DNA from: Candidatus Woesearchaeota archaeon
GTDB lineage: Archaea; Nanobdellota; Nanobdellia; Woesearchaeales; UBA12501
Direction: 5' to 3'
NCBI GenBank assembly: GCA_046484055.1
Contig: JAWOBY010000050.1
Coordinates: 1,232 to 65,231, forward strand
Length of the DNA stretch: 64,000 nt
Of the stretch, positions 1-64,000 are shown one piece after another. The translations under genes were made by a program, and so were the position numbers. The notes beneath the pieces were generated by a model. The model saw only the letters and a list, made by a program, of their open reading frames with translations. It ran no database searches and was not told where the DNA came from. Each line of letters begins with the position of its first letter. Positions within the stretch are counted from its first letter, which is position 1.

Positions 1-32
1 GAAAAACCAATGCTACAAAGAACCGCTTTCTT

Positions 33-1103
33 GTGGTTTCAGAAGGTGCTAGGATGAACCAACAGTTGATTAGTTACATACAGCAGCAGATAAAGAATGG
101 TTACGACCTGAATTCCATAAGAAATTTCCTTCTCCAGCAGGGGTACAATCCTGATGAGGTGAATGAGTCAGCAGAGTTCGTCAACAAACAGAGGCTCTCA
201 TCATTGATCGAGTATGTCAAGTCCTCACTGAAACAGGGGAATGATCCTGATTCCATAAGATCGCAATTGTCCGCCTCAGGCTATGCGATGCCTGACATAA
301 ACGAGGCATTGAAGGAAGCGGGCAAGAGCTCCTCGAAGTTCCCTGTGAAAACATTGGTCATAGTTCTTGTAGCATTGGTTGTGTTTGGGCTCGGGTTGCT
401 CTTCTTCTGGCCTTCAGGAGAGGCCGAAGAAGCAACCGGCCCGGACATGACAGAAGGAGGCGATACAGGATCACCCCGGCAGGACATGGCAGACGAGGAG
501 GATACAGGAGATGATCTGGGATTCGATACAGAGAAGACAGTCAGCTTTGAAGATGAGGAAGATGACGGCACAGGAGAGGATGAAGGTTTTGAGACAGGAG
601 AGACCAACCAATCACCTGATGAGAATATGACAGGGGAAGGGATAGAGACAGGAGGAGAGACGCAGGACGAGCTTGAGGAAGAGGATGCACAGGATGAATT
701 TGAAGAGGTGTTCAGTGAAGAAAATGGAGGGGAAGAGAACAGCGCAGAAGACTCTGATTTCTCCTCAAAAACCTCGGATTTTGACAGCCTGATAGATGAA
801 GCTTCTGATGAGGAGAACGTGGACAAGGCGCTGGAGCTATGCAAGAAAGAAGAGAATGAGATGTACAGGGATGCCTGTTACGACCAGCTCTCCAAGACAT
901 TCGAGAGCGTGGCGATATGCGAAAAGATACATGATCAGGCACTCCAGGACTCATGCTATCTCAGGGTAGTGCTGAAGAAAAGGGATTACAGCCTCTGCGA
1001 GAACATAGTGGATTCCAGTCTCAAGAGCTCATGCGAATCACTGCAGAACACCGCGCCGCCTGAGAACGCAACAACAGACGACCTTGCGGACCTGACAGTG
1101 TAA
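33..1103 (+). CDS. membrane protein of unknown function (duplicated N-terminal helical module, one TM helix, acidic linker, Cys-rich C-terminus)
   Basis: 356-aa ORF. Two ~40-aa repeats (LISYIQQQIKNGYDLNSIRNFLLQQGYNPDEV and LIEYVKSSLKQGNDPDSIRSQLSASGYAMPDI). Hydrophobic segment VKTLVIVLVALVVFGLGLLFFW, a long D/E-rich region, and spaced Cys in the last ~90 aa. No family recognised. Confidence 0.55.
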   Translation: MVSEGARMNQQLISYIQQQIKNGYDLNSIRNFLLQQGYNPDEVNESAEFVNKQRLSSLIEYVKSSLKQGNDPDSIRSQLSASGYAMPDINEALKEAGKSSSKFPVKTLVIVLVALVVFGLGLLFFWPSGEAEEATGPDMTEGGDTGSPRQDMADEEDTGDDLGFDTEKTVSFEDEEDDGTGEDEGFETGETNQSPDENMTGEGIETGGETQDELEEEDAQDEFEEVFSEENGGEENSAEDSDFSSKTSDFDSLIDEASDEENVDKALELCKKEENEMYRDACYDQLSKTFESVAICEKIHDQALQDSCYLRVVLKKRDYSLCENIVDSSLKSSCESLQNTAPPENATTDDLADLTV

Positions 1104-1230
1104 AAAAAATTATCAGATTAAAAGCAAACAATATAAAAACAGGAAGAACAGAAGGCCCATATACCGGACAGACTGATCAAACAGGCCGACAGCACAACAA
1201 GGATTTCAGTAAATCCGGCATAAGATTAAA

Positions 1231-4200
1231 ATGATCGGAAAAAAGAGGTGCAGAAAGGCACAGGTGACTGCCTTCATACTGATAGGTATAATACTCATTG
1301 TGGCGGCGTCATTCTTCGCATACATAACCTACATCGCAAAGAGAGCGCCTTCTGAAGATGCTGTAACAGAGAATCTTCCTGAAAGCCTTGACAAGCTCTC
1401 CCTTGACAATCTTATGAGAACCTGCATAAAGAAAGCAGCGGATCCCAAACTCAAAAGTATCGCGAAATACGGCGGGACGCTGGATCCCGACCCCAACCAA
1501 TACCGGCTTTATAATCATACCAGATACAGGTACCTCTGCAGGCAGGCGCCGGGATATTCAGATTGCGTAAATGCCCTTCTCACAAGGGAGAGCATGCAGA
1601 AAGAGCTCGAAGAGAATGTCAGGGGGGATGCAGTAAGCTGTGTGGATAAGGCTCTGAATTTCTATACAGAGAGGGGTTATGACATAGAGACCGGAAACGC
1701 GAGAACGAATGTTATAGTAGGGACTGATGACGTGAATGTCATCCTGATATACCCAGTGACCGCCTCAAAAGGGGATAACAAGATAAGCGTCTCTGAATAC
1801 TCTGTGAGGTTTGATTACCCTCTCGGAAAGCTTTATGATCTCGCGATGAAGATAATAAACAAGGAGGAGGATGCAGGCCATTTCAATCAGGAGGGGTGGA
1901 TGTACAACCACAGCGCCGAGATACTTGTACAGAAGCACAGGCCATACCCTGACACAGTGTACAGGATAAGCAAGTATGACTGGGCAAAGAGGGAATGGTA
2001 CATATTCAATTTCGCAATACAGGGATATGATGATCTGAAAGAGCTCGCAGGACTCGCGGCATTGGGCGGGCCGGGAAGCTCCGCCTCATCACCATCTTCA
2101 GCGAGATCGACCGCTTACGACCAGGACATCGGATGCTGCTATAATGAGGATGACGGCAACTGCTTTGAGAACAGTGACAAGACACAATGCAGTGATGAGG
2201 GGATGGAGTGGAGAAGAGGCAGCTGTGTCCAGAGCGGTTTCCAGTGCGAATCAAGATCAGAAAAAAGATATGACAACAGGACAGGCCTGTGCAACGGCAG
2301 GGAATGCCGCGATTGCATGGGGCCGACATACAGCAGCGGTGATGACCCTGAAGACCCAGACACATGGACCGGGCCGGCAAGGATGCACGGGGAGTCATGG
2401 TGCGAATATGAAGGGCCCACGGGGAACGGCAAGGATTTTGTGGGCTCAAGGCATTATAAGCATGTTTGCATCGACGGGACAGTCATGGTAGAGGAGTGCA
2501 GGGATTACAGGGACCAGATGTGCGTGGAGGATGAGAAGGAAATCAATGGAGAGACGCTCACAAGGGCTGTATGCAGGCCCAACAGGTGGCAGGACTGCCA
2601 CCTGTACAGCGATGATGAGGATTCCTGTCTTGACACGAGCAAGAGGGACTGTTATTGGTCTGATATGCAGGATAACTTCGTGGTGGGGAAGCCATCAGAT
2701 CAGGATCCTGATCCTGATACACCTTATGAGGACAGGTATTGCGTCCCGAAAGTGGCGCCCGGACTGAAGTTCTGGAACACCATAGAAGGAATGCAGGTGT
2801 GCGGCTGGGCCAACAATTATTATGAGTGCGACATGCCCGGCTGCTTCCAGGAGTGGGTCGATTTTGACGCTGCTTTCTGCGCGATGCAGGGGGACTGCGG
2901 GATACACAGGAATTATCTCGGAAATCTCCCGAGGTTATCATTGAGCGGTTCCATGCCCGGAGAGAACCTGCCCGGTGTCCCTGCAGAGCTGAAAGGTCTT
3001 GGGTTCACGAGCTCAACATCCACCCCCTCTGATCAGCTGTTTGAGACGACGCTTCCGGGAGAGAATCAGGCTTTCACCCAGTTCTATGGGAATTATATGG
3101 GTGATCTTCCCCTCAGCCCTGAACAATGGGGGCAGCCTGAAGTCACTCCCGACCTGTTCGTGCATGACTCCCCTAATGATTACTCCATGTACGGCATGAC
3201 AGAATTCACTCAGGAATTCGCGCAGTGGGGCCTTGACAGGATAGAGAACATAGATGCTGACCTCTACGATTATCTGCTTTATGGGGATTCCATAGAATGG
3301 ACGAGCTTGAGCACAAGCACCTGCAATGTCTGGGCGCCCAGCACCTCAGCAGAGGACTGTGAGAAGTGCAATGGCAACCCTTACAGGCCGTGTACGGAAT
3401 ACAAGTGCAGGAGCCTCGGCCAGTTCTGCAATTATGAGGAGGTTGATGGCGTGGGCAGGTGCACATCATATCAGGCATCAACCATCGGAAAGCCGGTCGT
3501 GAGGTTCGATGGTGCTGTCACAGAAGGGCATGACATAGATGATGCCGCTCTGCCTGCAGGGGGGGAGGTGTATCTCGGAAAAGAGATCAAGGAACCGCTG
3601 CAGCGTGATTTCACGTTCAGGGTGGAGACGAACAGGGAGGCCCAGTGCAAGCTTGCCATGGCTCCGAATGCTGGATTCGCGTTCAATCCTCCCTTTCCCG
3701 GAACGTCCCAGGATTACTCATTCAGCCGGAAGCATAACCTGACCATACCTTACATAAGCACTGAAAGCCTCTCAATCATAAGGCTTCCGATGCAGATGGC
3801 TTCTGCAGCCCATTTCAACCCCGATGATTACTGGAACATGCTCAAGAGCATGATGGACGAGATGATAGATTATGTCGATGACATAGCCGATGACTGCTTT
3901 GACTGCAATCCTGATGATGGGGATTACAGTGATTGCGATGACGGAAGGCTGATCTTCCTCTCAGAGAGCGACTGCGATGATATGGAGGATGTGGAGGACA
4001 AGATGAAGGACATGAGGTCAGAGATGACAAACCTCTGGAACAACCAGCTGAAGGACCAGATAGAGCAGTGGATGAGTTTCGCGGAGGACAATGCCCTTGA
4101 TGAGGTGATGAGCTACGCGGCCATGCAGAACAAGCATCACGCTTTCATAAAGTGCAGGGACAGGGGAGGCAATGAGAACAAGGCGGATCTCGACTTCATA

Positions 4201-4986
4201 AGGTTTGAGATAGACCCCAATCCCCTGCCGCCCCCTGAAGAGGAGCCGGACAAGCCCCCTGAGCTGATAAGGGTGGAGCCGCAGAACTGGACAGAACAGG
4301 GGCCCGATGAAGGGAGCGATGACGAGAAGACAGTCTATGTATTCACTGACCAGCTGGCTGAATGCGGTTACACCAAGGATGAATCAAAGACCTCGAGCGT
4401 GGTGTACATGGATGATTTTGACTGCCCCTCCTCGACTTACGAAGGAGGCCATATAGGAGGATATCTCTGCCAGAAGACATTCCAGCTGTCCGAGCTCACC
4501 ACAGAAGGGTCTCCTCTCTACATAAGATGCGCTGACCATCCTGAGCATTATGAGGCATATAACTTCCGCTTTGAGCAGGGCGAGAATTTCAACGCCCCCA
4601 GTGACATAAAGTGGATACCCCCTGACAGCAGCCAGCCGGGGACAGTGATCATAGATGATCCAAGGACCATAAACGAGAGCAAGCCTGTGATAAGTGTGCC
4701 CTCCACAAGCGTAAGGCTCTTCGTTCAGTTCAACACAAAGGACCATGATCATGAGAATGCTCTTGAATGCAGGTATGCCACCTCGCCTGATCAGACTTCA
4801 TCAGGCACAGCGCTTGTTGACCCCTCAAGCGGGGAGCCCGAATGCGACAACTGCACAGGGATGCTCACAGTGAGCTCAGGGACAGATTATTATATGTCAT
4901 GCCATTTCAAGCATCCTGAAAGGCTCAAGAGCGATATAAGCCAGTATGTCCTCAAAGTGCAGGAGGGCGGTTCAGGAGAATCCTGA
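1231..4986 (+). CDS. very large secreted or surface protein, Cys-rich, N-terminal signal-anchor (function unknown)
   Basis: 1251-aa uninterrupted ORF. N-terminal hydrophobic helix (VTAFILIGIILIVAASFFAYITYI). Dense Cys clusters (e.g. CCYNEDDGNCFENSDKTQCSDEGMEWRRGSCVQSGFQCE) and acidic DxD-rich segments. No catalytic motif recognised. Confidence 0.7.
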   Translation: MIGKKRCRKAQVTAFILIGIILIVAASFFAYITYIAKRAPSEDAVTENLPESLDKLSLDNLMRTCIKKAADPKLKSIAKYGGTLDPDPNQYRLYNHTRYRYLCRQAPGYSDCVNALLTRESMQKELEENVRGDAVSCVDKALNFYTERGYDIETGNARTNVIVGTDDVNVILIYPVTASKGDNKISVSEYSVRFDYPLGKLYDLAMKIINKEEDAGHFNQEGWMYNHSAEILVQKHRPYPDTVYRISKYDWAKREWYIFNFAIQGYDDLKELAGLAALGGPGSSASSPSSARSTAYDQDIGCCYNEDDGNCFENSDKTQCSDEGMEWRRGSCVQSGFQCESRSEKRYDNRTGLCNGRECRDCMGPTYSSGDDPEDPDTWTGPARMHGESWCEYEGPTGNGKDFVGSRHYKHVCIDGTVMVEECRDYRDQMCVEDEKEINGETLTRAVCRPNRWQDCHLYSDDEDSCLDTSKRDCYWSDMQDNFVVGKPSDQDPDPDTPYEDRYCVPKVAPGLKFWNTIEGMQVCGWANNYYECDMPGCFQEWVDFDAAFCAMQGDCGIHRNYLGNLPRLSLSGSMPGENLPGVPAELKGLGFTSSTSTPSDQLFETTLPGENQAFTQFYGNYMGDLPLSPEQWGQPEVTPDLFVHDSPNDYSMYGMTEFTQEFAQWGLDRIENIDADLYDYLLYGDSIEWTSLSTSTCNVWAPSTSAEDCEKCNGNPYRPCTEYKCRSLGQFCNYEEVDGVGRCTSYQASTIGKPVVRFDGAVTEGHDIDDAALPAGGEVYLGKEIKEPLQRDFTFRVETNREAQCKLAMAPNAGFAFNPPFPGTSQDYSFSRKHNLTIPYISTESLSIIRLPMQMASAAHFNPDDYWNMLKSMMDEMIDYVDDIADDCFDCNPDDGDYSDCDDGRLIFLSESDCDDMEDVEDKMKDMRSEMTNLWNNQLKDQIEQWMSFAEDNALDEVMSYAAMQNKHHAFIKCRDRGGNENKADLDFIRFEIDPNPLPPPEEEPDKPPELIRVEPQNWTEQGPDEGSDDEKTVYVFTDQLAECGYTKDESKTSSVVYMDDFDCPSSTYEGGHIGGYLCQKTFQLSELTTEGSPLYIRCADHPEHYEAYNFRFEQGENFNAPSDIKWIPPDSSQPGTVIIDDPRTINESKPVISVPSTSVRLFVQFNTKDHDHENALECRYATSPDQTSSGTALVDPSSGEPECDNCTGMLTVSSGTDYYMSCHFKHPERLKSDISQYVLKVQEGGSGES

Positions 4987-5039
4987 GAAGGTAAAGGCAC
5001 CATAAACTATTTAAAACCACAATATTTATTCAGCTCAAC

Positions 5040-5786
5040 ATGGGCGCACAGCTAAGGAATATATCCACTATCTTCTGGGACAGTTTCACAGAGTCTGTCA
5101 AGACAAAGAGGGCATTGCTGCTGATAGTGTCATACCTTCTGCTCATGTACCTCGGCATAAAGGCAGGATCCCTGCTTGAGGTCTTCTCATGGGCTTTGGC
5201 AGGCAGCAGGCAGTCATTCTCTCTCCTGCTGCCTTTCTATGTCTCAGTAATAATCCTTCCTCTTTTCTCGATAATAGTGGGATACAACATGATATCAGAT
5301 GAGATCAGCAGCGGCTCTATAAAGTTCATGGCATACAGGACGGACAGGTTCTCAATAATAGCAGGGAAACTGCTGTCATCAGGATTCCTTGTCACATTGA
5401 TCGTCCTCATAGCATATATGGCTTCGCTGGTGTTCATACACTCAAGGACGGGCCTCTGGTTCTTCCTTCCCTACGCGATATCATGGATCTACCTGAGCAT
5501 ATATGCTTTCTCTTTCACATGCCTTGCGATAGCTGTATCATCCATCGCAAGGAGCCCGTCCTCATCCATACTATGGTCTGTGCTGGTCTGCGCAGTCTTC
5601 CTGCTGATCTTCAACATAAGCTATGCAAAGGTCATATCACCTTTCTACTTTTCAAACAACGCCCTTGACTTCCTTATAGATGGTGTGTTCATAGATATGC
5701 TGCTCGGCGCGATTGTGCTCTGCCTGCACTCGCTCATCTATTCAATGATAGGCTACATTTCAATAAGGAAAGCGGATCTCTCCTGA
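5040..5786 (+). CDS. ABC-2-type transporter permease (putative)
   Basis: 248 aa with about six hydrophobic helices. Lies immediately upstream of an ABC ATPase. Confidence 0.6.
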   Translation: MGAQLRNISTIFWDSFTESVKTKRALLLIVSYLLLMYLGIKAGSLLEVFSWALAGSRQSFSLLLPFYVSVIILPLFSIIVGYNMISDEISSGSIKFMAYRTDRFSIIAGKLLSSGFLVTLIVLIAYMASLVFIHSRTGLWFFLPYAISWIYLSIYAFSFTCLAIAVSSIARSPSSSILWSVLVCAVFLLIFNISYAKVISPFYFSNNALDFLIDGVFIDMLLGAIVLCLHSLIYSMIGYISIRKADLS

Positions 5787-5928
5787 CATGATATGAATAT
5801 GTTATGAATTAAGATGCGGGAAGGAGAATGAGATGAAAACTGTATGGCCGTGCTGAAACGGACAAAAGAAGTACTGAGATGAACAAGAGAGAGAGATAAA
5901 CAAAAGAAGGGCATGAAGGGAGGAAAGA

Positions 5929-6660
5929 ATGAAAAAGAAGACAGGGGATGATCATCCAGTCGTGGAGACAAAGAAGCTTGCCAAACATTACGGCAGCAGC
6001 CACGCTCTCGACGGCCTTGACATAAAGGTCCCTAAGAACTCAATATACGGTCTTGTGGGGCCTAACGGTGCCGGAAAGACAACCACATTGGGGATATTGT
6101 CCACCCTTGTCATGCCCACTTCAGGCAGCGCGAAGGTGGCAGGACATGATGTGACCAAAGAGCCGCTCAGGGTGAAGGAAAAGATAGGCCTCCTCCCGCA
6201 GGGCGCGGCTCTGTATCCCAAAAGGACTGCCGTGGATGTGATCTCATTCTATTCAAAGCTCGCAGGAGTCGATGACCCCTCAGAGAATGCCCACTCGCTC
6301 CTTGACAGGGTCGGCCTTAAGAAGCACAAGGACAAGGAGATAAGGGAGATGTCCAACGGAATGGTCAAGCTTACAGGTATAGCGCAGGCGCTCATAGGGG
6401 GCCCTCTGATAATAATGCTTGATGAAGCCACAGCAGGCCTGGATCCCCGCGCGGCATACAACATAAGGAAACTTGTGAGGGATCTGAAGAAAGAATCTAC
6501 AGTGATATTCAGCTCTCACAACCTTTACGAGGTGCAGGACCTGTGCGATCATGTGGGGATAATCCATAAGGGGAAGCTGGTGGTGGAGGGAAAGACAAAG
6601 GACATAACCAAAAAGAAGAAAAGCCTGGAGAAGGTGTTCATGGAAAAGATAAAAGCATGA
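5929..6660 (+). CDS. ABC transporter ATP-binding protein
   Basis: Walker A GPNGAGKTT, Walker B IIMLDEATAGLD, H-loop SSHN. The signature motif is degenerate (MSNGMVK). Confidence 0.9.
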   Translation: MKKKTGDDHPVVETKKLAKHYGSSHALDGLDIKVPKNSIYGLVGPNGAGKTTTLGILSTLVMPTSGSAKVAGHDVTKEPLRVKEKIGLLPQGAALYPKRTAVDVISFYSKLAGVDDPSENAHSLLDRVGLKKHKDKEIREMSNGMVKLTGIAQALIGGPLIIMLDEATAGLDPRAAYNIRKLVRDLKKESTVIFSSHNLYEVQDLCDHVGIIHKGKLVVEGKTKDITKKKKSLEKVFMEKIKA

Positions 6661-6758
6661 TCCTGCTGATGCAGCATATGCCTTCCTGCAGACCGCATGA
6701 TACTACAAAAATATTTATAAATGGGTGTTTTTCCGCATATTAAGGGTGTTTTTCAGGA

Positions 6759-7799
6759 ATGTCAAAAAAGCGTTTAAGAAGGGAGAAGGCGAAACTCAAG
6801 AGCCTGAAGCAGAAAGGAGCCCATGAGACCCGCAAAGATGCCGCAGAAAGCGAAGGAATCGGAGGGCATGATGCTGGAGGGGGCAGGTCCGGGCAGGGTT
6901 TCCTGAAACGCATTAAAAGCATATACGAGAAGGATTATAAGGCGCTCATGTTCATAACAATTATTCTTCTGCTGCTCGCTTTTTTACAGATAGGATACCA
7001 GTGGGCATCCACAGGCGATTTCATAAACAAAGGGGTTTCCCTCAAGGGCGGAGTGACCATCACCATAGAAGGCACAGGATATGATCCTGTACGGATTGAA
7101 GACAATCTGAGAAAATCCTTCGAGGAGTACGATATTAACGTCAGGGAGATGACCTCTGCAGGGGTCCAGAGCGGGATCATAGTAAACGCAGGGGCGACTG
7201 AAAATGAGGATATCAGGAGGATGACCTCATTCCTGGAGGATGATCTGGGGATAGGAGATGGCGATTACAGCACTGAGATGATAGGGTCTGCCCTGGGTGA
7301 GAGCTTCTTCAGGGAGACAATAACCGCGATACTGATAGCATTCGTGTTCATGGCATTGGTTGTCTTCCTGTATTTCAGGATACCCATACCTTCCATAGCG
7401 GTGATACTCGCGGCAATATCAGACATAATAATAACCCTCGCTATAGTGAATCTCGCGGGAATAAAGATATCGACGGCAGGAGTGGCGGCATTCCTCATGC
7501 TGGTCGGCTATTCTGTTGATACGGACATCCTCCTCTCCACAAGAGTGCTCAGGAGAAAGGAAGGGACTGTGATGGACGGTGTCTATTCAGCGATCAATAC
7601 AGGACTCACAATGAGCGTGACGACAATAACCGCGATCAGTGTGGCCCTGATCTTCGCCCAGTCAGAAGTGCTTAAACAGATAATGATGATCGTGCTCATA
7701 GGGCTCCTGGTGGACATCCTGACCACATGGATACAGAATGCAGGAATACTGAGATGGTACCTGGAGAAAAGGCCTGAGAAGGGCGAGATCAAGAGCTGA
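6759..7799 (+). CDS. secF: protein-export membrane protein SecF
   Basis: 346 aa. Periplasmic domain followed by a six-TM C-terminal half typical of SecF (GYSVDTDILLSTRVL). Adjacent to SecD. Lys-rich N-terminal extension. Confidence 0.85.
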   Translation: MSKKRLRREKAKLKSLKQKGAHETRKDAAESEGIGGHDAGGGRSGQGFLKRIKSIYEKDYKALMFITIILLLLAFLQIGYQWASTGDFINKGVSLKGGVTITIEGTGYDPVRIEDNLRKSFEEYDINVREMTSAGVQSGIIVNAGATENEDIRRMTSFLEDDLGIGDGDYSTEMIGSALGESFFRETITAILIAFVFMALVVFLYFRIPIPSIAVILAAISDIIITLAIVNLAGIKISTAGVAAFLMLVGYSVDTDILLSTRVLRRKEGTVMDGVYSAINTGLTMSVTTITAISVALIFAQSEVLKQIMMIVLIGLLVDILTTWIQNAGILRWYLEKRPEKGEIKS

Positions 7800-7882
7800 T
7801 GCTTGTTGATGATGGTATTATGCCGCAGCGTGCCTTAAAGAGAAGGGCAGGAGAAGAGTGACAGAAAGAAAAGAATGATAAG

Positions 7883-9607
7883 ATGGGAAAACTCAAGTCG
7901 GTAATAAAACATCCAAGGACGATCATACTGATCGCATTCCTCATTCTTGCAGTCGTAGCCATAAACCCCGCGCCTTGGAAGGAAGGGGTTGCCATACGGT
8001 CAGTCATGCAGAACAGCTCGGCATCAATGGCAGGGATTGAAAGCCCGAAACCTGCAGCCACACCCAGAAGCAGGGAGGTCATAATCTCCATGAACAACAG
8101 GCCCATAAGAAGCGTGAAGGATTATCATGAATTTGTTGACGGCCTTGACATAAACCGGACTGTGAAGATAACCACAGATAAAGATGTTTACAGGCTCAAA
8201 ACGCTCCCTGAATACAATGTCACAGAATTGAATGAGACAGAAACCAGATGGGTCGAGGAGACTGTGCAGGTGAATAAGACGGTGAATGGCACTGTCCAGC
8301 TCGTGAACGAGACTGTCAGGAAGCAGGTAGAGGTGCCGAAAACCGAGAAAGAGCTTGCAGGCATGGAGGATCCAGGCCTTAGGATCTACGAGGCCCCCAC
8401 AACAAACATAAGGAAAGGGCTTGACCTTCAGGGAGGCACAAGGGTTCTCCTTAAGCCCGAGAGAAAACTGGACAAAGATGAGATGGAGATGCTTCTCGCC
8501 AACATGAAAGAGAGGCTCAATATCTATGGCCTTACAGACATAACAGTGAGGGAGACCTCTGATCTGAGCGGCAACCAGTACATACTTGTTGAGATAGCAG
8601 GGGCGACAGAGGAGGATATACAGGAACTGCTGGCCAGACAGGGCAAGTTCGAGGCAAAGATAGGCAATAGTACAGTGTTCAGAGGAGGAGGGGACATAAC
8701 CTATGTGTGCAGGAGCGCTGAATGCTCGGGGCTGGACTCACAGAAGGGGTGCGGAAGGACTTCAGAAGGGAACTGGGTCTGCAGGTTCAGGTTCTCCATC
8801 TCACTGAGGCCTGAAGCTGCGGAAAGGCAGGCAGAAGCCACCAAGGATATGGAGGTGGTGACCGAGAACGGCGAGCAGTACCTCAGCAGAAAACTCAACC
8901 TTTATCTTGATGATTCCAAAGTGGACAGCCTTAACATAGGGGCGGATCTGAAGGGAAGGCCTGTGACTGAAATATCAATCTCAGGAGCAGGAGAGGGGAT
9001 AAGCAGGGAGGAGGCGACCTCCAACGCCCTGAAGAACATGAAAAGGCTGCAGACCGTACTCATAACAGGAAGCCTGCCTGTGAAGCTTGAAGTGGTGAAG
9101 ACCAACACGATCTCGCCCATGCTGGGGGAGGAATTCACAAAGAACGCCCTCTTGATAGGATTCCTTGCGATAATCGCTGTCGCTGTCGTCATACTCATAA
9201 GATTCAAAAGGATAGAGATAACTGTCCCTGTCATAATAACCATGTTCTCTGAAGTCCTTTTATTGCTCGGGCTTGCCTCACTCATAGGATGGAATCTTGA
9301 CCTTGCAGCGATAGCGGGAATAATAATAGCGGCAGGTACCGGAGTGGATGACCAGATAGTGATAATAGATGAAGTTATGCGGGGGAAGGGTGATATAACC
9401 TCCGGCTGGAAGCAGAAGATAAAGAAAGCGTTCTTCATCATAATGGCTGCTTACTTCACTACAGTCGTCGCTATGGTTCCCCTGCTCTTCGCAGGAGCCG
9501 GCCTTCTCAAGGGTTTCGCTTTCACGACCATAGCAGGAGTATCTTTCGGAGTTTTTGTAACAAGGCCAGCATTCGCCTCGACAGCAGAGATCCTGCTGAA
9601 GAAGTGA
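7883..9607 (+). CDS. secD: protein-export membrane protein SecD
   Basis: 574 aa. N-terminal TM helix, large extracytoplasmic domain (GLDLQGGTRVLLKPE motif), C-terminal six-TM bundle (AGIIIAAGTGVDDQIVIIDE). Confidence 0.85.
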   Translation: MGKLKSVIKHPRTIILIAFLILAVVAINPAPWKEGVAIRSVMQNSSASMAGIESPKPAATPRSREVIISMNNRPIRSVKDYHEFVDGLDINRTVKITTDKDVYRLKTLPEYNVTELNETETRWVEETVQVNKTVNGTVQLVNETVRKQVEVPKTEKELAGMEDPGLRIYEAPTTNIRKGLDLQGGTRVLLKPERKLDKDEMEMLLANMKERLNIYGLTDITVRETSDLSGNQYILVEIAGATEEDIQELLARQGKFEAKIGNSTVFRGGGDITYVCRSAECSGLDSQKGCGRTSEGNWVCRFRFSISLRPEAAERQAEATKDMEVVTENGEQYLSRKLNLYLDDSKVDSLNIGADLKGRPVTEISISGAGEGISREEATSNALKNMKRLQTVLITGSLPVKLEVVKTNTISPMLGEEFTKNALLIGFLAIIAVAVVILIRFKRIEITVPVIITMFSEVLLLLGLASLIGWNLDLAAIAGIIIAAGTGVDDQIVIIDEVMRGKGDITSGWKQKIKKAFFIIMAAYFTTVVAMVPLLFAGAGLLKGFAFTTIAGVSFGVFVTRPAFASTAEILLKK

Positions 9608-9679
9608 CGCCCGGACCGGGCAGGGATCGAAAGCCCGAAACCTGCACAGTTAAGGACTCATACCTTATGGAGGAAACCA

Positions 9680-10387
9680 ATGAACGCTGATACTTATGTG
9701 ATATCCCTCAGCGGGTCGCTTATCTGCCCTTCTGAAGAGAACATATCTTTCCTCAAAGAGTTCAGGAAACTGATCATCAGCCATGCCGGCAAAGGAAATG
9801 TCAATAAAGGAAAGATGTTCATCATAATCTGCGGCGGAGGCCAGACGAACAGGCAGTATAATGAGGCTTTCAGGAGTATAATTGGCGCCTCAGAAGTGTC
9901 TGATGAGTCCCTCGACCTGCTCGGCATAGCCGCGACAAAGATGAATGGGGAATTCGTCAGGCTCATGTTCGGGGAGTATGCTGCAGGGAAGCTTCTTGAG
10001 GACCCTAATGAAAAGCTGGACACGGATAAGAGAATCATCATAGGCACGGGCTGGAAGCCCGGCTGCAGTTCTGACAAGGACGCTGTGCTTGCAGCGAAGA
10101 CTTATGGTGCGGATACTGTGATAAACCTGACCAATGTGGATCATGTCTATACAAAGGATCCAAGGAAGTATGAGGATGCAGAAAGGATAGAGAGCATATC
10201 CTGGAAAGAATTCAGGTCAATAGTGGGGGAGACCTGGAGCCCCAAGCTTGACAGCCCCTTTGACCCGATCGCGGCAAATCTCGCCGAGCAAGAGGGGATA
10301 AAAGCCATAATAGCAAGGGGAAAGAATATTGATAACCTGAAAAGAATAATTGAAGGGAAGGAATTTGTGGGCAGCGTGATAAGCTGA
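9680..10387 (+). CDS. pyrH: uridylate (UMP) kinase, archaeal amino-acid-kinase family
   Basis: 235 aa. ISLSGSLI, IICGGGQTNRQY, GTGWKPGCSSDKDAVLAA and NVDHVYTKDPRKY match the archaeal UMPK pattern. Isopentenyl-phosphate kinase is not fully excluded. Confidence 0.75.
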   Translation: MNADTYVISLSGSLICPSEENISFLKEFRKLIISHAGKGNVNKGKMFIIICGGGQTNRQYNEAFRSIIGASEVSDESLDLLGIAATKMNGEFVRLMFGEYAAGKLLEDPNEKLDTDKRIIIGTGWKPGCSSDKDAVLAAKTYGADTVINLTNVDHVYTKDPRKYEDAERIESISWKEFRSIVGETWSPKLDSPFDPIAANLAEQEGIKAIIARGKNIDNLKRIIEGKEFVGSVIS

Positions 10388-10463
10388 GATTTCTGAGTGG
10401 CAGGCGGTAGGCAAAACACGAGAAACTGCACATCATAACCAGACTATATCTTTATCTGTTCTT

Positions 10464-11363
10464 TCAGCTGATCCTTACCCTGCTCTCCTCGAGATCCACC
10501 AGTCTTTCCCACTGGGTGTCCACGTGCTTCTGCACTCCCTCAATCTCTGAAGGGGTCAGGTGCTTGAATCTCTTCTGGTTCTTGAGATATTCCTCCACGG
10601 GGATCTCCTTGCTCGGCCTGTTTGTTATGCTGACTATACCGTTCTCGACCTCAAAGAGAGGAGTGACTTTTGACTTGAAAGCGAGCTTTGCCACTTCAAT
10701 GCTCATGCTGCTTGATATGCCCCATCCGGGTATGCAGGGACAGAACACCTGGATGTATGAGACTCCCTTGTGCTCAAAGCTCTTCTTGACTTTCTTTATC
10801 AGATCGTGAGGATATGCCACAGATGTAGTCGCCACATATGCTCCATGCGAGGCCATGATAAGGGGCATGTTCTTCTTGAACTGGACCTTGCCATGGACTT
10901 TCTTGCCCGCCGGGCTTGTTGTGGTGGACGCGTACTTGGGCGTCGCGCCGCTGCGCTGTATCCCTGTATTCATATAAGCGCCGTTGTCAAAGCACACGTA
11001 TGTGAATTTATGGCCCCTCTCAGCCGCTCCGCTCAACGCCTGAAATCCTATGTCAAACGTTCCGCCGTCACCGGCCATGGCGAGAAGATTGATCTTCTTC
11101 CTTTTCTTGAGCTTTTCCAGTGCCTTGTCAATTCCTGAAGCGACGCTTGCCGCTGTCTCGAAAGCGCCATGCACCCACGGCACTTTCCATGATGTCTCAG
11201 GGTATGGTGTTGAGAATACCTCGAGGCATCCTGTCGCGTTCGCGACTATGGAGTTCTTTCCCGCGGCTTTCATCACGTACCTGACAGCGAGCGCCTGACC
11301 GCAGCCCGCGCATGCCCTGTGCCCCGGAGCGAGATACTCTTCTGTGGTTATGTTGTTTATCAT
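10464..11363 (-). CDS. porB: pyruvate:ferredoxin oxidoreductase beta subunit (TPP-binding)
   Basis: 299 aa. GHRACAGCG near the N-terminus and a GDGGTFDIG TPP/Mg motif. Directly downstream of porA. Confidence 0.9.
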   Translation of the reverse strand: MINNITTEEYLAPGHRACAGCGQALAVRYVMKAAGKNSIVANATGCLEVFSTPYPETSWKVPWVHGAFETAASVASGIDKALEKLKKRKKINLLAMAGDGGTFDIGFQALSGAAERGHKFTYVCFDNGAYMNTGIQRSGATPKYASTTTSPAGKKVHGKVQFKKNMPLIMASHGAYVATTSVAYPHDLIKKVKKSFEHKGVSYIQVFCPCIPGWGISSSMSIEVAKLAFKSKVTPLFEVENGIVSITNRPSKEIPVEEYLKNQKRFKHLTPSEIEGVQKHVDTQWERLVDLEESRVRIS

Positions 11364-11388
11364 TTTGGATTGTCCTGCAGCAGGTCTT

Positions 11389-12561
11389 TTAATTGTCCTG
11401 TTTGTTGTCCTCTATAAGCCATTCCTCTCTTGTTTCCTTCCCTTTCATTGCGTGTTTGAGAGTATATTCCAAATGTTCAGGGGTTATGTCTTTTCCGCCC
11501 AGCCCTGCTATGAATCCTGATATCTTAATTTTTATCCCCCATAATGCTGACTTGAGCTCTGAGAACAGTGCGCCCTCATGGCCGATTGATATGTTACGGT
11601 CGATGACCACCAGCCCTTTCAGGTTTTTGGAGGCTTTGATGATCTCTTCGACAGGGAAGGGCCTGAACGCCTTTATCTTTATCAGCCCCACTCTCTTGCC
11701 CTGTTTTCTCATGCTGTCCACCACATGCCTTGCTGTGCCGCATACAGTGCCCATTGCGACTATGGCATACTGCGCGCCCTGCATCTTGTATGTATCGATA
11801 AGGCCGTTGCCGTATTTTCTCCTGAATTTGGAGTTGAACTCAGAGTTGGTCTTTTGTATGACCTTGAGCGCGTTCTTTGCAGCTTCCTGCTGCATCTGCC
11901 TGAAATGCATGTATGAGTCAGGGAACCCCACAGGCCCCTGCGTTATGGGCTTTCTGGGGTCAAGGAATGCGTGATTAGGCTTGTATTTGGGGAGGAACTG
12001 GCCCACCTTCGCTTTTGTGGGTATCTCTACAGGCTCCCACACATGGCTCAGCGTGAATCCGTCCAGACATACCATGACAGGGAGGAGTACATTCTTGTTC
12101 TCGGCTATCTTGTACGCCTGTATGACTGTGTCCATCGCCTCCTGCGAGCTCTCTACATAAAGCTGTATCCAGCCTGAATCACGCGCTGCTATGCTGTCCT
12201 GATGGTCATTCCATATGTTTATGGGTGCTGAGAGTGCCCTGTTTGCCACTGCCATCACTATGGGGAGCCTCATTCCTGAAGCGACAAAGAGCATCTCGTG
12301 CATCAGCGCGAGCCCCTGTGATGCTGTCGCTGTGAATGATCTTACCCCTGTCGCCTGCGCGCCTATGCATGCTGACATCGCAGAGTGCTCTGATTCCACG
12401 TCTATAAGTTCAGCGTCCATGTTCCCGTCATTGACGAAATCCGCTATGCGCTCCACTATGTGGGTCTGAGGGGTTATGGGATACATGGCCACCACTGAGG
12501 GCTTGCAGAGCTTTACCGCTTCTGCTACTGCCTGGCTCGCTTCCATCACTTGTTTTGGCAT
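11389..12561 (-). CDS. porA: pyruvate:ferredoxin oxidoreductase alpha subunit
   Basis: 390 aa. The N-terminus (EASQAVAEAVKLCKPSVVAMYPITPQTHIVERIA) and overall length are typical of PorA. Confidence 0.9.
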   Translation of the reverse strand: MPKQVMEASQAVAEAVKLCKPSVVAMYPITPQTHIVERIADFVNDGNMDAELIDVESEHSAMSACIGAQATGVRSFTATASQGLALMHEMLFVASGMRLPIVMAVANRALSAPINIWNDHQDSIAARDSGWIQLYVESSQEAMDTVIQAYKIAENKNVLLPVMVCLDGFTLSHVWEPVEIPTKAKVGQFLPKYKPNHAFLDPRKPITQGPVGFPDSYMHFRQMQQEAAKNALKVIQKTNSEFNSKFRRKYGNGLIDTYKMQGAQYAIVAMGTVCGTARHVVDSMRKQGKRVGLIKIKAFRPFPVEEIIKASKNLKGLVVIDRNISIGHEGALFSELKSALWGIKIKISGFIAGLGGKDITPEHLEYTLKHAMKGKETREEWLIEDNKQDN

Positions 12562-12563
12562 AT

Positions 12564-12591
12564 TGTTCTCCTCTGTTTGTTCTCCTCTGTT
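12564..12591 (-). repeat. perfect tandem duplication of a 14-nt unit carrying the porA Shine-Dalgarno motif
   Basis: tgttctcctctgtt occurs twice head-to-tail at 12564-12577 and 12578-12591. On the mRNA strand this reads aacagaggagaaca x2, giving two GAGGAG motifs just 5' of the porA ATG at 12561. Confidence 0.8.
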
Positions 12592-12623
12592 GTTTTGATA
12601 TCGTTTGATATTATTTGATGTTA

Positions 12624-12678
12624 TTACAAATAGCGCAATACCTCTTCTTTCAATTTGGGGATGTAGCGCTATTTGTAA
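12624..12678. repeat. perfect 13-bp inverted repeat (hairpin with 29-nt loop)
   Basis: ttacaaatagcgc (12624-12636) is the exact reverse complement of gcgctatttgtaa (12666-12678). Confidence 0.8.
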
Positions 12679-12681
12679 GAC

Positions 12682-12818
12682 TTAAAATGTGACCATCTAT
12701 AATGCAAGCCCGTAATACTTTGAGCTTTGCTCAAAGGGGAAGAAATCCGAAGGATTTCAACACCCCTACCTTTAGGTAGGGGATAGGGCTTGCTTATCAA
12801 ATAATGGTCACATTTTAA
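12682..12818. other. 137-nt nested perfect inverted-repeat element (candidate structured ncRNA or MITE-like insert) in the cutA-porA spacer
   Basis: Outer 15-bp stem 12682-12696 / 12804-12818. Inner 8-bp stem 12704-12711 / 12786-12793. These enclose three hairpins: 12718-12736 (8 bp), 12742-12758 (7 bp) and 12763-12782 (9 bp). All 47 bp are Watson-Crick, with no G-U pair and no mismatch. Confidence 0.6.
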
Positions 12819-12904
12819 TTATTTTGGTGTTTTAATGTTTTACTTTGAAACTGTTATGCTGTATTTTCCCGTTCATTCCTGTTCATGATATGATTCATGA
12901 TGAT

Positions 12905-13207
12905 TTATGATGTTTCCTTATCAACCCATTCGCTGTACTGCTTGTTGGCCTCTGCATTTATCCTTATTATGGCCGGCACATCATAGCTGTGCAGTTCCCT
13001 GACCGCTTCCGCTACTTTTTCATGATTGGCTTCGCTTGTCTTGCATAAGAGCGCGACTTCGCCTTCATCGACAGCTTTGCCTTCCCACATGTATATGCTC
13101 TCGATGGGGAACACATTGGCGCAGGCTATGAGCTTCCTGCTGACAAGCTCCTTGCCTATGTGTTTCGCCTCTTTGCCGTCCCCGCAGGGTATGTATATGA
13201 GTATCAT
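12905..13207 (-). CDS. cutA: divalent-cation tolerance protein CutA
   Basis: 100 aa. GKELVSRKLIACANVFPIESIYMWEGK, EVALLCKT and HSYDVPAI are characteristic of CutA1. Confidence 0.85.
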   Translation of the reverse strand: MILIYIPCGDGKEAKHIGKELVSRKLIACANVFPIESIYMWEGKAVDEGEVALLCKTSEANHEKVAEAVRELHSYDVPAIIRINAEANKQYSEWVDKETS

Positions 13208-13225
13208 GAAAATCAGCAGCCAGCT

Positions 13226-13507
13226 TCATTTCTCCTCCTTCACCATCTCTATGCATTTGACAGGGCATTCCTGCGCGCATATCCCGCAGCCCTTGCAGTA
13301 GTCAAGGTTCGCATCGAATTTCTCGTTTATGGCATTGTCAGGGCAGAACATCCAGCAGAAGCCGCAGTGGATGCATTTCTTCGGGTCCCTCACAGGCTTG
13401 TACTCCCTCCAGCTTCCTGTCTTGTTCTTAACTGTCGAGCCCGGCTTTGTGATCACAGCACCTGTGGTGAACTGCGTATCTTTTTTTGCTTTCTTTTTCT
13501 TTGTCAT
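13226..13507 (-). CDS. porD: pyruvate:ferredoxin oxidoreductase delta subunit (2x[4Fe-4S] ferredoxin)
   Basis: 93 aa. Two Cys clusters, CIHCGFCWMFCP and CKGCGICAQECP. Confidence 0.9.
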   Translation of the reverse strand: MTKKKKAKKDTQFTTGAVITKPGSTVKNKTGSWREYKPVRDPKKCIHCGFCWMFCPDNAINEKFDANLDYCKGCGICAQECPVKCIEMVKEEK

Positions 13508-13574
13508 GTTTTATTTGCCGTCTTTCCTTTACTGTCTTTCATTTTCCTTCAGGCCATACATGAGCAGGGGGGGT

Positions 13575-14174
13575 TCAGTCCTTGACTGTGTCATAAACCT
13601 CTTTCACTGCCTTCTTGTTGAGGTCAGCTGTCTGTTTCCCTTTGGTATGGACGAATTTCTCGTCTATTGCTTTCTGCAGGGACTTTATGCTGACTACGCC
13701 TGTTATCGCGGAAAACCCCCCTAAGATGGGTGTGTTGACTATTGGCCTGTTGAATATTTTCATGGCTGTTGAACTGGCATCTATCGTATGGATTCCATAA
13801 CCTTCCTTCTTCCCGCCTTTACCGCCTGATTTGATCCCGCTTGATTTGCTGGGTTTAAGATTCAGGTCTCCGGCCTCTGAAGATGTGTTTATGACAAAAG
13901 TACCTTTGTCCTTCACTCCTTTTGTGATGTCCTCAGTCTGTATGAGTGTTGAATCAAGCACAAGAACAATGTCAGGATTATAGACCTGCGATCTTATGTT
14001 TATGGGCTTATTGTCTATGCGCACGTATGTCTCCACAGGCGCCCCGCGCCTCTCAACCCCGAATTTGGGGAATGTCTGGGAGTGTTTGCCGTCATAGAGG
14101 GCGGCTATCGCGATTATCTGGCCTGTGCTTACCGCACCCTGGCCGCCCCTGCCGTGGACTCTTATTTCTATCAT
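13575..14174 (-). CDS. porG: pyruvate:ferredoxin oxidoreductase gamma subunit
   Basis: 199 aa. N-terminus IEIRVHGRGGQGAVSTGQIIA is typical of PorG. First gene of the por cluster. Confidence 0.9.
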   Translation of the reverse strand: MIEIRVHGRGGQGAVSTGQIIAIAALYDGKHSQTFPKFGVERRGAPVETYVRIDNKPINIRSQVYNPDIVLVLDSTLIQTEDITKGVKDKGTFVINTSSEAGDLNLKPSKSSGIKSGGKGGKKEGYGIHTIDASSTAMKIFNRPIVNTPILGGFSAITGVVSIKSLQKAIDEKFVHTKGKQTADLNKKAVKEVYDTVKD

Positions 14175-14352
14175 ATGATGCCCCCAGAGAAACCACTTAT
14201 ATACCTCATTTATATATCTTTATTTTTACTGCACAGTAGTCCTTTTGATTATCTTTTTAATCAACCTTTTAATCACCCACCATCCCCTGCATTTATAAGG
14301 GCCCTCTGATCCGCTGGCCAGACTGCAATATCAAGCATATTTTTAAGCAACA

Positions 14353-14360
14353 TTTATAAA
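14353..14360 (+). promoter_or_regulatory. TATA-box-like element upstream of nop5 (leaderless spacing)
   Basis: tttataaa lies 25-32 nt upstream of the ATG at 14385. Confidence 0.5.
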
Positions 14361-14384
14361 CCACATCCTCGTGTTTCATGAAAC

Positions 14385-15563
14385 ATGCCCAAGCTATTAT
14401 TGTATTCAAATCTTGCAGGAAGCTTTTTGTTCAACCACAGGTTCCATCTTATAGACAGCATTATGTTCAGGAAGGAGGACATTCCGCGCGTATCAGATGC
14501 CCTCAGAGAGGGAAGATATATCGAGGAGGAGAAACGCCTTGCCAGTAAGCACAGGAAGGGGGAATTCATATTCGTAGGATTCAAGACCGAGAATCTTGAA
14601 GGGGTCAGAGCGGAATTCGATGATGAATCCTTCGCAAAGATAAGCGAAAGCCTTGCAAAAGACAAGGGGGTGGTTGAAAGGCTGAGGACATCGGACGAGT
14701 CCGCCACCATAAGGGCTGTGAAAGGAGCGGTAGGCCCTGACACCCATATGATACAGGCGATAAGCAGTGTGAGGGAATGCGAGAGGATATCCAACACCCT
14801 CGCAAGAAGGATGAGGGAGTGGCATGATTACTGCCTGCCTGAGCTTTCAGAGAGCATAAGTGAGCATGAGAGATACGCTGAAGAGCTGTTGAAGAAGGAC
14901 AGGGCAAAGCTCCTGAGTGAGATGAAGATCAGGAATGATGACAGCATGGGCGCGGAATTCACGAAGGATCAGACAGCCCAGGTGAAAGGCATCGCCAAGG
15001 CTTTCAATGAGATTATACTTCTGAGGGACAAGCACGTGGCATTCCTTGAGGGCCTCATGAAAAAACACTGCCCGAATGTGCAGGCAGTTGCAGGCACCCT
15101 CATAGGGGCCAGACTCATCGAGCAGGCAGGATCCCTCAAGAGGATGACTGAGATGCCCTCATCAACTATACAGATACTCGGTGCAGAGGAGGCGTTCTTC
15201 AGGCATATGAGGACAGGAGCTAAGATGCCGAAGTTCGGTTATCTCCATGCTCATCCTTTTGTGGCCGAAGCTGAGAGGAAGGATAAGGGAAAGATCGCGA
15301 GGGCGCTTGCTGACAAGATATGCATTGCAGCAAAGATAGACCATTTTAAAGGGGATTTTGCGGGGGACAAGCTGAGAAAACAGGTTGAGAGCAGGCTGAA
15401 GACAGCCAAACAGAAGGGGAAATCCTCTGAAAGGCCCTCCGGAAAGAAGAGAGGCCATAACAGCAAGGCCTCAGGCAGGAAAGACAGATGTGCTGATACT
15501 TCAGGCAGCAAGCACAGAAGCAAACAAAGCAAGGGGAAGAGAAAAGGGAAGGAAGGAAGATGA
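14385..15563 (+). CDS. nop5: box C/D snoRNP protein Nop5 (Nop56/58)
   Basis: 392 aa. Nop-domain motifs AGTLIGARLIEQAGSLKRM and PSSTIQILGAEEAFFRH. Lys-rich C-terminal tail. Overlaps the fibrillarin start. Confidence 0.9.
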   Translation: MPKLLLYSNLAGSFLFNHRFHLIDSIMFRKEDIPRVSDALREGRYIEEEKRLASKHRKGEFIFVGFKTENLEGVRAEFDDESFAKISESLAKDKGVVERLRTSDESATIRAVKGAVGPDTHMIQAISSVRECERISNTLARRMREWHDYCLPELSESISEHERYAEELLKKDRAKLLSEMKIRNDDSMGAEFTKDQTAQVKGIAKAFNEIILLRDKHVAFLEGLMKKHCPNVQAVAGTLIGARLIEQAGSLKRMTEMPSSTIQILGAEEAFFRHMRTGAKMPKFGYLHAHPFVAEAERKDKGKIARALADKICIAAKIDHFKGDFAGDKLRKQVESRLKTAKQKGKSSERPSGKKRGHNSKASGRKDRCADTSGSKHRSKQSKGKRKGKEGR

Positions 15564-16282
15564 TCAAGCAGAAGTTCAAGGGAATCTACACAGACGGGAG
15601 GCGCATCTACACAAAGAACCTTGCGCCAGGGAACAACCCTTTTGATGACCGGCTGCTGAGGGAGAAGGGTGCTGAGTACAGGCAGATTGACCCCGGGAAG
15701 TCAAAGCTTGCGGCAGCCCTCACTAACGGTGCATCCCAAATCGGAGTCAAGCCGGGCGACATTGTGCTGTACCTCGGGGCCTCGCATGGTTACACCCCGA
15801 GTTTTGTGAGCGATATCACAGGCGACGAGATAGATGATAATGAAATGAAGAGCAGGGATGACAATAGGGGCAGTCGCATTCAAGGAGGGTTCGTGTTCGC
15901 GCTTGACTTCGCGCCGAGGGTAGTGAGGGACCTAGTATTCGTCTGTGCAAAACGCAGGAACATGGCGCCCATAATGGCCGATGCCTCACAGCCGGAAACA
16001 TATGCTCACCAGTTGCTGCAGCCGGATTTCATCTATCAGGACATAGCCCAGAGGGACCAGGCAGAGATATTCATCAGGAACTGCTCGGTTTTCCTGAGGA
16101 AGGGTGGTTTCGCTTTCCTCGCTGTGAAATCAAGAAGCATAGACATATCGAGGAAGCCGAAGAAGATATTCAGGGAGGTAAGGGGGAAACTGGAAGGTTC
16201 AGGTGTCCTGACTGTTGTGGATTATCGCGAGCTTGATCCCTTCCAGAAGGACCATTGCGTATTTGTGTGCAAGAAGGAATAG
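15560..16282 (+). CDS. flpA: fibrillarin-like rRNA/tRNA 2'-O-methyltransferase
   Basis: 240 aa. KSKLAAAL, VLYLGASHGYTPSFVSD and PIMADASQPETY align to fibrillarin motifs. Contains a ~20-aa acidic insertion after motif I. Confidence 0.9.
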   Translation: MIKQKFKGIYTDGRRIYTKNLAPGNNPFDDRLLREKGAEYRQIDPGKSKLAAALTNGASQIGVKPGDIVLYLGASHGYTPSFVSDITGDEIDDNEMKSRDDNRGSRIQGGFVFALDFAPRVVRDLVFVCAKRRNMAPIMADASQPETYAHQLLQPDFIYQDIAQRDQAEIFIRNCSVFLRKGGFAFLAVKSRSIDISRKPKKIFREVRGKLEGSGVLTVVDYRELDPFQKDHCVFVCKKE

Positions 16283-16373
16283 AGAAAACAGAGATTAAAT
16301 GCCAGAATCCTGCTGTAGTTTCTGAATCAAATTTTTTCAGAGACGCACTGCCAGAAGACCTTCTGTTGTTCTT

Positions 16374-16982
16374 TTATTGATTTCTCTTCGCGTTTTCTAT
16401 CGCGTAGTCAAGGTTTCCCCTGGCGCTGAGGGGGTTTATGTCAATAAGCCTGGATACCAGGCCGGAGAGTTCCTGCCTGAAGATATCTTTATCCGCCAGT
16501 TCAGGACTTGATTTTATGCGGACATCATTCACAGGTTTCTCTTGCATCTTCAGAGGCGCGTAGCCTGGCCTGCACATACTTGACATGACCTTCACATTGA
16601 GGTTTATGGTGTCAATATCAAAATATGGTGCGCTCTTGCCTTCGCATAACTCATCGATAATCTCATGGTCAAACATATTATTGCATATGGCCCTATGCCC
16701 CCCATAATGCTGATGGTCCTCAGCATGAACATAATTTATGGTTGAGTCAATGCCCAAGGCACTGCATGCCCCTGCTATGAAACCCATCACTTCCTTGAGT
16801 GTGAGGGGTGTATCCTTGTTTGAGGAGAATGAATAATCCATGACCTTCCCCCCAAAACCCAGATAAAGCTCCGCTTTTATTATTGGGCTGATCACAGGAG
16901 AATTACTGCTTTCTGTGTGTCTTCCCTCAGGAAGGGAACTAGAACATGATTCACTTTTCGATGCTGAGTATTTCTGCTCCAT
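16374..16982 (-). CDS. hypothetical protein
   Basis: 202-aa ORF with no recognisable motif. Purine-rich sense strand, like neighbouring genes. Confidence 0.5.
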   Translation of the reverse strand: MEQKYSASKSESCSSSLPEGRHTESSNSPVISPIIKAELYLGFGGKVMDYSFSSNKDTPLTLKEVMGFIAGACSALGIDSTINYVHAEDHQHYGGHRAICNNMFDHEIIDELCEGKSAPYFDIDTINLNVKVMSSMCRPGYAPLKMQEKPVNDVRIKSSPELADKDIFRQELSGLVSRLIDINPLSARGNLDYAIENAKRNQ

Positions 16983-17099
16983 AATAACGGCTCAAGGGGG
17001 TCATTTAATAATTTAATTGTTATCCAAAATATAAATCAAAAATATAAACCTGAGGGCCATAAGTGTATAAAAACTTATAAGCAAGAAGAACAAGGATTT

Positions 17100-17192
17100 T
17101 TATTCATTGTTCATCCTGCATCTCTTGCACTTGCTGTGCTTGACAAGCTTCAGCGCTCCGCACTCACTGCATTTTCCTTTCTCTGCTGTCAT
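17100..17192 (-). CDS. 30-aa zinc-ribbon peptide (C-x2-C-x10-C-x2-C)
   Basis: Not in the ORF track because it is under 60 aa. Translation is MTAEKGKCSECGALKLVKHSKCKRCRMNNE. GGAGG lies 5 nt (spacer cacaa) upstream of the ATG (ggaggcacaaaATG on the minus strand). Confidence 0.5.
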   Translation of the reverse strand: MTAEKGKCSECGALKLVKHSKCKRCRMNNE

Positions 17193-17471
17193 TTTTGTGC
17201 CTCCTTACTTTTTATCCTGCATTTTATCAATGTGATCGGACCATACAATCCCTGAAAAACAATGCCTGAAAAGCCCGGAACAAGGGTCTGCACCCCCTTA
17301 TGATGTTTTATATGATGTGCAAAACAGGCCATATATAAAGCTTGTGTTTTATGGCTACTTAGAAGTAGTTAAAAAATTATGGGGTTGTTCGGGCAGAAAG
17401 CAGGAGGGAGTGGGTGGAGCACATCCACAACATAATATCACCATATCAAACATACCCATCAAGCAAACACC

Positions 17472-18704
17472 TCAAACATGCCCCCTCAGCTCCTCTGCCT
17501 CAAGAATCCTCTCTGCAGCGAGTATATATGCGCATGTCCTCATATCCAGATCCTTCCCCTTGTGCATAGAGAACACATGCCTGAATGCCTTTCTCATTAT
17601 TTTACCGAGCCTTTCAATGACCTCATCCTCCTCCCAATAATAGCCTGTGCGGTTCTGCACCCACTCAAAATAGCTCACTGTGACTCCTCCTGCATTGCCG
17701 AGTATGTCAGGTATCATGAAGACACCGTTCCTGTGCAGTATCCTGTCAGCCTCAGGTGTTGTAGGGCCGTTGGCCAGCTCAAGGATTATCCTTGCTTTTA
17801 TTCTCTCCGCATTCTTATCTGTTATCTGGTTCTCAAGCGCTGCGGGTATGAGTATATCTGTGTCAAGCTCAAGAAGGCCCTCATTAGAGACCTCCTCAAT
17901 CCCTTCAAACCCCTTCAATGAGCCTGCCTCCTTCTTGTGCCTTATGACCCTGTTTATATCAAGCCCGCCCTCACCATATATTCCTCCCCTGCTGTCGCTC
18001 ACAGCTATTATCTTATAACCGAGTTCTGAGAGTATCCTTGCTGCATGCATGCCTGCATTGCCGAAGCCCTGGATAGCTACCTTCGTATTAAGAGGGTTGA
18101 TGCCCAGCTCATCCACAGCTTCCTTCAGAACCTCTACCCCTCCCTGCGCAGTGGCGTACTCCCTCCCCCTGCTCCCCCCTAATGCAAGAGGCTTACCTGT
18201 TATGACCCCAGGGCATTTCATTCCTTTTATTCTCTCGTATTCGTCCATTATCCACGCCATAATCTGAGGAGTGGTATAAACATCAGGGGCGGGGATGTCC
18301 TTATCCGGCCCTATGACATCGGAGAATTCGCGGGCGTATGCCCTGCTGACAGCTTCCATCTCTTCAGGGCTGAGCTCCTTGGGATTGGCCTCAACACCTC
18401 CCTTGGCGCCTCCGTATGGTATTCCGACCACAGCGCATTTTATGCTCATCCAGAACGCCAGCGCCTTGACCTCTTCTATGTCAACCTGGGGATGGAATCT
18501 CAGGCCCCCTTTAGTGGGCCCTCTTGAATCATTATGCTGTACCCTGTATGCCTTGAGCTTCTGCTCTTTGCCGCCTATAGTGACTTTCAGCTCTTTCTCA
18601 TGCACTGCTTTTATCCTTTCTATGGCCTTCACCTTCTCTTTCCCGAGGCCTGTTGCGCCGGCTGCCTCCTCCAGCTGTCTCTTTGCGTTTTCGAACTGAC
18701 TCAT
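17472..18704 (-). CDS. gdhA: glutamate dehydrogenase
   Basis: 410 aa. Catalytic region GPTKGGLRFHP and IPYGGAKGGV. Rossmann motif VAIQGFGNAG. Confidence 0.95.
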   Translation of the reverse strand: MSQFENAKRQLEEAAGATGLGKEKVKAIERIKAVHEKELKVTIGGKEQKLKAYRVQHNDSRGPTKGGLRFHPQVDIEEVKALAFWMSIKCAVVGIPYGGAKGGVEANPKELSPEEMEAVSRAYAREFSDVIGPDKDIPAPDVYTTPQIMAWIMDEYERIKGMKCPGVITGKPLALGGSRGREYATAQGGVEVLKEAVDELGINPLNTKVAIQGFGNAGMHAARILSELGYKIIAVSDSRGGIYGEGGLDINRVIRHKKEAGSLKGFEGIEEVSNEGLLELDTDILIPAALENQITDKNAERIKARIILELANGPTTPEADRILHRNGVFMIPDILGNAGGVTVSYFEWVQNRTGYYWEEDEVIERLGKIMRKAFRHVFSMHKGKDLDMRTCAYILAAERILEAEELRGHV

Positions 18705-18746
18705 TTGGATGCCCTCATATCAGCGTTACATACAATTATGTTCTAG

Positions 18747-19067
18747 CTATATTCCCAGCTCTTCCTTCACCTTCTCCTTGTCAAAGCCCACGATCACAGT
18801 GCCGTTTATGTCAATGACAGGGACGCCCATCTGGCCCGATCTTTCCACCATCTCATTCCTTGCATTCTCATCCTCTGCAACATTGAACTCCTCGTACTCT
18901 ACGCCGTTCTCCTTGAAGAATTCCTTGGCCATATTGCAGTAAGGGCAGGTGGGTGTTGAGTATATCCTCACTTTTGGATTGCCTGTTTTTGGATCGCCTG
19001 CCCCTCCCTTGTTCTCCTGAGCTTCCTTGTTTTTCTTGTTCTCTTTTTCTTCAGCCAAAATCATCAC
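18747..19067 (-). CDS. glutaredoxin-like protein (thioredoxin fold)
   Basis: 106 aa. CPYC active site in IYSTPTCPYCNMAKEFFKENGVEYEEFNV, followed by GVPVIDINGTVIVGFD. Confidence 0.85.
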   Translation of the reverse strand: MMILAEEKENKKNKEAQENKGGAGDPKTGNPKVRIYSTPTCPYCNMAKEFFKENGVEYEEFNVAEDENARNEMVERSGQMGVPVIDINGTVIVGFDKEKVKEELGI

Positions 19068-19471
19068 CAGGTATCAGGACAGGAATCCACTTTTATATAA
19101 TTTGTCATATATTGTTATAAATGGAAGTGACTGGAAGTGGATAGGGCCATATAAGGCATTGTATGCGGGGTTTATATGCGCGCGTATTATACTGCCATTA
19201 TATACATATTTGGGCCACGGTCCTGCAGGCAGGCATAGGTCCTGTGTGGGGCAAGTATAGGCATGGTGTAGGGCAGGAAGGGCACCCGCCTGAAACCCCA
19301 AAATTCTGGCTTCAGACGGCCTGAGAACCGCTTTTTTTACCGCAAACTTTATAAATGGAAAGATGATGCAATATCCTGCTGAAAGGACCTGAAAACGCCA
19401 AATTCTGGCCTTATGGGGCTTTTAGGGTTCAGAGATTATAGGATGAACAGGAGCAATCAAGGGCAATCATA

Positions 19472-22045
19472 ATGGAAGAGGACAAGGAACCGGAGAGAGA
19501 GGATAAAAGCAGGGAGTCAGAAGACAATCCCTCTGAAAGAGAAGAGAAGAAAGCAGATAACAGTCCGGAGGGCAGGAAACAGGAGCCTTCTGAAAACATA
19601 CCAGGGAGTTCTGAAAGTGCTGACAAGCCTGCAGGAGGCAGGGTCACCAAAAGGGTAATTGAGGATGAGATGAAGGAGGCATATCTTGATTATTCCATGT
19701 CAGTCATAGTCGGCAGGGCGCTGCCTGATGTGAAGGACGGCATGAAGCCCGTGCACAGGAGGATCATATATGCAATGCATGACATGGGGCTGGTCCATAA
19801 CAAGCCCTCCAAGAAGTCAGCGAGGATCGTCGGAGAGGTTCTCGGTAAATACCATCCTCATGGTGATTCCGCGGTCTATGATGCGCTGGTGAGGATGGCC
19901 CAGGAATTCTCGATGCGTTACAGGCTGATAAACGGGCAGGGGAATTTCGGAAGCATTGACGGCGACAGCGCTGCTGCGATGAGGTATACTGAGGCAAAAC
20001 TGACAAAGATCTCAGAGGACATAATAAAGGACATCGATAAGGGGACAGTCGATTTCATGCCCAATTTTGACGGCAGCCTGAAGGAGCCTGTGGTGCTGCC
20101 TGCCAAAGTGCCGAATCTTCTGGTGAACGGGAGTTCGGGTATAGCAGTGGGCATGGCAACCAACATACCCCCTCACAATCTCAGGGAGATATCAGAGGGC
20201 GCTATCGCGCTGATAGAGAATCCTGACATGAGCATCGCAGAACTGATGGATATGGTCAAGGGCCCTGATTTCCCCACTGCAGGCATAATATCAGGAATGA
20301 ACGGGATAAAGTCCGCATACACTACAGGAAGGGGGAGGATAGTCGTCAAGGCAAGGGCGGATATCGAAGAGCACAAGAACAGGGAGAGGATAGTGATAAC
20401 AGAGATACCATACCAGATAAACAAGGCCCTCCTTATCGAGGAGATAGCCAACCATGTGAAGGAGAAGAAGATAACAGGCATCAGCGACATAAGGGATGAG
20501 TCTGACAAGAGCGGCATAAGGGTTGTCATAGAGCTGAGGAAGGACGCACAGTCCAATGTTGTCCTCAACCAGCTATATAAGTATACGAGGATGACATACA
20601 CCTTCGGTGCGATAATGCTCGCGCTTGTGGACAACCAGCCAAAGCTCCTGAACCTCAAGCAGCTGCTCCAGCATCACATATCACACAGGCAGGTGGTGGT
20701 GAGGAGAAGGACAGAGTTCGAGCTCAAGAAGGCAAGGGAGAGATCCCACATACTTGAAGGCCTCATAATCGCGCTTGATAATATTGATGAGGTCATAACA
20801 GGCATAAAGAAATCAGGCAGTATAGAGGAAGCGAAGAGCCTTCTCATGAAAGATTACAGCCTCAGCGAGGCGCAGGCAAAGGCAATACTCGAGATGAGGC
20901 TGCAGAAGCTTTCCTCAATGGAGCAGAACAAGATAAGGGAGGAGCAGAAAGAGCTCACAAAACTCATAGAGCGCCTGACGGCGATACTGGCTTCAGAGCA
21001 GGAGATACTCGCGATAATAAAGAAAGAGTTTGAGGAAGTGAGAGATGAGTACGGTGATGAGAGGAGGACTGTGATAGAGGAATCACAGGAGGATGACATG
21101 GTTATGGAGGACCTGATAAGAGAGGAGGATGTGGTGGTCACCATCAGCCACAAGGGATACATAAAGAGGACAAGGCTTTCCGAGTACAAGCAGCAGCAGA
21201 GAGGCGGAAAAGGAGTGATAGCCGCAGGAACAAAAGACGAGGATTTCGTGGAGCGGATGTTCATAACCTCAACCCATTCGAACATACTCTTCTTCACTGA
21301 CAGGGGCAAGGTCTACTGGCTGAAGGTATACAACATCCCCGAGGCCTCAAGACAGGCGAGAGGCAAGGCGATAGTGAACATGATCAACATAGCGAGGGAT
21401 GAGAAGGTGTATGCCTCGGTTGATGTGAAGGAATTTGATGATAAGCATTATCTTGTGCTGGCCACAGAGAAAGGGATAATAAAGAAGACCAACCTTAAGG
21501 AATATTCGAGGCCGAGGCAGACAGGGATAATAGGCATAACCCTTGAGGAGGGCGACAATCTCGTCAATGCTGTCCTCACTGACGGCAGCAAGCAGGTCAT
21601 GCTCGCCACCAGCGGAGGGATGGCCATAAAATTCCATGAGAAGGATGCGAGGCCGATAGGAAGGACTTCAAAAGGTGTGAGGGGCATAAGCCTGAAAGGG
21701 GATGACAGGGTCATTGGGATGGTGCTTGCTGATGAGAGCAAGACCCTTTTCACTGTCACTGAGAACGGATATGGAAAGCGCACCAAAATATCAGATTACA
21801 GGCTCATAAACAGAGGGGGCGTAGGCGTCCGGAACATACAATGCACAGGCAGGAACGGCAGGGCTGTCGCCGTGAGGGTTGTGGATGATGAGGACCAGAT
21901 AATGCTCATGAGCAGGAAAGGCATAACCATAAGGTGCCCTGTGAATGGAATCCCAGCCATAGGCAGGAATACCCAGGGAGTAAGGATAATGAAGATAAGC
22001 CCTGATGACAGCGTGGCAGGCGCTGCTGACATCGTGCAGGACTGA
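19472..22045 (+). CDS. gyrA: DNA gyrase subunit A
   Basis: 857 aa. [17 protein letters not shown], the active-site region [10 protein letters not shown], and C-terminal beta-pinwheel repeats. Has a ~60-aa charged N-terminal extension. No gyrB in the window. Confidence 0.95.
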
Positions 22046-22449
22046 AAAAGCCTTCCCTGACCTTAAGAAGCATTAAAAAACGATTCTGAACATTCAAAGA
22101 TGATGAACGGCCTTTGTTGCCTTTAAAGAAGGATTGTTTCTCTGGTAAAATATATCCCCTATAATCCCCCAACAGATTTCATATCCTTATAGGCCAAGAG
22201 GTCCGGTCTTATGGGAAGGGCAGGGATGACAGGCAGATATCATATGACAGGCCGCTAAGGCCCTTACAAGCCCTTCTCTGGGCCTTGAGAAATAAAACAG
22301 GGATAAATTCATCACTATTAAGTGATTAAAAAACGAAAGATTTAAATATGAGAGATGTGTAATGCAATCACAAGGCTAAAAATATGGCCAGACACCTTTC
22401 AGACAGATAAAAACACACAAGAAGATGTGTTGTGATGAAATAAGAAAAA

Positions 22450-24276
22450 ATGGCAGACCCCAACAACAAACAGGATCTTGAATTCAGGATAGACACATTA
22501 GATGTGACAGGAGGCAAAGCTGTAAGCATAGATGACCCCTCAGGACAGGTAAAGGGAGTCATCTATAATGGAGACAAGCTCGCTCCTTCTTCCAGACTGA
22601 AAGAGGCTATATATCAGAGAGATGAAGCAAAGAATAAAGCAAGGCTCAACAGCAGGATTGCAGACCTTGCATTTTACATCGACGACCTGAATGATGACCT
22701 TCATATGGGAAAGAGGGAAATCAATGGAAAGGAAACAGAATTCACAGAGGACATGGCGATAAGCGAGATAATAAGCTATCTCGGGAAGGAGCTTGAGGCA
22801 TACTATGCAGCATTCATACCCAACCCCTCACTGGTCCCCCAGGATATTTACGGGGGCACAGAACTGCACAGGCAGAACGGGGGGTTCAAGGAGCTGCCTG
22901 ATCAGGGAAAAGATTTCTTTGAGAAGAAAAGGATAAAATACCCTCAGATTGCGATAGATTTCAATCGCGCGGAAACCAGCTTTGAGCCATCATTCGAGAT
23001 GTACCTCCCCACAAAAGAAGGCATGAAAAGGCTGCACGGGGCCGCTTTTACGCTTTACCCTCAGCCAGGCGATGATGTGGTGGGAGCGATACAGGTCATA
23101 GGCGCAAAGAAGTTTAGTGATGAAGACAAGAGATTCCTGAAAAACTACACCAAGCTTGCGGATACCTTCCTCAGGGATGTGATGGAAAAGAAACTGAACA
23201 GGAGACTTGAAGGAAAATCACAATCAATGAACGGTGAATTCGATGAAGCTTTCAGCATAGGGGAAGATGTGAGCAGCCGTTTCGGCATGAGCGCTGAAGA
23301 GCTCGCCGGCGATTTTACAGGAGCAGGGGATTTTTCAACTGCCGATGGTCTGCAGAACAATGGAGCAGATGAAGGGACAGGAACAAGAAAGAAATGGAAG
23401 TTCTATGAGAAAGGCTCATATTTTGACACCCACTTTGATGATATACGTGATGGTGTTACAAATTCATTCCTCCTGGGATTCAGGTCTGTAAACATAGATA
23501 CCAACAGCACATCCAGCCCCCAGGAACTCGCCGCCATGCGCTGGAGGGAAGGCAGCAAGTTCATAACAGACATTTACCAAGGCAGACAGGGGATCAACGT
23601 GCCTGAAGAGGATATAGAGAAGGACAGGGAATCGGCAGTATCCCTGGCAAAACTGGTTTATGGGGTATTCAATGAGGAAGGCAACAAGAGGGAGATAAAA
23701 GATAAGCTTGAAGGCGGCGAATACAAGCTAATGGGCGACAGAGGAGTGGATTATGAGACCATGACAACAGCGGCCATGTTCGTAGGCTCATTCGCAAGAG
23801 CCGTAAAATACATGAAAGATGCGGATAATATAAGAAGGGTTGATGAAGTAAGAGAGAATAATGACATAAAGGAGATGACAAGCTGGCTGTCAGAATTAAT
23901 CGAGTACACTAACGGAAAGTTTTCATATTATGGTGATCCCCTTGTCAATAATAAAGGCAAGCCATCACCACTCGGATCCACAGTCATGGACATGGCGCAG
24001 AGGATCGACCCCAGGAAAGATAGCAATTTCGCGGTTGATCTTGTGGAGCGCATAATCGATTATGAGGAGAAGGTGCAGGAGTCAGGCAGCTCATCCGCAA
24101 TGACACCCTACAATGCGCTAATGGATATGTACACAGACTGCACAAACATCAACGGAGACAAAGTAGAAGTGGACGAGAGGGAAGTTAATGCCTTAAAAAT
24201 GATAGACAAGCTGGTCAGCCCTAAGGGCAGGCCTGTGTATAAGGACTTCAGAGAACAGATGAACAATATAAAATAA
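22450..24276 (+). CDS. hypothetical protein (608 aa; short GAF-like segment)
   Basis: Long ORF. The segment GAAFTLYPQPGDDVVGAIQVIGAKKFSDEDKRFLKNYTKLADTFL resembles the end of a GAF domain. The rest is unrecognised. Confidence 0.6.
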   Translation: MADPNNKQDLEFRIDTLDVTGGKAVSIDDPSGQVKGVIYNGDKLAPSSRLKEAIYQRDEAKNKARLNSRIADLAFYIDDLNDDLHMGKREINGKETEFTEDMAISEIISYLGKELEAYYAAFIPNPSLVPQDIYGGTELHRQNGGFKELPDQGKDFFEKKRIKYPQIAIDFNRAETSFEPSFEMYLPTKEGMKRLHGAAFTLYPQPGDDVVGAIQVIGAKKFSDEDKRFLKNYTKLADTFLRDVMEKKLNRRLEGKSQSMNGEFDEAFSIGEDVSSRFGMSAEELAGDFTGAGDFSTADGLQNNGADEGTGTRKKWKFYEKGSYFDTHFDDIRDGVTNSFLLGFRSVNIDTNSTSSPQELAAMRWREGSKFITDIYQGRQGINVPEEDIEKDRESAVSLAKLVYGVFNEEGNKREIKDKLEGGEYKLMGDRGVDYETMTTAAMFVGSFARAVKYMKDADNIRRVDEVRENNDIKEMTSWLSELIEYTNGKFSYYGDPLVNNKGKPSPLGSTVMDMAQRIDPRKDSNFAVDLVERIIDYEEKVQESGSSSAMTPYNALMDMYTDCTNINGDKVEVDEREVNALKMIDKLVSPKGRPVYKDFREQMNNIK

Positions 24277-24339
24277 GACCCCATATTCCCCTTAAACAAT
24301 ACCAAAAACCTTATAAACATCTTTTTTCTTTTCCGGCCC

Positions 24340-25260
24340 ATGATTTCAAGACTCTTCAGGAGCAGAAAAGGGGCTGTAACTGAGCGCCTGGGCGAGGAGA
24401 TCGTGGATGAGATCCTTGAAGCAGGCCTCGCGATACTTCTTGTTGTGGCAGGGATCTCTTATTTCAACCTGGAGGAGAACTGGGTGGAGGCAGTCACCCT
24501 CTTCGCTGAGAATGCGGGCCTGCAGGGTGTGCAGAGCGAGATATCCATGATGTACAATTCTGTAGTATCCGGATTCCCTTTCAGCTTCATCAGCGCGCAT
24601 CTTGCCGGATCCATAGCATTCGGCGCGATCCTCTGCATAGCGGGCATAACCATAAAGATCATAACCCTGAAATCAAGGGAGGAATTCATAAGGGACATGG
24701 GAAAGGTTATCCTTGTACCAGGTATTCTTGGTGTCATCGCCATAGTTTTCATACAGATAATGACAGTCAATTCACTCAACGACCTCTTCACGACATCAGA
24801 TGTGGGCACTGCAGAGATAGCGCTCGGCCAGATATCATCAGGAGCCATGCTGTGGAACATGATGGGCCTGCTTTTCCTGATAGGGTTCTTCTCACTCATA
24901 TTCGGGGCGATGCTGTTGTATATGGTCAAGGCCCTCAAGGGAAAGCCCGCATTCCTGGCCATATTATCAAGATTCCTCGTGTTCATAGGATGGTTCGGCC
25001 TCGGCTATTATCTTATAGTCCGCCTTCTTGCGCTTGAGGCGATTTCAGGGAGCCTTTACGGCGGCAATATACTCAAGCTGTTCGCCTTCTCATGGTACAT
25101 ATCGAGGGGCACCTTCATGACAGCTGTGATCATGTTCGCGCTCGGCTTCACACTGTACAAGCACGGAAACAAGGAGATCAGAAAGAAAAGGAGGGCTGCC
25201 ATAAGGGAAGCCAAAAGAAACGAGATGGTAATCCATAAGAGCCCGTATGAGCAGGGATGA
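24340..25260 (+). CDS. polytopic membrane protein, unknown function
   Basis: 306 aa with about seven hydrophobic helices and a basic C-terminal tail (KKRRAAIREAKRNE). Confidence 0.6.
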   Translation: MISRLFRSRKGAVTERLGEEIVDEILEAGLAILLVVAGISYFNLEENWVEAVTLFAENAGLQGVQSEISMMYNSVVSGFPFSFISAHLAGSIAFGAILCIAGITIKIITLKSREEFIRDMGKVILVPGILGVIAIVFIQIMTVNSLNDLFTTSDVGTAEIALGQISSGAMLWNMMGLLFLIGFFSLIFGAMLLYMVKALKGKPAFLAILSRFLVFIGWFGLGYYLIVRLLALEAISGSLYGGNILKLFAFSWYISRGTFMTAVIMFALGFTLYKHGNKEIRKKRRAAIREAKRNEMVIHKSPYEQG

Positions 25261-25522
25261 ATCATTAAAGCTATTTTTGAGTTTAGGAGCTATATCTGAA
25301 TGTTTATGAACATTCATGAACTATAAAGAGTAGTAACATGCTTTTTTAACCCCCAAAAAGCCTCTGTTTCCCGGATAAGTTATAAGTAGGCACATGATGA
25401 CCACATCAACTGCCAAGTTCCAAGAAGGACTCAAAACAACTAATATGGCATGATAACAGAACACACAACAATAAATTTACCAAACATATAATGCAGCCAC
25501 TGGATACAATATCATATATAAG

Positions 25523-26956
25523 ATGGCAAAGAAGATGGCACAGAATAAGAACGAAAAAGCAGAGGATTCTGAAAAGGACGGGCTGATAAAGAAAGTCCGC
25601 GTCACTGATGGACAGAGGTCTTCCCTCTCAAATGTAATCGTGTCCATGGCAGATGATGTTTACGGATTGGAGCTGAACGGCAGGGTGAAAAAGAGCCTCC
25701 ATGATATAGGAATGGTCATGATAGACGGAACGCTCTATTTCAGCGGATACCGCGGCCATGAAGACCCGGACGCACAGGAAGAGCTGCTTGAGGTGGAAAG
25801 CTTCAACGGTTCCTTGTTCGATGGCAAAGCCCCTGAGAGGATAAAGGTGGGGGATATGATACTGTACAGCGATAAGGAAGCAGCCATTCAAGAGGCCGCT
25901 AAAATAACAGAAGGGCCAGCTGAAGAATCGAATCTGGAAAGCATGGCAGGAACTGATGAAGGAATATATGACACCAACACCCCTGATAAGGATTTCCTGA
26001 TTGCCGCATTATACGCGCGAGCGCTCCAGACAGCGGAGGAGAAAGAAGAGCTGTCAGGCAGGCTTGAGGAAAAAGCCAAAGAGTACGAAAGAGAGATGGA
26101 GAGCAAGGAAGATGAGCACCAGAAAGAACTGGCAGCGCAGAAGGATATCCTGGAAGGAAAACATGGAAAAAAGGAGCGCGAACTTAAAAGACAGGTCCAG
26201 GATTACGAGAAGAAGCTCGCGGAATATGAAGGCAGAGAGAATGGTTATGAAGAAAAGCTTGAGGAACAGAGAAAATACACGCAGTATCTTGACGAAGAGC
26301 TCAACAAGGCCAGGAAGCTTATCGAGAATTATGATGCGCTGGTGTCAGAGATCGCGGAGATGAGCCGGGAAAAGCCGCTGAGGGAGAGGGTGGCGGCCGC
26401 CAGGAACAAGCTCGTGGAACTCAGGGGCCTGAGAGAAAGAGTGAAGGAGCTTGAAGAGGAGATGAGCAGTGTTGAGGAACTGTACATAAGCCCTGATGCT
26501 GAAGTGCCTGCAGAAGATGGGGCGACACCCTTACAGAAGCCTTTACAGAAGAATACTGAAAGCACTAAAGAGAATGATGCTAGCTACAATACAGCAGGAA
26601 GCCCGAGAGACCTCGATGCAGCAGCGAATTATGTTGTGCTCAAGATATACAACAGATACAGAGGCGACGAGGATGCCGTAATGAAGGAGCTGAATGAGGT
26701 GCTTGACGGCTTTGAGAGGCTGGAGCCTGAAGATAAGGGCCTTACGCGCAAAGACTTCGCAATACTCAGGGAATTCTACAATCACAAATGCCAGGAGATG
26801 TCCCAGTACACCCTGATGGATCATTCAATAATAACACCTCTCATAGTGGACAATGAGATCAAGCCCATGTTCAGGAGCATGGAAACCCCAAGCGAGAGGG
26901 TCAGCCTGGAACACAAGCTGAGAGGATCATATGAAAATTATGAGACAGAACAATAA
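25523..26956 (+). CDS. coiled-coil protein, unknown function
   Basis: 477 aa. The central ~180 aa are heptad-like and E/K/R-rich (EEKAKEYEREMESKEDEHQKELAAQKD...), flanked by globular N- and C-terminal domains. Confidence 0.6.
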   Translation: MAKKMAQNKNEKAEDSEKDGLIKKVRVTDGQRSSLSNVIVSMADDVYGLELNGRVKKSLHDIGMVMIDGTLYFSGYRGHEDPDAQEELLEVESFNGSLFDGKAPERIKVGDMILYSDKEAAIQEAAKITEGPAEESNLESMAGTDEGIYDTNTPDKDFLIAALYARALQTAEEKEELSGRLEEKAKEYEREMESKEDEHQKELAAQKDILEGKHGKKERELKRQVQDYEKKLAEYEGRENGYEEKLEEQRKYTQYLDEELNKARKLIENYDALVSEIAEMSREKPLRERVAAARNKLVELRGLRERVKELEEEMSSVEELYISPDAEVPAEDGATPLQKPLQKNTESTKENDASYNTAGSPRDLDAAANYVVLKIYNRYRGDEDAVMKELNEVLDGFERLEPEDKGLTRKDFAILREFYNHKCQEMSQYTLMDHSIITPLIVDNEIKPMFRSMETPSERVSLEHKLRGSYENYETEQ

Positions 26957-27014
26957 CCGATTATGACCAACCCAAACCACCATATTTAAATAAGCGCGCC
27001 TCACCCATAATTCT

Positions 27015-28163
27015 ATGAAAGCAATTGCCATAACAAATCCAGGCATCGAGGAGGTGGCGGCCCTTGAGATAAGGGAGCTCATAGGAAAGAAAGCAAAAAG
27101 CATATCCAGTGGAGAATCTGTTGTCCATTTCGATGCGGAGGATTATCATGCATTGTGCATCCTCTGCTACAGGACCCAGTCCCTTGCGAGGGTGCTTCTG
27201 CTGCTGGAAAGCTTTGAGTTCAGCAGTATCGATGATATAGGATCAATTGCAAAAAATATGGCGGGAGGAGGATTCAGAAAGCTTCTTACAGCGGATACAA
27301 GATTCAGGGTAAGGTGCAGGAGAGAAGGGAACCAGGATTTCTCCGGCCGTGATGTCGAGGATGTGATAGGAAAACACATTGAAGGCAGGGTTGATCTTGA
27401 CTCCCCTGAGATCACAATCTACGCATACATACACGGCAACAAATGCCATATAGGCATTGACTTCGCGGGCTTCGACCTCAGCAAGAGGCATTACAGGGTC
27501 TTCACGCATAAGGATTCGCTGAAAGCGACAGTGGCCTATGCCCTCGTAAGGCTCTCAGGATATGAAGGGAAGGGTTCACTGCTTGACCCGTTCTGCACAA
27601 CAGGCACGATACCTATAGAGGCAGCGCTCTACGCCTGCTGGTTCCCTGTCAATCATTACAGGAAGGAGAATCTGGCTTTCCTCAGGTTCAGCTTCATAGA
27701 CAGGGAGTCTGTCATGAATATCCTTGAGGAAGAGGACAGGAAGATCGACCATGACAAAAATACAGACATAAAAGGCTATGATGCGATGCTCGCCTACGTG
27801 AAGGCATCCCAGAAGAACGCCAAGATAGCGGGAATAAACAAGAAAGTCCAGTTCGGCAAGGCTGAGATCAGCTGGATGGACACCAAAGCTGACAAGGAAC
27901 AGGTAGACAAGGTGGTCACAAGCCTCCCCCCCATGCCCCGAAAGGGCAGCAGGAAAGAAGGGAAGAAGAGAATTGAAAGCATATACAGGGATTTCTTCTA
28001 CCAGTGCGAGTTCATACTGAACAGCAAAGGCAGGATCACCATCACCGCGGACTCGCCGGAGGTCATGAGAAAACATGCTGAGGATTACGGATTCACCATA
28101 GAGAAAGAGATTACAGCGATGCAGGGCAAGAAACAGCTGAATATTTTTGTCATCAGAAAGTAA
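27015..28163 (+). CDS. THUMP-domain RNA methyltransferase (Trm14/RlmL-like, putative tRNA m2G)
   Basis: 382 aa. N-terminal THUMP-like region (FRVRCRREGNQDFSGRDVEDVIG). SAM-MTase motif I region LLDPFCTTGTIPIEAAL. The catalytic motif is atypical: VVTSLPPMP rather than NPPY/DPPY. Confidence 0.8.
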   Translation: MKAIAITNPGIEEVAALEIRELIGKKAKSISSGESVVHFDAEDYHALCILCYRTQSLARVLLLLESFEFSSIDDIGSIAKNMAGGGFRKLLTADTRFRVRCRREGNQDFSGRDVEDVIGKHIEGRVDLDSPEITIYAYIHGNKCHIGIDFAGFDLSKRHYRVFTHKDSLKATVAYALVRLSGYEGKGSLLDPFCTTGTIPIEAALYACWFPVNHYRKENLAFLRFSFIDRESVMNILEEEDRKIDHDKNTDIKGYDAMLAYVKASQKNAKIAGINKKVQFGKAEISWMDTKADKEQVDKVVTSLPPMPRKGSRKEGKKRIESIYRDFFYQCEFILNSKGRITITADSPEVMRKHAEDYGFTIEKEITAMQGKKQLNIFVIRK

Positions 28164-28200
28164 GCAGGAAATTTTAAATAAGCCATAACTCTCCTGTAGA

Positions 28201-28473
28201 GTGATGAGAAACAGAAAACCGAATGCTTTTGAGAAGATACTTCTCATCGTAGGGGTGGCAGTGCTGATGGTCGGCTATGGCCTCATCCACCGCCAGATAA
28301 TAATAGATGGATTCACCATAGAGATAATAATAGCCATCTTCCTCTGGTTCGTGCTTGTGGCACTGATAATAATCGCTGCCGCCAATGAGAACATAAAAGA
28401 GGAACTGAAGGATATCGTTGAGCTCCAGCTTCAGGAGATAAGACTGCTGAGGGAGGAGATCAGGAAGAAGTGA
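28201..28473 (+). CDS. small membrane protein with C-terminal coiled-coil
   Basis: 90 aa with two hydrophobic helices, then ELKDIVELQLQEIRLLREEIRKK. Confidence 0.45.
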   Translation: MMRNRKPNAFEKILLIVGVAVLMVGYGLIHRQIIIDGFTIEIIIAIFLWFVLVALIIIAAANENIKEELKDIVELQLQEIRLLREEIRKK

Positions 28474-28528
28474 ATGGGCAATACCCCAAAAGCGGAGCCC
28501 ATACAAGGAGGAAGGGAATGTTCTGGCC

Positions 28529-29002
28529 ATGATGACACTCGACAGCCTGCTGGAGGAGGCCCTGAAGATAAAAGGGGTTTTTGAGGGAAAAAGAAAATAC
28601 ACCAGAAGATGGAACTCCCTCAATTATTTTGTCACAGGAGGCGAATGCAGGGACAGCGGTATAATGAAAGAGGGCAGATATTTCGGCATGGGATGCCCTC
28701 TCCCTGAGATAGAATCATTGAATGAAGAACTGGAGAAGGAACACCAAAACGGCCACATGATAACCAAAGGGCAGGAAGCCGGATTCTACAGCATAAGGAT
28801 CTATACTGATCATTCAGGCGAACCCCTCTCACTACTGCTCTCAGACGGCAGAAAGACCTGCCGGCTCACAAGGCATGACGGCTTTCTGGGCACCAGATGG
28901 GCCCTTGATGAGATAGATTACGCATTCTCCGGACGAGCTGTGCTTACAGGCATGAGGGGATACCTATATGGGGAAGGCCATGACTCAAAGCAACATTTAT
29001 AA
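28529..29002 (+). CDS. hypothetical protein
   Basis: 157-aa ORF with no motif recognised. Confidence 0.5.
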   Translation: MMTLDSLLEEALKIKGVFEGKRKYTRRWNSLNYFVTGGECRDSGIMKEGRYFGMGCPLPEIESLNEELEKEHQNGHMITKGQEAGFYSIRIYTDHSGEPLSLLLSDGRKTCRLTRHDGFLGTRWALDEIDYAFSGRAVLTGMRGYLYGEGHDSKQHL

Positions 29003-29003
29003 A
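28996..29003 (+). promoter_or_regulatory. TATA-box-like element for RNase P RNA
   Basis: tttataaa lies ~24-31 nt upstream of the predicted P1 start at ~29027. Confidence 0.5.
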
Positions 29004-29026
29004 TGACCTAAAATTATAGGTGTAAT

Positions 29027-29423
29027 GTAGGGTCAGAAGGTGGCTGACGGTGGTTTTGCTCTTGAAGCATAAACCGCTGAGGAAAGTCCGCCCACAGCAA
29101 TATCGGCTGCTTTTGGCTCCATGCACCGCGCATGGGGGCACAAGTTCCGGAAACGGAAGGCAACCGCTCAGAAACGATACCGCCTGCCAGGCGCTATGAG
29201 GCTTGCGAAGGCCGTGGTGACACGGCTGAGACATACCAAAAACCAGCTGAGTCTGCTGGCAGGAGAGGATGAAACGGCGAGTCCCGGCCTGTGCAACCCG
29301 GAAAGGGGCTTAGTAGAATGCCATCACAGGCCATCGCAATCGTCATGAAATGCTTTGCGTAACGCAATGCAACAGATGACGATTGTTCGGGTCTGACAGG
29401 AGGCGGCTTACTCTGGCCCTACA
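29027..29423 (+). ncRNA. rnpB: RNase P RNA (archaeal)
   Basis: CR-I motif GAGGAAAGUCCGCCCAC and CR-V motif ACAGGAGGCGGCUUAC. P1 helix GUAGGGUCAGA (29027-29037) pairs with UCUGGCCCUAC (29412-29422). Ends are accurate to a few nt. Confidence 0.9.
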
Positions 29424-29483
29424 CTTTTTATATCCTACAGGAAAGCAGGACAGCATAACAAAAAAACAGAAAAGGTCAAGACA

Positions 29484-29660
29484 ATGGCAAAAGACAAAGT
29501 CTCAATGCCGAGATCTATGGGGGGTCTTGTGCAGTATTATGACGAGTACAAGTCAAAGATAGAGTTCAAGCCGGGCCATATCATAATATTCATAATAGCC
29601 ATAATCCTTATAGAGATACTGCTGCACTGGAGGGGTGCATCCCTCCTTGGAGCAGGATGA
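29484..29660 (+). CDS. secG: preprotein translocase subunit Sec61-beta (archaeal SecG)
   Basis: 58-aa ORF, below the track cutoff. Translation MAKDKVSMPRSMGGLVQYYDEYKSKIEFKPGHIIIFIIAIILIEILLH... The GL(V/M)(Q/R)Y(Y/F)DE motif plus a C-terminal tail-anchor helix is typical of the family. Confidence 0.75.
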   Translation: MAKDKVSMPRSMGGLVQYYDEYKSKIEFKPGHIIIFIIAIILIEILLHWRGASLLGAG

Positions 29661-29699
29661 GAGGGACAAAAAGGCATATGATGGAGGTTCAACTGCAAG

Positions 29700-30041
29700 A
29701 TGATGCCGAATGTGAATCCGCGGATGATGAAACAGGCCATGAAGAAGATGGGCATGAAGCAGGAGGAGATAGAGGCCACTGAAGTGATAATAAAGACACC
29801 TGAGAATGAGATCGTGATCACAGAGCCCCAGGTGAGCAAGGTGAACATGATGGGCCAGGACACATATCAGGTCGTGGGCCAGGCCAATGTGAGGGAAAAG
29901 GGCTCAGAGGACAGCTTGAGCGAGGAGGACGTAAAGACAGTGGCGGAACAGGCGGGATCCAGCACTGAAGATGCGGAGAAAGCCCTCAAGGATAGCAGTG
30001 GAGACATCGCTGAAGCTATAATGAAACTGAAAGGGGAATAG
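29700..30041 (+). CDS. nac: nascent polypeptide-associated complex protein (NAC + UBA)
   Basis: 113 aa. NPRMMKQAMKKMGM, NAC beta-barrel region, and C-terminal UBA (EEDVKTVAEQAGSSTEDAEKALKDSSGDIAEAIMKLK). Confidence 0.9.
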   Translation: MMPNVNPRMMKQAMKKMGMKQEEIEATEVIIKTPENEIVITEPQVSKVNMMGQDTYQVVGQANVREKGSEDSLSEEDVKTVAEQAGSSTEDAEKALKDSSGDIAEAIMKLKGE

Positions 30042-30115
30042 GAGAATATACATGCCTGCCATCCCCCCGCAGAAATGTTCTTGTTTTGTATTGACTACTG
30101 TTTCCGAGCAAAAAG

Positions 30116-30123
30116 TTTATATA
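30116..30123 (+). promoter_or_regulatory. TATA-box-like element (leaderless spacing)
   Basis: tttatata lies 23-30 nt upstream of the ATG at 30146. Confidence 0.45.
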
Positions 30124-30145
30124 TAGATATCCATATTACCTGCTT

Positions 30146-30619
30146 ATGGACAGGGCCAGGGATGCTGCTGAGAAGGCCGTACGAAACTTGAAGATAGCTG
30201 ATCACATGCTGACGCAGACATATCCCTCAGTCAGGGATTCCAGACTGCTGCTCAGTGTCATGGAGAACGTGTTCCTCTCTATGACCAATTCCATGGCGGC
30301 GATACTCCATCACGAGCGGGCCCATAAGAGGATCCCCCCTTTCCAGAACAATTTTGAATCAAAATTCAACATGTTCAAGCTCAAGGTGGCCCACAGGCAT
30401 AACATAGACAAGGAATACATGAGCCTGATAAGCGCTTTGAAGAACACTCTCGTGGCGCACAAGAAAAGCCCTGTGGAGTTCAGCAGGAAGGATGTCTTTG
30501 TGATATGCTCTGACAGCTATGACATGAAAACAGTCTCAGTTGAGAATGTGAGGGACTATGTAAACAAAGCCAAGGGATTCGTCCGGACAATGCAGGGCAT
30601 TGTGGGGGTTGAGACATGA
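30146..30619 (+). CDS. hypothetical helical protein, paralog A
   Basis: 157 aa. Shares N-terminal (AxxxLKxxDHxL...SxxE) and C-terminal (F(S/T)R...V..Y...A..F...MQ) patterns with the ORF at 30744. Confidence 0.6.
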   Translation: MDRARDAAEKAVRNLKIADHMLTQTYPSVRDSRLLLSVMENVFLSMTNSMAAILHHERAHKRIPPFQNNFESKFNMFKLKVAHRHNIDKEYMSLISALKNTLVAHKKSPVEFSRKDVFVICSDSYDMKTVSVENVRDYVNKAKGFVRTMQGIVGVET

Positions 30620-30743
30620 GACACTGCCTGATGCGCTGGACCGGGAGGCACTTAATCATAAGAGACCGCACAGAAGCTGTCAGTAAAGACAAGCTCCACA
30701 CGAGACACATCCAGATGATTAAAGACAATCTTAAGAGGGGAAT

Positions 30744-31199
30744 ATGAAAGAATCGCTGGAAAAAGCAAGGGAAGAGCTGAAAAGATCGGATCATCTTATC
30801 TATGTCAGCCTCAAATACACCAGGACATGCGATGTCTTCAAGAGCATAATTGAAAGGCTGATAAATGCCATGGATTTCATGATAGAGGCTCTGCTGAAGA
30901 AGGAAGCTGAAGACAACAATATAGAGGAGATACCGCCTCAGCCGATCGCGAAGTGCAAACTCTGCGCTGATACTACAGGTAATGACGAGATAAAGGAGAT
31001 GTGTGATTTCTTCCTCACCCTCAAAAAGATCAGCAGGGCAGGATTCACGAGAGAAAGGGAATACAGGAGGCATGTGACCATGAGGATGGATATCGAGGGC
31101 ACAGAGTGCAGCGTGGACATAGACACCATCACAGAATATTACAAGAGGACCCAGCATTATTATGATATGATCCAGGCCCTGCTGACAGGAGATGAATAG
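30744..31199 (+). CDS. hypothetical helical protein, paralog B
   Basis: 151 aa. Alignable by eye with the 30146 ORF (EKAREELKRSDHLIYVSL vs EKAVRNLKIADHMLTQTY). Confidence 0.6.
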   Translation: MKESLEKAREELKRSDHLIYVSLKYTRTCDVFKSIIERLINAMDFMIEALLKKEAEDNNIEEIPPQPIAKCKLCADTTGNDEIKEMCDFFLTLKKISRAGFTREREYRRHVTMRMDIEGTECSVDIDTITEYYKRTQHYYDMIQALLTGDE

Positions 31200-31337
31200 C
31201 AAGGAAATGCAAGCCACAGGAGGGGGACACAGGAAGATATAAATTGAGGGCAGGAACCCTGGCAGTAAAACATGACAAGTTAAGATGATAAGAGAGACGG
31301 CAGATGAAGAGCAGTCCCGAGAACAAGAGGTGGATAA

Positions 31338-32060
31338 ATGACTAAATTTCTGGCTGTTGCATCCGCAAAAGGAGGGGTCGGCAAGACCACCACCGCCCTG
31401 AACCTGGGCACTGCGCTCACTAACTTCGGCAAGGATGTGGTCATAGTCGACACGAACATGGGAACACCCCACATATCGCTCCATCTGGGATCGCCTAAAA
31501 TGAATGCCACCCTGAATGATTCCCTCTCAGGCAGGATCAACATAAGGGATGCCGCTTACCTGCATCCCTCAGGGATAAGGATAATCCCCTCAAGCATATC
31601 AAGCGACCACACGCGCGCTGCAGGGTATGGCCTGCTGCAGGAGACCCTGATGGATCTGGTGGGCACAACAGACCTTGTGCTGATGGACTCACCCGCGGGG
31701 AATGAAGGCGAGCAGGTCCTGAAAGCTTGTGATGAAGTGATAGTTGTACTGACCCCTGACACCCCTTCGCTCGCTGAGGCAATGAAGACCATAAGGACAG
31801 CTGAAGAATACGGAAAGAAGGTCATAGGGGCCATAATCAACAGGTCAAGAGGGGACAAGTTTGAGATGTCCGCAAACAACATAGAAAGCCTTCTGGAGAA
31901 GCCTGTCCTGGGTGTGATCCCTGAAGACGGTTCAGTGCTGAGGTCGCTGGCCCTTAACCACCCGGTGGTGTACACCCATCCTGAATCAGAAGCATCCCTG
32001 GGTTTCAAGGAGGTTGCTGCTGTACTGCTCGGCCAGGAATACAAGAGCGGAATAAACTGA
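31338..32060 (+). CDS. MinD/ParA-family P-loop ATPase
   Basis: 240 aa. Deviant Walker A VASAKGGVGKTTTALNLG, and Walker B VLMDSPAG. Confidence 0.85.
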   Translation: MTKFLAVASAKGGVGKTTTALNLGTALTNFGKDVVIVDTNMGTPHISLHLGSPKMNATLNDSLSGRINIRDAAYLHPSGIRIIPSSISSDHTRAAGYGLLQETLMDLVGTTDLVLMDSPAGNEGEQVLKACDEVIVVLTPDTPSLAEAMKTIRTAEEYGKKVIGAIINRSRGDKFEMSANNIESLLEKPVLGVIPEDGSVLRSLALNHPVVYTHPESEASLGFKEVAAVLLGQEYKSGIN

Positions 32061-32069
32061 AAGAGGAAG

Positions 32070-32624
32070 ATGGCGGAAACAATAAAGGACAGGATGATAA
32101 GAAGGGGATGGCCTGAGGAAGAGGCAGAGCAGGCCATGCAGATAATAAATTCTGAAGAGAAGAAAGAGAAACACAAGCACTTCAAGATGAGCATGAATTT
32201 CGTGGTCTACTGGACCGTTCTGCTGGTGCTCACCCTTGCCAACTTCGTGATATCCATAGTCCTTGTACCATTCCTGCTCGTCCTGAAGCCGTTCCTTGTG
32301 GAGATGATAGTGGCTGTCATGGCGATCATATTCGGGCTCTTGTTCAATCTTGTGGTGAGGGATATAGAACACATAGAAACCAAGCACCATGTGGCTGCAG
32401 CAGTGTTCATACCCGCTGTGGCGATAATAAACATATTTATAATGGTCAATATCGCGAACACCATAGCGGAGAGGATAGACCTGTCTCTCCAGCAGAATCC
32501 GGTGTTTGTCAGCCTCATATACGCTGCAGTGTTCCTGCTGCCTTACGGATTCACCTCGCTGAGGGAATATCTGAAATCAAGAAAGGAAGGTCAAGGCAGG
32601 CAGGAGAGCGGCGGACAATCCTGA
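32070..32624 (+). CDS. membrane protein, unknown function
   Basis: 184 aa. Cytoplasmic N-terminal helix (RMIRRGWPEEEAEQAMQII), then four hydrophobic helices. Starts 10 nt after the MinD-like stop. Confidence 0.6.
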   Translation: MAETIKDRMIRRGWPEEEAEQAMQIINSEEKKEKHKHFKMSMNFVVYWTVLLVLTLANFVISIVLVPFLLVLKPFLVEMIVAVMAIIFGLLFNLVVRDIEHIETKHHVAAAVFIPAVAIINIFIMVNIANTIAERIDLSLQQNPVFVSLIYAAVFLLPYGFTSLREYLKSRKEGQGRQESGGQS

Positions 32625-32774
32625 TACTTCTGTGTTCTGCATGAAATTATATGCTCTGCAGGAAATCATTGAGCGTATTAATGACTGTAAAAGCAACCGC
32701 AATAAACAATTAGAGAATGGATTTGCGCCATTTTCAATAAGGATGGAGTATGCGGGGAAGCGGATTTCATAAAA

Positions 32775-32782
32775 TTTATAAA
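32775..32782 (+). promoter_or_regulatory. TATA-box-like element for tRNA-His
   Basis: tttataaa lies 26-33 nt upstream of the tRNA 5' end. Confidence 0.5.
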
Positions 32783-32807
32783 GCCGCTCAATGAAGAGGA
32801 TGGCGAT

Positions 32808-32880
32808 GGCGGCAATAGTATAGTGGTCAGTACGCGGGACTGTGGATCCCGAGACCTGGGTTCGATTCCCAGTTGCCGCC
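32808..32880 (+). tRNA. tRNA-His (anticodon GUG) with genome-encoded G-1
   Basis: Manual cloverleaf. Acceptor GCGGCAA/TTGCCGC plus G-1:C73. D arm GTAT-AGTGGTCA-GTAC. Anticodon arm CGGGA-CTGTGGA-TCCCG. T arm CTGGG-TTCGATT-CCCAG. No encoded CCA. Confidence 0.9.
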
Positions 32881-33140
32881 TTGATAATTCATGCCTTTAC
32901 ATCATGGGCGGGAGCATGACATGGGAAGTGCCACAGCCCAAAAGCTTTATAAATAAGCTCTTGTACAGCAATAATATACCTTTATAAGCCTTAAAAAGCT
33001 TGATAAAGCCCGAGTTCAAAGCATTTGAGCGATTAAAAGGGCCAAAACCTTTTAATTCTGTCTCTTTATGCTTTACGGCTGTGAGGGCGCACATGGGTGA
33101 TCACAGGCCGGAATGACAAGGGCTCGAAGGGAATTCAAAA

Positions 33141-33608
33141 ATGGCAGAAAGCGAAAATTTCAGGCATATAGTAAGGATTGCTGAATCAGATCTTGAGGGA
33201 ACAAAGCCCATAATAGATTCATTGAGGAACGTCAAGGGAGTGGACTTCATGTTCTCAAACGCCATATGCAGGGTATCAGGCATCAGCAAGGAAAAGAGGA
33301 CAGGCGACCTCAGTGATGAGGAGATAAAACAGATAGACAATGTCATAAAGGAACCATTGAAATACAACATACCGAAATGGATGCTTAACAGGAGAGAGGA
33401 TTATGATACAGGAGAAGACCTCCAGCTTGTAGGGGGAAGCATAAGGTTTGTGAGGGATAACGACATAAAGAGGATGAGGATGATAAAAGCTTACAGGGGA
33501 GTCAGGCACTCATCAGGACTTCCTGTGAGGGGGCAGAGGATAAAGGCGAATTTCAGGAGGAATAAAGGCAAAGTTACAGGTGTGAAGAGGAAGTCAGGTA
33601 AAAAATAA
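33141..33608 (+). CDS. rps13: 30S ribosomal protein S13 (uS13)
   Basis: 155 aa. FRHIVRIAESDLEGTKPIIDSLRNVKGV and C-terminal RGQRIKANFRRNKG. Confidence 0.95.
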   Translation: MAESENFRHIVRIAESDLEGTKPIIDSLRNVKGVDFMFSNAICRVSGISKEKRTGDLSDEEIKQIDNVIKEPLKYNIPKWMLNRREDYDTGEDLQLVGGSIRFVRDNDIKRMRMIKAYRGVRHSSGLPVRGQRIKANFRRNKGKVTGVKRKSGKK

Positions 33609-33629
33609 GCGGAGAACACGGAGAACAAA

Positions 33630-34394
33630 ATGGGGGACCCAAGGAAGACAAGAAAAAGTTTCCAGACGCCGAGGCATCCATGGAACAAAACCACCATAGA
33701 TGAAGAGAAAGGCATAACCAAAGAGTACAGTATGAAGAATAAGAGGGAGATCTGGAAGATGGAGTCCCGCCTCAGGAACTTTGCTGACAGGGCCAAAAGG
33801 CTCATAGCCGCTGAAACAGCAAACGCTGAGAAGGAAAAGCAGGAGCTGATAACCAAACTGCAGTCCCTCGGCCTGATATCAATAGAAGCGGATCTTGATG
33901 ATGTTCTCAGCCTGACACTCAGAGACATACTGGAGAGAAGGCTCCAGACCATCACTTACAAGAAGAATCTCGCAAAAACAATGAAGCAGGCAAGGCAGTT
34001 CATAGTGCACGGTCACATAGTATGCGGCGACAAGAAGCTCACATCACCCTCCTATCTTGTACCTGTAAAGGAGGAAGGAATGATAAGTTTTGTGGAGAGA
34101 TCATCCCTGAACGACCCTGAACACCCTGAAAGGGTCATACAGTCAGAATCAGATGCAAAAAAGAAAGGCAGGAAAGAGGAAGGAACCGGCAAGGGCGATG
34201 CTGCTGACAATAAAAGCGCCCAAAAGGAAGACAAGAAGAAATCCCCTGACAAGAGCAGGCAGAAAAGCGGTAAGAGAGGGGATAATAAAGAGGCAGGGGA
34301 GAAGCAGAATGCCGGGGCCCCAGAAGAAGGAGAGACAGGGGAGAAAGAGACCAAGGAAGAGGATAAAAGTAACAAGGAAGAGGTTGCAGCCTGA
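33630..34394 (+). CDS. rps4: 30S ribosomal protein S4 (uS4) with Lys/Glu-rich C-terminal extension
   Basis: 254 aa. [18 protein letters not shown]-terminus and S4 domain ([28 protein letters not shown]). About 80 extra low-complexity residues at the C-terminus. Confidence 0.95.
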
Positions 34395-34396
34395 AA

Positions 34397-34798
34397 ATGA
34401 AGGATAAAAAACCGTTAAGATGGGGCATTGCGCACATATACTCATCATACAATAATACAATAATCCATGTCACAGATGTAACAGGCAGAGAGACAGTATC
34501 AAAAGCAGGGGGAGGCATGGTCGTCAAGGCCCACAGGATGGAATCCTCACCCACTGCGGCGATGATGGCCGCCAAAAAAGTGGCAGAGGAGACAAGGGAT
34601 AAGGGGATAACAGCCCTGCACGTGAGAATAAAAGCCCCAGGGGGCCACAACGGACCGCATAATCCTGGCCCCGGAGCGCAGGCTGCAGTGAGAGCCCTCT
34701 CAAGGATGGGAATAAGAATAGGTGTGATACAGGACGTGACCACAACACCCCACGACACATGCAGGAAGAGAGGAGGAAGAAGGGGAAGACGCGTCTAG
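34397..34798 (+). CDS. rps11: 30S ribosomal protein S11 (uS11)
   Basis: 133 aa. [19 protein letters not shown] and [30 protein letters not shown]. Confidence 0.95.
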
Positions 34799-34808
34799 AG
34801 GTGCAAAA

Positions 34809-35609
34809 ATGGATGTAAGTTATCTGTCCAAGGACAAGAAAACAGGGAGAGAATCATTTCTCATAAAAAACTCAAGCCCTATGATGGTTAATGTACTCAG
34901 GAGAGTCATCACCAGTGAAGTCCCGACTATGGCCATAGAGGATGTAGAGATAAGAAAGAACAGCTCAGTGCTGTATGACGAGATGCTGGCCCACAGGCTG
35001 GGGCTGATACCTCTTAAGACCGACCTCTCATCGTATAATACTGGCGAGGAGTGCAAATGCGAGGGTGAGGGGTGCGCCAAATGCACGCTGAAACTCACAA
35101 TGAAGGTGACCGCAAGATCCGATCAGGTAGTGACCGCTTCAGATATAAAATCAAGCGACCCCAAGGTCACTCCTGTATACGCCGACATGCCTGTGGTCAA
35201 ACTGCTCAAGGGGCAACAGATAGAGATAGAGGCCACAGCAAGACTGGGGAGGGGCAAGGAACACATGAAATGGTCGCCGGGCCATGTTTATTACAAGTAC
35301 AAGCCGGAGATCGAGATACAGAAACAGCCCAAGAACCCGGAAGAATTCGCCAAATCATGCCCGATGGGGGTGTTCGAGGTGAAGAACGGCAGGCTGGCAG
35401 TGAACAAGGACAAGCTGCTCGAGTGCCATAACTGCGGTGCGTGTGCTGATGCTGAACAGGGGGCAGTAAGACTCAATGAGTCAGACAGCGAGTTCGTTTT
35501 TTATGTGGAACCGTGGGGGCAGCTGACCGCAAAACAGATGTTCAACACTGCATTCGATGTTTATAACAGTAAGATTGACAGCTTCAAGGAGAGCATAGAC
35601 CGGATCTGA
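34809..35609 (+). CDS. rpoD: DNA-directed RNA polymerase subunit D
   Basis: 266 aa. LRRVITSEVPTMAIEDVEI and AHRLGLIPLK. Cys cluster CPMGVF...CHNCGAC (ferredoxin-like domain 3). Confidence 0.9.
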   Translation: MDVSYLSKDKKTGRESFLIKNSSPMMVNVLRRVITSEVPTMAIEDVEIRKNSSVLYDEMLAHRLGLIPLKTDLSSYNTGEECKCEGEGCAKCTLKLTMKVTARSDQVVTASDIKSSDPKVTPVYADMPVVKLLKGQQIEIEATARLGRGKEHMKWSPGHVYYKYKPEIEIQKQPKNPEEFAKSCPMGVFEVKNGRLAVNKDKLLECHNCGACADAEQGAVRLNESDSEFVFYVEPWGQLTAKQMFNTAFDVYNSKIDSFKESIDRI

Positions 35610-35650
35610 CCGCCCATAAAGTTTGGAGATTTGATTATACAAAGGTTCAT

Positions 35651-35776
35651 GCGGGAGTGCCGGAGGGGTCAAATGGGGCTGCTTTAAGTCTCAGACCAGA
35701 CGGGCTAGGTTGAGGAAAACAATTTCAGAAGCCTAGTGGCTTAGTGCCTGCGCGGGTTCGAAACCCGTCTCCCGCA
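35651..35776 (+). tRNA. tRNA-Leu (anticodon GAG) precursor with two predicted BHB introns
   Basis: Acceptor GCGGGAG/CTCCCGC with discriminator A. T arm GCGGG-TTCGAAA-CCCGT. Anticodon stem CTAGG (35705-09) / CCTAG (35732-36). Anticodon loop TT-GAG-G, interrupted after position 37 by a 15-nt intron (35716-35730). A second, 27-nt intron (35673-35699) sits in the D-loop. Splicing restores a GAGGGGTCAAA D-loop and gives an 84-nt class II tRNA with a 15-nt variable arm. Confidence 0.75.
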
Positions 35777-35806
35777 TAGTGATAATGAAAGACTCAAGAA
35801 AAAACA

Positions 35807-35914
35807 GCGGGAGATAAATCAACGGTCGTGGGATTGAGCGTAGCGAAATCCCACTTGGCATTGCGTGCGAGCTGAGCGTAACCAGCTCCGCGGGTTCGAA
35901 ACCCGTCTCCCGCA
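35807..35914 (+). tRNA. second tandem tRNA-like gene (same acceptor and T-arm as the tRNA-Leu; body not resolvable by eye)
   Basis: 108 nt. 5' GCGGGAG, and a 3' 30-nt block (cgcgggttcgaaacccgtctcccgcatagt) identical to 35747-35776. The interior contains perfect hairpins 35828-35835/35847-35854 (8 bp) and 35869-35874/35883-35888 (6 bp). No canonical D arm or anticodon loop was found. Confidence 0.4.
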
Positions 35915-35966
35915 TAGTAACCATTCGAAATAAGCACCCCCTGTTTTTGGGGCGTAATAAAGACAA

Positions 35967-36344
35967 GTGACCATAAAAATGACAAAAAGGACAGGAACAA
36001 CAAACCCTCAGATGAGGGGCCTTATAGATTTCCTTAAAAGGCAGTCCATAGAACAGAAAGTCGCTTTCTGGAAAAGGATTGCAGAGGACCTGGAGAAGCC
36101 CTCCAGAAAAAGAAGAATCATCAATCTGCACAGGATAAACAATCACACGAAGGAAGACGAGAACATAATAGTGCCCGGCAAGGTGCTGGGGACAGGATCC
36201 CTCAACCACAAGGTGAATGTGGCTGCATGGTCATTCTCTGACAGTGCGGTCGAAAAGATAAGGAAGGCCAACGGAAACTGCATAAGCATTGTGGAACTCA
36301 TGAAAAAGAACCCTAAAGGCCAGAACATAAGAATAATCGGATGA
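35967..36344 (+). CDS. rpl18e: 50S ribosomal protein L18e
   Basis: 125 aa. RTGTTNPQMRGLIDFLKRQS and VPGKVLGTGSLNHKVNVAAWSFS. The true start may be the Met at 35979. Confidence 0.9.
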   Translation: MTIKMTKRTGTTNPQMRGLIDFLKRQSIEQKVAFWKRIAEDLEKPSRKRRIINLHRINNHTKEDENIIVPGKVLGTGSLNHKVNVAAWSFSDSAVEKIRKANGNCISIVELMKKNPKGQNIRIIG

Positions 36345-36781
36345 AAGGAAAGGACAAAATGATAATAGATGCTACAAACCTGGTGCTCGGAAGGCTTGCG
36401 ACAGCGGCTGCAAAAAAAGCCCTCGCAGGGGAGAAGGTGGATATCGTCAACTCTGAGAAGGCGGTCATAACCGGCACTCCGGAACTCACATACAGGAGAT
36501 TCAAGGAGAAAAGGGACAGGGGAATCCCTCTCAAAGGGCCTTATTACCCTAGAATGCCTGACAGGATAGTGAGAAGGACTGTGAGGGGCATGCTCCCGTG
36601 GGACAAGACAAGAGGGAGGCAGGCCTTCAAGAATGTGATGTGCTACATAGGAGTCCCCGAAAGCCTTAAGAACGAGAAGACAGAAACAATAAGAGAGGCG
36701 GACATCTCAAAGGTCCCGAACCTCAAATACACCACAGTGGAACACATATCAAAACTATTAGGTGCAAAATGGCAAAAATAA
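36341..36781 (+). CDS. rpl13: 50S ribosomal protein L13 (uL13)
   Basis: 146 aa. IIDATNLVLGRLATAAAKKALAGEKV and RRTVRGMLPW. The start may be the second ATG at 36359. Confidence 0.95.
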   Translation: MKGKDKMIIDATNLVLGRLATAAAKKALAGEKVDIVNSEKAVITGTPELTYRRFKEKRDRGIPLKGPYYPRMPDRIVRRTVRGMLPWDKTRGRQAFKNVMCYIGVPESLKNEKTETIREADISKVPNLKYTTVEHISKLLGAKWQK

Positions 36782-37170
36782 TCCATACTTCAGGAACAAG
36801 GAAAAGGGCGAGAGCCAGAGCAACCATCAGGGAAGGCAAGGGCATCGTAAAGATAAACGGCAAGATGCTTGATGTGTTTGAGCCTGAAATGGCGAGGATG
36901 AAGATAAGAGAACCCCTTCTGCTGGTAAAAGATGTCTCCGGGAAGGTGGATATAGACGTGAATGTGCATGGCGGCGGGGTGATCTCAGGAGCGGATGCAG
37001 CAAGGCTCGCAGTAGGAAGGGCGCTGGCAGACTACACTGGAAAGGCAGGAGTGAAGGAAACGCTCTCAGGATACGACAGGAAACTCCTAGTGCCCGATGT
37101 GAGGCATAAGGAGCCCTGCAAACCCAATGTATCAAAACCGAGAAAGAAGAGACAGAAGTCATACAGGTAA
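36769..37170 (+). CDS. rps9: 30S ribosomal protein S9 (uS9)
   Basis: 133 aa. GTRKRARARATIREGKG, and the C-terminus ends in KSYR. Confidence 0.95.
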   Translation: MAKIIHTSGTRKRARARATIREGKGIVKINGKMLDVFEPEMARMKIREPLLLVKDVSGKVDIDVNVHGGGVISGADAARLAVGRALADYTGKAGVKETLSGYDRKLLVPDVRHKEPCKPNVSKPRKKRQKSYR

Positions 37171-37215
37171 AGCGATCAGGATGGAAAGGTAAAATAAAAT
37201 ATCAAAGGTGCGAGA

Positions 37216-37413
37216 ATGATAATACCTATAAGATGTTACAGCTGCGGAAAACCGGTAGGACACCTCTGGGAGGAATTCAAGAAAAGGGTCTCTGCAGGAG
37301 AGGACAGGAAGAAAATCCTGGATGATATGGGCCTTGACAGATACTGCTGCAGAGGGCTCTTCATGGGGCATGTGGACCTCATAGACACTGTAGCTAAATT
37401 CAAGAAATTTTGA
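37216..37413 (+). CDS. rpoN: DNA-directed RNA polymerase subunit N (Rpb10)
   Basis: 65 aa. MIIPIRCYSCGKPVGHLWEEF and RYCCRGLFMGHVDL. Confidence 0.95.
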   Translation: MIIPIRCYSCGKPVGHLWEEFKKRVSAGEDRKKILDDMGLDRYCCRGLFMGHVDLIDTVAKFKKF

Positions 37414-37434
37414 GGCCGACAAGGAAGTGAAAGA

Positions 37435-37626
37435 ATGAGTTACAGGTCAGCAAAGAAGCCGATACTTCTCCGCAGGGGAAGAAACAGGAAGACCAGGCCC
37501 AAGACATTCCATACTGAAGAGGCTGCAAAGAAGTGGGCGGAGGAGAACGGCCTGAAAAAGTATTCGCTTGTTGACATGAAGAATCCCGGCTCAAAGAAGA
37601 GGAAGATAAAGGTCATCGAGCAATAA
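37435..37626 (+). CDS. small basic protein of unknown function
   Basis: 63 aa, Lys/Arg-rich (MSYRSAKKPILLRRGRNRKTRPKTF...). Begins 22 nt after rpoN, on the same strand. Confidence 0.5.
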   Translation: MSYRSAKKPILLRRGRNRKTRPKTFHTEEAAKKWAEENGLKKYSLVDMKNPGSKKRKIKVIEQ

Positions 37627-37668
37627 TCCATTCTTTATTGTACATATTTTCCATCGCACCCCATTAAA

Positions 37669-37676
37669 TTTATATA
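37669..37676 (+). promoter_or_regulatory. TATA-box-like element upstream of leuS (leaderless spacing)
   Basis: tttatata lies 23-30 nt upstream of the ATG at 37699. Confidence 0.5.
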
Positions 37677-37698
37677 TAAACCCCTTTTATCCAACCCA

Positions 37699-40377
37699 AT
37701 GGCAGACTTCAACGAGATAGCCCGGAAATGGCAGAAGAAGTGGGAAGAGAGCAGTATCTTCAGGTCAGAAGAGGACCCAAAAAAGAAGAAATTCTACTGT
37801 CTTGAGATGTTCCCCTACCCCAGCGGAAAGCTGCACATGGGCCACATGAGGAACTATTCGATAGGTGATGCCCTGGCAAGATACAAGCGCATGAAAGGCT
37901 TCAATGTGATCTACCCGATGGGTTATGACGCGCTCGGCCTGCCTGCAGAGAATGCCGCGATAAAGAACCAGAGCCACCCCAAGGAATGGACCTACAAGAT
38001 GATCGAGGCCATGAAGGAACAGCAGAAACAGCTCGGCCTGAGCTATGACTGGGAGAGGGAGATAGCGACCTGCAGCCCGGCATACTACAGGTGGAACCAG
38101 TGGATGTTCCTCAAATTCCTTGAGAAAGGGCTCGCTTACAGGAAGAAAGCACCCATAAACTGGTGTCCGAAATGCCAGACAGTACTGGCCAATGAGCAGG
38201 TGGAGCAGGGCAAATGCTGGAGGTGCGGCTCTGCTGTCGAGGTAAAAGACCTTGAGCAGTGGTTCCTGAAGATAACAGACTATGCTGAAGAGCTCCTGAG
38301 CGAGCTTGACAAAATGGAGAACTGGCCTGAAAGGGTAAAGACCATGCAGAGGAACTGGATAGGCAAGAGCCACGGCACTATGGTCAACTTCAGGCTTGAA
38401 GAGAGCGGCGAGGCGATACCTGTATTCACCACAAGGCCCGACACATTGTACGGGGTCACTTTCATGGTCTTCGCTCCCGAACATCCCAAGGTCATGGAGC
38501 TTGTGCAGGGCACAGAAAATGAGGACAAGATAAAAAAGTTCATCAACAGGGTGGTCATACAGGAGAAATTCACGAGGACTGCCGAGGACAAGGAGAAAGA
38601 GGGCATGTTCACAGGCAAGTACGCCATAAACCCCCTGACTGAGGAAAAAATACCAATATACATAGCGAACTTCGTTCTCATGGAGTACGGTACAGGAATG
38701 ATAATGGCTGTTCCTGCTCACGACCAGCGCGATTTCGAGTTCGCAAAGAAATTTGACATACCAATAAAGGTGGTGATAAGCCCCGAGACATATGAGCTGA
38801 ATCCGGAAAAGATGAGCCGCGCCTACACTGATGAAGGCGAGCTAGTCAATTCAGGAGATTTTGACGGAATGAACAATCTGGAGGCGATAGAGAGGATATC
38901 AGAGCATATAGAGAAGAAAGGCATGGGAAAGAAGACCGTCCAGTACAAGCTAAAGGACTGGCTCATATCAAGGCAGCGCTACTGGGGCACGCCCATACCT
39001 GTCATATACTGCGAGAGATGCGGAACGGTTCCTGTACCGGAAAAGGACCTTCCTGTTGTTCTGCCTGACAAGGCGAACTTCAGCGGGGAAGGAAACCCTC
39101 TCGCAACTAATGATGATTTTGTCAATGCAAAATGCCCCGCCTGCGGCGGCAAGGCAAGAAGGGAGACAGACACGATGGACACATTCGTGGACAGCTCATG
39201 GTATCCATTCAGGTACTGCGACCCCAAGAATGAAGAGAAGCCCTTCGGAAGCAAGGCAGATTATTGGATGCCTGTTGACCAGTACATAGGGGGTATAGAG
39301 CACGCGATACTCCATCTTTTATACGCGAGATTCTGGACAAAAGCGATTAGGGATATAGGACTTACGAAGGCAAGCGAGCCGTTCTCAGCGCTCCTCTGCC
39401 AGGGCATGGTGATAAAGGACGGCAGGAAGATGAGCAAGAGCTTCGGAAATGTGGTTGATCCCACAGAGATAATAAGCAGGTACGGGCCTGACACTGCAAG
39501 GCTTTTCATACTCTTCGCCGCCCTTCCCGAAAAGGAGCTTGAGTGGAGCGATGAAGGCGTCAACGGAGCTTACAGGTTCCTTAACAGGGTCATGAACCTC
39601 GTGGAGGATGACATCAAGGGAAACGATGCAGGGCTCAACAGCAGGGACAGGTACATAACAGCTAAACAGCACAAGACCATAAAACAGGTCACCCAACACA
39701 TAGACAATTTTGAGTTCAGCCTTGCTATAGGCCGGATAATGGAGTTCGTGAATGCCCTGAACAAGTACAGGGAAGGAAGCATAAACAAGAGTGTGTATGA
39801 TGAGGCGGTCAGGACGACAGCACTGCTACTGTCACCATTCTCCCCCCACCTTGCTGAGGAGATGTGGGAGATGCTCGGGAATGAGGGTTTTATATCCCTG
39901 CATGAATGGCCTGAGCATGATGAGAGCATGATAGACGAGAAGGCGGAGCAGGCAGAGGAAATGATACACAACACAATATCCGACATCAACTCAGTGCTAA
40001 GCCTCACAAAGATAGAAAAACCCTCAAAGATAACCCTGTTCGTCGCCCACAGATGGAAGTATGATTATGTCAGCATGCTGAAGCAGAAGCTGGAAGAGAC
40101 AAGGGATCCGTCAGAGATATTAAAGTCAATAATGCAGACAAAGCTGAAGGAGCACGGCAAGGAGATATCAAAGCTCACGCCGAAGCTCGTGGCGGATGTG
40201 AGCAAGCTGCCCAAAGTAGTGCTTGAGCAGGATTCAGAAGCAAAAGCCCTTGATGAAGGGAAAGAAGCCATAGAGAAAGAATTCAATGCAAGGGTTGAAG
40301 TTATCATGGGCGACAAGAGCAAAGAGGAGAAGGCAAATCAGGCCATGCCCGGAAAGCCCGCAATACTTCTTGAATGA
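37699..40377 (+). CDS. leuS: leucyl-tRNA synthetase, bacterial-type sequence
   Basis: 892 aa. [54 protein letters not shown] (HMGH motif) and KMSKS. The N-terminal block follows the bacterial LeuRS pattern rather than the archaeal/eukaryotic one. Confidence 0.95.
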
Positions 40378-40395
40378 ATATTCGCCGCCGCCCAA

Positions 40396-40794
40396 TCATT
40401 TCTTATCTCCAAGTTCTTTCCTTACCTGATTATAAAACTCACTGAATGATCTTCTAGGGTTCAGGGGACTGGTGACCCTGCCAATATACAATAGCAGTAT
40501 ATCCCTGATATCCTGAGGGGTCTTCTCACGCAACTGTTCTTTTGCAGTTTCAAGTTTTCCGTCAAGGCTGGCTTCGTAAGGCCTTTCCGCCCACATCTCA
40601 AGTACAAGAACAGAAGAGTAATCCCCTGATTTAAGCGATTCCTGCTCAGCGCGCTGTATTATATCATGCATATTCATGTTGAAACCTATCTGGTAATATT
40701 CATTGACAGGCCTGTAAATCCTGGCATTTGCCGCTGCTTCTGCTATTCCTTGCTCTCTTCTCCACTTCTCCTGTTCTGATATTCTCCCCGGCAT
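40396..40794 (-). CDS. hypothetical protein
   Basis: 132-aa ORF, predicted helical. No family recognised. Confidence 0.5.
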   Translation of the reverse strand: MPGRISEQEKWRREQGIAEAAANARIYRPVNEYYQIGFNMNMHDIIQRAEQESLKSGDYSSVLVLEMWAERPYEASLDGKLETAKEQLREKTPQDIRDILLLYIGRVTSPLNPRRSFSEFYNQVRKELGDKK

Positions 40795-40985
40795 TATAGT
40801 CTAACCTCATGTGTTTTTTAGCGATGCATGGCCCCGATACTCAATGCGGGCTCATAAGATAATAGCGATCAGGCTGATAGAAATTATGCAGGTTATGCAG
40901 TTCCTGATGGTTATGCCTGATCTCATGCTGGCTGTTGGTATGGATGTGATATTTAAATCTTTTCCGTTCTGCAGCCCTTTCATGC

Positions 40986-41537
40986 TCAGGTCTTGTCAGT
41001 GTAGTTGATCATACCATTTATTGCAGGGGCGTATCTGGCGATATCAGGCACAGGCACATGGAGGCCTGCGGAGAAACACCCTCTTGTCATGAACCTTTCT
41101 GTCTCGCAGTCAACACCCTCAATAGCGCCGCTGCAAAAGATATCCCCTGAACTCGTGTCAATGAACACTCTTCCGTCTCTCCCTTCCTCTCCGCTTATGT
41201 AGTCTCCGCACTGGGCGCATCTCATGGAGATATCATCCTCAAATCCTATCTTGCCTGCTGAGACGGCCTTGGTTATGGCCCTTGCATAGCTTTCATGGAT
41301 CTGGCTGAATAACATGTGGGGAGGGCCGTATTCATTGTCCCAATGCTTTGTGCAGCCCCTCCCATCCACGCTGACATAGCCGTTGCCGCATATGATCGTC
41401 TGCCTTCCAGGATGGATGAGCAGGAAACCTCTTGGATCAGGATTAGCAGGGTGGGGCTCGCCTGCATTCTCCCCGCATGCGCATAAGATCTCAAGTTCGT
41501 TGTACCCTATATTGTACCCTATATTTATCTGTTTCAT
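40986..41537 (-). CDS. hypothetical Cys-rich protein
   Basis: 183 aa with nine Cys, including LCAC and RCAQC. N-terminal NIGYNIGYN repeat. No family recognised. Confidence 0.5.
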   Translation of the reverse strand: MKQINIGYNIGYNELEILCACGENAGEPHPANPDPRGFLLIHPGRQTIICGNGYVSVDGRGCTKHWDNEYGPPHMLFSQIHESYARAITKAVSAGKIGFEDDISMRCAQCGDYISGEEGRDGRVFIDTSSGDIFCSGAIEGVDCETERFMTRGCFSAGLHVPVPDIARYAPAINGMINYTDKT

Positions 41538-41711
41538 CTTTTATTCCTCCGTTTCAGTTTTTGTCCTTTATAGTGTGCTTCAAAAAATAAGCAATAGAAG
41601 TGTGTGAATAGGAATCAAACAATGCACTGCTGGCTACCCGGCCAGCTCACCGCAGAAGCAGAGCTAATATTGAGAATACATTCCTGGATTTTAAAGCTGT
41701 CCTGCCGGATT

Positions 41712-42122
41712 TCATCTTTCAGCATACCTGCGTGCTACATCCTCAACGATTCTGGGCATGATGGGGAGATGGTACACCTGGCCCTTCCTCACCATCTCAT
41801 CTGTGATATCAAAAGAGCGTGTGTTTTCCAGTCTTCCCTTGATGAGCCTGCCTCCTTTGCTGTCAGGGCTGTAATCAAACATGATATGATAAGGGGTCTC
41901 GCCTGAACCAGGAAGGGAAGGGTTTATCTCATGACACTCCCTCCCCATATCATCAGTGTAGCTGGATATGTCTGCCACTTCAGCGAACCTCACATACTCA
42001 CCTCTCACATTCACTATCACTGCCACTGAATCCCCTTCAGCCAGTTGATCAAGATTCTTAAGAGGCCTGCCGAAATTCTCGAGGTGGCGCTGGCACATGA
42101 CAAGTCTGTCTCCTAAAACCAT
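41712..42122 (-). CDS. hypothetical protein
   Basis: 136-aa ORF. No family recognised. Confidence 0.5.
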   Translation of the reverse strand: MVLGDRLVMCQRHLENFGRPLKNLDQLAEGDSVAVIVNVRGEYVRFAEVADISSYTDDMGRECHEINPSLPGSGETPYHIMFDYSPDSKGGRLIKGRLENTRSFDITDEMVRKGQVYHLPIMPRIVEDVARRYAER

Positions 42123-42472
42123 TGTCCGCCCCCCTCCACTTCTGTTCCCATTGCTTTTGTCCCCATTATATACATCCCCATTGAATCCATGAAATCTTTC
42201 CCTTAATGCCGAACCATAGTCTGGACCCCTGATAAGGACGCTGTATTCTTAAGATATTGATTGAGAATAGCAACGCCCTGGTGCGGTTCACTGCACCAGA
42301 ACAAGGACCAGAACTACGACTACCAAAACCAGCTGTACGATTCCTGACAAGACTGATGAGGTTTTGGCTCTCATGGTCTGTGTGGTTATCAGTAAGTGAT
42401 ATATAAATTTTTTGGAGAATCCGGGGCCATGGAAATTTGGCATTTCACCCCCCTGCTAAAGTTTCAGGAAAT

Positions 42473-42744
42473 AAAGGACAGGCACCCCTCACTGGACACA
42501 AGCCATAGGAAGAGGCTGCCCCGGCTTTTCCTCAATCCCGCTACCCTGCAAGCATCAATGCCAAAGGTTAGTGCTGCTTCATTCCTGACCTGACACGATT
42601 CCCTAAGGCACCAATCCTGCAGGACAGAATATCATCGTCCAAGCCAAGACCTCAACCCATGGCCTGCGCCTCATAAGGGGCATCACCCAGCCGTAAAGCC
42701 CGTTTGCTGTATAGGAGAGGGCTGACCTCCCGGCTAGCCTGCCC
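42473..42744 (-). ncRNA. ffs: signal recognition particle RNA (7S/SRP RNA)
   Basis: Minus-strand read. 5' GGGCAGGCUAGCCGGGAGGUCAGCCC (archaeal Alu-domain-like start). Helix-8 core CAGGUCAGGAAUGAAGCAGC has a GGAA tetraloop and AGCA loop, matching the universal CAGGxCxGGAAGxAGCAxC pattern. 5' GGGCAGGC pairs with 3' GCCUGUCC, followed by UUUAUUU. Ends accurate to a few nt. Confidence 0.85.
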
Positions 42745-42765
42745 AATGGCTTTTTCCGGCATGTC

Positions 42766-42773
42766 TTTTTAAA
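42766..42773 (-). promoter_or_regulatory. TATA-box-like element for SRP RNA
   Basis: Minus-strand tttaaaaa lies 22-29 nt upstream of the predicted 5' G at 42744. Confidence 0.45.
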
Positions 42774-42829
42774 TATTTTTCGTTAACTTTATATAAACAG
42801 CTATATTTATAAGGGGAAGAGGTGATACA

Positions 42830-43006
42830 ATGTGCCATGGTAAAGCAGTATGGGGTGGCATAGTTCTTGTTCTCGGCATCCTTCTGCTTCTGAAGGATAC
42901 TGGAGTGTGGGACTTCTGGAACATAACCCCCTGGACGCTGGTCTTCCTAGTGGTGGGTCTGGCTGTCCTGCTGAAAAGCAAGGAATCCAAAAAGAAGAAG
43001 AAATGA
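42830..43006 (+). CDS. 58-aa two-helix membrane peptide with poly-Lys tail
   Basis: Below the track cutoff. Translation MCHGKAVWGGIVLVLGILLLLKDTGVWDFWNITPWTLVFLVVGLAVLLKSKESKKKKK. A purine-rich aaggggaagaggtga precedes the ATG. Confidence 0.5.
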   Translation: MCHGKAVWGGIVLVLGILLLLKDTGVWDFWNITPWTLVFLVVGLAVLLKSKESKKKKK

Positions 43007-43044
43007 TCTTCTTTTAATTTTTATTCTGTTCTCTACTCGGGATC

Positions 43045-44154
43045 TCATATCTTCTTTAGCGACATGTTCTTGAATTCGTTTTCAAGCAGTTTCTCTGCTT
43101 TTTTTGTCAGCTCTCCGGTCGTTATGAAGAATACCGGAAGCTTCTTTGACTGCGCGCTTATGTATACGGAGCTGAGATCGCCGTCATTCACTTTCTTCTT
43201 GTTCTTTGCCTTGCAGAAGTAGGTGAGGGTGCCGACAGGGCTGGGTATCTTTACTGTGAATTCGATGTCTGATTCCTTCCTGATTATGTTAAAGTCCAGC
43301 ATCTCTATACTGTTATCATCAAAGTATTTCTTTATCCTCCTGAAGAAACTGTCATCCGGCTCTCCAGCATCTTCACATTCTTTTCCCTCCTTTGGTTTGG
43401 CCTCTTTCTTGGCATTGTCATTCTCATCGCCGCTATAAGCTTTTTGGCCGAGGGAGCTCTGCACATCTTTCTTTTTCTCCTCGATATTTTTTGCCTCTGT
43501 CTTTTTCGCCGGCTCCTGATTATTAGTTTCATTGTCCTTTGATGGCTGGGGCGATTCCCTCTTATTATCCATCATGCTTTTCCTGTCATCGTTTTCCTCA
43601 TCCTTCACTGCGGGTCCGCCCTGGCTGTCAGTCTGCCTGTTCTTGAGATTCTCATCAGTGTTCCGGGAGTGATTTCCCTCATTGCTGGGCCTTTCCCTGT
43701 CAGTGATGCCCATCATGTCCCTTATTGTCTTTTCCGCCTCTTCATTGGGCACAGCATACCATTTCCAGAATATATGATTTGTATTGTTTATGGTCACCTG
43801 CAATGGCTTCGCGAAATCCTTTAACTGCCTCAGGGCCGCCCTCACAGCAGGCGCCTGCTTCTCATCCCTGAGTATCCTCTTCTCCTTGAGAAGATCGAAC
43901 GCCTCTTTCTCCTTGGGGTGGAGATTCTCTGCGTACTGTTCCAGCTTGTTTTCCTGGCCGGGATAATAATAAAGAGGGGATCCTCCTGATTTTATTGAGG
44001 AAATCTTCAGCATGTTCTTGCTCACCAGCTCCCCCAGGATTGCAGAAGTGAACATTATGTTCGTGTCAAGCTCCTTGTTTATCTGGGAAGGCACGACTGG
44101 ACCTTTCATGCGCACTATCTGTAATGCCTTATCATGGGCGTTGGAGACTGTCAT
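43045..44154 (-). CDS. putative DNA-binding protein: tandem winged-helix-like N-terminus, charged linker, C-terminal restriction-endonuclease-like (Mrr-cat-like) domain
   Basis: 369 aa. N-terminus ALQIVRMKGPVVPSQINKELDTNIMFTSAILGELVSKNMLK...SPLYYYP looks winged-helix-like. C-terminus ESDIEFTVKI...LTYFCKAKNKKKV...VFFITTGELTKKAEKLL fits a D...(E/Q)xK nuclease-fold pattern. Assigned by motif resemblance only. Confidence 0.5.
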   Translation of the reverse strand: MTVSNAHDKALQIVRMKGPVVPSQINKELDTNIMFTSAILGELVSKNMLKISSIKSGGSPLYYYPGQENKLEQYAENLHPKEKEAFDLLKEKRILRDEKQAPAVRAALRQLKDFAKPLQVTINNTNHIFWKWYAVPNEEAEKTIRDMMGITDRERPSNEGNHSRNTDENLKNRQTDSQGGPAVKDEENDDRKSMMDNKRESPQPSKDNETNNQEPAKKTEAKNIEEKKKDVQSSLGQKAYSGDENDNAKKEAKPKEGKECEDAGEPDDSFFRRIKKYFDDNSIEMLDFNIIRKESDIEFTVKIPSPVGTLTYFCKAKNKKKVNDGDLSSVYISAQSKKLPVFFITTGELTKKAEKLLENEFKNMSLKKI

Positions 44155-44255
44155 GGGTTTTTCAAGAAGTTTCCAGCTTTATATATTTTGTTGTTGATGA
44201 TTCCGGCCATGGCAATCCTTCAGCCTGTTTTAGCCAATTTTACGGCCTCGCCGGC

Positions 44256-44918
44256 CTATGGCCTCACCCATCTTATCTCATAGTAGGTGACATCGTTCTC
44301 GTCATCCACTATGCCTATGAGGAGCCTCTTCTTTGTGGAGTGGGCCACCCTGTTCTTTGCCGCGAATTCATACCATGTTATTGTTGATGCCTCATGCACC
44401 GGGTAGATTATCCATTTGGCGTGGTCCTCTCCCGGCTTGACACCGCGGTCATAGACCCTGAAATCAGCTCCGAACTTTAGGGCTGTCTTTATGATGTATC
44501 CCCTGTTCCTTATGTCGCGGAAAACGCAGTATCTGACCCAGAAGTTGGGCTCCAGCTTTGTGGCCTTTCTCGTGAATTTCTCAGGGGCCATCTCACTGCC
44601 CCTTCCGTCCACTATGAAGATCTTGCCCTTGTCAAGAAGGTATAAGGCTTCAACAAGGGAGAGCTGGACCTTTCCGTTGGCCATTATCTTTCCGTACCTG
44701 CTCTGGTTGTAGAGTTCCCTCGCATTGTCAGAATTCTCGGTGAGCACTCTCTCCTTCAGGAATTCGGCCTTGACCGGCTGTTTGTTGACCTGCTGTTTGG
44801 CTTCCTTTCTATGGTCTTTCTGCCCTTTGTCCTGCTCTTGTGCCTCTTCGGGCCTGCCAGCCCTCTCAGTCTCTTCTGTATCGGTTTTCCTGCTGCTTTG
44901 CTTTTTTTTCTTGGCCAT
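44256..44918 (-). CDS. endA: tRNA-splicing endonuclease (EndA)
   Basis: 220 aa. VQLSLVEALYLLDKGKI, YCVFRDIRNRGYIIKTALKFGADFRVY and HAKWIIYPV are catalytic-domain motifs. Has a ~60-aa Lys/Glu-rich N-terminal extension. Confidence 0.9.
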   Translation of the reverse strand: MAKKKKQSSRKTDTEETERAGRPEEAQEQDKGQKDHRKEAKQQVNKQPVKAEFLKERVLTENSDNARELYNQSRYGKIMANGKVQLSLVEALYLLDKGKIFIVDGRGSEMAPEKFTRKATKLEPNFWVRYCVFRDIRNRGYIIKTALKFGADFRVYDRGVKPGEDHAKWIIYPVHEASTITWYEFAAKNRVAHSTKKRLLIGIVDDENDVTYYEIRWVRP

Positions 44919-45096
44919 AATCAGAATTTAGGGCCCCTTTATTTAAATTTTTACGTTCAAGGAATATTATTTTCTATATAGTAAATAAAATATTGGTTAG
45001 TATAGGATATTACAGGTGCCAGCGGATAGCAGGGCATTTCATGATTCCTTTTCGTGATTCAAAACATTTTTAATAGAAGCGGATTTCAGTGAGAGT

Positions 45097-45996
45097 ATGC
45101 AATTGACCTTTTTGGGTACCTCATGCATGGTGCCTACAAAACAGAGGAATGTGAGCGGAGTTTTCCTCAGCTACAAGACTGAGGGGATACTATTCGACTG
45201 CGGTGAGGGCACGCAGAGGCAGATGAACATTGCAGGCATAAAACGCACAAAGGTGACCAAGGTTCTCATAAGCCACTGGCACGGCGATCATGTTTCAGGC
45301 CTGGTCGGCCTGATACAGACCATGGGCAATGATGATACACCCCCCACACTGGAGATCTTCGGGCCGAAAGGGACTGAGAAGCATATGGAGCACCTGATGA
45401 AGATGTGCGTGTTTGAATCCAGGGTCAACCTTAAGATTTATGAGATAGATGTTGATGGGGTGGAGAAGGTTTTCGAGGACAAGAACTTCATCATTGAAGC
45501 GGCACCTCTTAAGCATACAAGCCAGTGTGTGGGTTACTCTTTCATTGAGAAGGACCGGAGAAAGATTGACATGAATTACCTGGCGAAGATGGGGGTTCCT
45601 GAGGGAAAACACCTGCAGGACCTCCACAAGGGAAAATCAATAAAATGGAAAGGAAAAGATGTGGATGTTGATAAGGCCACAAAAGTCATAGGGGGTAAGA
45701 AGATAAGTTATGTCATGGACACTGCGATATGCGACACAGCAATAGAGCTGGCAAGAGACGCTGACGTGCTGATATGCGAATGCGCTTATTCAAGCAGGTT
45801 TTCAGAGAAAGCAAAGCTTTACAAGCATCTCACCTCAAAACAGGCAGCCACAATAGCAAAAGAAGCTGATGCGGACCAGCTTTACCTCACCCATTTCTCC
45901 CAGAGATTCAAGGACACTGATGAGATAGAGGAGGATGCTAAAAGCGTTTTTGAGAATTCTGTGGCTGCGAGGGATTTCATGAAAGTCAGGTTATGA
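45097..45996 (+). CDS. rnz: ribonuclease Z (tRNA 3' endonuclease)
   Basis: 299 aa. Metallo-beta-lactamase motif ISHWHGDHVSGL, N-terminus MQLTFLGTS, C-terminus LYLTHFSQRF. Confidence 0.9.
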   Translation: MQLTFLGTSCMVPTKQRNVSGVFLSYKTEGILFDCGEGTQRQMNIAGIKRTKVTKVLISHWHGDHVSGLVGLIQTMGNDDTPPTLEIFGPKGTEKHMEHLMKMCVFESRVNLKIYEIDVDGVEKVFEDKNFIIEAAPLKHTSQCVGYSFIEKDRRKIDMNYLAKMGVPEGKHLQDLHKGKSIKWKGKDVDVDKATKVIGGKKISYVMDTAICDTAIELARDADVLICECAYSSRFSEKAKLYKHLTSKQAATIAKEADADQLYLTHFSQRFKDTDEIEEDAKSVFENSVAARDFMKVRL

Positions 45997-46166
45997 TTCC
46001 TGTCATTATGCATCCAGCCATATAGCCCCTATTGCCATGCGCCACACCCAGTAGATCAGGATATCAGGGCGCAGGCAAGGTAAAAATTTAAAAATAACAC
46101 ATGCATCTCCTCCGGATAGAGAAGGTTTGAGAGAATAGAGAAAGTTTAAGAAAAAAAGAGGCGAAC

Positions 46167-46376
46167 ATGGCGGGATTCGATTTTAATGCTGTTCTGAATA
46201 AGGTGAAGGGATTCTTCAGGAGTATTCCCGACAAGCTGAAGGCGCTTCCTGACAAGATAAAGGCCCTGCCGGAGACAGTAAAGAATGCTCCTCCTGACGA
46301 GCAGGCAGCGTATGGCGCTGTAGGTCTCGGAAGCTTATTATTCATCACAGGGCTCATACTCATCATTGTGACATGA
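46167..46376 (+). CDS. small tail-anchored membrane protein
   Basis: 69 aa. Amphipathic repeats (DKLKALPDKIKALPETVK), then a C-terminal hydrophobic helix. Confidence 0.45.
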   Translation: MAGFDFNAVLNKVKGFFRSIPDKLKALPDKIKALPETVKNAPPDEQAAYGAVGLGSLLFITGLILIIVT

Positions 46377-46511
46377 TATTTAACAGGATGTCCTGCCCCG
46401 GACCATGATCTCCTGTTTTATGATCCCATGACAACAGCAGATAAGAGAAAAGAAAAAGTATTAATCTCATTCGCCTTTCTTATTATTGAGGGATTCATCC
46501 ATTCTGAGGGT

Positions 46512-46730
46512 CTATTCCCTTGCAGAAAGTTTTATATCGCCTGATTTGACTGTTTTCCTGCCTGCGTGCATGGAAAGCTTCACTGCTTTTGCAGCTATCT
46601 CATTAGCCCTGTCCTCCACAACATCCTTGAGAGCCGCTTTTGCCTTGTCAGAGACCCTATCAGCGCCTGACAGTTTAAGCACTTTCTCCATTGCAGCGAG
46701 TGGAAGCAGTCTTTTGCTTGGGTTAGCCAT
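46512..46730 (-). CDS. archaeal histone (HMf family)
   Basis: 72 aa. LPLAAMEKVLKLSGADRVSDKAKAALKDVVEDRANEIAAKAVKLSMHAGRKTVKSGDIKLS is a histone fold. Confidence 0.9.
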   Translation of the reverse strand: MANPSKRLLPLAAMEKVLKLSGADRVSDKAKAALKDVVEDRANEIAAKAVKLSMHAGRKTVKSGDIKLSARE

Positions 46731-47085
46731 TATATCAACCTCCTATGATGAAACGTGAATCTTTCATGAATCCATTTCTGTAAGGCAAGAAATGCCTTTT
46801 GAATTTGGTAAGAGCAGTGATTTATAAATATTTTGTTTTTTTAAGGGTTTATAAACCTTTTTTAGGCCATAAAAGGCCAGAAAAGACCTGCAATGGCCCA
46901 GCGGGCCATGGGACAGGTTTGTTGGATTGCCGCCTGACTTGATAAGGGGATTGAGGGTGATTAGCGCAACTGTGGGGAGGGGAAGGGTTCAGAGGCGATT
47001 CCAAAATGATTACAGGAAGGGATTCCACTGGACACTGGACTTCCGCAGGTTAAGTATTTAAATAAGAGGTACATGGGATTTTGTC

Positions 47086-47499
47086 ATGACAAAGAAAAGC
47101 AGAGGGATAAGCGCGGAGAGGGAACTTCTGCACAGGTTCTGGGATAACGGCTGGATAGCGATGAGGGCGCCCGCTTCTGGCTCAATAAGGTATCCCTGCC
47201 CTGATCTTCTCGTTGGGAACGCCCTCAGAAAACTTGCCATAGAATGCAAGACCACAAGGTCTGACAAGCAGTATGTGTCAGAAGAGCAGATAGAGAACCT
47301 GAAGAGGTTCAGCAGTGTTTTCGCGGCAGAAGCCTGGCTCGCAGTAAGGTTTGACAGGCATGAGAGAGGCGAATGGTTCTTCCTCAGCCTGGAGGATCTC
47401 AAGAAAACAAGAGGCAATAATTATGTGGTGAGTCTTGAGGAGGCAAGAAACAAAGGGCTTTTCCTGAGTGAGATACTGGGGGAGAACAAGACAGTATGA
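47086..47499 (+). CDS. hjc: Holliday junction resolvase Hjc
   Basis: 137 aa. GISAERELLHRFWDNGWIAMRAPASG, PDLLVGN and AIECKTT match the E...D...E-x-K nuclease motif. Confidence 0.9.
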   Translation: MTKKSRGISAERELLHRFWDNGWIAMRAPASGSIRYPCPDLLVGNALRKLAIECKTTRSDKQYVSEEQIENLKRFSSVFAAEAWLAVRFDRHERGEWFFLSLEDLKKTRGNNYVVSLEEARNKGLFLSEILGENKTV

Positions 47500-47507
47500 A
47501 CAGGATT

Positions 47508-48380
47508 TCAGTGCAGCTTAAGAATCTTCCTCAGGCCCATGCTGAAGATTATTGAGAATATTATGTACGTTCCCAGCCATCCGATACCCCAGCCGAATAT
47601 GTTGAGTATGACAAGCTTGCCCTGATCGATTATCACTCCGCTGACTGTCCCGTCGTGCACCTCCTTGATGGGATCCTCGTATCTCACACGGGACACAATC
47701 ACATCCTTGAAGTAGTTCTTTCCATCCACCACGTACTCAATAGTGTACTTACCTGCTTTTCCCTCCAACTCCCAGCCCGCGAAATAGACATCCGTATCAT
47801 CATCAAATACCTTCCCATACCTTCTGGAGGTGAGATAATGGTTATCAAAAGGGAGCTCATCAGGATTGTCCTCCGCGCCTATCATGTTCACATCAGAAGT
47901 CCTGCCTGAGAGCAGTGTGAGGCCTTCAGGCACGATTATCTCGGCCTGCTCGGCAGCATCCTCATCCTCAAAGAAGATATAGGTTGAGAATTTCTCTCCC
48001 GGCGAGACCGGCTCATAGGCGAAATTACCGCTCAGCCATCCGAATATGAGTATTATAGGGATGAATGTGACAAGAGTCGGTTTCATGCTTTGCATCATGT
48101 ACTTCATGTTCTTCTCAAAAGCCTTCTTCTGGACTTCCATCATCTTCTGAGGTTTGTCCCTCAGCTGTTTCATCTCCTTCTGCATGCTCTTGATATCGCT
48201 CTTCAGTGTCTTCATCAGCTCCTGATCAGTCATGTACTTGTAGATTATCGTTATGATCAGGGCCAGTATGAATGAGAGGAGTATTATCGCCACAAGAGGG
48301 TTCAGTTTGAGGAAAGGATCGAGAACAGGGGACAGTACAGAGTCCAGACTATCATAGAATCCCATCTTCAGATCCCCCAT
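47508..48380 (-). CDS. DUF106/EMC3-type (YidC/Oxa1-like) membrane insertase with inserted soluble domain
   Basis: 290 aa. TM1, then a coiled coil (MKTLKSDIKSMQKEMKQLRDKPQKMMEVQKKAFEKNMKYMMQSMKP), then TM2 as in archaeal DUF106. A ~130-aa non-hydrophobic insert precedes the last TM helix. Adjacent to secY. Confidence 0.7.
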   Translation of the reverse strand: MGDLKMGFYDSLDSVLSPVLDPFLKLNPLVAIILLSFILALIITIIYKYMTDQELMKTLKSDIKSMQKEMKQLRDKPQKMMEVQKKAFEKNMKYMMQSMKPTLVTFIPIILIFGWLSGNFAYEPVSPGEKFSTYIFFEDEDAAEQAEIIVPEGLTLLSGRTSDVNMIGAEDNPDELPFDNHYLTSRRYGKVFDDDTDVYFAGWELEGKAGKYTIEYVVDGKNYFKDVIVSRVRYEDPIKEVHDGTVSGVIIDQGKLVILNIFGWGIGWLGTYIIFSIIFSMGLRKILKLH

Positions 48381-48497
48381 ACCTTCAAGTTTTTGCCTGG
48401 TTTGCTCATTCTCATTTTAATCATTTCCAGCAGGCAGCAGTTTCCTGTCCGGCCGCCATAGCTCTAAATTCATATCTCTATAACTATCTCTCTATGA

Positions 48498-49889
48498 TTA
48501 TATCTCTATAAATTTCCTCATCATCGGATGCATGTCATACATGTGCTGTTTGGCGATCTCCTCGTAAAGCTTATAGATTATCATCACAGTCAGCAGCAGC
48601 CCTGTACCCCTGACCAAAGAGCCTGAAAGGTCCGCTATGGCCGCCAGGAACCCTATGCTTATCGCCCCCATGACTGTGAGAGGCCCTATATACCTGTTAA
48701 GCAGGCTCTCCATCACTCTGGGATCCCTCCTGAAGCCGGGTATCTGCAGGCCGGATGACATCATCTGTTTTGCCTGGCTCTTGGCATCCATGCCTGCTGT
48801 CTGCACCCAGAACCAGCTGAATATTATGCACCCGATTATCATTATGACCATGTAAATGAGCCCTTTGCCCACATCAGGGAGCGTGAGACTTCCTTTTATC
48901 AGCTTGCTCACAATATCAGGGGAGTTTATCCAGGCCGCAAGGCCTGTTATGGGGGTATTGCCCTGAAAAGTGCCCAGTATCGGATGGCCCCAGCTCTCAA
49001 GAAGCCTTGCCCACAATTGTATATTCGCCAGCAGCGCAGCGACGAGTATCACAGGTATGTTGCTGGTGTAGATGAAAGCCAGAGGCCATCTCACGCCGTG
49101 CCCCCTCACCCTTCCGAAAGAGAGGGGTATCTCCACCTTCATTGCCTGAGTATACACTGCTATGACGAACACTACTATGGTTGATATTATGCCCGCGATC
49201 ATCAAGGCCGCAGTCACAGGATCCCCTGCAGCGAGGCTCTGGAACAGTGCGGGAATGGCTCCTGCAGATATACTGGGATTGGTCGGGCTGGGGAGCGGGC
49301 TTATGGCCCTTATGAAGAGGCTCTTGGAAACACCCGCCGCGATGAAAAGGCTTATACCTGATCCGAATCCCCACTTGCTCACTATCTCATCCATGAACAT
49401 GATGATTATTCCGCCTATGAAGAGCTGGAAGATGAGGAGCAGCTCCACCTGGAAATACATTCCCGTGCCCCTCAAAGCTTCTGAAGGGGCAAGGCCGCCC
49501 ATAAAGACGTAGACTATGGCCTCAAATATTATGAAGAACAATGATGCCACTTTCTGCCAGCCCTGAAATTTTTTCTTCCCTTCAGTGCTGGAAAGGTCAA
49601 ATCTTATTATGCCTGAGCCGTTCAGCAGCTGCATGACTATGGATGAAGTGACTAAGGGGCCTATGCCGAGAGATATTATCGATCCGAATTCAGCGCCGAG
49701 TATTATAGAAAGGAATTCGAACTGCTGAAGAGAGTTCTCCCCAAGCCCGTACATCGGTATGAGGCCGAGGACAAAGAATAAGGAGAGGATGATACCTGTC
49801 CATTTGAGTTTTTCCTTGAAAGAAAGCTTTTTCTGTGTGGGAGGCTCTATCTCCGGCAGGTTCATCAGAATCTTTTTAAGCATGGACAT
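48498..49889 (-). CDS. secY: preprotein translocase subunit SecY
   Basis: 463 aa with 10 TM helices. LSFKEKLKWTGIILSLFFVL and GIGPLVTSSIVMQLL. At the end of the spc-type cluster. Confidence 0.95.
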   Translation of the reverse strand: MSMLKKILMNLPEIEPPTQKKLSFKEKLKWTGIILSLFFVLGLIPMYGLGENSLQQFEFLSIILGAEFGSIISLGIGPLVTSSIVMQLLNGSGIIRFDLSSTEGKKKFQGWQKVASLFFIIFEAIVYVFMGGLAPSEALRGTGMYFQVELLLIFQLFIGGIIIMFMDEIVSKWGFGSGISLFIAAGVSKSLFIRAISPLPSPTNPSISAGAIPALFQSLAAGDPVTAALMIAGIISTIVVFVIAVYTQAMKVEIPLSFGRVRGHGVRWPLAFIYTSNIPVILVAALLANIQLWARLLESWGHPILGTFQGNTPITGLAAWINSPDIVSKLIKGSLTLPDVGKGLIYMVIMIIGCIIFSWFWVQTAGMDAKSQAKQMMSSGLQIPGFRRDPRVMESLLNRYIGPLTVMGAISIGFLAAIADLSGSLVRGTGLLLTVMIIYKLYEEIAKQHMYDMHPMMRKFIEI

Positions 49890-49909
49890 TTTATCTTATC
49901 ACTGCCATT

Positions 49910-50452
49910 TCACGCCTGCGCGTCCTTTTCAGGCTGTTGGCTTTCCTCTTTTTGCTCTCTGGTCCCGTCCTGGATTTTGTTGCCCTCGCTCGCTTTGCCG
50001 TCATCAATGAGTTCAACATTCCCTCCTGCCTCACTGACCCTTTTCATAGCCTTATCTGTGGTTCTCCCGACCCTGATGGCGAGCTTTGCAGAGATGGTTC
50101 CAGCTCCTGTGAGCTTGTCATACCCCATCTGCTCGAGGTCCACCCTGTATTCACCGTTCTTGGATTCCGCCTTACCATCCTTGACCCAGGTATCGAGCTT
50201 TTCCCCTATCGTTCTCAGGTTGATTGACACTGAGGGCTTCTTGTTCTTTTTCTTGAATCCATGGACACCAAAGTATTTCTTCTGTTTCCATATCATGGGC
50301 TTCTTGGCATCACCTCTCTTGCCTGAGCCGGCCATGCCTCTGCCCCCCCTGTTTCCGGCCCCTCTTCTCTTCTTCATGGAGCCGCACCCATGGGTCTTGG
50401 ATCCCCTGTATATGGTGACTTTCTTTCTTCTTTTGGCTGTCATATCTCTCAC
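49910..50452 (-). CDS. rpl15: 50S ribosomal protein L15 (uL15)
   Basis: 180 aa. RGSKTHGCGSMKKRRGAGNRGGRGMAGSGKRG. Confidence 0.9.
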   Translation of the reverse strand: MRDMTAKRRKKVTIYRGSKTHGCGSMKKRRGAGNRGGRGMAGSGKRGDAKKPMIWKQKKYFGVHGFKKKNKKPSVSINLRTIGEKLDTWVKDGKAESKNGEYRVDLEQMGYDKLTGAGTISAKLAIRVGRTTDKAMKRVSEAGGNVELIDDGKASEGNKIQDGTREQKEESQQPEKDAQA

Positions 50453-50548
50453 TTCCGGAACAATATGATATTTCTCAGTTATTGTGTTTCAGTTTTTATG
50501 GTGTTTTTGGTCTGCTCGAAGTTTGATCATTGTATGATCCCCTGTCCT

Positions 50549-51052
50549 TCACACCATCCTCTTCAGCAGGTCGTTTATCATCTCCCCCCTATATCCGAGG
50601 GCCCCTCCCTTTGAGAATGGTGATTTAGTGCCTCCCCTCTCAAAGCCTTTTTTGGGGGGGTGCAGGCTGAAGAATGGTTTTGTCCTCTCGGGGTTTTTCG
50701 GGTTCTTCTTCCCCCTCTTATCTATAAGGAGTTTGAGGGTCTGGTCATCAATCTCCCCCCAGGTGACATAATCCTTCACTTTCTTTACTCTTCCGATATT
50801 GGATGGAGTGGATTCGATTACCACGCATGTATTCTTTTTCCTGAGCCTCAACATATCAAGAGTGTCCTTTATCTCCTTATCAATGTTGATGAGGCTGCGT
50901 ATCAGGACTACTGCTATCATGTTCTCTCCTTTCATGGCATCGCCCTTATCATTCTTCCCGCTCTGTTTCCCTGATGCCGCGCCGCTCTTCTGCGCCGCTC
51001 CATCCTTCTTTTGTGATTCTTCTGCCATTTTAAGATTTACCGCAATATTCAC
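50549..51052 (-). CDS. rpl30: 50S ribosomal protein L30 (uL30)
   Basis: 167 aa. IAVVLIRSLINIDKEIKDTLDMLRLRKKNTCVV. Low-complexity N-terminal extension. Confidence 0.9.
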   Translation of the reverse strand: MNIAVNLKMAEESQKKDGAAQKSGAASGKQSGKNDKGDAMKGENMIAVVLIRSLINIDKEIKDTLDMLRLRKKNTCVVIESTPSNIGRVKKVKDYVTWGEIDDQTLKLLIDKRGKKNPKNPERTKPFFSLHPPKKGFERGGTKSPFSKGGALGYRGEMINDLLKRMV

Positions 51053-52026
51053 TGGGCTGCCTCTTCCCCTCCTTCAGGCATGCCATATTTTTTTGTCTCT
51101 CCTTCCCTCATGCCCAGTTTTTCCGCTGTGCCGGGAAGAACTTTGACTTCCATGAGTTTCTGGAGGGCCCTGTAGCAGGCGATTATCAGATTGACCTTTG
51201 TGCCTGTCTGCCCCCTTGTCTTTGACCATATATCCTTTATGCCTGCGAGCGAGAGTATTTTCTGGCATTCCTTCTCTACACAGAGGCCTTTTCCTTTGGG
51301 TGCGGGCATCAGCCTCATGACTGCTGAACCGCATTTGCCCTCCACAGCGAAAGGTATTGAGTGGGGATTGTTGCAGCCGCATCTCCATTCTCCGCATCCT
51401 CTCCTAACTTTTATGAGATTCAGTTTTGACTGTTTGAAAGCTTTTTCCCTTGCGGGCACGGTCTCTTTCGCCTTGCCATAACCCAGCCCGACAATGCCAT
51501 CCTTGTTGCCTGATACAGCGAATGTCGCGAATTTGGGCTTGTTGCCTTCCTGGGTCTTCTTCTGTGTCTGCTTGAACACTCTTCTCTGCCCTCCCCCAAA
51601 TTTTCCTTTTGACTGGCCGATCAGGAGAAGGTCTGACTCAAGGTCAGGCATCAATGCATCGACTATCTCTACTTCTCTTATTTTCCTGCCGCTGTCAAGG
51701 GCCTCTCCTATGGATGTTATTTCACCGTCAAGAACCTGCTTGCCAACTTTTGTCTTGGGCTGCCAGCCCTCCACCTCTTTTGAGGTGTCCTTTTTCGGGA
51801 CTTCATCCTCAGGGATTGGTTTTACGGCCTCTTCAGTTTTCTCAGTCTCAATTTCCCCTTCCTGTATCTCCTTTTCGATATCTGCAGGGGTTTTCGCGTC
51901 TGCCTCCTGAGAGTTATCAGATTCAGGGGCCTCCTGTACCTCTTCCTGAGCTTTTTCCGGAGCCTCTTTCGGAGCCTCTTTCGGAGCCTTCTCCGCTTCT
52001 TCCTTTGTTTCTTTTTCGTCTGCCAT
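51049..52026 (-). CDS. rps5: 30S ribosomal protein S5 (uS5) with charged N-terminal extension
   Basis: 325 aa. FATFAVSGNKDGIVGLGYGKAKETVPAREKA and GKCGSAVMRLMPAPKGKGL. The first ~85 aa are E/K/A-rich. Confidence 0.95.
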   Translation of the reverse strand: MADEKETKEEAEKAPKEAPKEAPEKAQEEVQEAPESDNSQEADAKTPADIEKEIQEGEIETEKTEEAVKPIPEDEVPKKDTSKEVEGWQPKTKVGKQVLDGEITSIGEALDSGRKIREVEIVDALMPDLESDLLLIGQSKGKFGGGQRRVFKQTQKKTQEGNKPKFATFAVSGNKDGIVGLGYGKAKETVPAREKAFKQSKLNLIKVRRGCGEWRCGCNNPHSIPFAVEGKCGSAVMRLMPAPKGKGLCVEKECQKILSLAGIKDIWSKTRGQTGTKVNLIIACYRALQKLMEVKVLPGTAEKLGMREGETKKYGMPEGGEEAAQ

Positions 52027-52036
52027 TTTATCCGTT

Positions 52037-52612
52037 CTATTCTTTCATTATGCTGTTTTTGGTCTGCTCGAATGATTCAGTGATCTTTTCAGGCTGGATG
52101 TTGTTCTTGAGGTGCGCTGAAAACTGTTTTTTGTAGGCCGTATCATCCTTTTTAAGGTTTTCCGCATACGATTTTATGTGGTCTCCCCTTATCCTTTCAT
52201 CAGGGGGGAATGACTCTTCTGAAGCGGGTACATCAAGGCCTGAATCCACAGCGCCTTTGACTGCTGCAAACAATCTTGAGCGTTTGACTGACTGCTGGAG
52301 GCCTATGTCGAATACCGCTTTTTCCACATTGTTCTTCTTCGCTTTCCTGCCCGCCAGCACGCCGGTGAGGTATGCGGCTACGATATTGCCTTTTGAGTGT
52401 TTGTATCCGTACTTCTCCAGCTCTCTTGTATCCGCGCTGGCTATCACCCTGTCGCCTTCAGGGGCGTAATCTATTATCTGGACGATTATGTTTTTCAGTG
52501 ATTTGCGTACGACAAGCCTTTTTTCCCTTGATTTCAGCAGGGTGAGCCTCTTATGGTAATCAGTGCGGCTTTTCCTCTTCCTTTTCATCGGTACTGTTTT
52601 TGCTTTTGCCAT
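52037..52612 (-). CDS. rpl18: 50S ribosomal protein L18 (uL18)
   Basis: 191 aa. KRKRKSRTDYHKRLTLLKSREKRLVVRKSLKNIIVQI. Confidence 0.95.
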   Translation of the reverse strand: MAKAKTVPMKRKRKSRTDYHKRLTLLKSREKRLVVRKSLKNIIVQIIDYAPEGDRVIASADTRELEKYGYKHSKGNIVAAYLTGVLAGRKAKKNNVEKAVFDIGLQQSVKRSRLFAAVKGAVDSGLDVPASEESFPPDERIRGDHIKSYAENLKKDDTAYKKQFSAHLKNNIQPEKITESFEQTKNSIMKE

Positions 52613-52701
52613 TTTGTATCAGTGTGATGTATTGTCTGTATTTTTGGGCTTGTTGTTCAGTATGGTGTCTGATGATATGCTGGCCATATCATGTGCGAGC
52701 A

Positions 52702-53154
52702 TCATTTGCTCTTTGAAAGCCCCCTTTCATCTATGAAAAGCTTTATGTGCCTCCTGCTCCTGAAGAACCCTCCCTTGCACTTGAGGTAAAGATTCCTGTA
52801 AGTGTTCCTCGATATCTTCTCAGTATCCCTCAGGTAGCGTATCAGGCCCCTCTGGGCCCTTATGGCGTTGGTCCAAAACTCTTTCTTGCTGAGCCTTGCG
52901 GTGGATCTCCCTTTCCTTGTGCCCTGGCCTTTTCTCCTTCCTTTCCTTTTCTGGACTGCATCCTTCCTGGCCCTTGTTCTTGATGCTGATTTGACAGGTT
53001 TGATCTGGATGAGCCCCTTGTTTATGGATGCCCTTATGTCTGCTTTGGTTATGGCCTCTTTTATCTCATCCAGATGGTTCTCATCAAACCATACCTTTTT
53101 GGGCGAGCATTTGAGCATCCCTGCCGCGAGCCTTTTCTGGAGTTTGAGTTCCAT
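52702..53154 (-). CDS. rpl19e: 50S ribosomal protein L19e
   Basis: 150 aa. LKLQKRLAAGMLKCSPKKVWFD. Confidence 0.95.
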   Translation of the reverse strand: MELKLQKRLAAGMLKCSPKKVWFDENHLDEIKEAITKADIRASINKGLIQIKPVKSASRTRARKDAVQKRKGRRKGQGTRKGRSTARLSKKEFWTNAIRAQRGLIRYLRDTEKISRNTYRNLYLKCKGGFFRSRRHIKLFIDERGLSKSK

Positions 53155-53201
53155 TTTTACCTCATTATGTTTCTTTGATCATTGATATTGGGGGTTGTGA
53201 T

Positions 53202-53795
53202 TCATGATCTCTTCGTGAGCATCTTGTCCTGCTCTTTCTTATCCTGTTCTTTTTTCTCCTCATCGCTCAGTGTCTCCTCAAGTTTCTTTTCCTTCTCTTT
53301 CTCTTCAGCCTTCTTCTTCAGTTCCTCTTTCTTCTTTTTCTTTGTCTCTTCTTTGGCTGCTTTGCTCTCTTTCTTCTTCTTCATTTCCTCTTCCGCCTGT
53401 TTGATGTACTCTGAAGGATCCTTTATGTTGAGGACTGTGATCTTGTTCTTTACGGCCTCTTCGAGTATGGCGAGCTTCTTCCTTTTTCCTGTACCTGAGG
53501 AGATAAGGATCCCCTGCTTTGAGGTGTCTATGCCCTTAAGCTGCTGGGGGTTGCTCACCAGCACCATGTCGAGGCCTTCCCTGCTCTTTCCCTTGACCTG
53601 TGCGGGTGAGCCGTAACCCGGCTTAACCTTCCTGCTGTGGCCTTTCCTGCCGAGTCTCATCTTTGAATGCAGGCCTTTCGGTTTCCTCCATCTCTCCTCT
53701 ATGCCTATCTTCTTGTGGATGGACTGCCTGACAAAATCAGGTTTCCGGCTCTTGGCCTTCTTTCGTTTTTCCATTGCCTCTTTCATGCCCGCCAT
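53202..53795 (-). CDS. rpl32e: 50S ribosomal protein L32e with Lys/Glu-rich C-terminal extension
   Basis: 197 aa. RWRKPKGLHSKMRLGRKGH and KPGYGSPAQVKG. The last ~65 aa are K/E low complexity. Confidence 0.9.
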   Translation of the reverse strand: MAGMKEAMEKRKKAKSRKPDFVRQSIHKKIGIEERWRKPKGLHSKMRLGRKGHSRKVKPGYGSPAQVKGKSREGLDMVLVSNPQQLKGIDTSKQGILISSGTGKRKKLAILEEAVKNKITVLNIKDPSEYIKQAEEEMKKKKESKAAKEETKKKKKEELKKKAEEKEKEKKLEETLSDEEKKEQDKKEQDKMLTKRS

Positions 53796-53896
53796 TTTAT
53801 CCTTGTTCCTTATGATTCCATATTGGTTGTTTCCTGCTTATTAGGGTGGTTCCGCTTCAGATGATCAACATCAATCATGATCATCACCCACCATTA

Positions 53897-54448
53897 TCAT
53901 TTCGCCACTGGCTTGCCGTCCTTCTCTGTTATATATATGCCGTCCTGGAATATCCTCTTGTCCCTTCCTTTGATCGATGTCAGCTTCTCTATGTTCGCTG
54001 CAGTCTGCCCCGCCGCCTCCTTGTTTATGGACTCCACTACCACCTCGGAACCGTCGATCTTCACTTCGACATCGTCCCCCACGCTCATCGTCCTGGGTAG
54101 TTTCTCTCCCAGGAAATTCTTCACAGTGAACTGCCCTTTCTCCATTGAGACGTTCATCGGGAAATGCCCTGAGCATATCTTAAGCTTGTATGAGTGCCCT
54201 TCGGAGACACCTTTTATCATGTTGTTTATGTGGGCCCTGAAAGTGCCCATCACTTTCTTCTCTCTTTTTGTGGCATTTGATGCTGACAGTGATATCTTAT
54301 TGTCCTTTCTCTCTATCCTTATCTTGGGATGCCTGAAAACCCTCTTCAGCTCCCCCTTGGAGCCCTTTGTACTCACAGCGGGCCCTTCTATGGAGATTTC
54401 GACTCCTTCCGGGATTTCAACCGTCTCATCCGTCATATCTGATCCCAT
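53897..54448 (-). CDS. rpl6: 50S ribosomal protein L6 (uL6)
   Basis: 183 aa. Two-domain L6 pattern (GTFRAHINNMIKGVSEGHSYKLKICSGHFPMNV). Confidence 0.95.
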   Translation of the reverse strand: MGSDMTDETVEIPEGVEISIEGPAVSTKGSKGELKRVFRHPKIRIERKDNKISLSASNATKREKKVMGTFRAHINNMIKGVSEGHSYKLKICSGHFPMNVSMEKGQFTVKNFLGEKLPRTMSVGDDVEVKIDGSEVVVESINKEAAGQTAANIEKLTSIKGRDKRIFQDGIYITEKDGKPVAK

Positions 54449-54449
54449 T

Positions 54450-54848
54450 TTAGTAACAGTATGCCAGCAGCACTCCCCCTATTCTCTTTTCCTTGGCCTC
54501 TTCATGGCTCATTATTCCTTTTGATGTTGATATTATAAGTATCCCGAAATCCTTTGCAGGAAGATATCTCTGCTCGAATTTCTCGTAATCCTCGTTCTTC
54601 ACGAAGTATCTGGGCTTTACCGCGCCGCACCTGTTTATCTTACCAAGGAGGTTCACTTTCAGGTACCCACCTCTGCCGTCTTCCTCCTCTTCTGAACTGC
54701 CAAGGTGATGTTTCTCATTCATTATCCTCAAAACTTCCTTTATCACCCTTGACTGTGGCTTTATCCTGCATTCCTGTTTTCCGCTTTTCTCGTAATTGTT
54801 GATTACGGATAACGCGTTGGCTAATGGGTCGTTCAATGACATTTTCAC
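54450..54848 (-). CDS. rps8: 30S ribosomal protein S8 (uS8)
   Basis: 132 aa. DPLANALSVINNYEKSGK and GILIISTSKGIMSHEEAKEKRIGG. Confidence 0.95.
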   Translation of the reverse strand: MKMSLNDPLANALSVINNYEKSGKQECRIKPQSRVIKEVLRIMNEKHHLGSSEEEEDGRGGYLKVNLLGKINRCGAVKPRYFVKNEDYEKFEQRYLPAKDFGILIISTSKGIMSHEEAKEKRIGGVLLAYCY

Positions 54849-54936
54849 ACCTTTATATGTTCACACTGCATCCTTGCTGTTGCACATCCAGTTTGATATT
54901 CATTTTTATTGTATCCTGTTGTATCCAGATTCTCAT

Positions 54937-55167
54937 TCACACATACTTTTTGAAGCCGATCTTTGAAGCTATCTCCCTGAAGCACTGCCTGCAGAAGTTC
55001 AGGCCGTATTTGCTTATGTGGGCCCTTGTCCTACCGCACCGCCTGCATCTCATCCTGTTGATTCCGCAGCTCCTCTCCTTGGGAGTGTTGTGTTTCTTGT
55101 ATTTCTTCAGCTTCAGAGGTTTCACGTTGAGCTGCTTGAAAGTCTTGTCGTAGCTGCTGTAACTCAT
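54937..55167 (-). CDS. rps14: 30S ribosomal protein S14 (uS14, zinc-ribbon type)
   Basis: 76 aa. [25 protein letters not shown]. The start may be internal. Confidence 0.9.
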
Positions 55168-55679
55168 TCTTCCTCACCTATCTTAACGTTAAATTTTGAT
55201 TTCATGTATTCCATCGCCTCTTCCCTGCTTATTTTGTGGCTTCCTGAAATCTTCGCCGATCTCAATTTCCTTCTCTTCACCCTGAATCCCGGCCTTTCAA
55301 GTGTTATGCAGATCTGGAGGCCCATTATCCCTATATCAGGATCATAATTCATTCCTTTTATATCAATGTACTCCGGAATCCCTATCGAGACTGTCCCTGT
55401 CTCGTCAAAGTTGTTCTCCGTCAGGGTGTGGGATTTAGCATCCAGTATCCTGTCTATCAGTTCAACCGCTGCATCCTTTCTTACGGTGACCTTGCACCCT
55501 ACAGGAAGCCCAGGTCTGGCGCCCCATGAGGGTATTCTCTTGTGGGTCACTGTCTTAACAGGTTTTGCATTTGTAAGGGAGTTGAGCAGTTTCATGCCCT
55601 TCTCGAGCAGAGACTGGTCTGTCCCCGTCCCCACGTTGAGTGTGGCTTTCTCGATCCTCAGTCCTTTCATTGGATTCAT
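55164..55679 (-). CDS. rpl5: 50S ribosomal protein L5 (uL5)
   Basis: 171 aa. [16 protein letters not shown] and [15 protein letters not shown]. Confidence 0.95.
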
Positions 55680-55692
55680 AATGTCAGTGCAC

Positions 55693-56406
55693 TCATTCCT
55701 TTTCTTTCTTCTGTTCTCCCTGCCCCATGCTTACCGCGGGCTTGTCTTTCCCTATCGCGAATGCGTATGATTTGAGCGTCTCATACTCCTGATCCGATTT
55801 TATCCTTATGTTCCTCCCTTCAACATCCTGGACCTTGCCGGTGTCACCTATGTGTTTCCCGCCTATCATGTAGGCTGTACTGCCTTTTTCAAGCCTGATA
55901 TGCTCCTTTATCTCCTGCCCTGGGAGTGAGAGCATGATAGTGTCACCCACTTTATAATCATCTTTCTTCACCCTTACGGCCCTTCCGTCCATGGTGTTCA
56001 GCTGTGTCACTCCTCCGCTGATCTTTGTCTTGCCTTTTATCCTTGAAGGTTTTATTGAGGCCTCATCATCATTTATCCTGACCGCTGTAAGCTTGCCCCT
56101 GCTGTTGAGCAGCAGCCTGTAGTTCTCACCAGTTTCCTTTATGCTGATGGTGTCCATCAGCCCTATAATATGTCTTGTGTCCTTTCTTTTCTTTCCGTCA
56201 ACCAGCAGGTTCTTATTGTTCAGTATTATCCTTGCTTCTCTCTTTGTCTTGGCGCATTTTATGAGGTCAGTCATCACAGTGGAGAGTGGCATCCCAAACC
56301 TCATCTTGTGGGCCCCTGGTTTCGGCCGGGTCATGAACTTATTCTTTTTCCTGCGCACAGCCCAGGTGTTTGGGGCCGCAATCGTCTTAAGATGTTGTTT
56401 TGCCAT
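55693..56406 (-). CDS. rps4e: 30S ribosomal protein S4e
   Basis: 237 aa. KQHLKTIAAPNTWAVRRKKNKFMTRPKPGAHK. Confidence 0.95.
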   Translation of the reverse strand: MAKQHLKTIAAPNTWAVRRKKNKFMTRPKPGAHKMRFGMPLSTVMTDLIKCAKTKREARIILNNKNLLVDGKKRKDTRHIIGLMDTISIKETGENYRLLLNSRGKLTAVRINDDEASIKPSRIKGKTKISGGVTQLNTMDGRAVRVKKDDYKVGDTIMLSLPGQEIKEHIRLEKGSTAYMIGGKHIGDTGKVQDVEGRNIRIKSDQEYETLKSYAFAIGKDKPAVSMGQGEQKKEKE

Positions 56407-56410
56407 TTTA

Positions 56411-56806
56411 TCATTCCCTGGTCTTTTTTGTAAGCTTGTTCTCCCTTCTCTTATCGCTGAGCTCAGGCTCTGTTATCATCAGGTTCGATATTCTGAAGGA
56501 GGGTTTCACTTTTGAGCCGTCCTTTTTTGTGATCTCTATGCCTTCTATGGTGGCCCTCAGTTTCTTGGTGTCGACCATGTCGATCTTGCCTGTCTTGTTT
56601 CTTGATGATCCTCTCATGACTTTTACCTTGTCGCCTGATCTGAGAGGGAGCGACCTTCTCCCATGCTTATTCCTCAGTTCAGGGGACAGGTGGCATCCTG
56701 CCATGCTGTTCCTGGCGTGGAAGGGAGCGTTGTACAGGTATTTCCTCTGCTTGCGGGGGTTCCTGCTGCTCTTCCATGAGTTTGACCATTCTTTTTCTTG
56801 TTTCAT
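56411..56806 (-). CDS. rpl24: 50S ribosomal protein L24 (uL24)
   Basis: 131 aa. KOW motif LRSGDKVKVMRGSSRNKTGKI. Confidence 0.9.
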   Translation of the reverse strand: MKQEKEWSNSWKSSRNPRKQRKYLYNAPFHARNSMAGCHLSPELRNKHGRRSLPLRSGDKVKVMRGSSRNKTGKIDMVDTKKLRATIEGIEITKKDGSKVKPSFRISNLMITEPELSDKRRENKLTKKTRE

Positions 56807-56932
56807 TTTGACTGTTCTGCCCTTTCTATGTCATGATTGTGTGCTTTCGCATCATGGATAATGATTCCGGTTTTCCTGTATACCTTATGTATCCTCATGG
56901 TTGTTGATTCATTCCTGTCATGCCTGAAGCGA

Positions 56933-57340
56933 TCATACGATTATGCTGGCTATCTTGGCGACTCCTGACCACCTATCACATGCCTCCTTTGCGATGGGCC
57001 CTTTTGATAATGTGCCTTTGGGGTTGCCTTTCTCGTCCTTTGACACTATGGCCGCATTGTCCTCGAATTTTATCCTTGAACCATCAGGCCTCCTGTACTC
57101 TTTTCTTTGGCGGACTATTATCGAGAAAACGACCTGTTTCCTCATGTCCTGCCTTCCCTTCACCACGCTGGCCATGCACATGTCTCCGATCCCTGCGGCC
57201 TGGCGCCTTCCCTTGACCGTCTTCTGGCCGAGGACTGAAAATATCTTTATCACCTTGGCGCCTGAATTGTCGCAGGTGTCCACCATGCTGCCAACCGGGA
57301 TGCCCCTTGTTATGCTCGCTTTTACTGCCTTCATGATCAT
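56933..57340 (-). CDS. rpl14: 50S ribosomal protein L14 (uL14)
   Basis: 135 aa. CDNSGAKVIKIFSVLG and RPDGSRIKFEDNAAI. Confidence 0.95.
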   Translation of the reverse strand: MIMKAVKASITRGIPVGSMVDTCDNSGAKVIKIFSVLGQKTVKGRRQAAGIGDMCMASVVKGRQDMRKQVVFSIIVRQRKEYRRPDGSRIKFEDNAAIVSKDEKGNPKGTLSKGPIAKEACDRWSGVAKIASIIV

Positions 57341-57861
57341 GCACCTGAGTCTTTCTTGACGGAATCCCTCCCGCCGCCATTTTCCTTTACAACATTTTCC
57401 TTTGCAGCAATCTCCTTTGCAGCATTTTCCTTTGCAGGTTTTTTGATTTCCTCAGCTTCCCCCTCGTTTATGATGTCCTTGTGGCCCGTCTTCTTTACTA
57501 TGACGAAATTCTTGGTCTTGCTGAGCGGCCTGCATTCCATGACCCTTACCTTATCCCCTTCAACAGCTCCGATGCAGGACGGGTTGTGCACGTGCAGCCT
57601 TGTCCTTCTTTTCTCGTATCTTTCGTATTTCGGGAGGTAATAACTCCTGAGCCATCCGACTATCGCCGTCCTCTGCGCCTTGTTCCTGACAACCACGGCC
57701 GTGAAAGGCCTGCCCCTGACCTGAAGATCACCATGGAAAGGGCATTTCATGTCCCTGCACTCTTCTGATGGGGGTGTAATGCCGAAACCTATGTCCTTCG
57801 CTTTCGCGGGCCCCTTGCTTTTGCCGCTCTTCGTCTTGTTTCCTTCTTGAGTTTTTGCCAA
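57337..57861 (-). CDS. rps17: 30S ribosomal protein S17 (uS17) with extended termini
   Basis: 174 aa. CPFHGDLQVRGRPFTAVVVRNKAQRT and GDKVRVMECRPLSKTKNFV. Lys-rich N-terminus and an A/K/E-rich C-terminal tail. Confidence 0.9.
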   Translation of the reverse strand: MAKTQEGNKTKSGKSKGPAKAKDIGFGITPPSEECRDMKCPFHGDLQVRGRPFTAVVVRNKAQRTAIVGWLRSYYLPKYERYEKRRTRLHVHNPSCIGAVEGDKVRVMECRPLSKTKNFVIVKKTGHKDIINEGEAEEIKKPAKENAAKEIAAKENVVKENGGGRDSVKKDSGA

Positions 57862-57874
57862 TTTTATCCCTTCA

Positions 57875-58129
57875 CTATTTCCTTTTTATCCTGTCTTCAG
57901 GCCTTCCTGTCAGGAGGCTGCCTTTTATGCTTATCTTTTCACTATCAATGTCTGTTTCGATTGTTATGTTATCCTTTATCAGTTTTTTCATCCCTTTTCC
58001 TGTTTCTATTGTTATCGTGTTTCTCGTCTCATCCGCTATCTTTCCTGTAAGCCCTTTATCGCACTCATTGCTCGATCCTGTAACCTTTATCCTCCGGCCT
58101 ACCAGTTCCTTCTTCAGCAGATCGCTCAT
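57875..58129 (-). CDS. rnp1: RNase P protein component 1 (Rpp29/Pop4)
   Basis: 84 aa. LVGRRIKVTGSSNECDKGLTGKIADETRNTITIE. Occupies the conserved slot between SUI1/L29 and S17. Confidence 0.85.
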   Translation of the reverse strand: MSDLLKKELVGRRIKVTGSSNECDKGLTGKIADETRNTITIETGKGMKKLIKDNITIETDIDSEKISIKGSLLTGRPEDRIKRK

Positions 58130-58138
58130 CTTTTTCTC

Positions 58139-58447
58139 TTATTTTATGTCGATGGTCTCTGGAGCAAACCCCATCTGAACTAATACCCCTTTGACTTTCT
58201 GTTTGTGGTCCCCCTGCAGTTCTATGGTGCCGTCCTTTGCGGCCCCTCCGCAGGCGAATTTGCCTTTGAGGCTTTTCACCAGATCCTTCATGTTCACTTC
58301 TCTCTCGTCGATACCGTCTATCAGCGTGTATTTCTTCCCGAACTTCCTCTTCTCTGTCTTCACCACTATCTTCTGGCTCTCTTTGGCTATAGACTCACAA
58401 ACGCATAGCTCTTTCGGGAGTCCGCATGTTGCGCATACTTCGCTCAT
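58139..58447 (-). CDS. translation initiation factor SUI1 (aIF1)
   Basis: 102 aa. RKFGKKYTLIDGID and KGKFACGGAAKDGTIELQGDH. Confidence 0.9.
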   Translation of the reverse strand: MSEVCATCGLPKELCVCESIAKESQKIVVKTEKRKFGKKYTLIDGIDEREVNMKDLVKSLKGKFACGGAAKDGTIELQGDHKQKVKGVLVQMGFAPETIDIK

Positions 58448-58692
58448 GCTGTTTTTTCCTCCGTTTTTTTGCCTGTTTCACCGGCTAATTTTTCCTCCAA
58501 CTCCTTCCTGTTGAGGAGCATGAGTATCCTTGCCATCATCCTTCTGGTATTCCTGATGTTTGAAGGGTTCTTCGGGGGCGTGCCTGTTGAGACCTGCGCC
58601 TTGAGCTTTACGAGCTCCTTCTTCAGCTCCATGAGCTTGTTTCTCAGCTCTTCCTTGCCCATCGAGCTTATCTCTTTGAATCTCTTTGACAT
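58444..58692 (-). CDS. rpl29: 50S ribosomal protein L29 (uL29)
   Basis: 82 aa. ELRNKLMELKKELVKLKAQ and IRNTRRMMARI. Confidence 0.9.
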   Translation of the reverse strand: MSKRFKEISSMGKEELRNKLMELKKELVKLKAQVSTGTPPKNPSNIRNTRRMMARILMLLNRKELEEKLAGETGKKTEEKTA

Positions 58693-58762
58693 TTTTTGCC
58701 CTGTCTTTTACCTTGTCATCCTTATTTTGGTTTATCTGATGATTTATCCTGTCCGCCTGACC

Positions 58763-59644
58763 TCATCTCTCTTGTTTCTCTTTCTCAGGTGTCTCCTGAA
58801 GGCCGGATTCCTTTCCTTCGCTTTCCTGGGCCTTATTCCCGTCAGCGGCGCTCTTGTCCTCCTCGCTGCTGTTGTGGATGCTTTTGCCTTCATCTTCAGG
58901 ATCTGCTTTCTCTTTTTTGGTCTTCTCTGCGGCTTTTCCTTTGTTTTTCTTTCCTTCTTTCCCATCCCTAGACTGTCCGGTTTTCTTCGCGCCTTTTCCG
59001 GTTTTCTGATCCTCTTCTTCTTTGATCTCTTCCTCCTCATTGATAAGTTCATCACTCACTTCCATGTCGTCCGGAAGTTCTGTGGTCTTGGGCATTATCC
59101 TGACTTTTATGCCTATTATTCCTGACTTGAGCTGTGCTGTGGAATGTGCCCTGTCCACCCCTGTCAGTGATATATCCCCGCATTTCTTCAGGTAACCCTG
59201 ATAAAAACGCCATGATTTCGCCCTTGTGCTGGGAACCTTGCCGCTTATCACTATCTCCACACCAAGCGCGCCTGCGCCCATGACATCCTGAAGGACCTTA
59301 TGCACCACTCCCTTGAACCTTGCTGAGCCGTATCTCTCCAGTGAAGCCCCTATCCTCTCGGCCACTATCTGGGAGTCGAGGTTGACGTTCTCCACCTCGC
59401 TTATCTCGAGCTGAGGGTTCTCAAGGTCGAAAAGGTTCTTGAGGTCCGAGGTCAGTTTCTTTATGTTCTGTCCCTTCCTTCCTACTATGAGCCCCGGGCG
59501 TGAAGCATAGATTATGATCTTCTCTCCGAGAGGGGTCCTCTGGACTTTAGTGTGGCTGTGACCGCTGTTCCTAAGGTTCTCTGATATATATTCCTGTATC
59601 CTGTATTCCTTTATCTTCTCAGCCACCGCTTTCCTCTCAATCAT
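58763..59644 (-). CDS. rps3: 30S ribosomal protein S3 (uS3) with Lys/Glu-rich C-terminal extension
   Basis: 293 aa. KH domain (RPGLIVGRKGQNIKKLT). C-terminal ~90 aa are K/E/G low complexity. Confidence 0.95.
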   Translation of the reverse strand: MIERKAVAEKIKEYRIQEYISENLRNSGHSHTKVQRTPLGEKIIIYASRPGLIVGRKGQNIKKLTSDLKNLFDLENPQLEISEVENVNLDSQIVAERIGASLERYGSARFKGVVHKVLQDVMGAGALGVEIVISGKVPSTRAKSWRFYQGYLKKCGDISLTGVDRAHSTAQLKSGIIGIKVRIMPKTTELPDDMEVSDELINEEEEIKEEEDQKTGKGAKKTGQSRDGKEGKKNKGKAAEKTKKEKADPEDEGKSIHNSSEEDKSAADGNKAQESEGKESGLQETPEKEKQER

Positions 59645-60477
59645 TTTTCCACCTTATTGCCTGCCTTTTGGGCATCGGTTTCTTTACCATCATCCTTATT
59701 TGATCCTTTATCAGCGTTTCCTTTTTCATCATCATTGTTCCCTTTATCCCCTGCTCCGTCTTTGGGTGCGTTCTCCTGCTTTTTCCCTTCATCCTGTGCA
59801 TGCCCCTCACCTGTCTTACTGTTCTCCGCATTAGTGTGTTCCTTCTTTGTGTCTTCTTTTTTTGCAGGTTCTGATGGGCGATCAGCTTCTTTCGGTACGC
59901 TCTCCTTCTTCCCCTCTCCCTTGTCTTCTTTTGGTGCAGGTTTTTCACTGCCTCCCTCTGCTGCAGCTGGTTTTTCCTTCTTTGGACCGCTCTCCTTCTT
60001 CTCTCCCTTCTCTTTCATCTCCCTCTTCTCCTTCTTCTCTCCCTCAACCGCAACAAATTCCACATGACTCCTCTTGGATTCAAGCCCCCTTCTTCTCCCG
60101 TGCTTCGGAGGCCTTGATGCCTTGTTCGCGCAGGCGTGTTTTATCATGAGATTTGATGTTTCGATACCTTTCTGCTGGGCGTTCGCCTCCAGGCTGTTGA
60201 CCAGCTTAAGCAGTTCAGCAGATGCCTTGACAGGATATTTCCCTCCTGCAATTTTCCCCCTCTTGTGGCCTGCGCCTTCAGTGAATCTCTTGAATGGTAT
60301 GGGCCTCTTAAGATCCATGGCATCAGCCAGTATGGACTTGGCCCTCTGGATGTTCTTGCCTTTGAGGTATGAGCATATCTCTACGGACTGCTTTGTGGAT
60401 ATGGAAAGGTCTCTTCCGATCACCCTTGCCATCTTTTCCTTGTCATATCCCTCAAATGCGTAGTTTTTTCCTGTCAT
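59641..60477 (-). CDS. rpl22: 50S ribosomal protein L22 (uL22) with Lys/Glu-rich C-terminal extension
   Basis: 278 aa. ISTKQSVEICSYLKGKNIQRAKSIL and GAGHKRGKIAGGKYP. C-terminal ~125 aa are low complexity. Confidence 0.95.
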   Translation of the reverse strand: MTGKNYAFEGYDKEKMARVIGRDLSISTKQSVEICSYLKGKNIQRAKSILADAMDLKRPIPFKRFTEGAGHKRGKIAGGKYPVKASAELLKLVNSLEANAQQKGIETSNLMIKHACANKASRPPKHGRRRGLESKRSHVEFVAVEGEKKEKREMKEKGEKKESGPKKEKPAAAEGGSEKPAPKEDKGEGKKESVPKEADRPSEPAKKEDTKKEHTNAENSKTGEGHAQDEGKKQENAPKDGAGDKGNNDDEKGNADKGSNKDDGKETDAQKAGNKVEK

Positions 60478-60527
60478 TTTGTCTGTCCCCTAACATTCCG
60501 TGCATCCCATGCGTTCTGCCTTGGTGT

Positions 60528-60908
60528 CTACCTCACTGACACGCTTGCGCTTGACCTTGTCGCGCCCACACCTGGTGATGAATGCTTCACGATCTTCCTT
60601 GAAAGCGCGAACTCCCCGAGGTAATGCCCAACCATGTACGGCTGTATGTTGACAAGCACGAATTCCTTGCCGTTATATACCTTGACGTTCTTGCCGACCA
60701 TAGCGGGGAGGATCACAATGTCCCTGCAGTGGGTCTTTATATTGTCCTTTTTCTGGAGTTTCTCGAGAAGTTTCTTCTGCTTCTCCGTGAACCCCCTCTT
60801 AAGGCTCCTTCTCTGCCTTGAGGGCAGCAGGGCCATGAAATCATTCAGGCTCATGGCCTGCAGTTCTTCCAGTGTCCTGCCCTTATACGCGAATTCTTTC
60901 TTTGCCAT
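60528..60908 (-). CDS. rps19: 30S ribosomal protein S19 (uS19)
   Basis: 126 aa. [36 protein letters not shown]. Confidence 0.95.
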
Positions 60909-61054
60909 CTTGACACCTTGTGGTTATTTGTGGTGATGATTTATGTATCTTTGCTTGTTTATTTATCTTGCCTTTCTTTCCTTGTCGCTTGTCCGCTCAT
61001 CAGCCAATCTTTTTCATCCATCCTGTTGTTATTCTGTTTGCTGGTCTGCTGGCC

Positions 61055-61771
61055 TCATTTCTTGTTCTTGCCGCTCCTCTTGGGCCTCAACATTCCGACT
61101 TTCCTTCCGGGCGAAGCGTTCTTGGGGACGATGGTGGGCCTTCCCTTCCTTCCTGACCTCTTGCCGCCGAAAGGATGATCGACTGCGTTCATCGCGGCTC
61201 CGGATACTTTAGGCCAGAGTTTGTTCTTTGCCTTCATCTTGTAGTAAGCGGTGCCGGCCCTCATCAAAGGCTTCTCCAGCCTTCCTCCTCCTGCTATCAC
61301 CCCGATGCAGGCCCTGCAGTCAGGGTGGAATGCCCTCTCCTTCTTTGATGGCAGCTGGACAAGCACTTTCTGTTTTGTCCTTGATGCCACCCTTGCGAAT
61401 GTGCCTGATGATCTCACAAACTTGCCTCCGTCTCCGGGGCTTGATTCAAGGTTATAGACTATGGTCCCTTCAGGAAGGTTTTTCAGTGAGGTGGTGTTCC
61501 CTATCTCTGCCTGGGCTTCAGTCCCTGATTCTATACTGTCACCCACTTTCATACCCTCAGGGGCCATGAGCAGGCAGACCTCCCCGCTGTCATATTTTAT
61601 CTGGGCGAGGGGCGCTGAATGCCCTGAGCAGTGGAGCAGGTCGATGACTTCTCCCTTCGCGACTGAATTATCATAGCTCCTGTGCCTGGCAATCCCTTTG
61701 TAATTGTGGGCAGGGGCCCTGTAAGTAGGTCCCCCTTTGCCTCTTGCCTGTTGTATCAGTCGTTTTCCCAT
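61055..61771 (-). CDS. rpl2: 50S ribosomal protein L2 (uL2)
   Basis: 238 aa. GTIVYNLESSPGDGGKFVRSSG and NAVDHPFGGKRSG. Confidence 0.95.
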   Translation of the reverse strand: MGKRLIQQARGKGGPTYRAPAHNYKGIARHRSYDNSVAKGEVIDLLHCSGHSAPLAQIKYDSGEVCLLMAPEGMKVGDSIESGTEAQAEIGNTTSLKNLPEGTIVYNLESSPGDGGKFVRSSGTFARVASRTKQKVLVQLPSKKERAFHPDCRACIGVIAGGGRLEKPLMRAGTAYYKMKAKNKLWPKVSGAAMNAVDHPFGGKRSGRKGRPTIVPKNASPGRKVGMLRPKRSGKNKK

Positions 61772-61910
61772 TTTACTGTTTTTTGTTTGCGATTACCTTT
61801 TGTATTGCCTTTTGCTTGTGATATCAATATGATCACAAACAATTTTCGTGTGCGGATTGTCTGTCTTGGGCCGGCTTGTGTTTGTCCTTGACATGGTCTG
61901 ATCGGATTGA

Positions 61911-62183
61911 TCACATCAGCCCGAGCTGGGTCGCTATGTCTATAGCAGGGGTCTCCGGGCCGAACTTGATATATGCCCTCTTCTGCCCTTTTGCTGTATG
62001 CACCACATTAACTTTTGACACCTGTGCCTTGAACATCTCCTCTATGGCTTTCTTTATGTCAGGCTTTTTCGCTTTCTTGTCTACCACGAATATCAGTTTG
62101 TTCTCGCTTTCCATAAGCCTTATTGACTTTTCAGTCGAAAGCGGGTGTTTTATGACATCTATAGCATCCATTATATTATTCAC
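61911..62183 (-). CDS. rpl23: 50S ribosomal protein L23 (uL23)
   Basis: 90 aa. IKHPLSTEKSIRLMESENKLIFVVDKKAKKPDIKKAIE. Confidence 0.95.
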   Translation of the reverse strand: MNNIMDAIDVIKHPLSTEKSIRLMESENKLIFVVDKKAKKPDIKKAIEEMFKAQVSKVNVVHTAKGQKRAYIKFGPETPAIDIATQLGLM

Positions 62184-62195
62184 CTTGACTGTTCA

Positions 62196-63332
62196 TTACT
62201 TGTCCCTGGCTGTTTCGCTCTTGGCAGGTTTGCTCTTGCCTGAAGGGGCCTCTTTTCCTTTGATGGATCTCTTCTCCTTTCTTCCTGCAGGCCCTGCACT
62301 GCCGCTCACAGATGATTTTTTTGATGAGTCCTTGCCTGATGTTGCAGCGCTGCCCTGCCTGCCTGATTTTTCCTTTGATGATGCGCCCTTTGCTGCACCG
62401 GCCTTCTTGGCAGGCTGCCGGGGCTTGCCAGCAGGGGCCTTCCCTTTTGTGCCTGATTTTACGGATCCAGCGCTGTTCTCATCACTCTTGTTCCCCTTTT
62501 TCGGGGTTCTCGGGCTCTTGTGATCCTTCATGAATAGCCTTTCCTTTGCGATAATGTCAATCGCCCCTTCGGTGTACAGTGTCAGCCTTCCGAGGTCAGC
62601 CCCTGGAGCGAGAAGGTCTGCGTTGAGATTTCTGGCCTCAACAACTTCCACACCAGGTATGTTCCTGCAGGAATCTGACAGTCCGCATTCCCCTGACACC
62701 ACTATCAGCGGCCCTTTCTTCCTTCTTCTGGGCCTGCCTCTTGACTTGCCTTTCCCGGCCCTTATCTTTGTCCTTGATGCCCTTGTGAGCTCATCCTTGA
62801 GCCCGAGCTTTTCAAGAGCTTCCCTTGCCTCCTTTGTCTTCTTCAATGATTCTATATTGTTATGGATTATGAAAGGGTATTCGGGAGGTATGTTGTGCCC
62901 CCTTTTCATGACCAGCTCTTTTGTCACTGTGGCAGCCATGGCTGATCTTACAGCTTTTCTCCTCTCTTTCTTATTGAGCTTTTTTGACCATTCCTTGAGT
63001 TCCTTCGGCGGGTGCGCTCTCCTGCCGCCCACAGTCCCTGGCGTGACAGCGCCGACCCAGTACATCTGGCTGCCCCTCCTGCTGAGTATCTTCCTCTGTA
63101 CCCTTGATATTCCGTGGCCGTATGAGCCCCTGTACTTTCTCCTCCTCCTTGAAAGCTCTGCTGAGGCCCTCATACCTGCATCACTTTTGGCTCCGTAAGG
63201 CTGCCTCTTGTTGGAGCTTATGGCCTCCACTGCCTTCCTTACGACATCAGGCCTTACAAGCTCATTGAACTGTTCAGGCATGTCCTTCTCCCCTGATGCT
63301 GCCTTGTTTATGGTGTATACCTTAAGTTTCAT
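62196..63332 (-). CDS. rpl4: 50S ribosomal protein L4 (uL4) with long Lys/Ser/Ala-rich C-terminal extension
   Basis: 378 aa. YGAKSDAGMRASAELSRRRRKYRGSYGHGISRVQRK. C-terminal ~110 aa are low complexity. Confidence 0.95.
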   Translation of the reverse strand: MKLKVYTINKAASGEKDMPEQFNELVRPDVVRKAVEAISSNKRQPYGAKSDAGMRASAELSRRRRKYRGSYGHGISRVQRKILSRRGSQMYWVGAVTPGTVGGRRAHPPKELKEWSKKLNKKERRKAVRSAMAATVTKELVMKRGHNIPPEYPFIIHNNIESLKKTKEAREALEKLGLKDELTRASRTKIRAGKGKSRGRPRRRKKGPLIVVSGECGLSDSCRNIPGVEVVEARNLNADLLAPGADLGRLTLYTEGAIDIIAKERLFMKDHKSPRTPKKGNKSDENSAGSVKSGTKGKAPAGKPRQPAKKAGAAKGASSKEKSGRQGSAATSGKDSSKKSSVSGSAGPAGRKEKRSIKGKEAPSGKSKPAKSETARDK

Positions 63333-63423
63333 TTTTTGAACATTGCGTTTTTTGATTGTTGATCTCTTTTATGCCTTTTTCCGCAACTTAAACATAAAAC
63401 TCCTCATGCCTGCAGCTGTCTAT

Positions 63424-64000
63424 TCATTCAGGCATCAGCTGTTTTATTGTCGGGGCCTCTCCCGGTATTCTCTTGTTCTCCCTCGCTGCCTTGCAGATCT
63501 TTATCATCCTCTTTCTCGGGCCAGGGATCGATCCTCTCAGCAGGATTACCGTGTTCTTCACAAGGCCGTAGCGGGCAAAACCGCAGGAGGGGTTCACCTT
63601 TGATACGTCCTGTTCTATCTTTATTATGTGCTTGTTGAATTCAGTCCTTGTCTGGTAGCCGGTCTGCCCCGCATGGGCTATCCTGTACATGAAATGGCCG
63701 TGGCCTTTCCATGCCCCAAGGCTTCCAGGGCCTCTCTTTGTCTTCTCGCTCTTGTGCGCCCTTATCCTGATACCGAACCTCTTGACAGGGCCCTGAGTGC
63801 CCTTGCCTTTGGTTATCGAATGTATGTCTGCCTGGCTGCCTTCCTGGAAAACATCACTTATGTTTATCTCCTTTCCAATAGCTTTCTTTGCATAATCAAG
63901 CCTGGATTTCATGTCGCCCCCGAGAGCCAACTCAAATATCTCCGGCTTCTTTTTACCGATGCCTGTTAGCTTGGGCTGGGTGTACACAAGGAGGGACATA
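63424..64000 (-). CDS. rpl3: 50S ribosomal protein L3 (uL3), N-terminus beyond the window edge
   Basis: C-terminal ~190 aa are visible (GKGTQGPVKRFGIRIRAHKSEKTKRGPGSLGAW). The reading frame runs off the window end. Confidence 0.9.
   Translation of the reverse strand, partial: MSLLVYTQPKLTGIGKKKPEIFELALGGDMKSRLDYAKKAIGKEINISDVFQEGSQADIHSITKGKGTQGPVKRFGIRIRAHKSEKTKRGPGSLGAWKGHGHFMYRIAHAGQTGYQTRTEFNKHIIKIEQDVSKVNPSCGFARYGLVKNTVILLRGSIPGPRKRMIKICKAARENKRIPGEAPTIKQLMPE

Follow-up and report, generated by a model that had tools for sequence, protein, structure and literature searches.

The described systems closest to the locus studied here are the IS200/IS605 insertion sequences, their gene-less derivatives and the REP/BIME repeats. 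IS608 of Helicobacter pylori is the prototype of the IS200/IS605 family, and its transposase TnpA is a Y1 enzyme. REP/BIME sequences are bacterial, 20-40 nt long and present in hundreds of copies, often as alternating pairs; their transposases are the RAYTs (TnpA_REP). The palindrome-associated transposable elements (PATEs) of haloarchaea are gene-less IS200/IS605 (IS605/IS1341-type) derivatives (PMC3119063). [quoted passage not shown] PATE-like minimal elements of Geobacillus show TTTAT-type target motifs (PMC10055086). In IS608, TnpA binds subterminal hairpins of one strand, and guide tetranucleotides directly 5' of the hairpin feet pair with the cleavage sites, i.e. AAAG with TTAC at the left end and GAAT with TCAA at the right end (PMC3201880, PMC5934647). 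The A+16:T-3 and A+17:T-4 pairs have been documented (PMC3201880, PMC5934647), and the AT located 3' of the left hairpin, IP_L, joins the guide in base triplets (PMC5934647).

We analysed a 64-kb stretch of woesearchaeotal DNA (hereafter the window) in which a block of nested inverted repeats lies inside the operon for pyruvate:ferredoxin oxidoreductase, and we conclude, at a probability of roughly 0.85, that this block is one non-autonomous mobile DNA element without coding capacity. The operon occupies the minus strand and comprises porG (13575-14174), porD (13226-13507, between porG and cutA), cutA as the upstream neighbour of the element (12905-13207; Pfam CutA1, 5.5e-31), porA as its downstream neighbour (11389-12561; Pfam POR_N and PFOR_II) and porB (10464-11363, after porA). 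The ORF and Pfam check bore out the gene context that had been assumed for the cutA-porA spacer, which measures 343 nt (12562-12904). Archaeal RNase P and SRP RNAs mark the 64-kb window as archaeal.

The spacer contains a 13-bp perfect inverted repeat (12624-12636/12666-12678, with a 29-nt loop between the arms), which we refer to as D1, and a 137-nt block, D2, that begins three bases past this hairpin. D2 is closed by a 15-bp outer stem (12682-12696/12804-12818) and an 8-bp inner stem (12704-12711/12786-12793), the latter leading into a four-way junction with hairpins of 8, 7 and 9 bp (12718-12736, 12742-12758 and 12763-12782). All 47 bp of the 137-nt block are Watson-Crick pairs, with neither a G-U pair nor a mismatch. 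An inverted-repeat check and RNAfold placed these stems exactly where the original prediction had drawn them, and its expectation that the fold is possible on either strand held as well: for both strands RNAfold returned precisely the four-way junction together with the 5' hairpin, at -91.4 kcal/mol (z = -12.1) on the plus strand and -85.4 kcal/mol (z = -11.1) on the minus strand, compared with 200 shuffles. None of the shuffles was as stable as the native element (0/200); the fold is far beyond chance.

One way to read such a structure is as an operon-internal, cis-acting RNA of the por transcript, serving in processing, as a stabiliser or in porA translation. It does sit between cutA and porA, it would fold equally well in the minus-strand mRNA, and beside it lies a duplicated porA Shine-Dalgarno sequence. 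Against this stands the comparison of orthologous spacers that had been proposed as a check: in all of the 80 related por loci fetched, the element proved absent between cutA and porA (0/80). In the two closest por relatives, L001 (77% PorA identity) and L045 (76%), which have the same porG-porD-cutA-porA order, cutA abuts porA with gaps of only 1 nt and 49 nt, respectively, and without the element. The single copy found among the 80 loci (in L049) resides at another position. Because no locus carries the element between cutA and porA and the gaps of the closest relatives are 1-49 nt, the long spacer is, as judged from these loci, an insertion specific to this lineage, in an operon that is compact elsewhere. 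The PorA of the window matches a protein from an NCBI Candidatus Woesearchaeota MAG at 100% identity, whereas the next match is only 79% identical, and an exact empty site for the window locus is thus lacking. The ORFs on both sides of the element are intact, and the Shine-Dalgarno sequence that porA keeps is strong as well as duplicated; whatever influence the hairpins may have on por mRNA would be a secondary one. Since homologues of the element occur beside unrelated genes and in either orientation, a cis-RNA origin is contradicted and we regard it as very improbable. The same observations leave two roles offered by the original prediction without support, namely that of an element for processing or stability within the operon and that of a protein-binding RNA specific to this locus.

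Homologues were sought in the 80 fetched por loci and, with the conserved loop pattern, in metagenome contigs. The por loci yielded L049 (Woesearchaeota MAG GCA_016929255.1), in which the loop match lies at the very end of the contig, upstream of porG and in an orientation relative to por that is opposite to that of the window copy. The metagenome search gave 23 matches, three of which are true homologues: L127, at dnaG and convergent with an AAA_18 kinase gene; L130, between two unknown genes; and L132, between a PHP phosphatase gene and a LAGLIDADG ORF. All four stem from contigs of Woesearchaeota/Nanoarchaeota, share the two-domain architecture of D1 plus D2, and are found in unrelated neighbourhoods, in both orientations relative to the adjacent genes. 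This makes five copies in all, four of which form one fairly close group. A single copy was seen per contig, and in the 64-kb window BLAST, pattern and nhmmer searches returned no second one. An exact 28-mer of D2 had no match among genome contigs, and the full D1 hairpin pattern had none among metagenome contigs. Three scans of viral contigs hit only unrelated coding sequence or chance matches, and the element had no BLAST match among plasmids or phages. In two independent assemblies, those of L049 and of the L132 locus (Logan contig L156), the contig breaks within D1, which fits a sequence shared among several loci in the sampled communities. For the PHP gene of L132, the next-best homologue has 79% identity and lies on a contig of 986 nt.

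Homology between the window copy and L049, L127, L130 and L132 starts and stops at TTAT motifs, which delimit an element body of 198 nt on the plus strand, antisense to the por genes (12625-12822). The left TTAT (12621-12624) is immediately 5' of D1 wherever the left flank is complete, i.e. in the window, L127, L130 and L132; in L049 the contig end truncates the motif to TAT. The right TTAT (12819-12822) follows 0-1 nt past the D2 outer stem in 5/5 copies. We propose that the left motif serves as the target or left cleavage site (C_L or TAM) and the right one as the right cleavage site (C_R or TEM). The TTAA flanks that had originally been taken as boundaries belong to the outer stem; the conserved boundary is TTAT at 12621-12624 and 12819-12822. 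Likewise, the two adjacent structured elements of the original prediction are both present but are not separate features, being the left and right ends of one unit.

D1 (12624-12678), the left end, consists of the 13-bp outer stem round the tetranucleotide AATA (12637-12640), an apical hairpin made of CCTC, a 12-nt loop and GGGG (12641-12660), and ATGTA 3' of the hairpin foot (12661-12665, invariant in 5/5 copies). This hairpin, the putative IP_L, is the core of a nearly invariant block of ~45 nt, whose apical sequence GCAAKACCTCTTCTTTCAA(N3)GRGGATGTAGC is nearly unchanged in 5/5 copies. D2 (12682-12818), the right end, comprises the 15-bp outer stem, the sequence CTATAAT, the 8-bp inner stem and the four-way junction. 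Within it lie two passenger hairpins (12718-12758; 8 bp at 12718-12736 and 7 bp at 12742-12758), variable cargo that is missing from L132 and L049, followed by AACA (12759-12762) and by the candidate IP_R, a 9-bp hairpin CCCCTACCT/AGGTAGGGG succeeded by ATA (12763-12785), for which L130, L132 and L049 have a homologous hairpin. Across the copies, D2 shows an outer stem of 10-15 bp, an inner stem, GTAATA and the conserved hairpin CCNNNNCCTTTAGGNNNNGG with ATAGGG behind it; the motifs CTAWAAT, GTAATA and ATAGGG are conserved, with CTAWAAT at the junction in the window and L130. Further D2 hairpins number zero to two and change position from copy to copy, e.g. the GAAATC/GATTTC hairpin of L130 is akin to the passenger hairpins and lies on the other side of IP_R. 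In L127, D2 is an outer hairpin only and the inner right-end hairpin is lost, which is explained by a deletion between two GCGAGTC repeats of the form seen in L132 and L049. Unit length varies between copies, from 110 to 240 nt. None of the copies has coding capacity for a transposase, their ORFs being spurious and overlapping. Comparison by eye of the 5' and 3' termini of the five copies revealed no shared terminal inverted repeats, and IP_L and IP_R are only weakly alike (70% over 27 nt). Two further candidate copies were rejected. L129 gave an nhmmer E-value of 6e-5 to D1 but is coding sequence with neither the stems nor TTAT, and an IP_R-like hairpin followed by a T-run at 4678-4701 of L130 is probably an ordinary terminator-like hairpin.

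The stems have diverged between the copies while their pairing was kept, as the covariation check demonstrated for all five dispersed copies. Of 206 stem pairs, 196 are Watson-Crick, four are G.T on the plus strand, one would be G.T if read on the opposite strand and five are mismatched, which amounts to a wobble share of ~2% with a 4:1 strand bias in favour of the plus strand. In the D1 outer stem, 6/13 pairs show compensatory double changes across the five copies; this number was reached by 0/500 column shuffles, and slid registers gave at most one. The D2 outer stem has a wholly different sequence between lineages and is perfectly paired every time. In IP_R, 4/9 pairs covary among the copies and the apex CCTTTAGG and the ATA are invariant. 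These patterns indicate selection on the structure, which probably acts at the DNA level because pairing is almost wobble-free despite heavy covariation. Such compensation with ~2% wobble would be atypical for RNA and is what one would expect of hairpins in single-stranded DNA. The original prediction had taken the missing wobbles to mean a young or a DNA-level palindrome; the second part of this is supported and the first is not, given the divergence of the stems, with compensation, from one lineage to another. Perfect pairing could also suggest a fortuitous palindrome, or a recent local one made by duplication-inversion, that belongs to no family. With z of about -11 to -12 and four homologues with compensated stems in other organisms, this explanation is refuted and its probability negligible.

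Insertion polymorphism was observed at the dnaG locus. L148 and L127 encode DnaG proteins that are 96% identical, and the DNA flanking the site on either side is collinear between them, with 92% identity. Nothing separates dnaG from the kinase gene in L148, where the two abut (...ggagaagTGA followed by TCATCTCTTT); the site reads ...TGA TCAT CTCTT and so has a single TCAT, not TTAT. The filled site of L127 reads ...ggagaatTGA followed by TTAT[TGCAG...TCTGCGTTAT]CTTTTTG. L149-L153 (81-88% identity) are likewise empty at the dnaG site. L148 and L049 belong to one and the same MAG, which is empty at dnaG and carries its copy next to por. Because L127 is filled while the orthologous sites of L148-L153 are empty, the unit from TTAT to TTAT is, on this comparison, an insertion/deletion polymorphism between very close relatives. 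Of the roles considered originally, a small non-autonomous mobile element is the one favoured by the filled/empty orthologous pair and by the nearly wobble-free covariation. The element is a discrete, TTAT-bounded, dispersed and insertion-polymorphic unit with covarying hairpins.

Which kind of transposition moves this unit is a separate matter. A search for target-site duplications had been suggested; TTAT flanks each intact copy and the empty site has one TCAT, while the suggested TTAA was not borne out. Identical TTAT on both sides is equally expected from a 4-bp target duplication, and together with the small size, the lack of an ORF and the single related tetranucleotide in the empty site it would suit a cut-and-paste, DDE-type MITE that duplicates a strictly preferred TTAT. 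The absence of terminal inverted repeats speaks against a classical element of this type: once reverse-complemented, the 3' end matches the 5' end, TGCAAATGG, at scattered A/T positions only. Moreover, an invariant 4-bp duplication needs an unusually strict target, and a DDE-type MITE leaves the AANA and AT motifs beside the inner hairpins unexplained. We consider this explanation decidedly unlikely.

A free-standing small RNA gene that has itself been moved or horizontally transferred is the main alternative to be weighed; its stems would be conserved at the level of RNA. Its functional part would be the loop ACCUCUUCUUUCAA, which is anti-Shine-Dalgarno-like, and the RNA would act as a trans regulator or bind a protein. 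The apical loop shows extreme conservation next to covarying stems, the few wobbles are biased 4:1 towards the plus strand, T-rich tracts lie 3' of D2 in plus orientation (with a clear hairpin and T-run in L127), and orientation is independent of the neighbouring genes, all of which such a gene would explain. However, no conserved promoter-like sequence precedes the copies, the unit of L127 starting right after the dnaG stop codon; scanning of the window gave no terminator-like site; and a wobble share of ~2% is unusually low for RNA. In addition, conservation stops exactly where a repeated tetranucleotide lies, and a relative with a DnaG of 96% identity lacks the unit. Rfam has no match at any copy: none was obtained at the window locus when the whole window was scanned at the gathering threshold, nor was a family matched at the four homologous loci. 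When 12500-12950 was scanned by E-value on both strands, the best match was snR86 (E = 0.22, 13.5 bits against a gathering score of 120 bits), and rli38, CRISPR-DR60 and mir-944 had E-values of at least 1.8 and reached at most half of their gathering scores. On this evidence we hold a mobile RNA gene to be unlikely.

The Rfam scans, together with ARAGORN, agree with the original statement that no Rfam-like motif, including a TPP riboswitch, tRNA or C/D RNA, can be recognised. Several other identities were tried and rejected. A tRNA or tRNA-like structure does not fit, ARAGORN reporting nothing at the locus and the sizes of arms and loops being wrong. If D1 is read as a box C/D, K-turn or H/ACA structure, the motifs concerned turn out not to be conserved, and the cores of hammerhead or other ribozymes are absent. 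An integron attC site would require the R'/R'' cores and an array, both of which are missing; the covarying stems are unlike the protein-bound duplex sites of a replication origin; and a small ORF in the conserved loop leaves the compensated palindromes unexplained.

As to the mode of movement, we find it somewhat more probable than the reverse that D1 and D2 delimit an IS200/IS605-type miniature element of the archaeal PATE kind, which would be moved as single-stranded DNA; the transposase family and the single-strand chemistry are here deduced by analogy with IS608. The window copy would have entered the gap from cutA to porA at a TTAT, antisense to the operon. A Y1/HUH TnpA supplied in trans would bind IP_L (12641-12660) and IP_R (12763-12782) on the top (plus) strand, and AANA guides 5' of the hairpin feet would pair with the TTAT cleavage sites. 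The strand would then be cut after each TTAT, and the element would leave as a circle and go back in 3' of another TTAT ('peel-and-paste'). The extra perfect stems and the passenger hairpins may be structural baggage in which pairing is kept by selection in the single strand; more speculatively, the stems could juxtapose the ends or aid cruciform extrusion.

Guide and site motifs are consistent with this scheme. From both IS608 ends we infer one positional rule, by which guide positions 1, 2 and 4 would pair with site positions -3, -4 and -1; we extended it ourselves to position 4 and to the right end, in agreement with both published IS608 guide/site pairs. For a TTAT site the rule would therefore predict a guide AANA, as found. 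The candidate left guide G_L, directly 5' of the apical hairpin foot and in part our interpretation, is AATA in the window (12637-12640) and L049 and AAGA in L127, L130 and L132 (AANA in 5/5, with feet chosen post hoc), and the proposed right guide G_R, 5' of the IP_R foot, is AACA in the window (12759-12762) and AATA in L130, L132 and L049 (AANA in 4/4, with feet likewise chosen post hoc). Both subterminal hairpins are followed on their 3' side by AT, as ATGTA on the left (5/5 copies) and ATA on the right (4/4 copies); the left AT corresponds to A+42/T+43 of IS608. The left TTAT is 16 nt from the foot of IP_L, and IP_R is 24-95 nt from the right TTAT. With the outer stems formed, the TTAT sites are held 13-23 bp from the guides, and guide/site pairing would thus need melted outer stems. 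A Y1 transposase or TnpB was not among the 27 ORFs scanned in the window, and the Pfam lists of ~100 kb of homologous contigs contain no TnpA/TnpB; nor was an autonomous IS with D1/D2-like ends found on the window or the homologous contigs.

In its overall plan the family resembles PATEs. It lacks terminal inverted repeats and has near-terminal palindromes at both ends, a conserved targeting or terminal oligonucleotide of 4-5 nt, and copies that some close relatives have and others lack at the orthologous site, and it undergoes core deletion between short direct repeats, as in L127. The distance from palindrome to terminus is 20-50 bp in PATEs (PMC3119063) and 24-95 nt at the right end here. 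Unlike PATEs, the family occurs in DPANN archaea (Woesearchaeota/Nanoarchaeota), not in haloarchaea or bacteria, and has no known partner transposon; sequence similarity to known IS ends was not found. It also differs in that a further perfect stem of 10-15 bp encloses the hairpin at each end, the right end may be a four-way junction with passenger hairpins, the left hairpin loop is almost invariant while the right hairpin covaries, and the left and right tetranucleotides are identical (TTAT).

With IS608 the element shares the one-strand order of proposed cleavage site, 12-15-nt linker, 4-nt candidate guide, hairpin and AT, as well as guide/site complementarity by the same positional rule (AANA/TTAT). 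On this model, insertion would take place 3' of the tetranucleotide without true duplication. In contrast, IS608 carries tnpA and tnpB, its left and right hairpins are near-identical, and its left and right tetranucleotides differ, while TTAT is found at both ends in the window family. The right site of IS608 is 10 nt from the hairpin, and its left distance is 19 nt as opposed to 16 nt here. REP/BIME sequences are similar in that they, too, are short palindromes outside genes, bear a conserved tetranucleotide where the hairpin has its foot and are thought to be handled as single-stranded DNA by a Y1 HUH enzyme; the window family differs in its unit length of 110-240 nt, its archaeal hosts and its low copy number, as far as seen. 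The unit could also be a distinct, DPANN-specific mobile module bounded by hairpins rather than a decayed IS200/IS605 remnant, with the ~45-nt block acting as RNA. As part of such a mobile gene for a structured RNA, the block might guide or scaffold a nuclease or recombinase encoded elsewhere, or be an anti-Shine-Dalgarno-like regulator; we think this rather unlikely.

Woesearchaeota and Nanoarchaeota are DPANN archaea with small genomes, and few of their mobile elements have been characterised. To our knowledge, and within a limited literature search, this is the first miniature IS200/IS605-like (PATE-type) family described in these lineages, if the assignment proposed here is correct. The finding removes a tempting false lead, namely that the cloverleaf is a new riboregulator of pyruvate:ferredoxin oxidoreductase. 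The TTAT boundaries, the guide motifs and the conserved D1 block provide a handle for annotating such insertions in DPANN MAGs, and elements of this sort help to explain contig breaks in assemblies. Boundaries and guides also offer a route to the partner TnpA and to any TnpB/omega-RNA system with a TTAT-type TAM. Finally, perfect stems nested round both ends are unusual, and this variation could shed light on the way in which the ends of single-strand transposons are presented.

Comparison of the L127 copy of the element (11767–11881) with the L132 copy (8538–8704), both from other Woesearchaeota/Nanoarchaeota contigs, revealed that the right end of L127 consists of a plain 10-bp hairpin and a T-run. 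Deletion of the stretch between two GCGAGTC direct repeats turns the right end of L132, or that of a further copy, L049, into that of L127. Because the inner hairpin and the proposed guide (an AANA tetranucleotide 5′ of the hairpin foot) are thereby lost, the L127 copy is probably immobile. The placement of passenger hairpins varies among copies: two precede the conserved right-end hairpin in the window (12718–12758), and two follow it in the L130 copy (about 8085–8140, minus strand). The hairpin pair GAAATCC/GGATTTC versus AGAAATC/GATTTCT looks homologous. GATA repeats flank a 55-nt extra segment of the L130 copy, which hints at a nested insertion or a duplication.

Elsewhere on the L130 contig (4678–4701, minus strand), the hairpin CTCCGCCCTTTAGGGCGGAG, followed by a T-run, lies immediately 3′ of a gene. 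It closely resembles the right-end hairpin of the element (nhmmer E = 0.006). It could be a terminator-like hairpin of the common sort; alternatively, it may hint that structures of this kind gave rise to the hairpin of the element.

The genome with the L132 copy carries two free-standing LAGLIDADG homing-endonuclease-like ORFs, i.e. L132 8662–9222 (minus strand; corresponding to 9038–9598 of L154, a contig from GCA_018830225.1) and L154 13501–14586. One such ORF has its stop codon within the right end of the L132 element copy; this adjacency is probably coincidental, since no LAGLIDADG-like gene adjoins the other copies.

Most of the cutA-porA spacer beyond the element is made up of short tandem duplications (window 12563–12623 and 12866–12909), which have no counterpart in relatives and may have originated by slippage or as footprints of earlier insertions. 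A 14-nt unit present twice (12563–12590) doubles the porA Shine-Dalgarno GAGGAGAA, and three copies of the 10-nt unit TTTGATNNNN (12594–12623) end in the TTAT target. Two further 10-nt duplications lie at 12866–12885 and at 12890–12909, the latter overlapping the cutA stop.

RNA genes in the window are tRNA-His (32808–32881, plus strand), SRP RNA (42476–42744, minus strand) and archaeal RNase P RNA (29028–29421, plus strand), whose 394 nt match a 288-position model and therefore include insertions. A weak, 126-nt Rfam tRNA match (35651–35776, plus strand; 32.8 bits), where ARAGORN makes no tRNA call, is probably an intron-containing tRNA gene. Four long ORFs (334–477 aa; 54–1103, 25523–26956, 30480–31484 and 43045–44154) lack a Pfam match at E ≤ 1e-5; their surroundings are otherwise housekeeping (ribosomal proteins, SecY, SecD/F, GDH).

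Finally, metagenome assemblies seem to break at the element. Contigs end within D1, its left-end hairpin domain, both in an NCBI MAG (L049, position 1) and in an independent Logan assembly of the L132 locus (L156, position 1), consistent with the ∼45-nt block recurring at several loci or in several genomes per sample.

Follow-up and report, generated by a model that had tools for sequence, protein, structure and literature searches.

Organisation of the locus

The rpoD-rpl18e spacer of the window (the whole stretch of 64,000 nucleotides that was analysed) is the site of a tRNA-Leu gene and of a second, tRNA-like unit, and the features of both are collected in Table 1. The host belongs to the DPANN archaea, Woesearchaeota/Nanoarchaeota, among which the best named relatives of its RpoD protein (34809-35609) were found, with at most 72% identity. 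Archaeal RNase P RNA, SRP RNA and tRNA-His were also found in the window. The first gene scored 32.8 bits against the Rfam tRNA family (gathering score 29) and its GAG identity follows from collinearity with the intronless tRNA-Leu(GAG) of two other loci, L007 and L009; judged by this score and collinearity, it is a genuine tRNA-Leu. Its introns lie in the D-loop and at position 37/38, and the tRNAs of the relatives include T-loop introns as well.

Table 1. Positions of the features of the tRNA-Leu gene and of the second unit in the window
Feature	Position	Strand	Basis
tRNA-Leu(GAG) with two introns, parent of the copied ends	35651..35776	+	Rfam and collinearity
A/T-rich spacer, opening with the repeated trailer TAGT (35777-80)	35777..35806	+	sequence read
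TATA-like GTGATAATGA in the spacer, candidate promoter	about 35779-88	+	sequence read
GCGGGAGA, copy of the tRNA-Leu 5' acceptor strand, 8-bp complement to 35906-35913	35807..35814	+	repeat finder
Element E, 77 nt: 5' flank ATAAATCAACGGTC, hairpin 1, linker, hairpin 2	35814..35890	+	covariance model R1
Hairpin 1: 8-bp stem GTGGGATT/AATCCCAC, cap GAGCGTAGCGA (tandem G.A/A.G, then GC-GNA-GC mini-hairpin)	35828..35854	+	repeat finder, RNAfold
Linker TTGGCATTGCGTGC; family consensus roughly CTTRRC..GYGTGY	35855..35868	+	homologue alignment
Hairpin 2: 6-bp stem GAGCTG/CAGCTC, loop AGCGTAAC	35869..35888	+	repeat finder
Exact copy of the tRNA-Leu T arm (GCGGG TTCGAAA CCCGT), acceptor 3' strand CTCCCGC, discriminator A	35890..35914	+	sequence read, repeat finder
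TAGT, duplicated 4-nt tRNA trailer	35915..35918	+	repeat finder

The second unit opens with GCGGGAG exactly as the tRNA-Leu does (35651-57 and again 35807-13), and this claim of the original prediction was borne out by reading of the sequence and by the repeat finder. The prediction also described an identical 30-nt block at the two 3' ends. The block exists and covers the T arm, the acceptor 3' strand, A73 and the trailer TAGT, but it had been placed at 35747-35776 in the tRNA-Leu, and the correct positions are 35751-35780 and 35889-35918. The repeat finder gave a direct repeat of 33 nt (35748-35780 and 35886-35918) with a single mismatch at the third base. As the trailer nucleotides lie outside the mature tRNA and yet belong to the repeat, the repeat arose at the DNA level, and the repeat of another locus (L010), which takes in a T-loop intron, was counted as a sign of the same kind. 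The open reading frames crossing the 105-nt insert were antisense artefacts only, and no recombinase gene lies between the repeats.

The two perfect hairpins at 35828-35/35847-54 and 35869-74/35883-88, predicted earlier, were recovered by the repeat finder, and the internal direct repeat TGAGCGTA was likewise present at 35835-42 and 35873-80. The acceptor complement of the unit extends over 8 bp (GCGGGAGA/TCTCCCGC, repeat finder); by our estimate the chance of such an acceptor 8-mer anywhere in a spacer of about 50 nt is about 7e-4. The TATA-like box lies about 22-28 nt upstream of the unit. The spacer is identical at 37 of 43 positions to that of a related locus, L003, and 3 of 500 shuffles scored as high. 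Homologues of the spacer and 5' flank of the window unit are found at the downstream unit of this locus (L003d), and a resemblance to the tRNA-Leu leader of loci devoid of element E was also noted.

Comparison of the unit with tRNA models

The original prediction held that the body of the unit does not fold as a cloverleaf. A D arm and a 7-nt anticodon loop are indeed absent; the nuance is that the RNA was predicted by RNAfold as a four-way junction formed by the acceptor stem, hairpin 1, hairpin 2 and the T arm (-51.4 kcal/mol, z = -4.9). The 3-4-3 bulge-helix-bulge (BHB) motif proposed earlier, with the helix TGCG (35862-65) / CGCG (35889-92), did not survive, as RNAfold merely lengthens hairpin 2 by 3 bp over a 1-nt bulge and these pairs are lost in the homologues. 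The tRNA characters that were found are a 7-bp acceptor stem, a T arm with the loop TTCGAAA and the discriminator, all identical to those of the tRNA-Leu, and within the family they are found in the window copy only.

The search of Rfam 15 gave no match of the unit to RF00005 even at E <= 10. The sole Rfam hit of the unit was tRNA-Sec with 18.3 bits against a gathering score of 47, and element E corresponds to no Rfam family. ARAGORN in its default mode missed both the tRNA-Leu and the second unit. A clean cloverleaf from a predictor had been named beforehand as the result that would make the unit an ordinary intron-containing tRNA; the cloverleaf that ARAGORN in intron mode (-i) forces on the unit, a tRNA-Ala(GGC) with a 12-nt intron at 35807-35914, is rejected by the comparative pair counts. 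The supposed intron is the 3' half of the covarying hairpin 1 and has no BHB. In 10 homologues, the D and anticodon stems of this model had 52% of the cells paired with 0 compensatory pairs, and 500 of 500 shuffles were as good, whereas the two-hairpin model on the same alignment had 93% of the cells paired and compensatory changes in 10 of 16 pairs, with 0 of 500 shuffles as good. Compensatory changes were found across the homologues in 5 of the 6 pairs of hairpin 2. The Ala-GGC cloverleaf was rejected because it breaks a strongly covarying hairpin and its own stems are not conserved in the 10 homologues.

The earlier suggestion of a multi-intron isoacceptor is not supported, on similar grounds: the hairpin body, including the TTGAG loop, adjoins the 3' ends of tRNA-His, tRNA-Val and tRNA-Ser elsewhere, it has no BHB, and the forced cloverleaf is not conserved. 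Since the same hairpin body stands at Leu, His, Val and Ser ends, the TTGAG loop cannot be read as a Leu anticodon, and the occurrence of E does not depend on tRNA identity. The derivation of hairpin 2 from the tRNA-Leu variable arm and of hairpin 1 from the anticodon arm was also considered and rejected, because the same hairpins accompany the ends of class I tRNAs (His and Val). On the basis of these sequence comparisons, the unit at 35807-35914 is not a decoding tRNA.

Homologues, arrangements and distribution of element E

For the comparative analysis, 80 Woesearchaeal rpoD loci were fetched and their spacers were read. The covariance model R1, built from seven E copies, scored 81.3 bits for the window copy and 51-72 bits for the other copies. 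With the filters off, it gave the window copy as the sole E in the 64-kb window, and no further E was found by R1 in the 544 kb of loci searched. E was found in seven related Woesearchaeota/Nanoarchaeota loci and in one metagenome contig; the lineages bearing it include JAHWIC01, CAYNHV01, WJJV01 and JAHJCS01, and the pattern specific to archaeal E is GGGATTGAGCGNAGCGAAATCCCAC.

Two arrangements were observed. In arrangement A, a conserved promoter/leader precedes E, which directly abuts the 5' end (position +1) of a complete tRNA; such copies occur at tRNA-Leu (the upstream copy of L003, here L003u, those of L005 and L007, and the 5'-truncated copy of L201) and at tRNA-Ser(UGA) (L197). In arrangement B, the tRNA is followed by a spacer of 10-60 nt, by E and then by a copy of the last 13-55 nt of the same tRNA, which is Leu for the window, L003d and L010, His for L004, Val for L006 and Ser for L197. 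As E stands either 5' of an intact tRNA (A) or downstream of one (B), the essential tRNA stays intact in both arrangements. All full or partial E copies (12 of 12) are co-oriented with their tRNA, and other small hairpin modules are nested within E copies. By alignment and covariation, E is a conserved covarying module separate from the tRNA ends. The original prediction had offered a partially duplicated pseudogene as one reading; this was essentially right for the tRNA-derived ends, but the middle is a separate conserved element which recurs elsewhere.

The distribution of E is patchy. It is absent at the tRNA-Leu of L001, L002, L004, L202/L203, L204 and L220 (RpoD 62-71% identical to that of the window) and in about 70 further loci examined. 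The closest relatives with readable spacers (L001, L202/L203, L204 and L220; RpoD 68-71%) carry the tRNA-Leu with no E, while the contigs L201, L218 and L219 end inside the tRNA-Leu and are uninformative on a downstream unit. The locus L010 has E, and its near relative L011 is an empty site. Several copies have decayed: most of hairpin 1 is missing in L201, the tip of L003u has been lost to a nested 49-nt hairpin module, and L197 also contains a solo hairpin 1. This distribution points to gain and loss rather than to a conserved gene. In the comparison of the rpoD-rpl18e spacer in relatives, which the original prediction had proposed as a check, the stems of E are conserved and covary, the tRNA-like frame is decayed or absent, and the closest relatives have no unit.

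Junctions between E and the host tRNA

Among the six arrangement-B copies, the window copy alone has a complete tRNA-like frame, its acceptor being 8 bp long and its T arm perfect. The 5' acceptor strand of L003d has decayed to AAAGGAG, and L004 and L010 have no 5' acceptor complement; the T stem is broken in these three copies and absent from L006 and L197. Identity with the host tRNA is confined to the last 13-55 nt of each unit. In L003d, L004 and L010, the final 17, 18 and 55 nt have 0 changes relative to the neighbouring tRNA, whereas the 13-15 nt just upstream have 3-5 changes. The diverged stretch, CCGTT.CGTT.GGTTAAA, is common to one copy at tRNA-Leu and one at tRNA-His (20 of 25 positions identical), so it is part of E and not of the local tRNA. 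The right end of E is thus its own; it resembles the 5' part of a T arm and is joined to the host tRNA in or near the T loop. The Leu junction has the form that a deletion between the GCGGG pentamers (positions 1-5 and 49-53) of 'E + tRNA' would give.

Relation of hairpin 1 to mobile DNA

Hairpin 1 has the tip GAGCGNAGCGA on a GGATT/AATCC stem. The hairpins at the two termini of an IS200-like transposon family have exactly this tip, and bacterial REP hairpins of the GTAG type have the same tip and stem. A metagenome scan was carried out with the 21-nt pattern of hairpin 1; the matches listed comprise more than 120 metagenomic GTAG-REP/REPIN copies, and they also include a single new archaeal locus, L197, and a single IS200-like locus, L145. 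The latter is an AT-rich contig with an IS200-like Y1 transposase gene (Pfam PF01797, E = 5e-26) that is flanked on each side by hairpins bearing this tip. Eight further members of the IS family have LE and RE hairpins tipped with GAGCGNAGCGA or close variants, and in these members the RE hairpin has AACG at its 5' foot, a feature that E shares.

The homologues of the L145 transposase are numerous, lie mostly on short contigs and occur in mixed bacterial and archaeal contexts, among which no specific link to Woesearchaeota was found. The tblastn search of the window and all loci with the IS200-like transposase revealed no copy beyond its source contig. Neither the window nor the genome fragments covered for the E-bearing loci yielded a transposase or integrase, and no E-related sequence was found in plasmid and phage collections (BLAST) or in viral-contig collections.

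In the archaeal loci and the window together, 10 tip hairpins with at least 5 flanking bp were found against about 0.75 expected. Tip hairpins occur in both orientations near the tRNA-Leu, and in L016 and L058 those in minus orientation use the 5' end of the tRNA-Leu as one arm. The linker and hairpin 2 were compared with the RE tail and the LE terminus of the IS family, and the similarity was marginal (p about 0.01-0.04); the idea that this part is an IS RE-LE circle junction was dropped for this reason. The stems contain 6 G.T against 4 A.C, which is no excess and gives no sign of strand-specific selection on an RNA, although this asymmetry test for RNA-level folding is of little informative value here. 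The d(GCGNAGC) sequence forms an exceptionally stable DNA mini-hairpin, a property that fits recognition of the tip as single-stranded DNA.

Interpretation and alternative explanations

The explanation that we favour, with a rough probability of one half, is that the unit is a DNA-level chimeric pseudo-tRNA derived from a REP/IS200-like hairpin element which colonises tRNA genes. E, which is flanked by copies of the two ends of the adjacent tRNA-Leu (7-8 nt of its 5' end and 30 nt of its 3' end, 4 trailer nucleotides included), would be a sporadic hairpin repeat of the REP or IS200-IS605-end type residing in the tRNA genes of this Woesearchaeal clade. Template switching or the hairpin chemistry of single-stranded DNA would have served to insert or duplicate it, with the T loop and the GCGGG pentamer as the probable homology, and the Leu unit would correspond to 'E + tRNA' minus positions 6-53, which lie between the GCGGG pentamers. 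The copy of the tRNA 3' end may stem from template switching or recombination involving the GCGGG pentamers and the T loop, from integration of a small tRNA-mimicking circle, or from tandem duplication and a later deletion. The unit itself would not be required for any function, and a transcript of it, if there is one, could be cut back by RNase P and RNase Z to a tRNA-shaped by-product of 108 nt.

Several observations weigh against this explanation or fit others as well. A single E stands in the 64-kb window and no locus has two identical copies, so that a recent transposition is at most conjectural. E also has no GTAG tag, its linker and hairpin 2 resemble IS ends only marginally, and the genome fragments covered gave no transposase or integrase. 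The common orientation of all 12 E copies with their tRNA fits an RNA-level role too, and the perfect 8-bp acceptor and T arm kept by the window copy, together with the TATA-bearing spacer conserved with L003, fit an expressed gene.

One rival takes the unit as a functional tRNA-shaped non-coding RNA with its own promoter. Its acceptor and T arm would bring in RNase P, RNase Z and the CCA-adding enzyme, and the E hairpins would be the working body, for example as a protein-binding scaffold or a LeuRS decoy. Archaeal LeuRS reads A73 and the long variable arm and not the anticodon. The T arm identical to that of the tRNA-Leu, the A73, and hairpin 2 ending 1 nt before the T arm like a class-II variable arm are what such an RNA would show, and the covarying stems, the upstream TATA-like box and the low z-score of the predicted four-way junction are in accordance with it. 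Against it, a recent duplication would account equally well for the perfect identity of the ends, the acceptor complement and T stem are decayed or missing in the other units as described above, and the E of arrangement A is a 5' leader that RNase P would remove, so E has no constant RNA ends. The earlier proposal of a non-tRNA RNA with borrowed ends is thus possible for the window copy and unsupported as a property of the family, the frame being decayed or absent in 5 of 6 arrangement-B copies and the unit missing in the closest relatives. As the window copy is the most intact one known and its predicted junction is stable and could be processed by RNase P and RNase Z, this RNA stays a live rival, of low probability.

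A second rival, which we rate as similarly doubtful, regards E as a cis-acting leader RNA of the pre-tRNA that serves processing, stability or regulation and is vertically inherited; the window unit would be a tandem duplicate of 'promoter-leader-E-tRNA-Leu' which lost tRNA positions 6-53 by slippage between the GCGGG pentamers. Lying between promoter/leader and +1 in arrangement A (L003u, L005, L007), E must be transcribed there. The leader of the E-less L204, CTCACAATCAAT directly before the tRNA, matches the sequences CTCACACTCAAT and AAATCAAC that precede E in L005 and in the window, respectively, and the order in L003 is exactly E, tRNA, spacer, E and deleted tRNA. In addition, Y-GYNRRG always follows hairpin 2, and in arrangement A it is the 5' end of the tRNA. 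This account is opposed by the fusion of E to the 3' ends of tRNA-His, tRNA-Val and tRNA-Ser, where the sequence after hairpin 2 is not the 5' end of that tRNA, by the many close genomes in which the same tRNA-Leu is processed with no E, by related tip hairpins in the opposite orientation, and by the comparison of L010 with L011, which indicates a recent gain with a 55-nt perfect repeat.

Somewhat less probable, and unlikely on the whole, is that the window copy itself is the intact form of a novel type of gene-less miniature mobile element of DPANN, about 110-140 nt long and a tRNA mimic. It would be mobilised in trans by a recombinase, Y1 (IS200-type) or other, with hairpin 1 as its recognition site, and would enter real tRNA genes by recombination at the T loop, which is universally conserved, or at the 3' end, so that the host tRNA is restored and a chimeric gene resembling a tRNA is left behind. 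Read in this manner, the unit consists of acceptor strand, E hairpins, T arm and acceptor strand with a short promoter-bearing spacer.

The scar of a larger integrative plasmid or virus is improbable; the 30-nt copies of the tRNA 3' end would then stand for attL and attR, and E would be the arm left over from an element that lost its genes by deletion. As in an att scar, direct repeats of the tRNA 3' end surround foreign DNA in six loci (33 nt in the window, 13-55 nt in L003, L004, L006, L010 and L197), empty sites were found (L001, L011, L202, L204 and L220), and the boundary of the identity core is sharp, with a conserved element-borne arm adjoining it; tRNA fragments left by integrating elements have a precedent in Archaea (PMC3293823). 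The insert is, however, 75-165 nt long in all six independent cases with no integrase nearby, arrangement A stays unexplained, and the plasmid, phage and viral collections gave no match. A genuine intron-containing tRNA, either Ala-GGC with a 12-nt intron or a Leu isoacceptor, is hardly credible in spite of the ARAGORN -i call and of a TT-NNN-A pattern in the linker of some copies, since, besides the missing Rfam match, the missing BHB and the unconserved stems, the Ala model would need a 4-bp T stem along with a long variable arm and the real tRNA-Leu was miscalled in the same -i run.

Significance and comparison with known systems

If the favoured pseudo-tRNA explanation is true, the tRNA genes of reduced DPANN genomes are targets of a previously undescribed small hairpin element, which makes tRNA-end duplications and pseudo-tRNAs and has its recognition hairpin in common with bacterial REP/IS200 elements. 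It would then bear on the origin of disrupted and fragmented archaeal tRNA genes and on the existence of REP-like systems in Archaea. Expression of the unit, on the other hand, would make it a tRNA-framed non-coding RNA of a kind rarely met in Archaea. For tRNA annotation, the intron mode of ARAGORN yields a false tRNA-Ala at this site.

No description of an E-like element was found in the literature searched. Fragments of tRNA from elements that integrate into archaeal tRNA genes are known, for example the tRNA-Thr fragment of Caldiarchaeum (PMC3293823). As in tRNA integration of the pNOB8/SSV type, an intact tRNA is kept, a tRNA-end repeat flanks foreign DNA and the occurrence among relatives is patchy; unlike it, the insert of the window is about 105 nt, there is no recombinase, and a conserved two-hairpin module is present which also lies 5' of intact tRNAs with no repeat.

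With the REP/REPIN-RAYT systems, the IS200/IS605 hairpins and the PATEs (REP families are described in PMC3733652), E shares the identical tip GAGCGNAGCGA on GGATT/AATCC, the short non-coding form and the compensatory stems, and also the nested hairpin modules and the related intergenic hairpins in both orientations. It differs from REP/REPIN in the hairpin flanks, CGGTC and CTTGG, with no GTAG/CGTC tag, in the lack of inverted doublets, in the low apparent copy number with one copy in 64 kb and in the absence of a Y1 transposase from the window and the archaeal loci. Neither the close tie to tRNA ends nor the duplicated tRNA 3' end seen with E is a property of IS200/IS605 or REP insertions.

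The tRNA-like domain of tmRNA, the mascRNA-type 3' ends and the tRNA-linked sRNAs resemble the unit in that an acceptor and T arm frame a non-tRNA body and processing by RNase P and RNase Z is plausible, but the frame of the E unit is copied from the adjacent tRNA and decays in the homologues. The disrupted archaeal tRNAs (multi-intron, split and permuted) have the DPANN host and the intron-rich tRNAs in common with this locus, whereas the unit has no BHB or recoverable cloverleaf and its body is shared by units with different tRNA ends. What is new here is the combination of tRNA fragments with REP/IS200 hairpins, the host lineage and the tRNA-mimicking frame.

tRNA-Leu of the window

The tRNA-Leu(GAG) gene of the window was missed by ARAGORN in default mode, and in intron mode it was mis-called as Leu(TAA) having a 46-nt intron which engulfs the true anticodon arm. 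The AT-GCGGG...CCCGCA-T pattern, by which the leader and trailer lengthen its acceptor helix, was found again in many related loci. Downstream of this gene, rpl18e-rpl13-rps9-rpoN precede the leucyl-tRNA synthetase gene. The coordinates of all features are summarized in the table.

Features at the tRNA-Leu gene and in related or matched contigs
Feature	Location	Details
Genuine tRNA-Leu(GAG)	window 35651-35776	two introns: ~27 nt in D loop, 15 nt at position 37/38
Acceptor helix lengthened by 2 bp	window 35649-35657 / 35769-35777	ATGCGGGAG/CTCCCGCAT
Leucyl-tRNA synthetase gene	window 37699-40377	same strand as tRNA-Leu, 1.8 kb downstream
tRNA-Leu with T-loop intron	L008 3871-3935; L010 3891-3945; L011 ~3925-3973; L014 ~3960-4020	
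Exact 29-nt tandem duplication within tRNA-Leu	L041 3856-3912	CCAAATGCACTAGGTTGAGGGCCTAGTCC x2, spanning anticodon arm
Contig ends inside tRNA-Leu, closest relatives	L218 at 1515; L219 at 1775; L201 at 2383	
Tandem units / reverse tip-motif hairpins near tRNA-Leu	L051 3811-3942; L016 3837-3931; L058 3849-3874	
Two-hairpin module nested inside E	L003 2717-2765; L004 ~160-212	~50 nt, at two different E positions
Conserved hairpin cluster, tRNA-Leu to rpl18e	L003 3160-3235; L004 2905-2970; L202 2420-2560	..AACCTGGGAAAA..GGCGACTCCTGGTTGCTTCGCAACAGGAGTCCCC..
Abundant IS200-like family	L145 100-830; L210-L217	154-aa Y1 transposase

tRNA-Leu and its surroundings in relatives

The tRNA-Leu genes of several relatives carry T-loop introns of 30-50 nt, and the tandem duplication in one locus (L041) may represent either an insertion resembling an intron or an artefact of assembly. 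Three contigs of the closest relatives break within tRNA-Leu, as would be produced by a tRNA 3' end repeat misleading the assembler; one of these ends is the exact T-loop start.

Three further loci (L051, L016 and L058) have tandem units upstream of tRNA-Leu, each headed by a copied tRNA 5' strand, and the tRNA 5' GCGGG forms the 3' arm of reverse-orientation tip-motif hairpins, TTCGCTNACGCTCA. The module nested in the two-hairpin element E has the form CTGCAAATGC-AGN-GCATTTGCAG, then CCTKWAAATTGC..GCAATTTWMAG. Its stems have compensatory changes between the L003 and L004 copies, and it is therefore probably another small mobile repeat. The hairpin cluster preceding rpl18e may serve as the leader of an r-protein operon, or may be a further repeat.

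Comparison with REP/REPIN and IS200-like elements

Among the matches listed, the exact 21-nt hairpin GGATTGAGCGNAGCGAAATCC is common to the archaeal element E and to high-GC, GTAG-tagged REP/REPIN doublets, which come from soil metagenome contigs (L081-L200). The left end of the IS200-like family is TTTAGGGCGAGCC... and its right end is ...GTAGTTTAC, and most of its members are carried by short contigs, fitting a multicopy element as expected. The tip of both its subterminal hairpins is GAGCGNAGCGA or a close variant.
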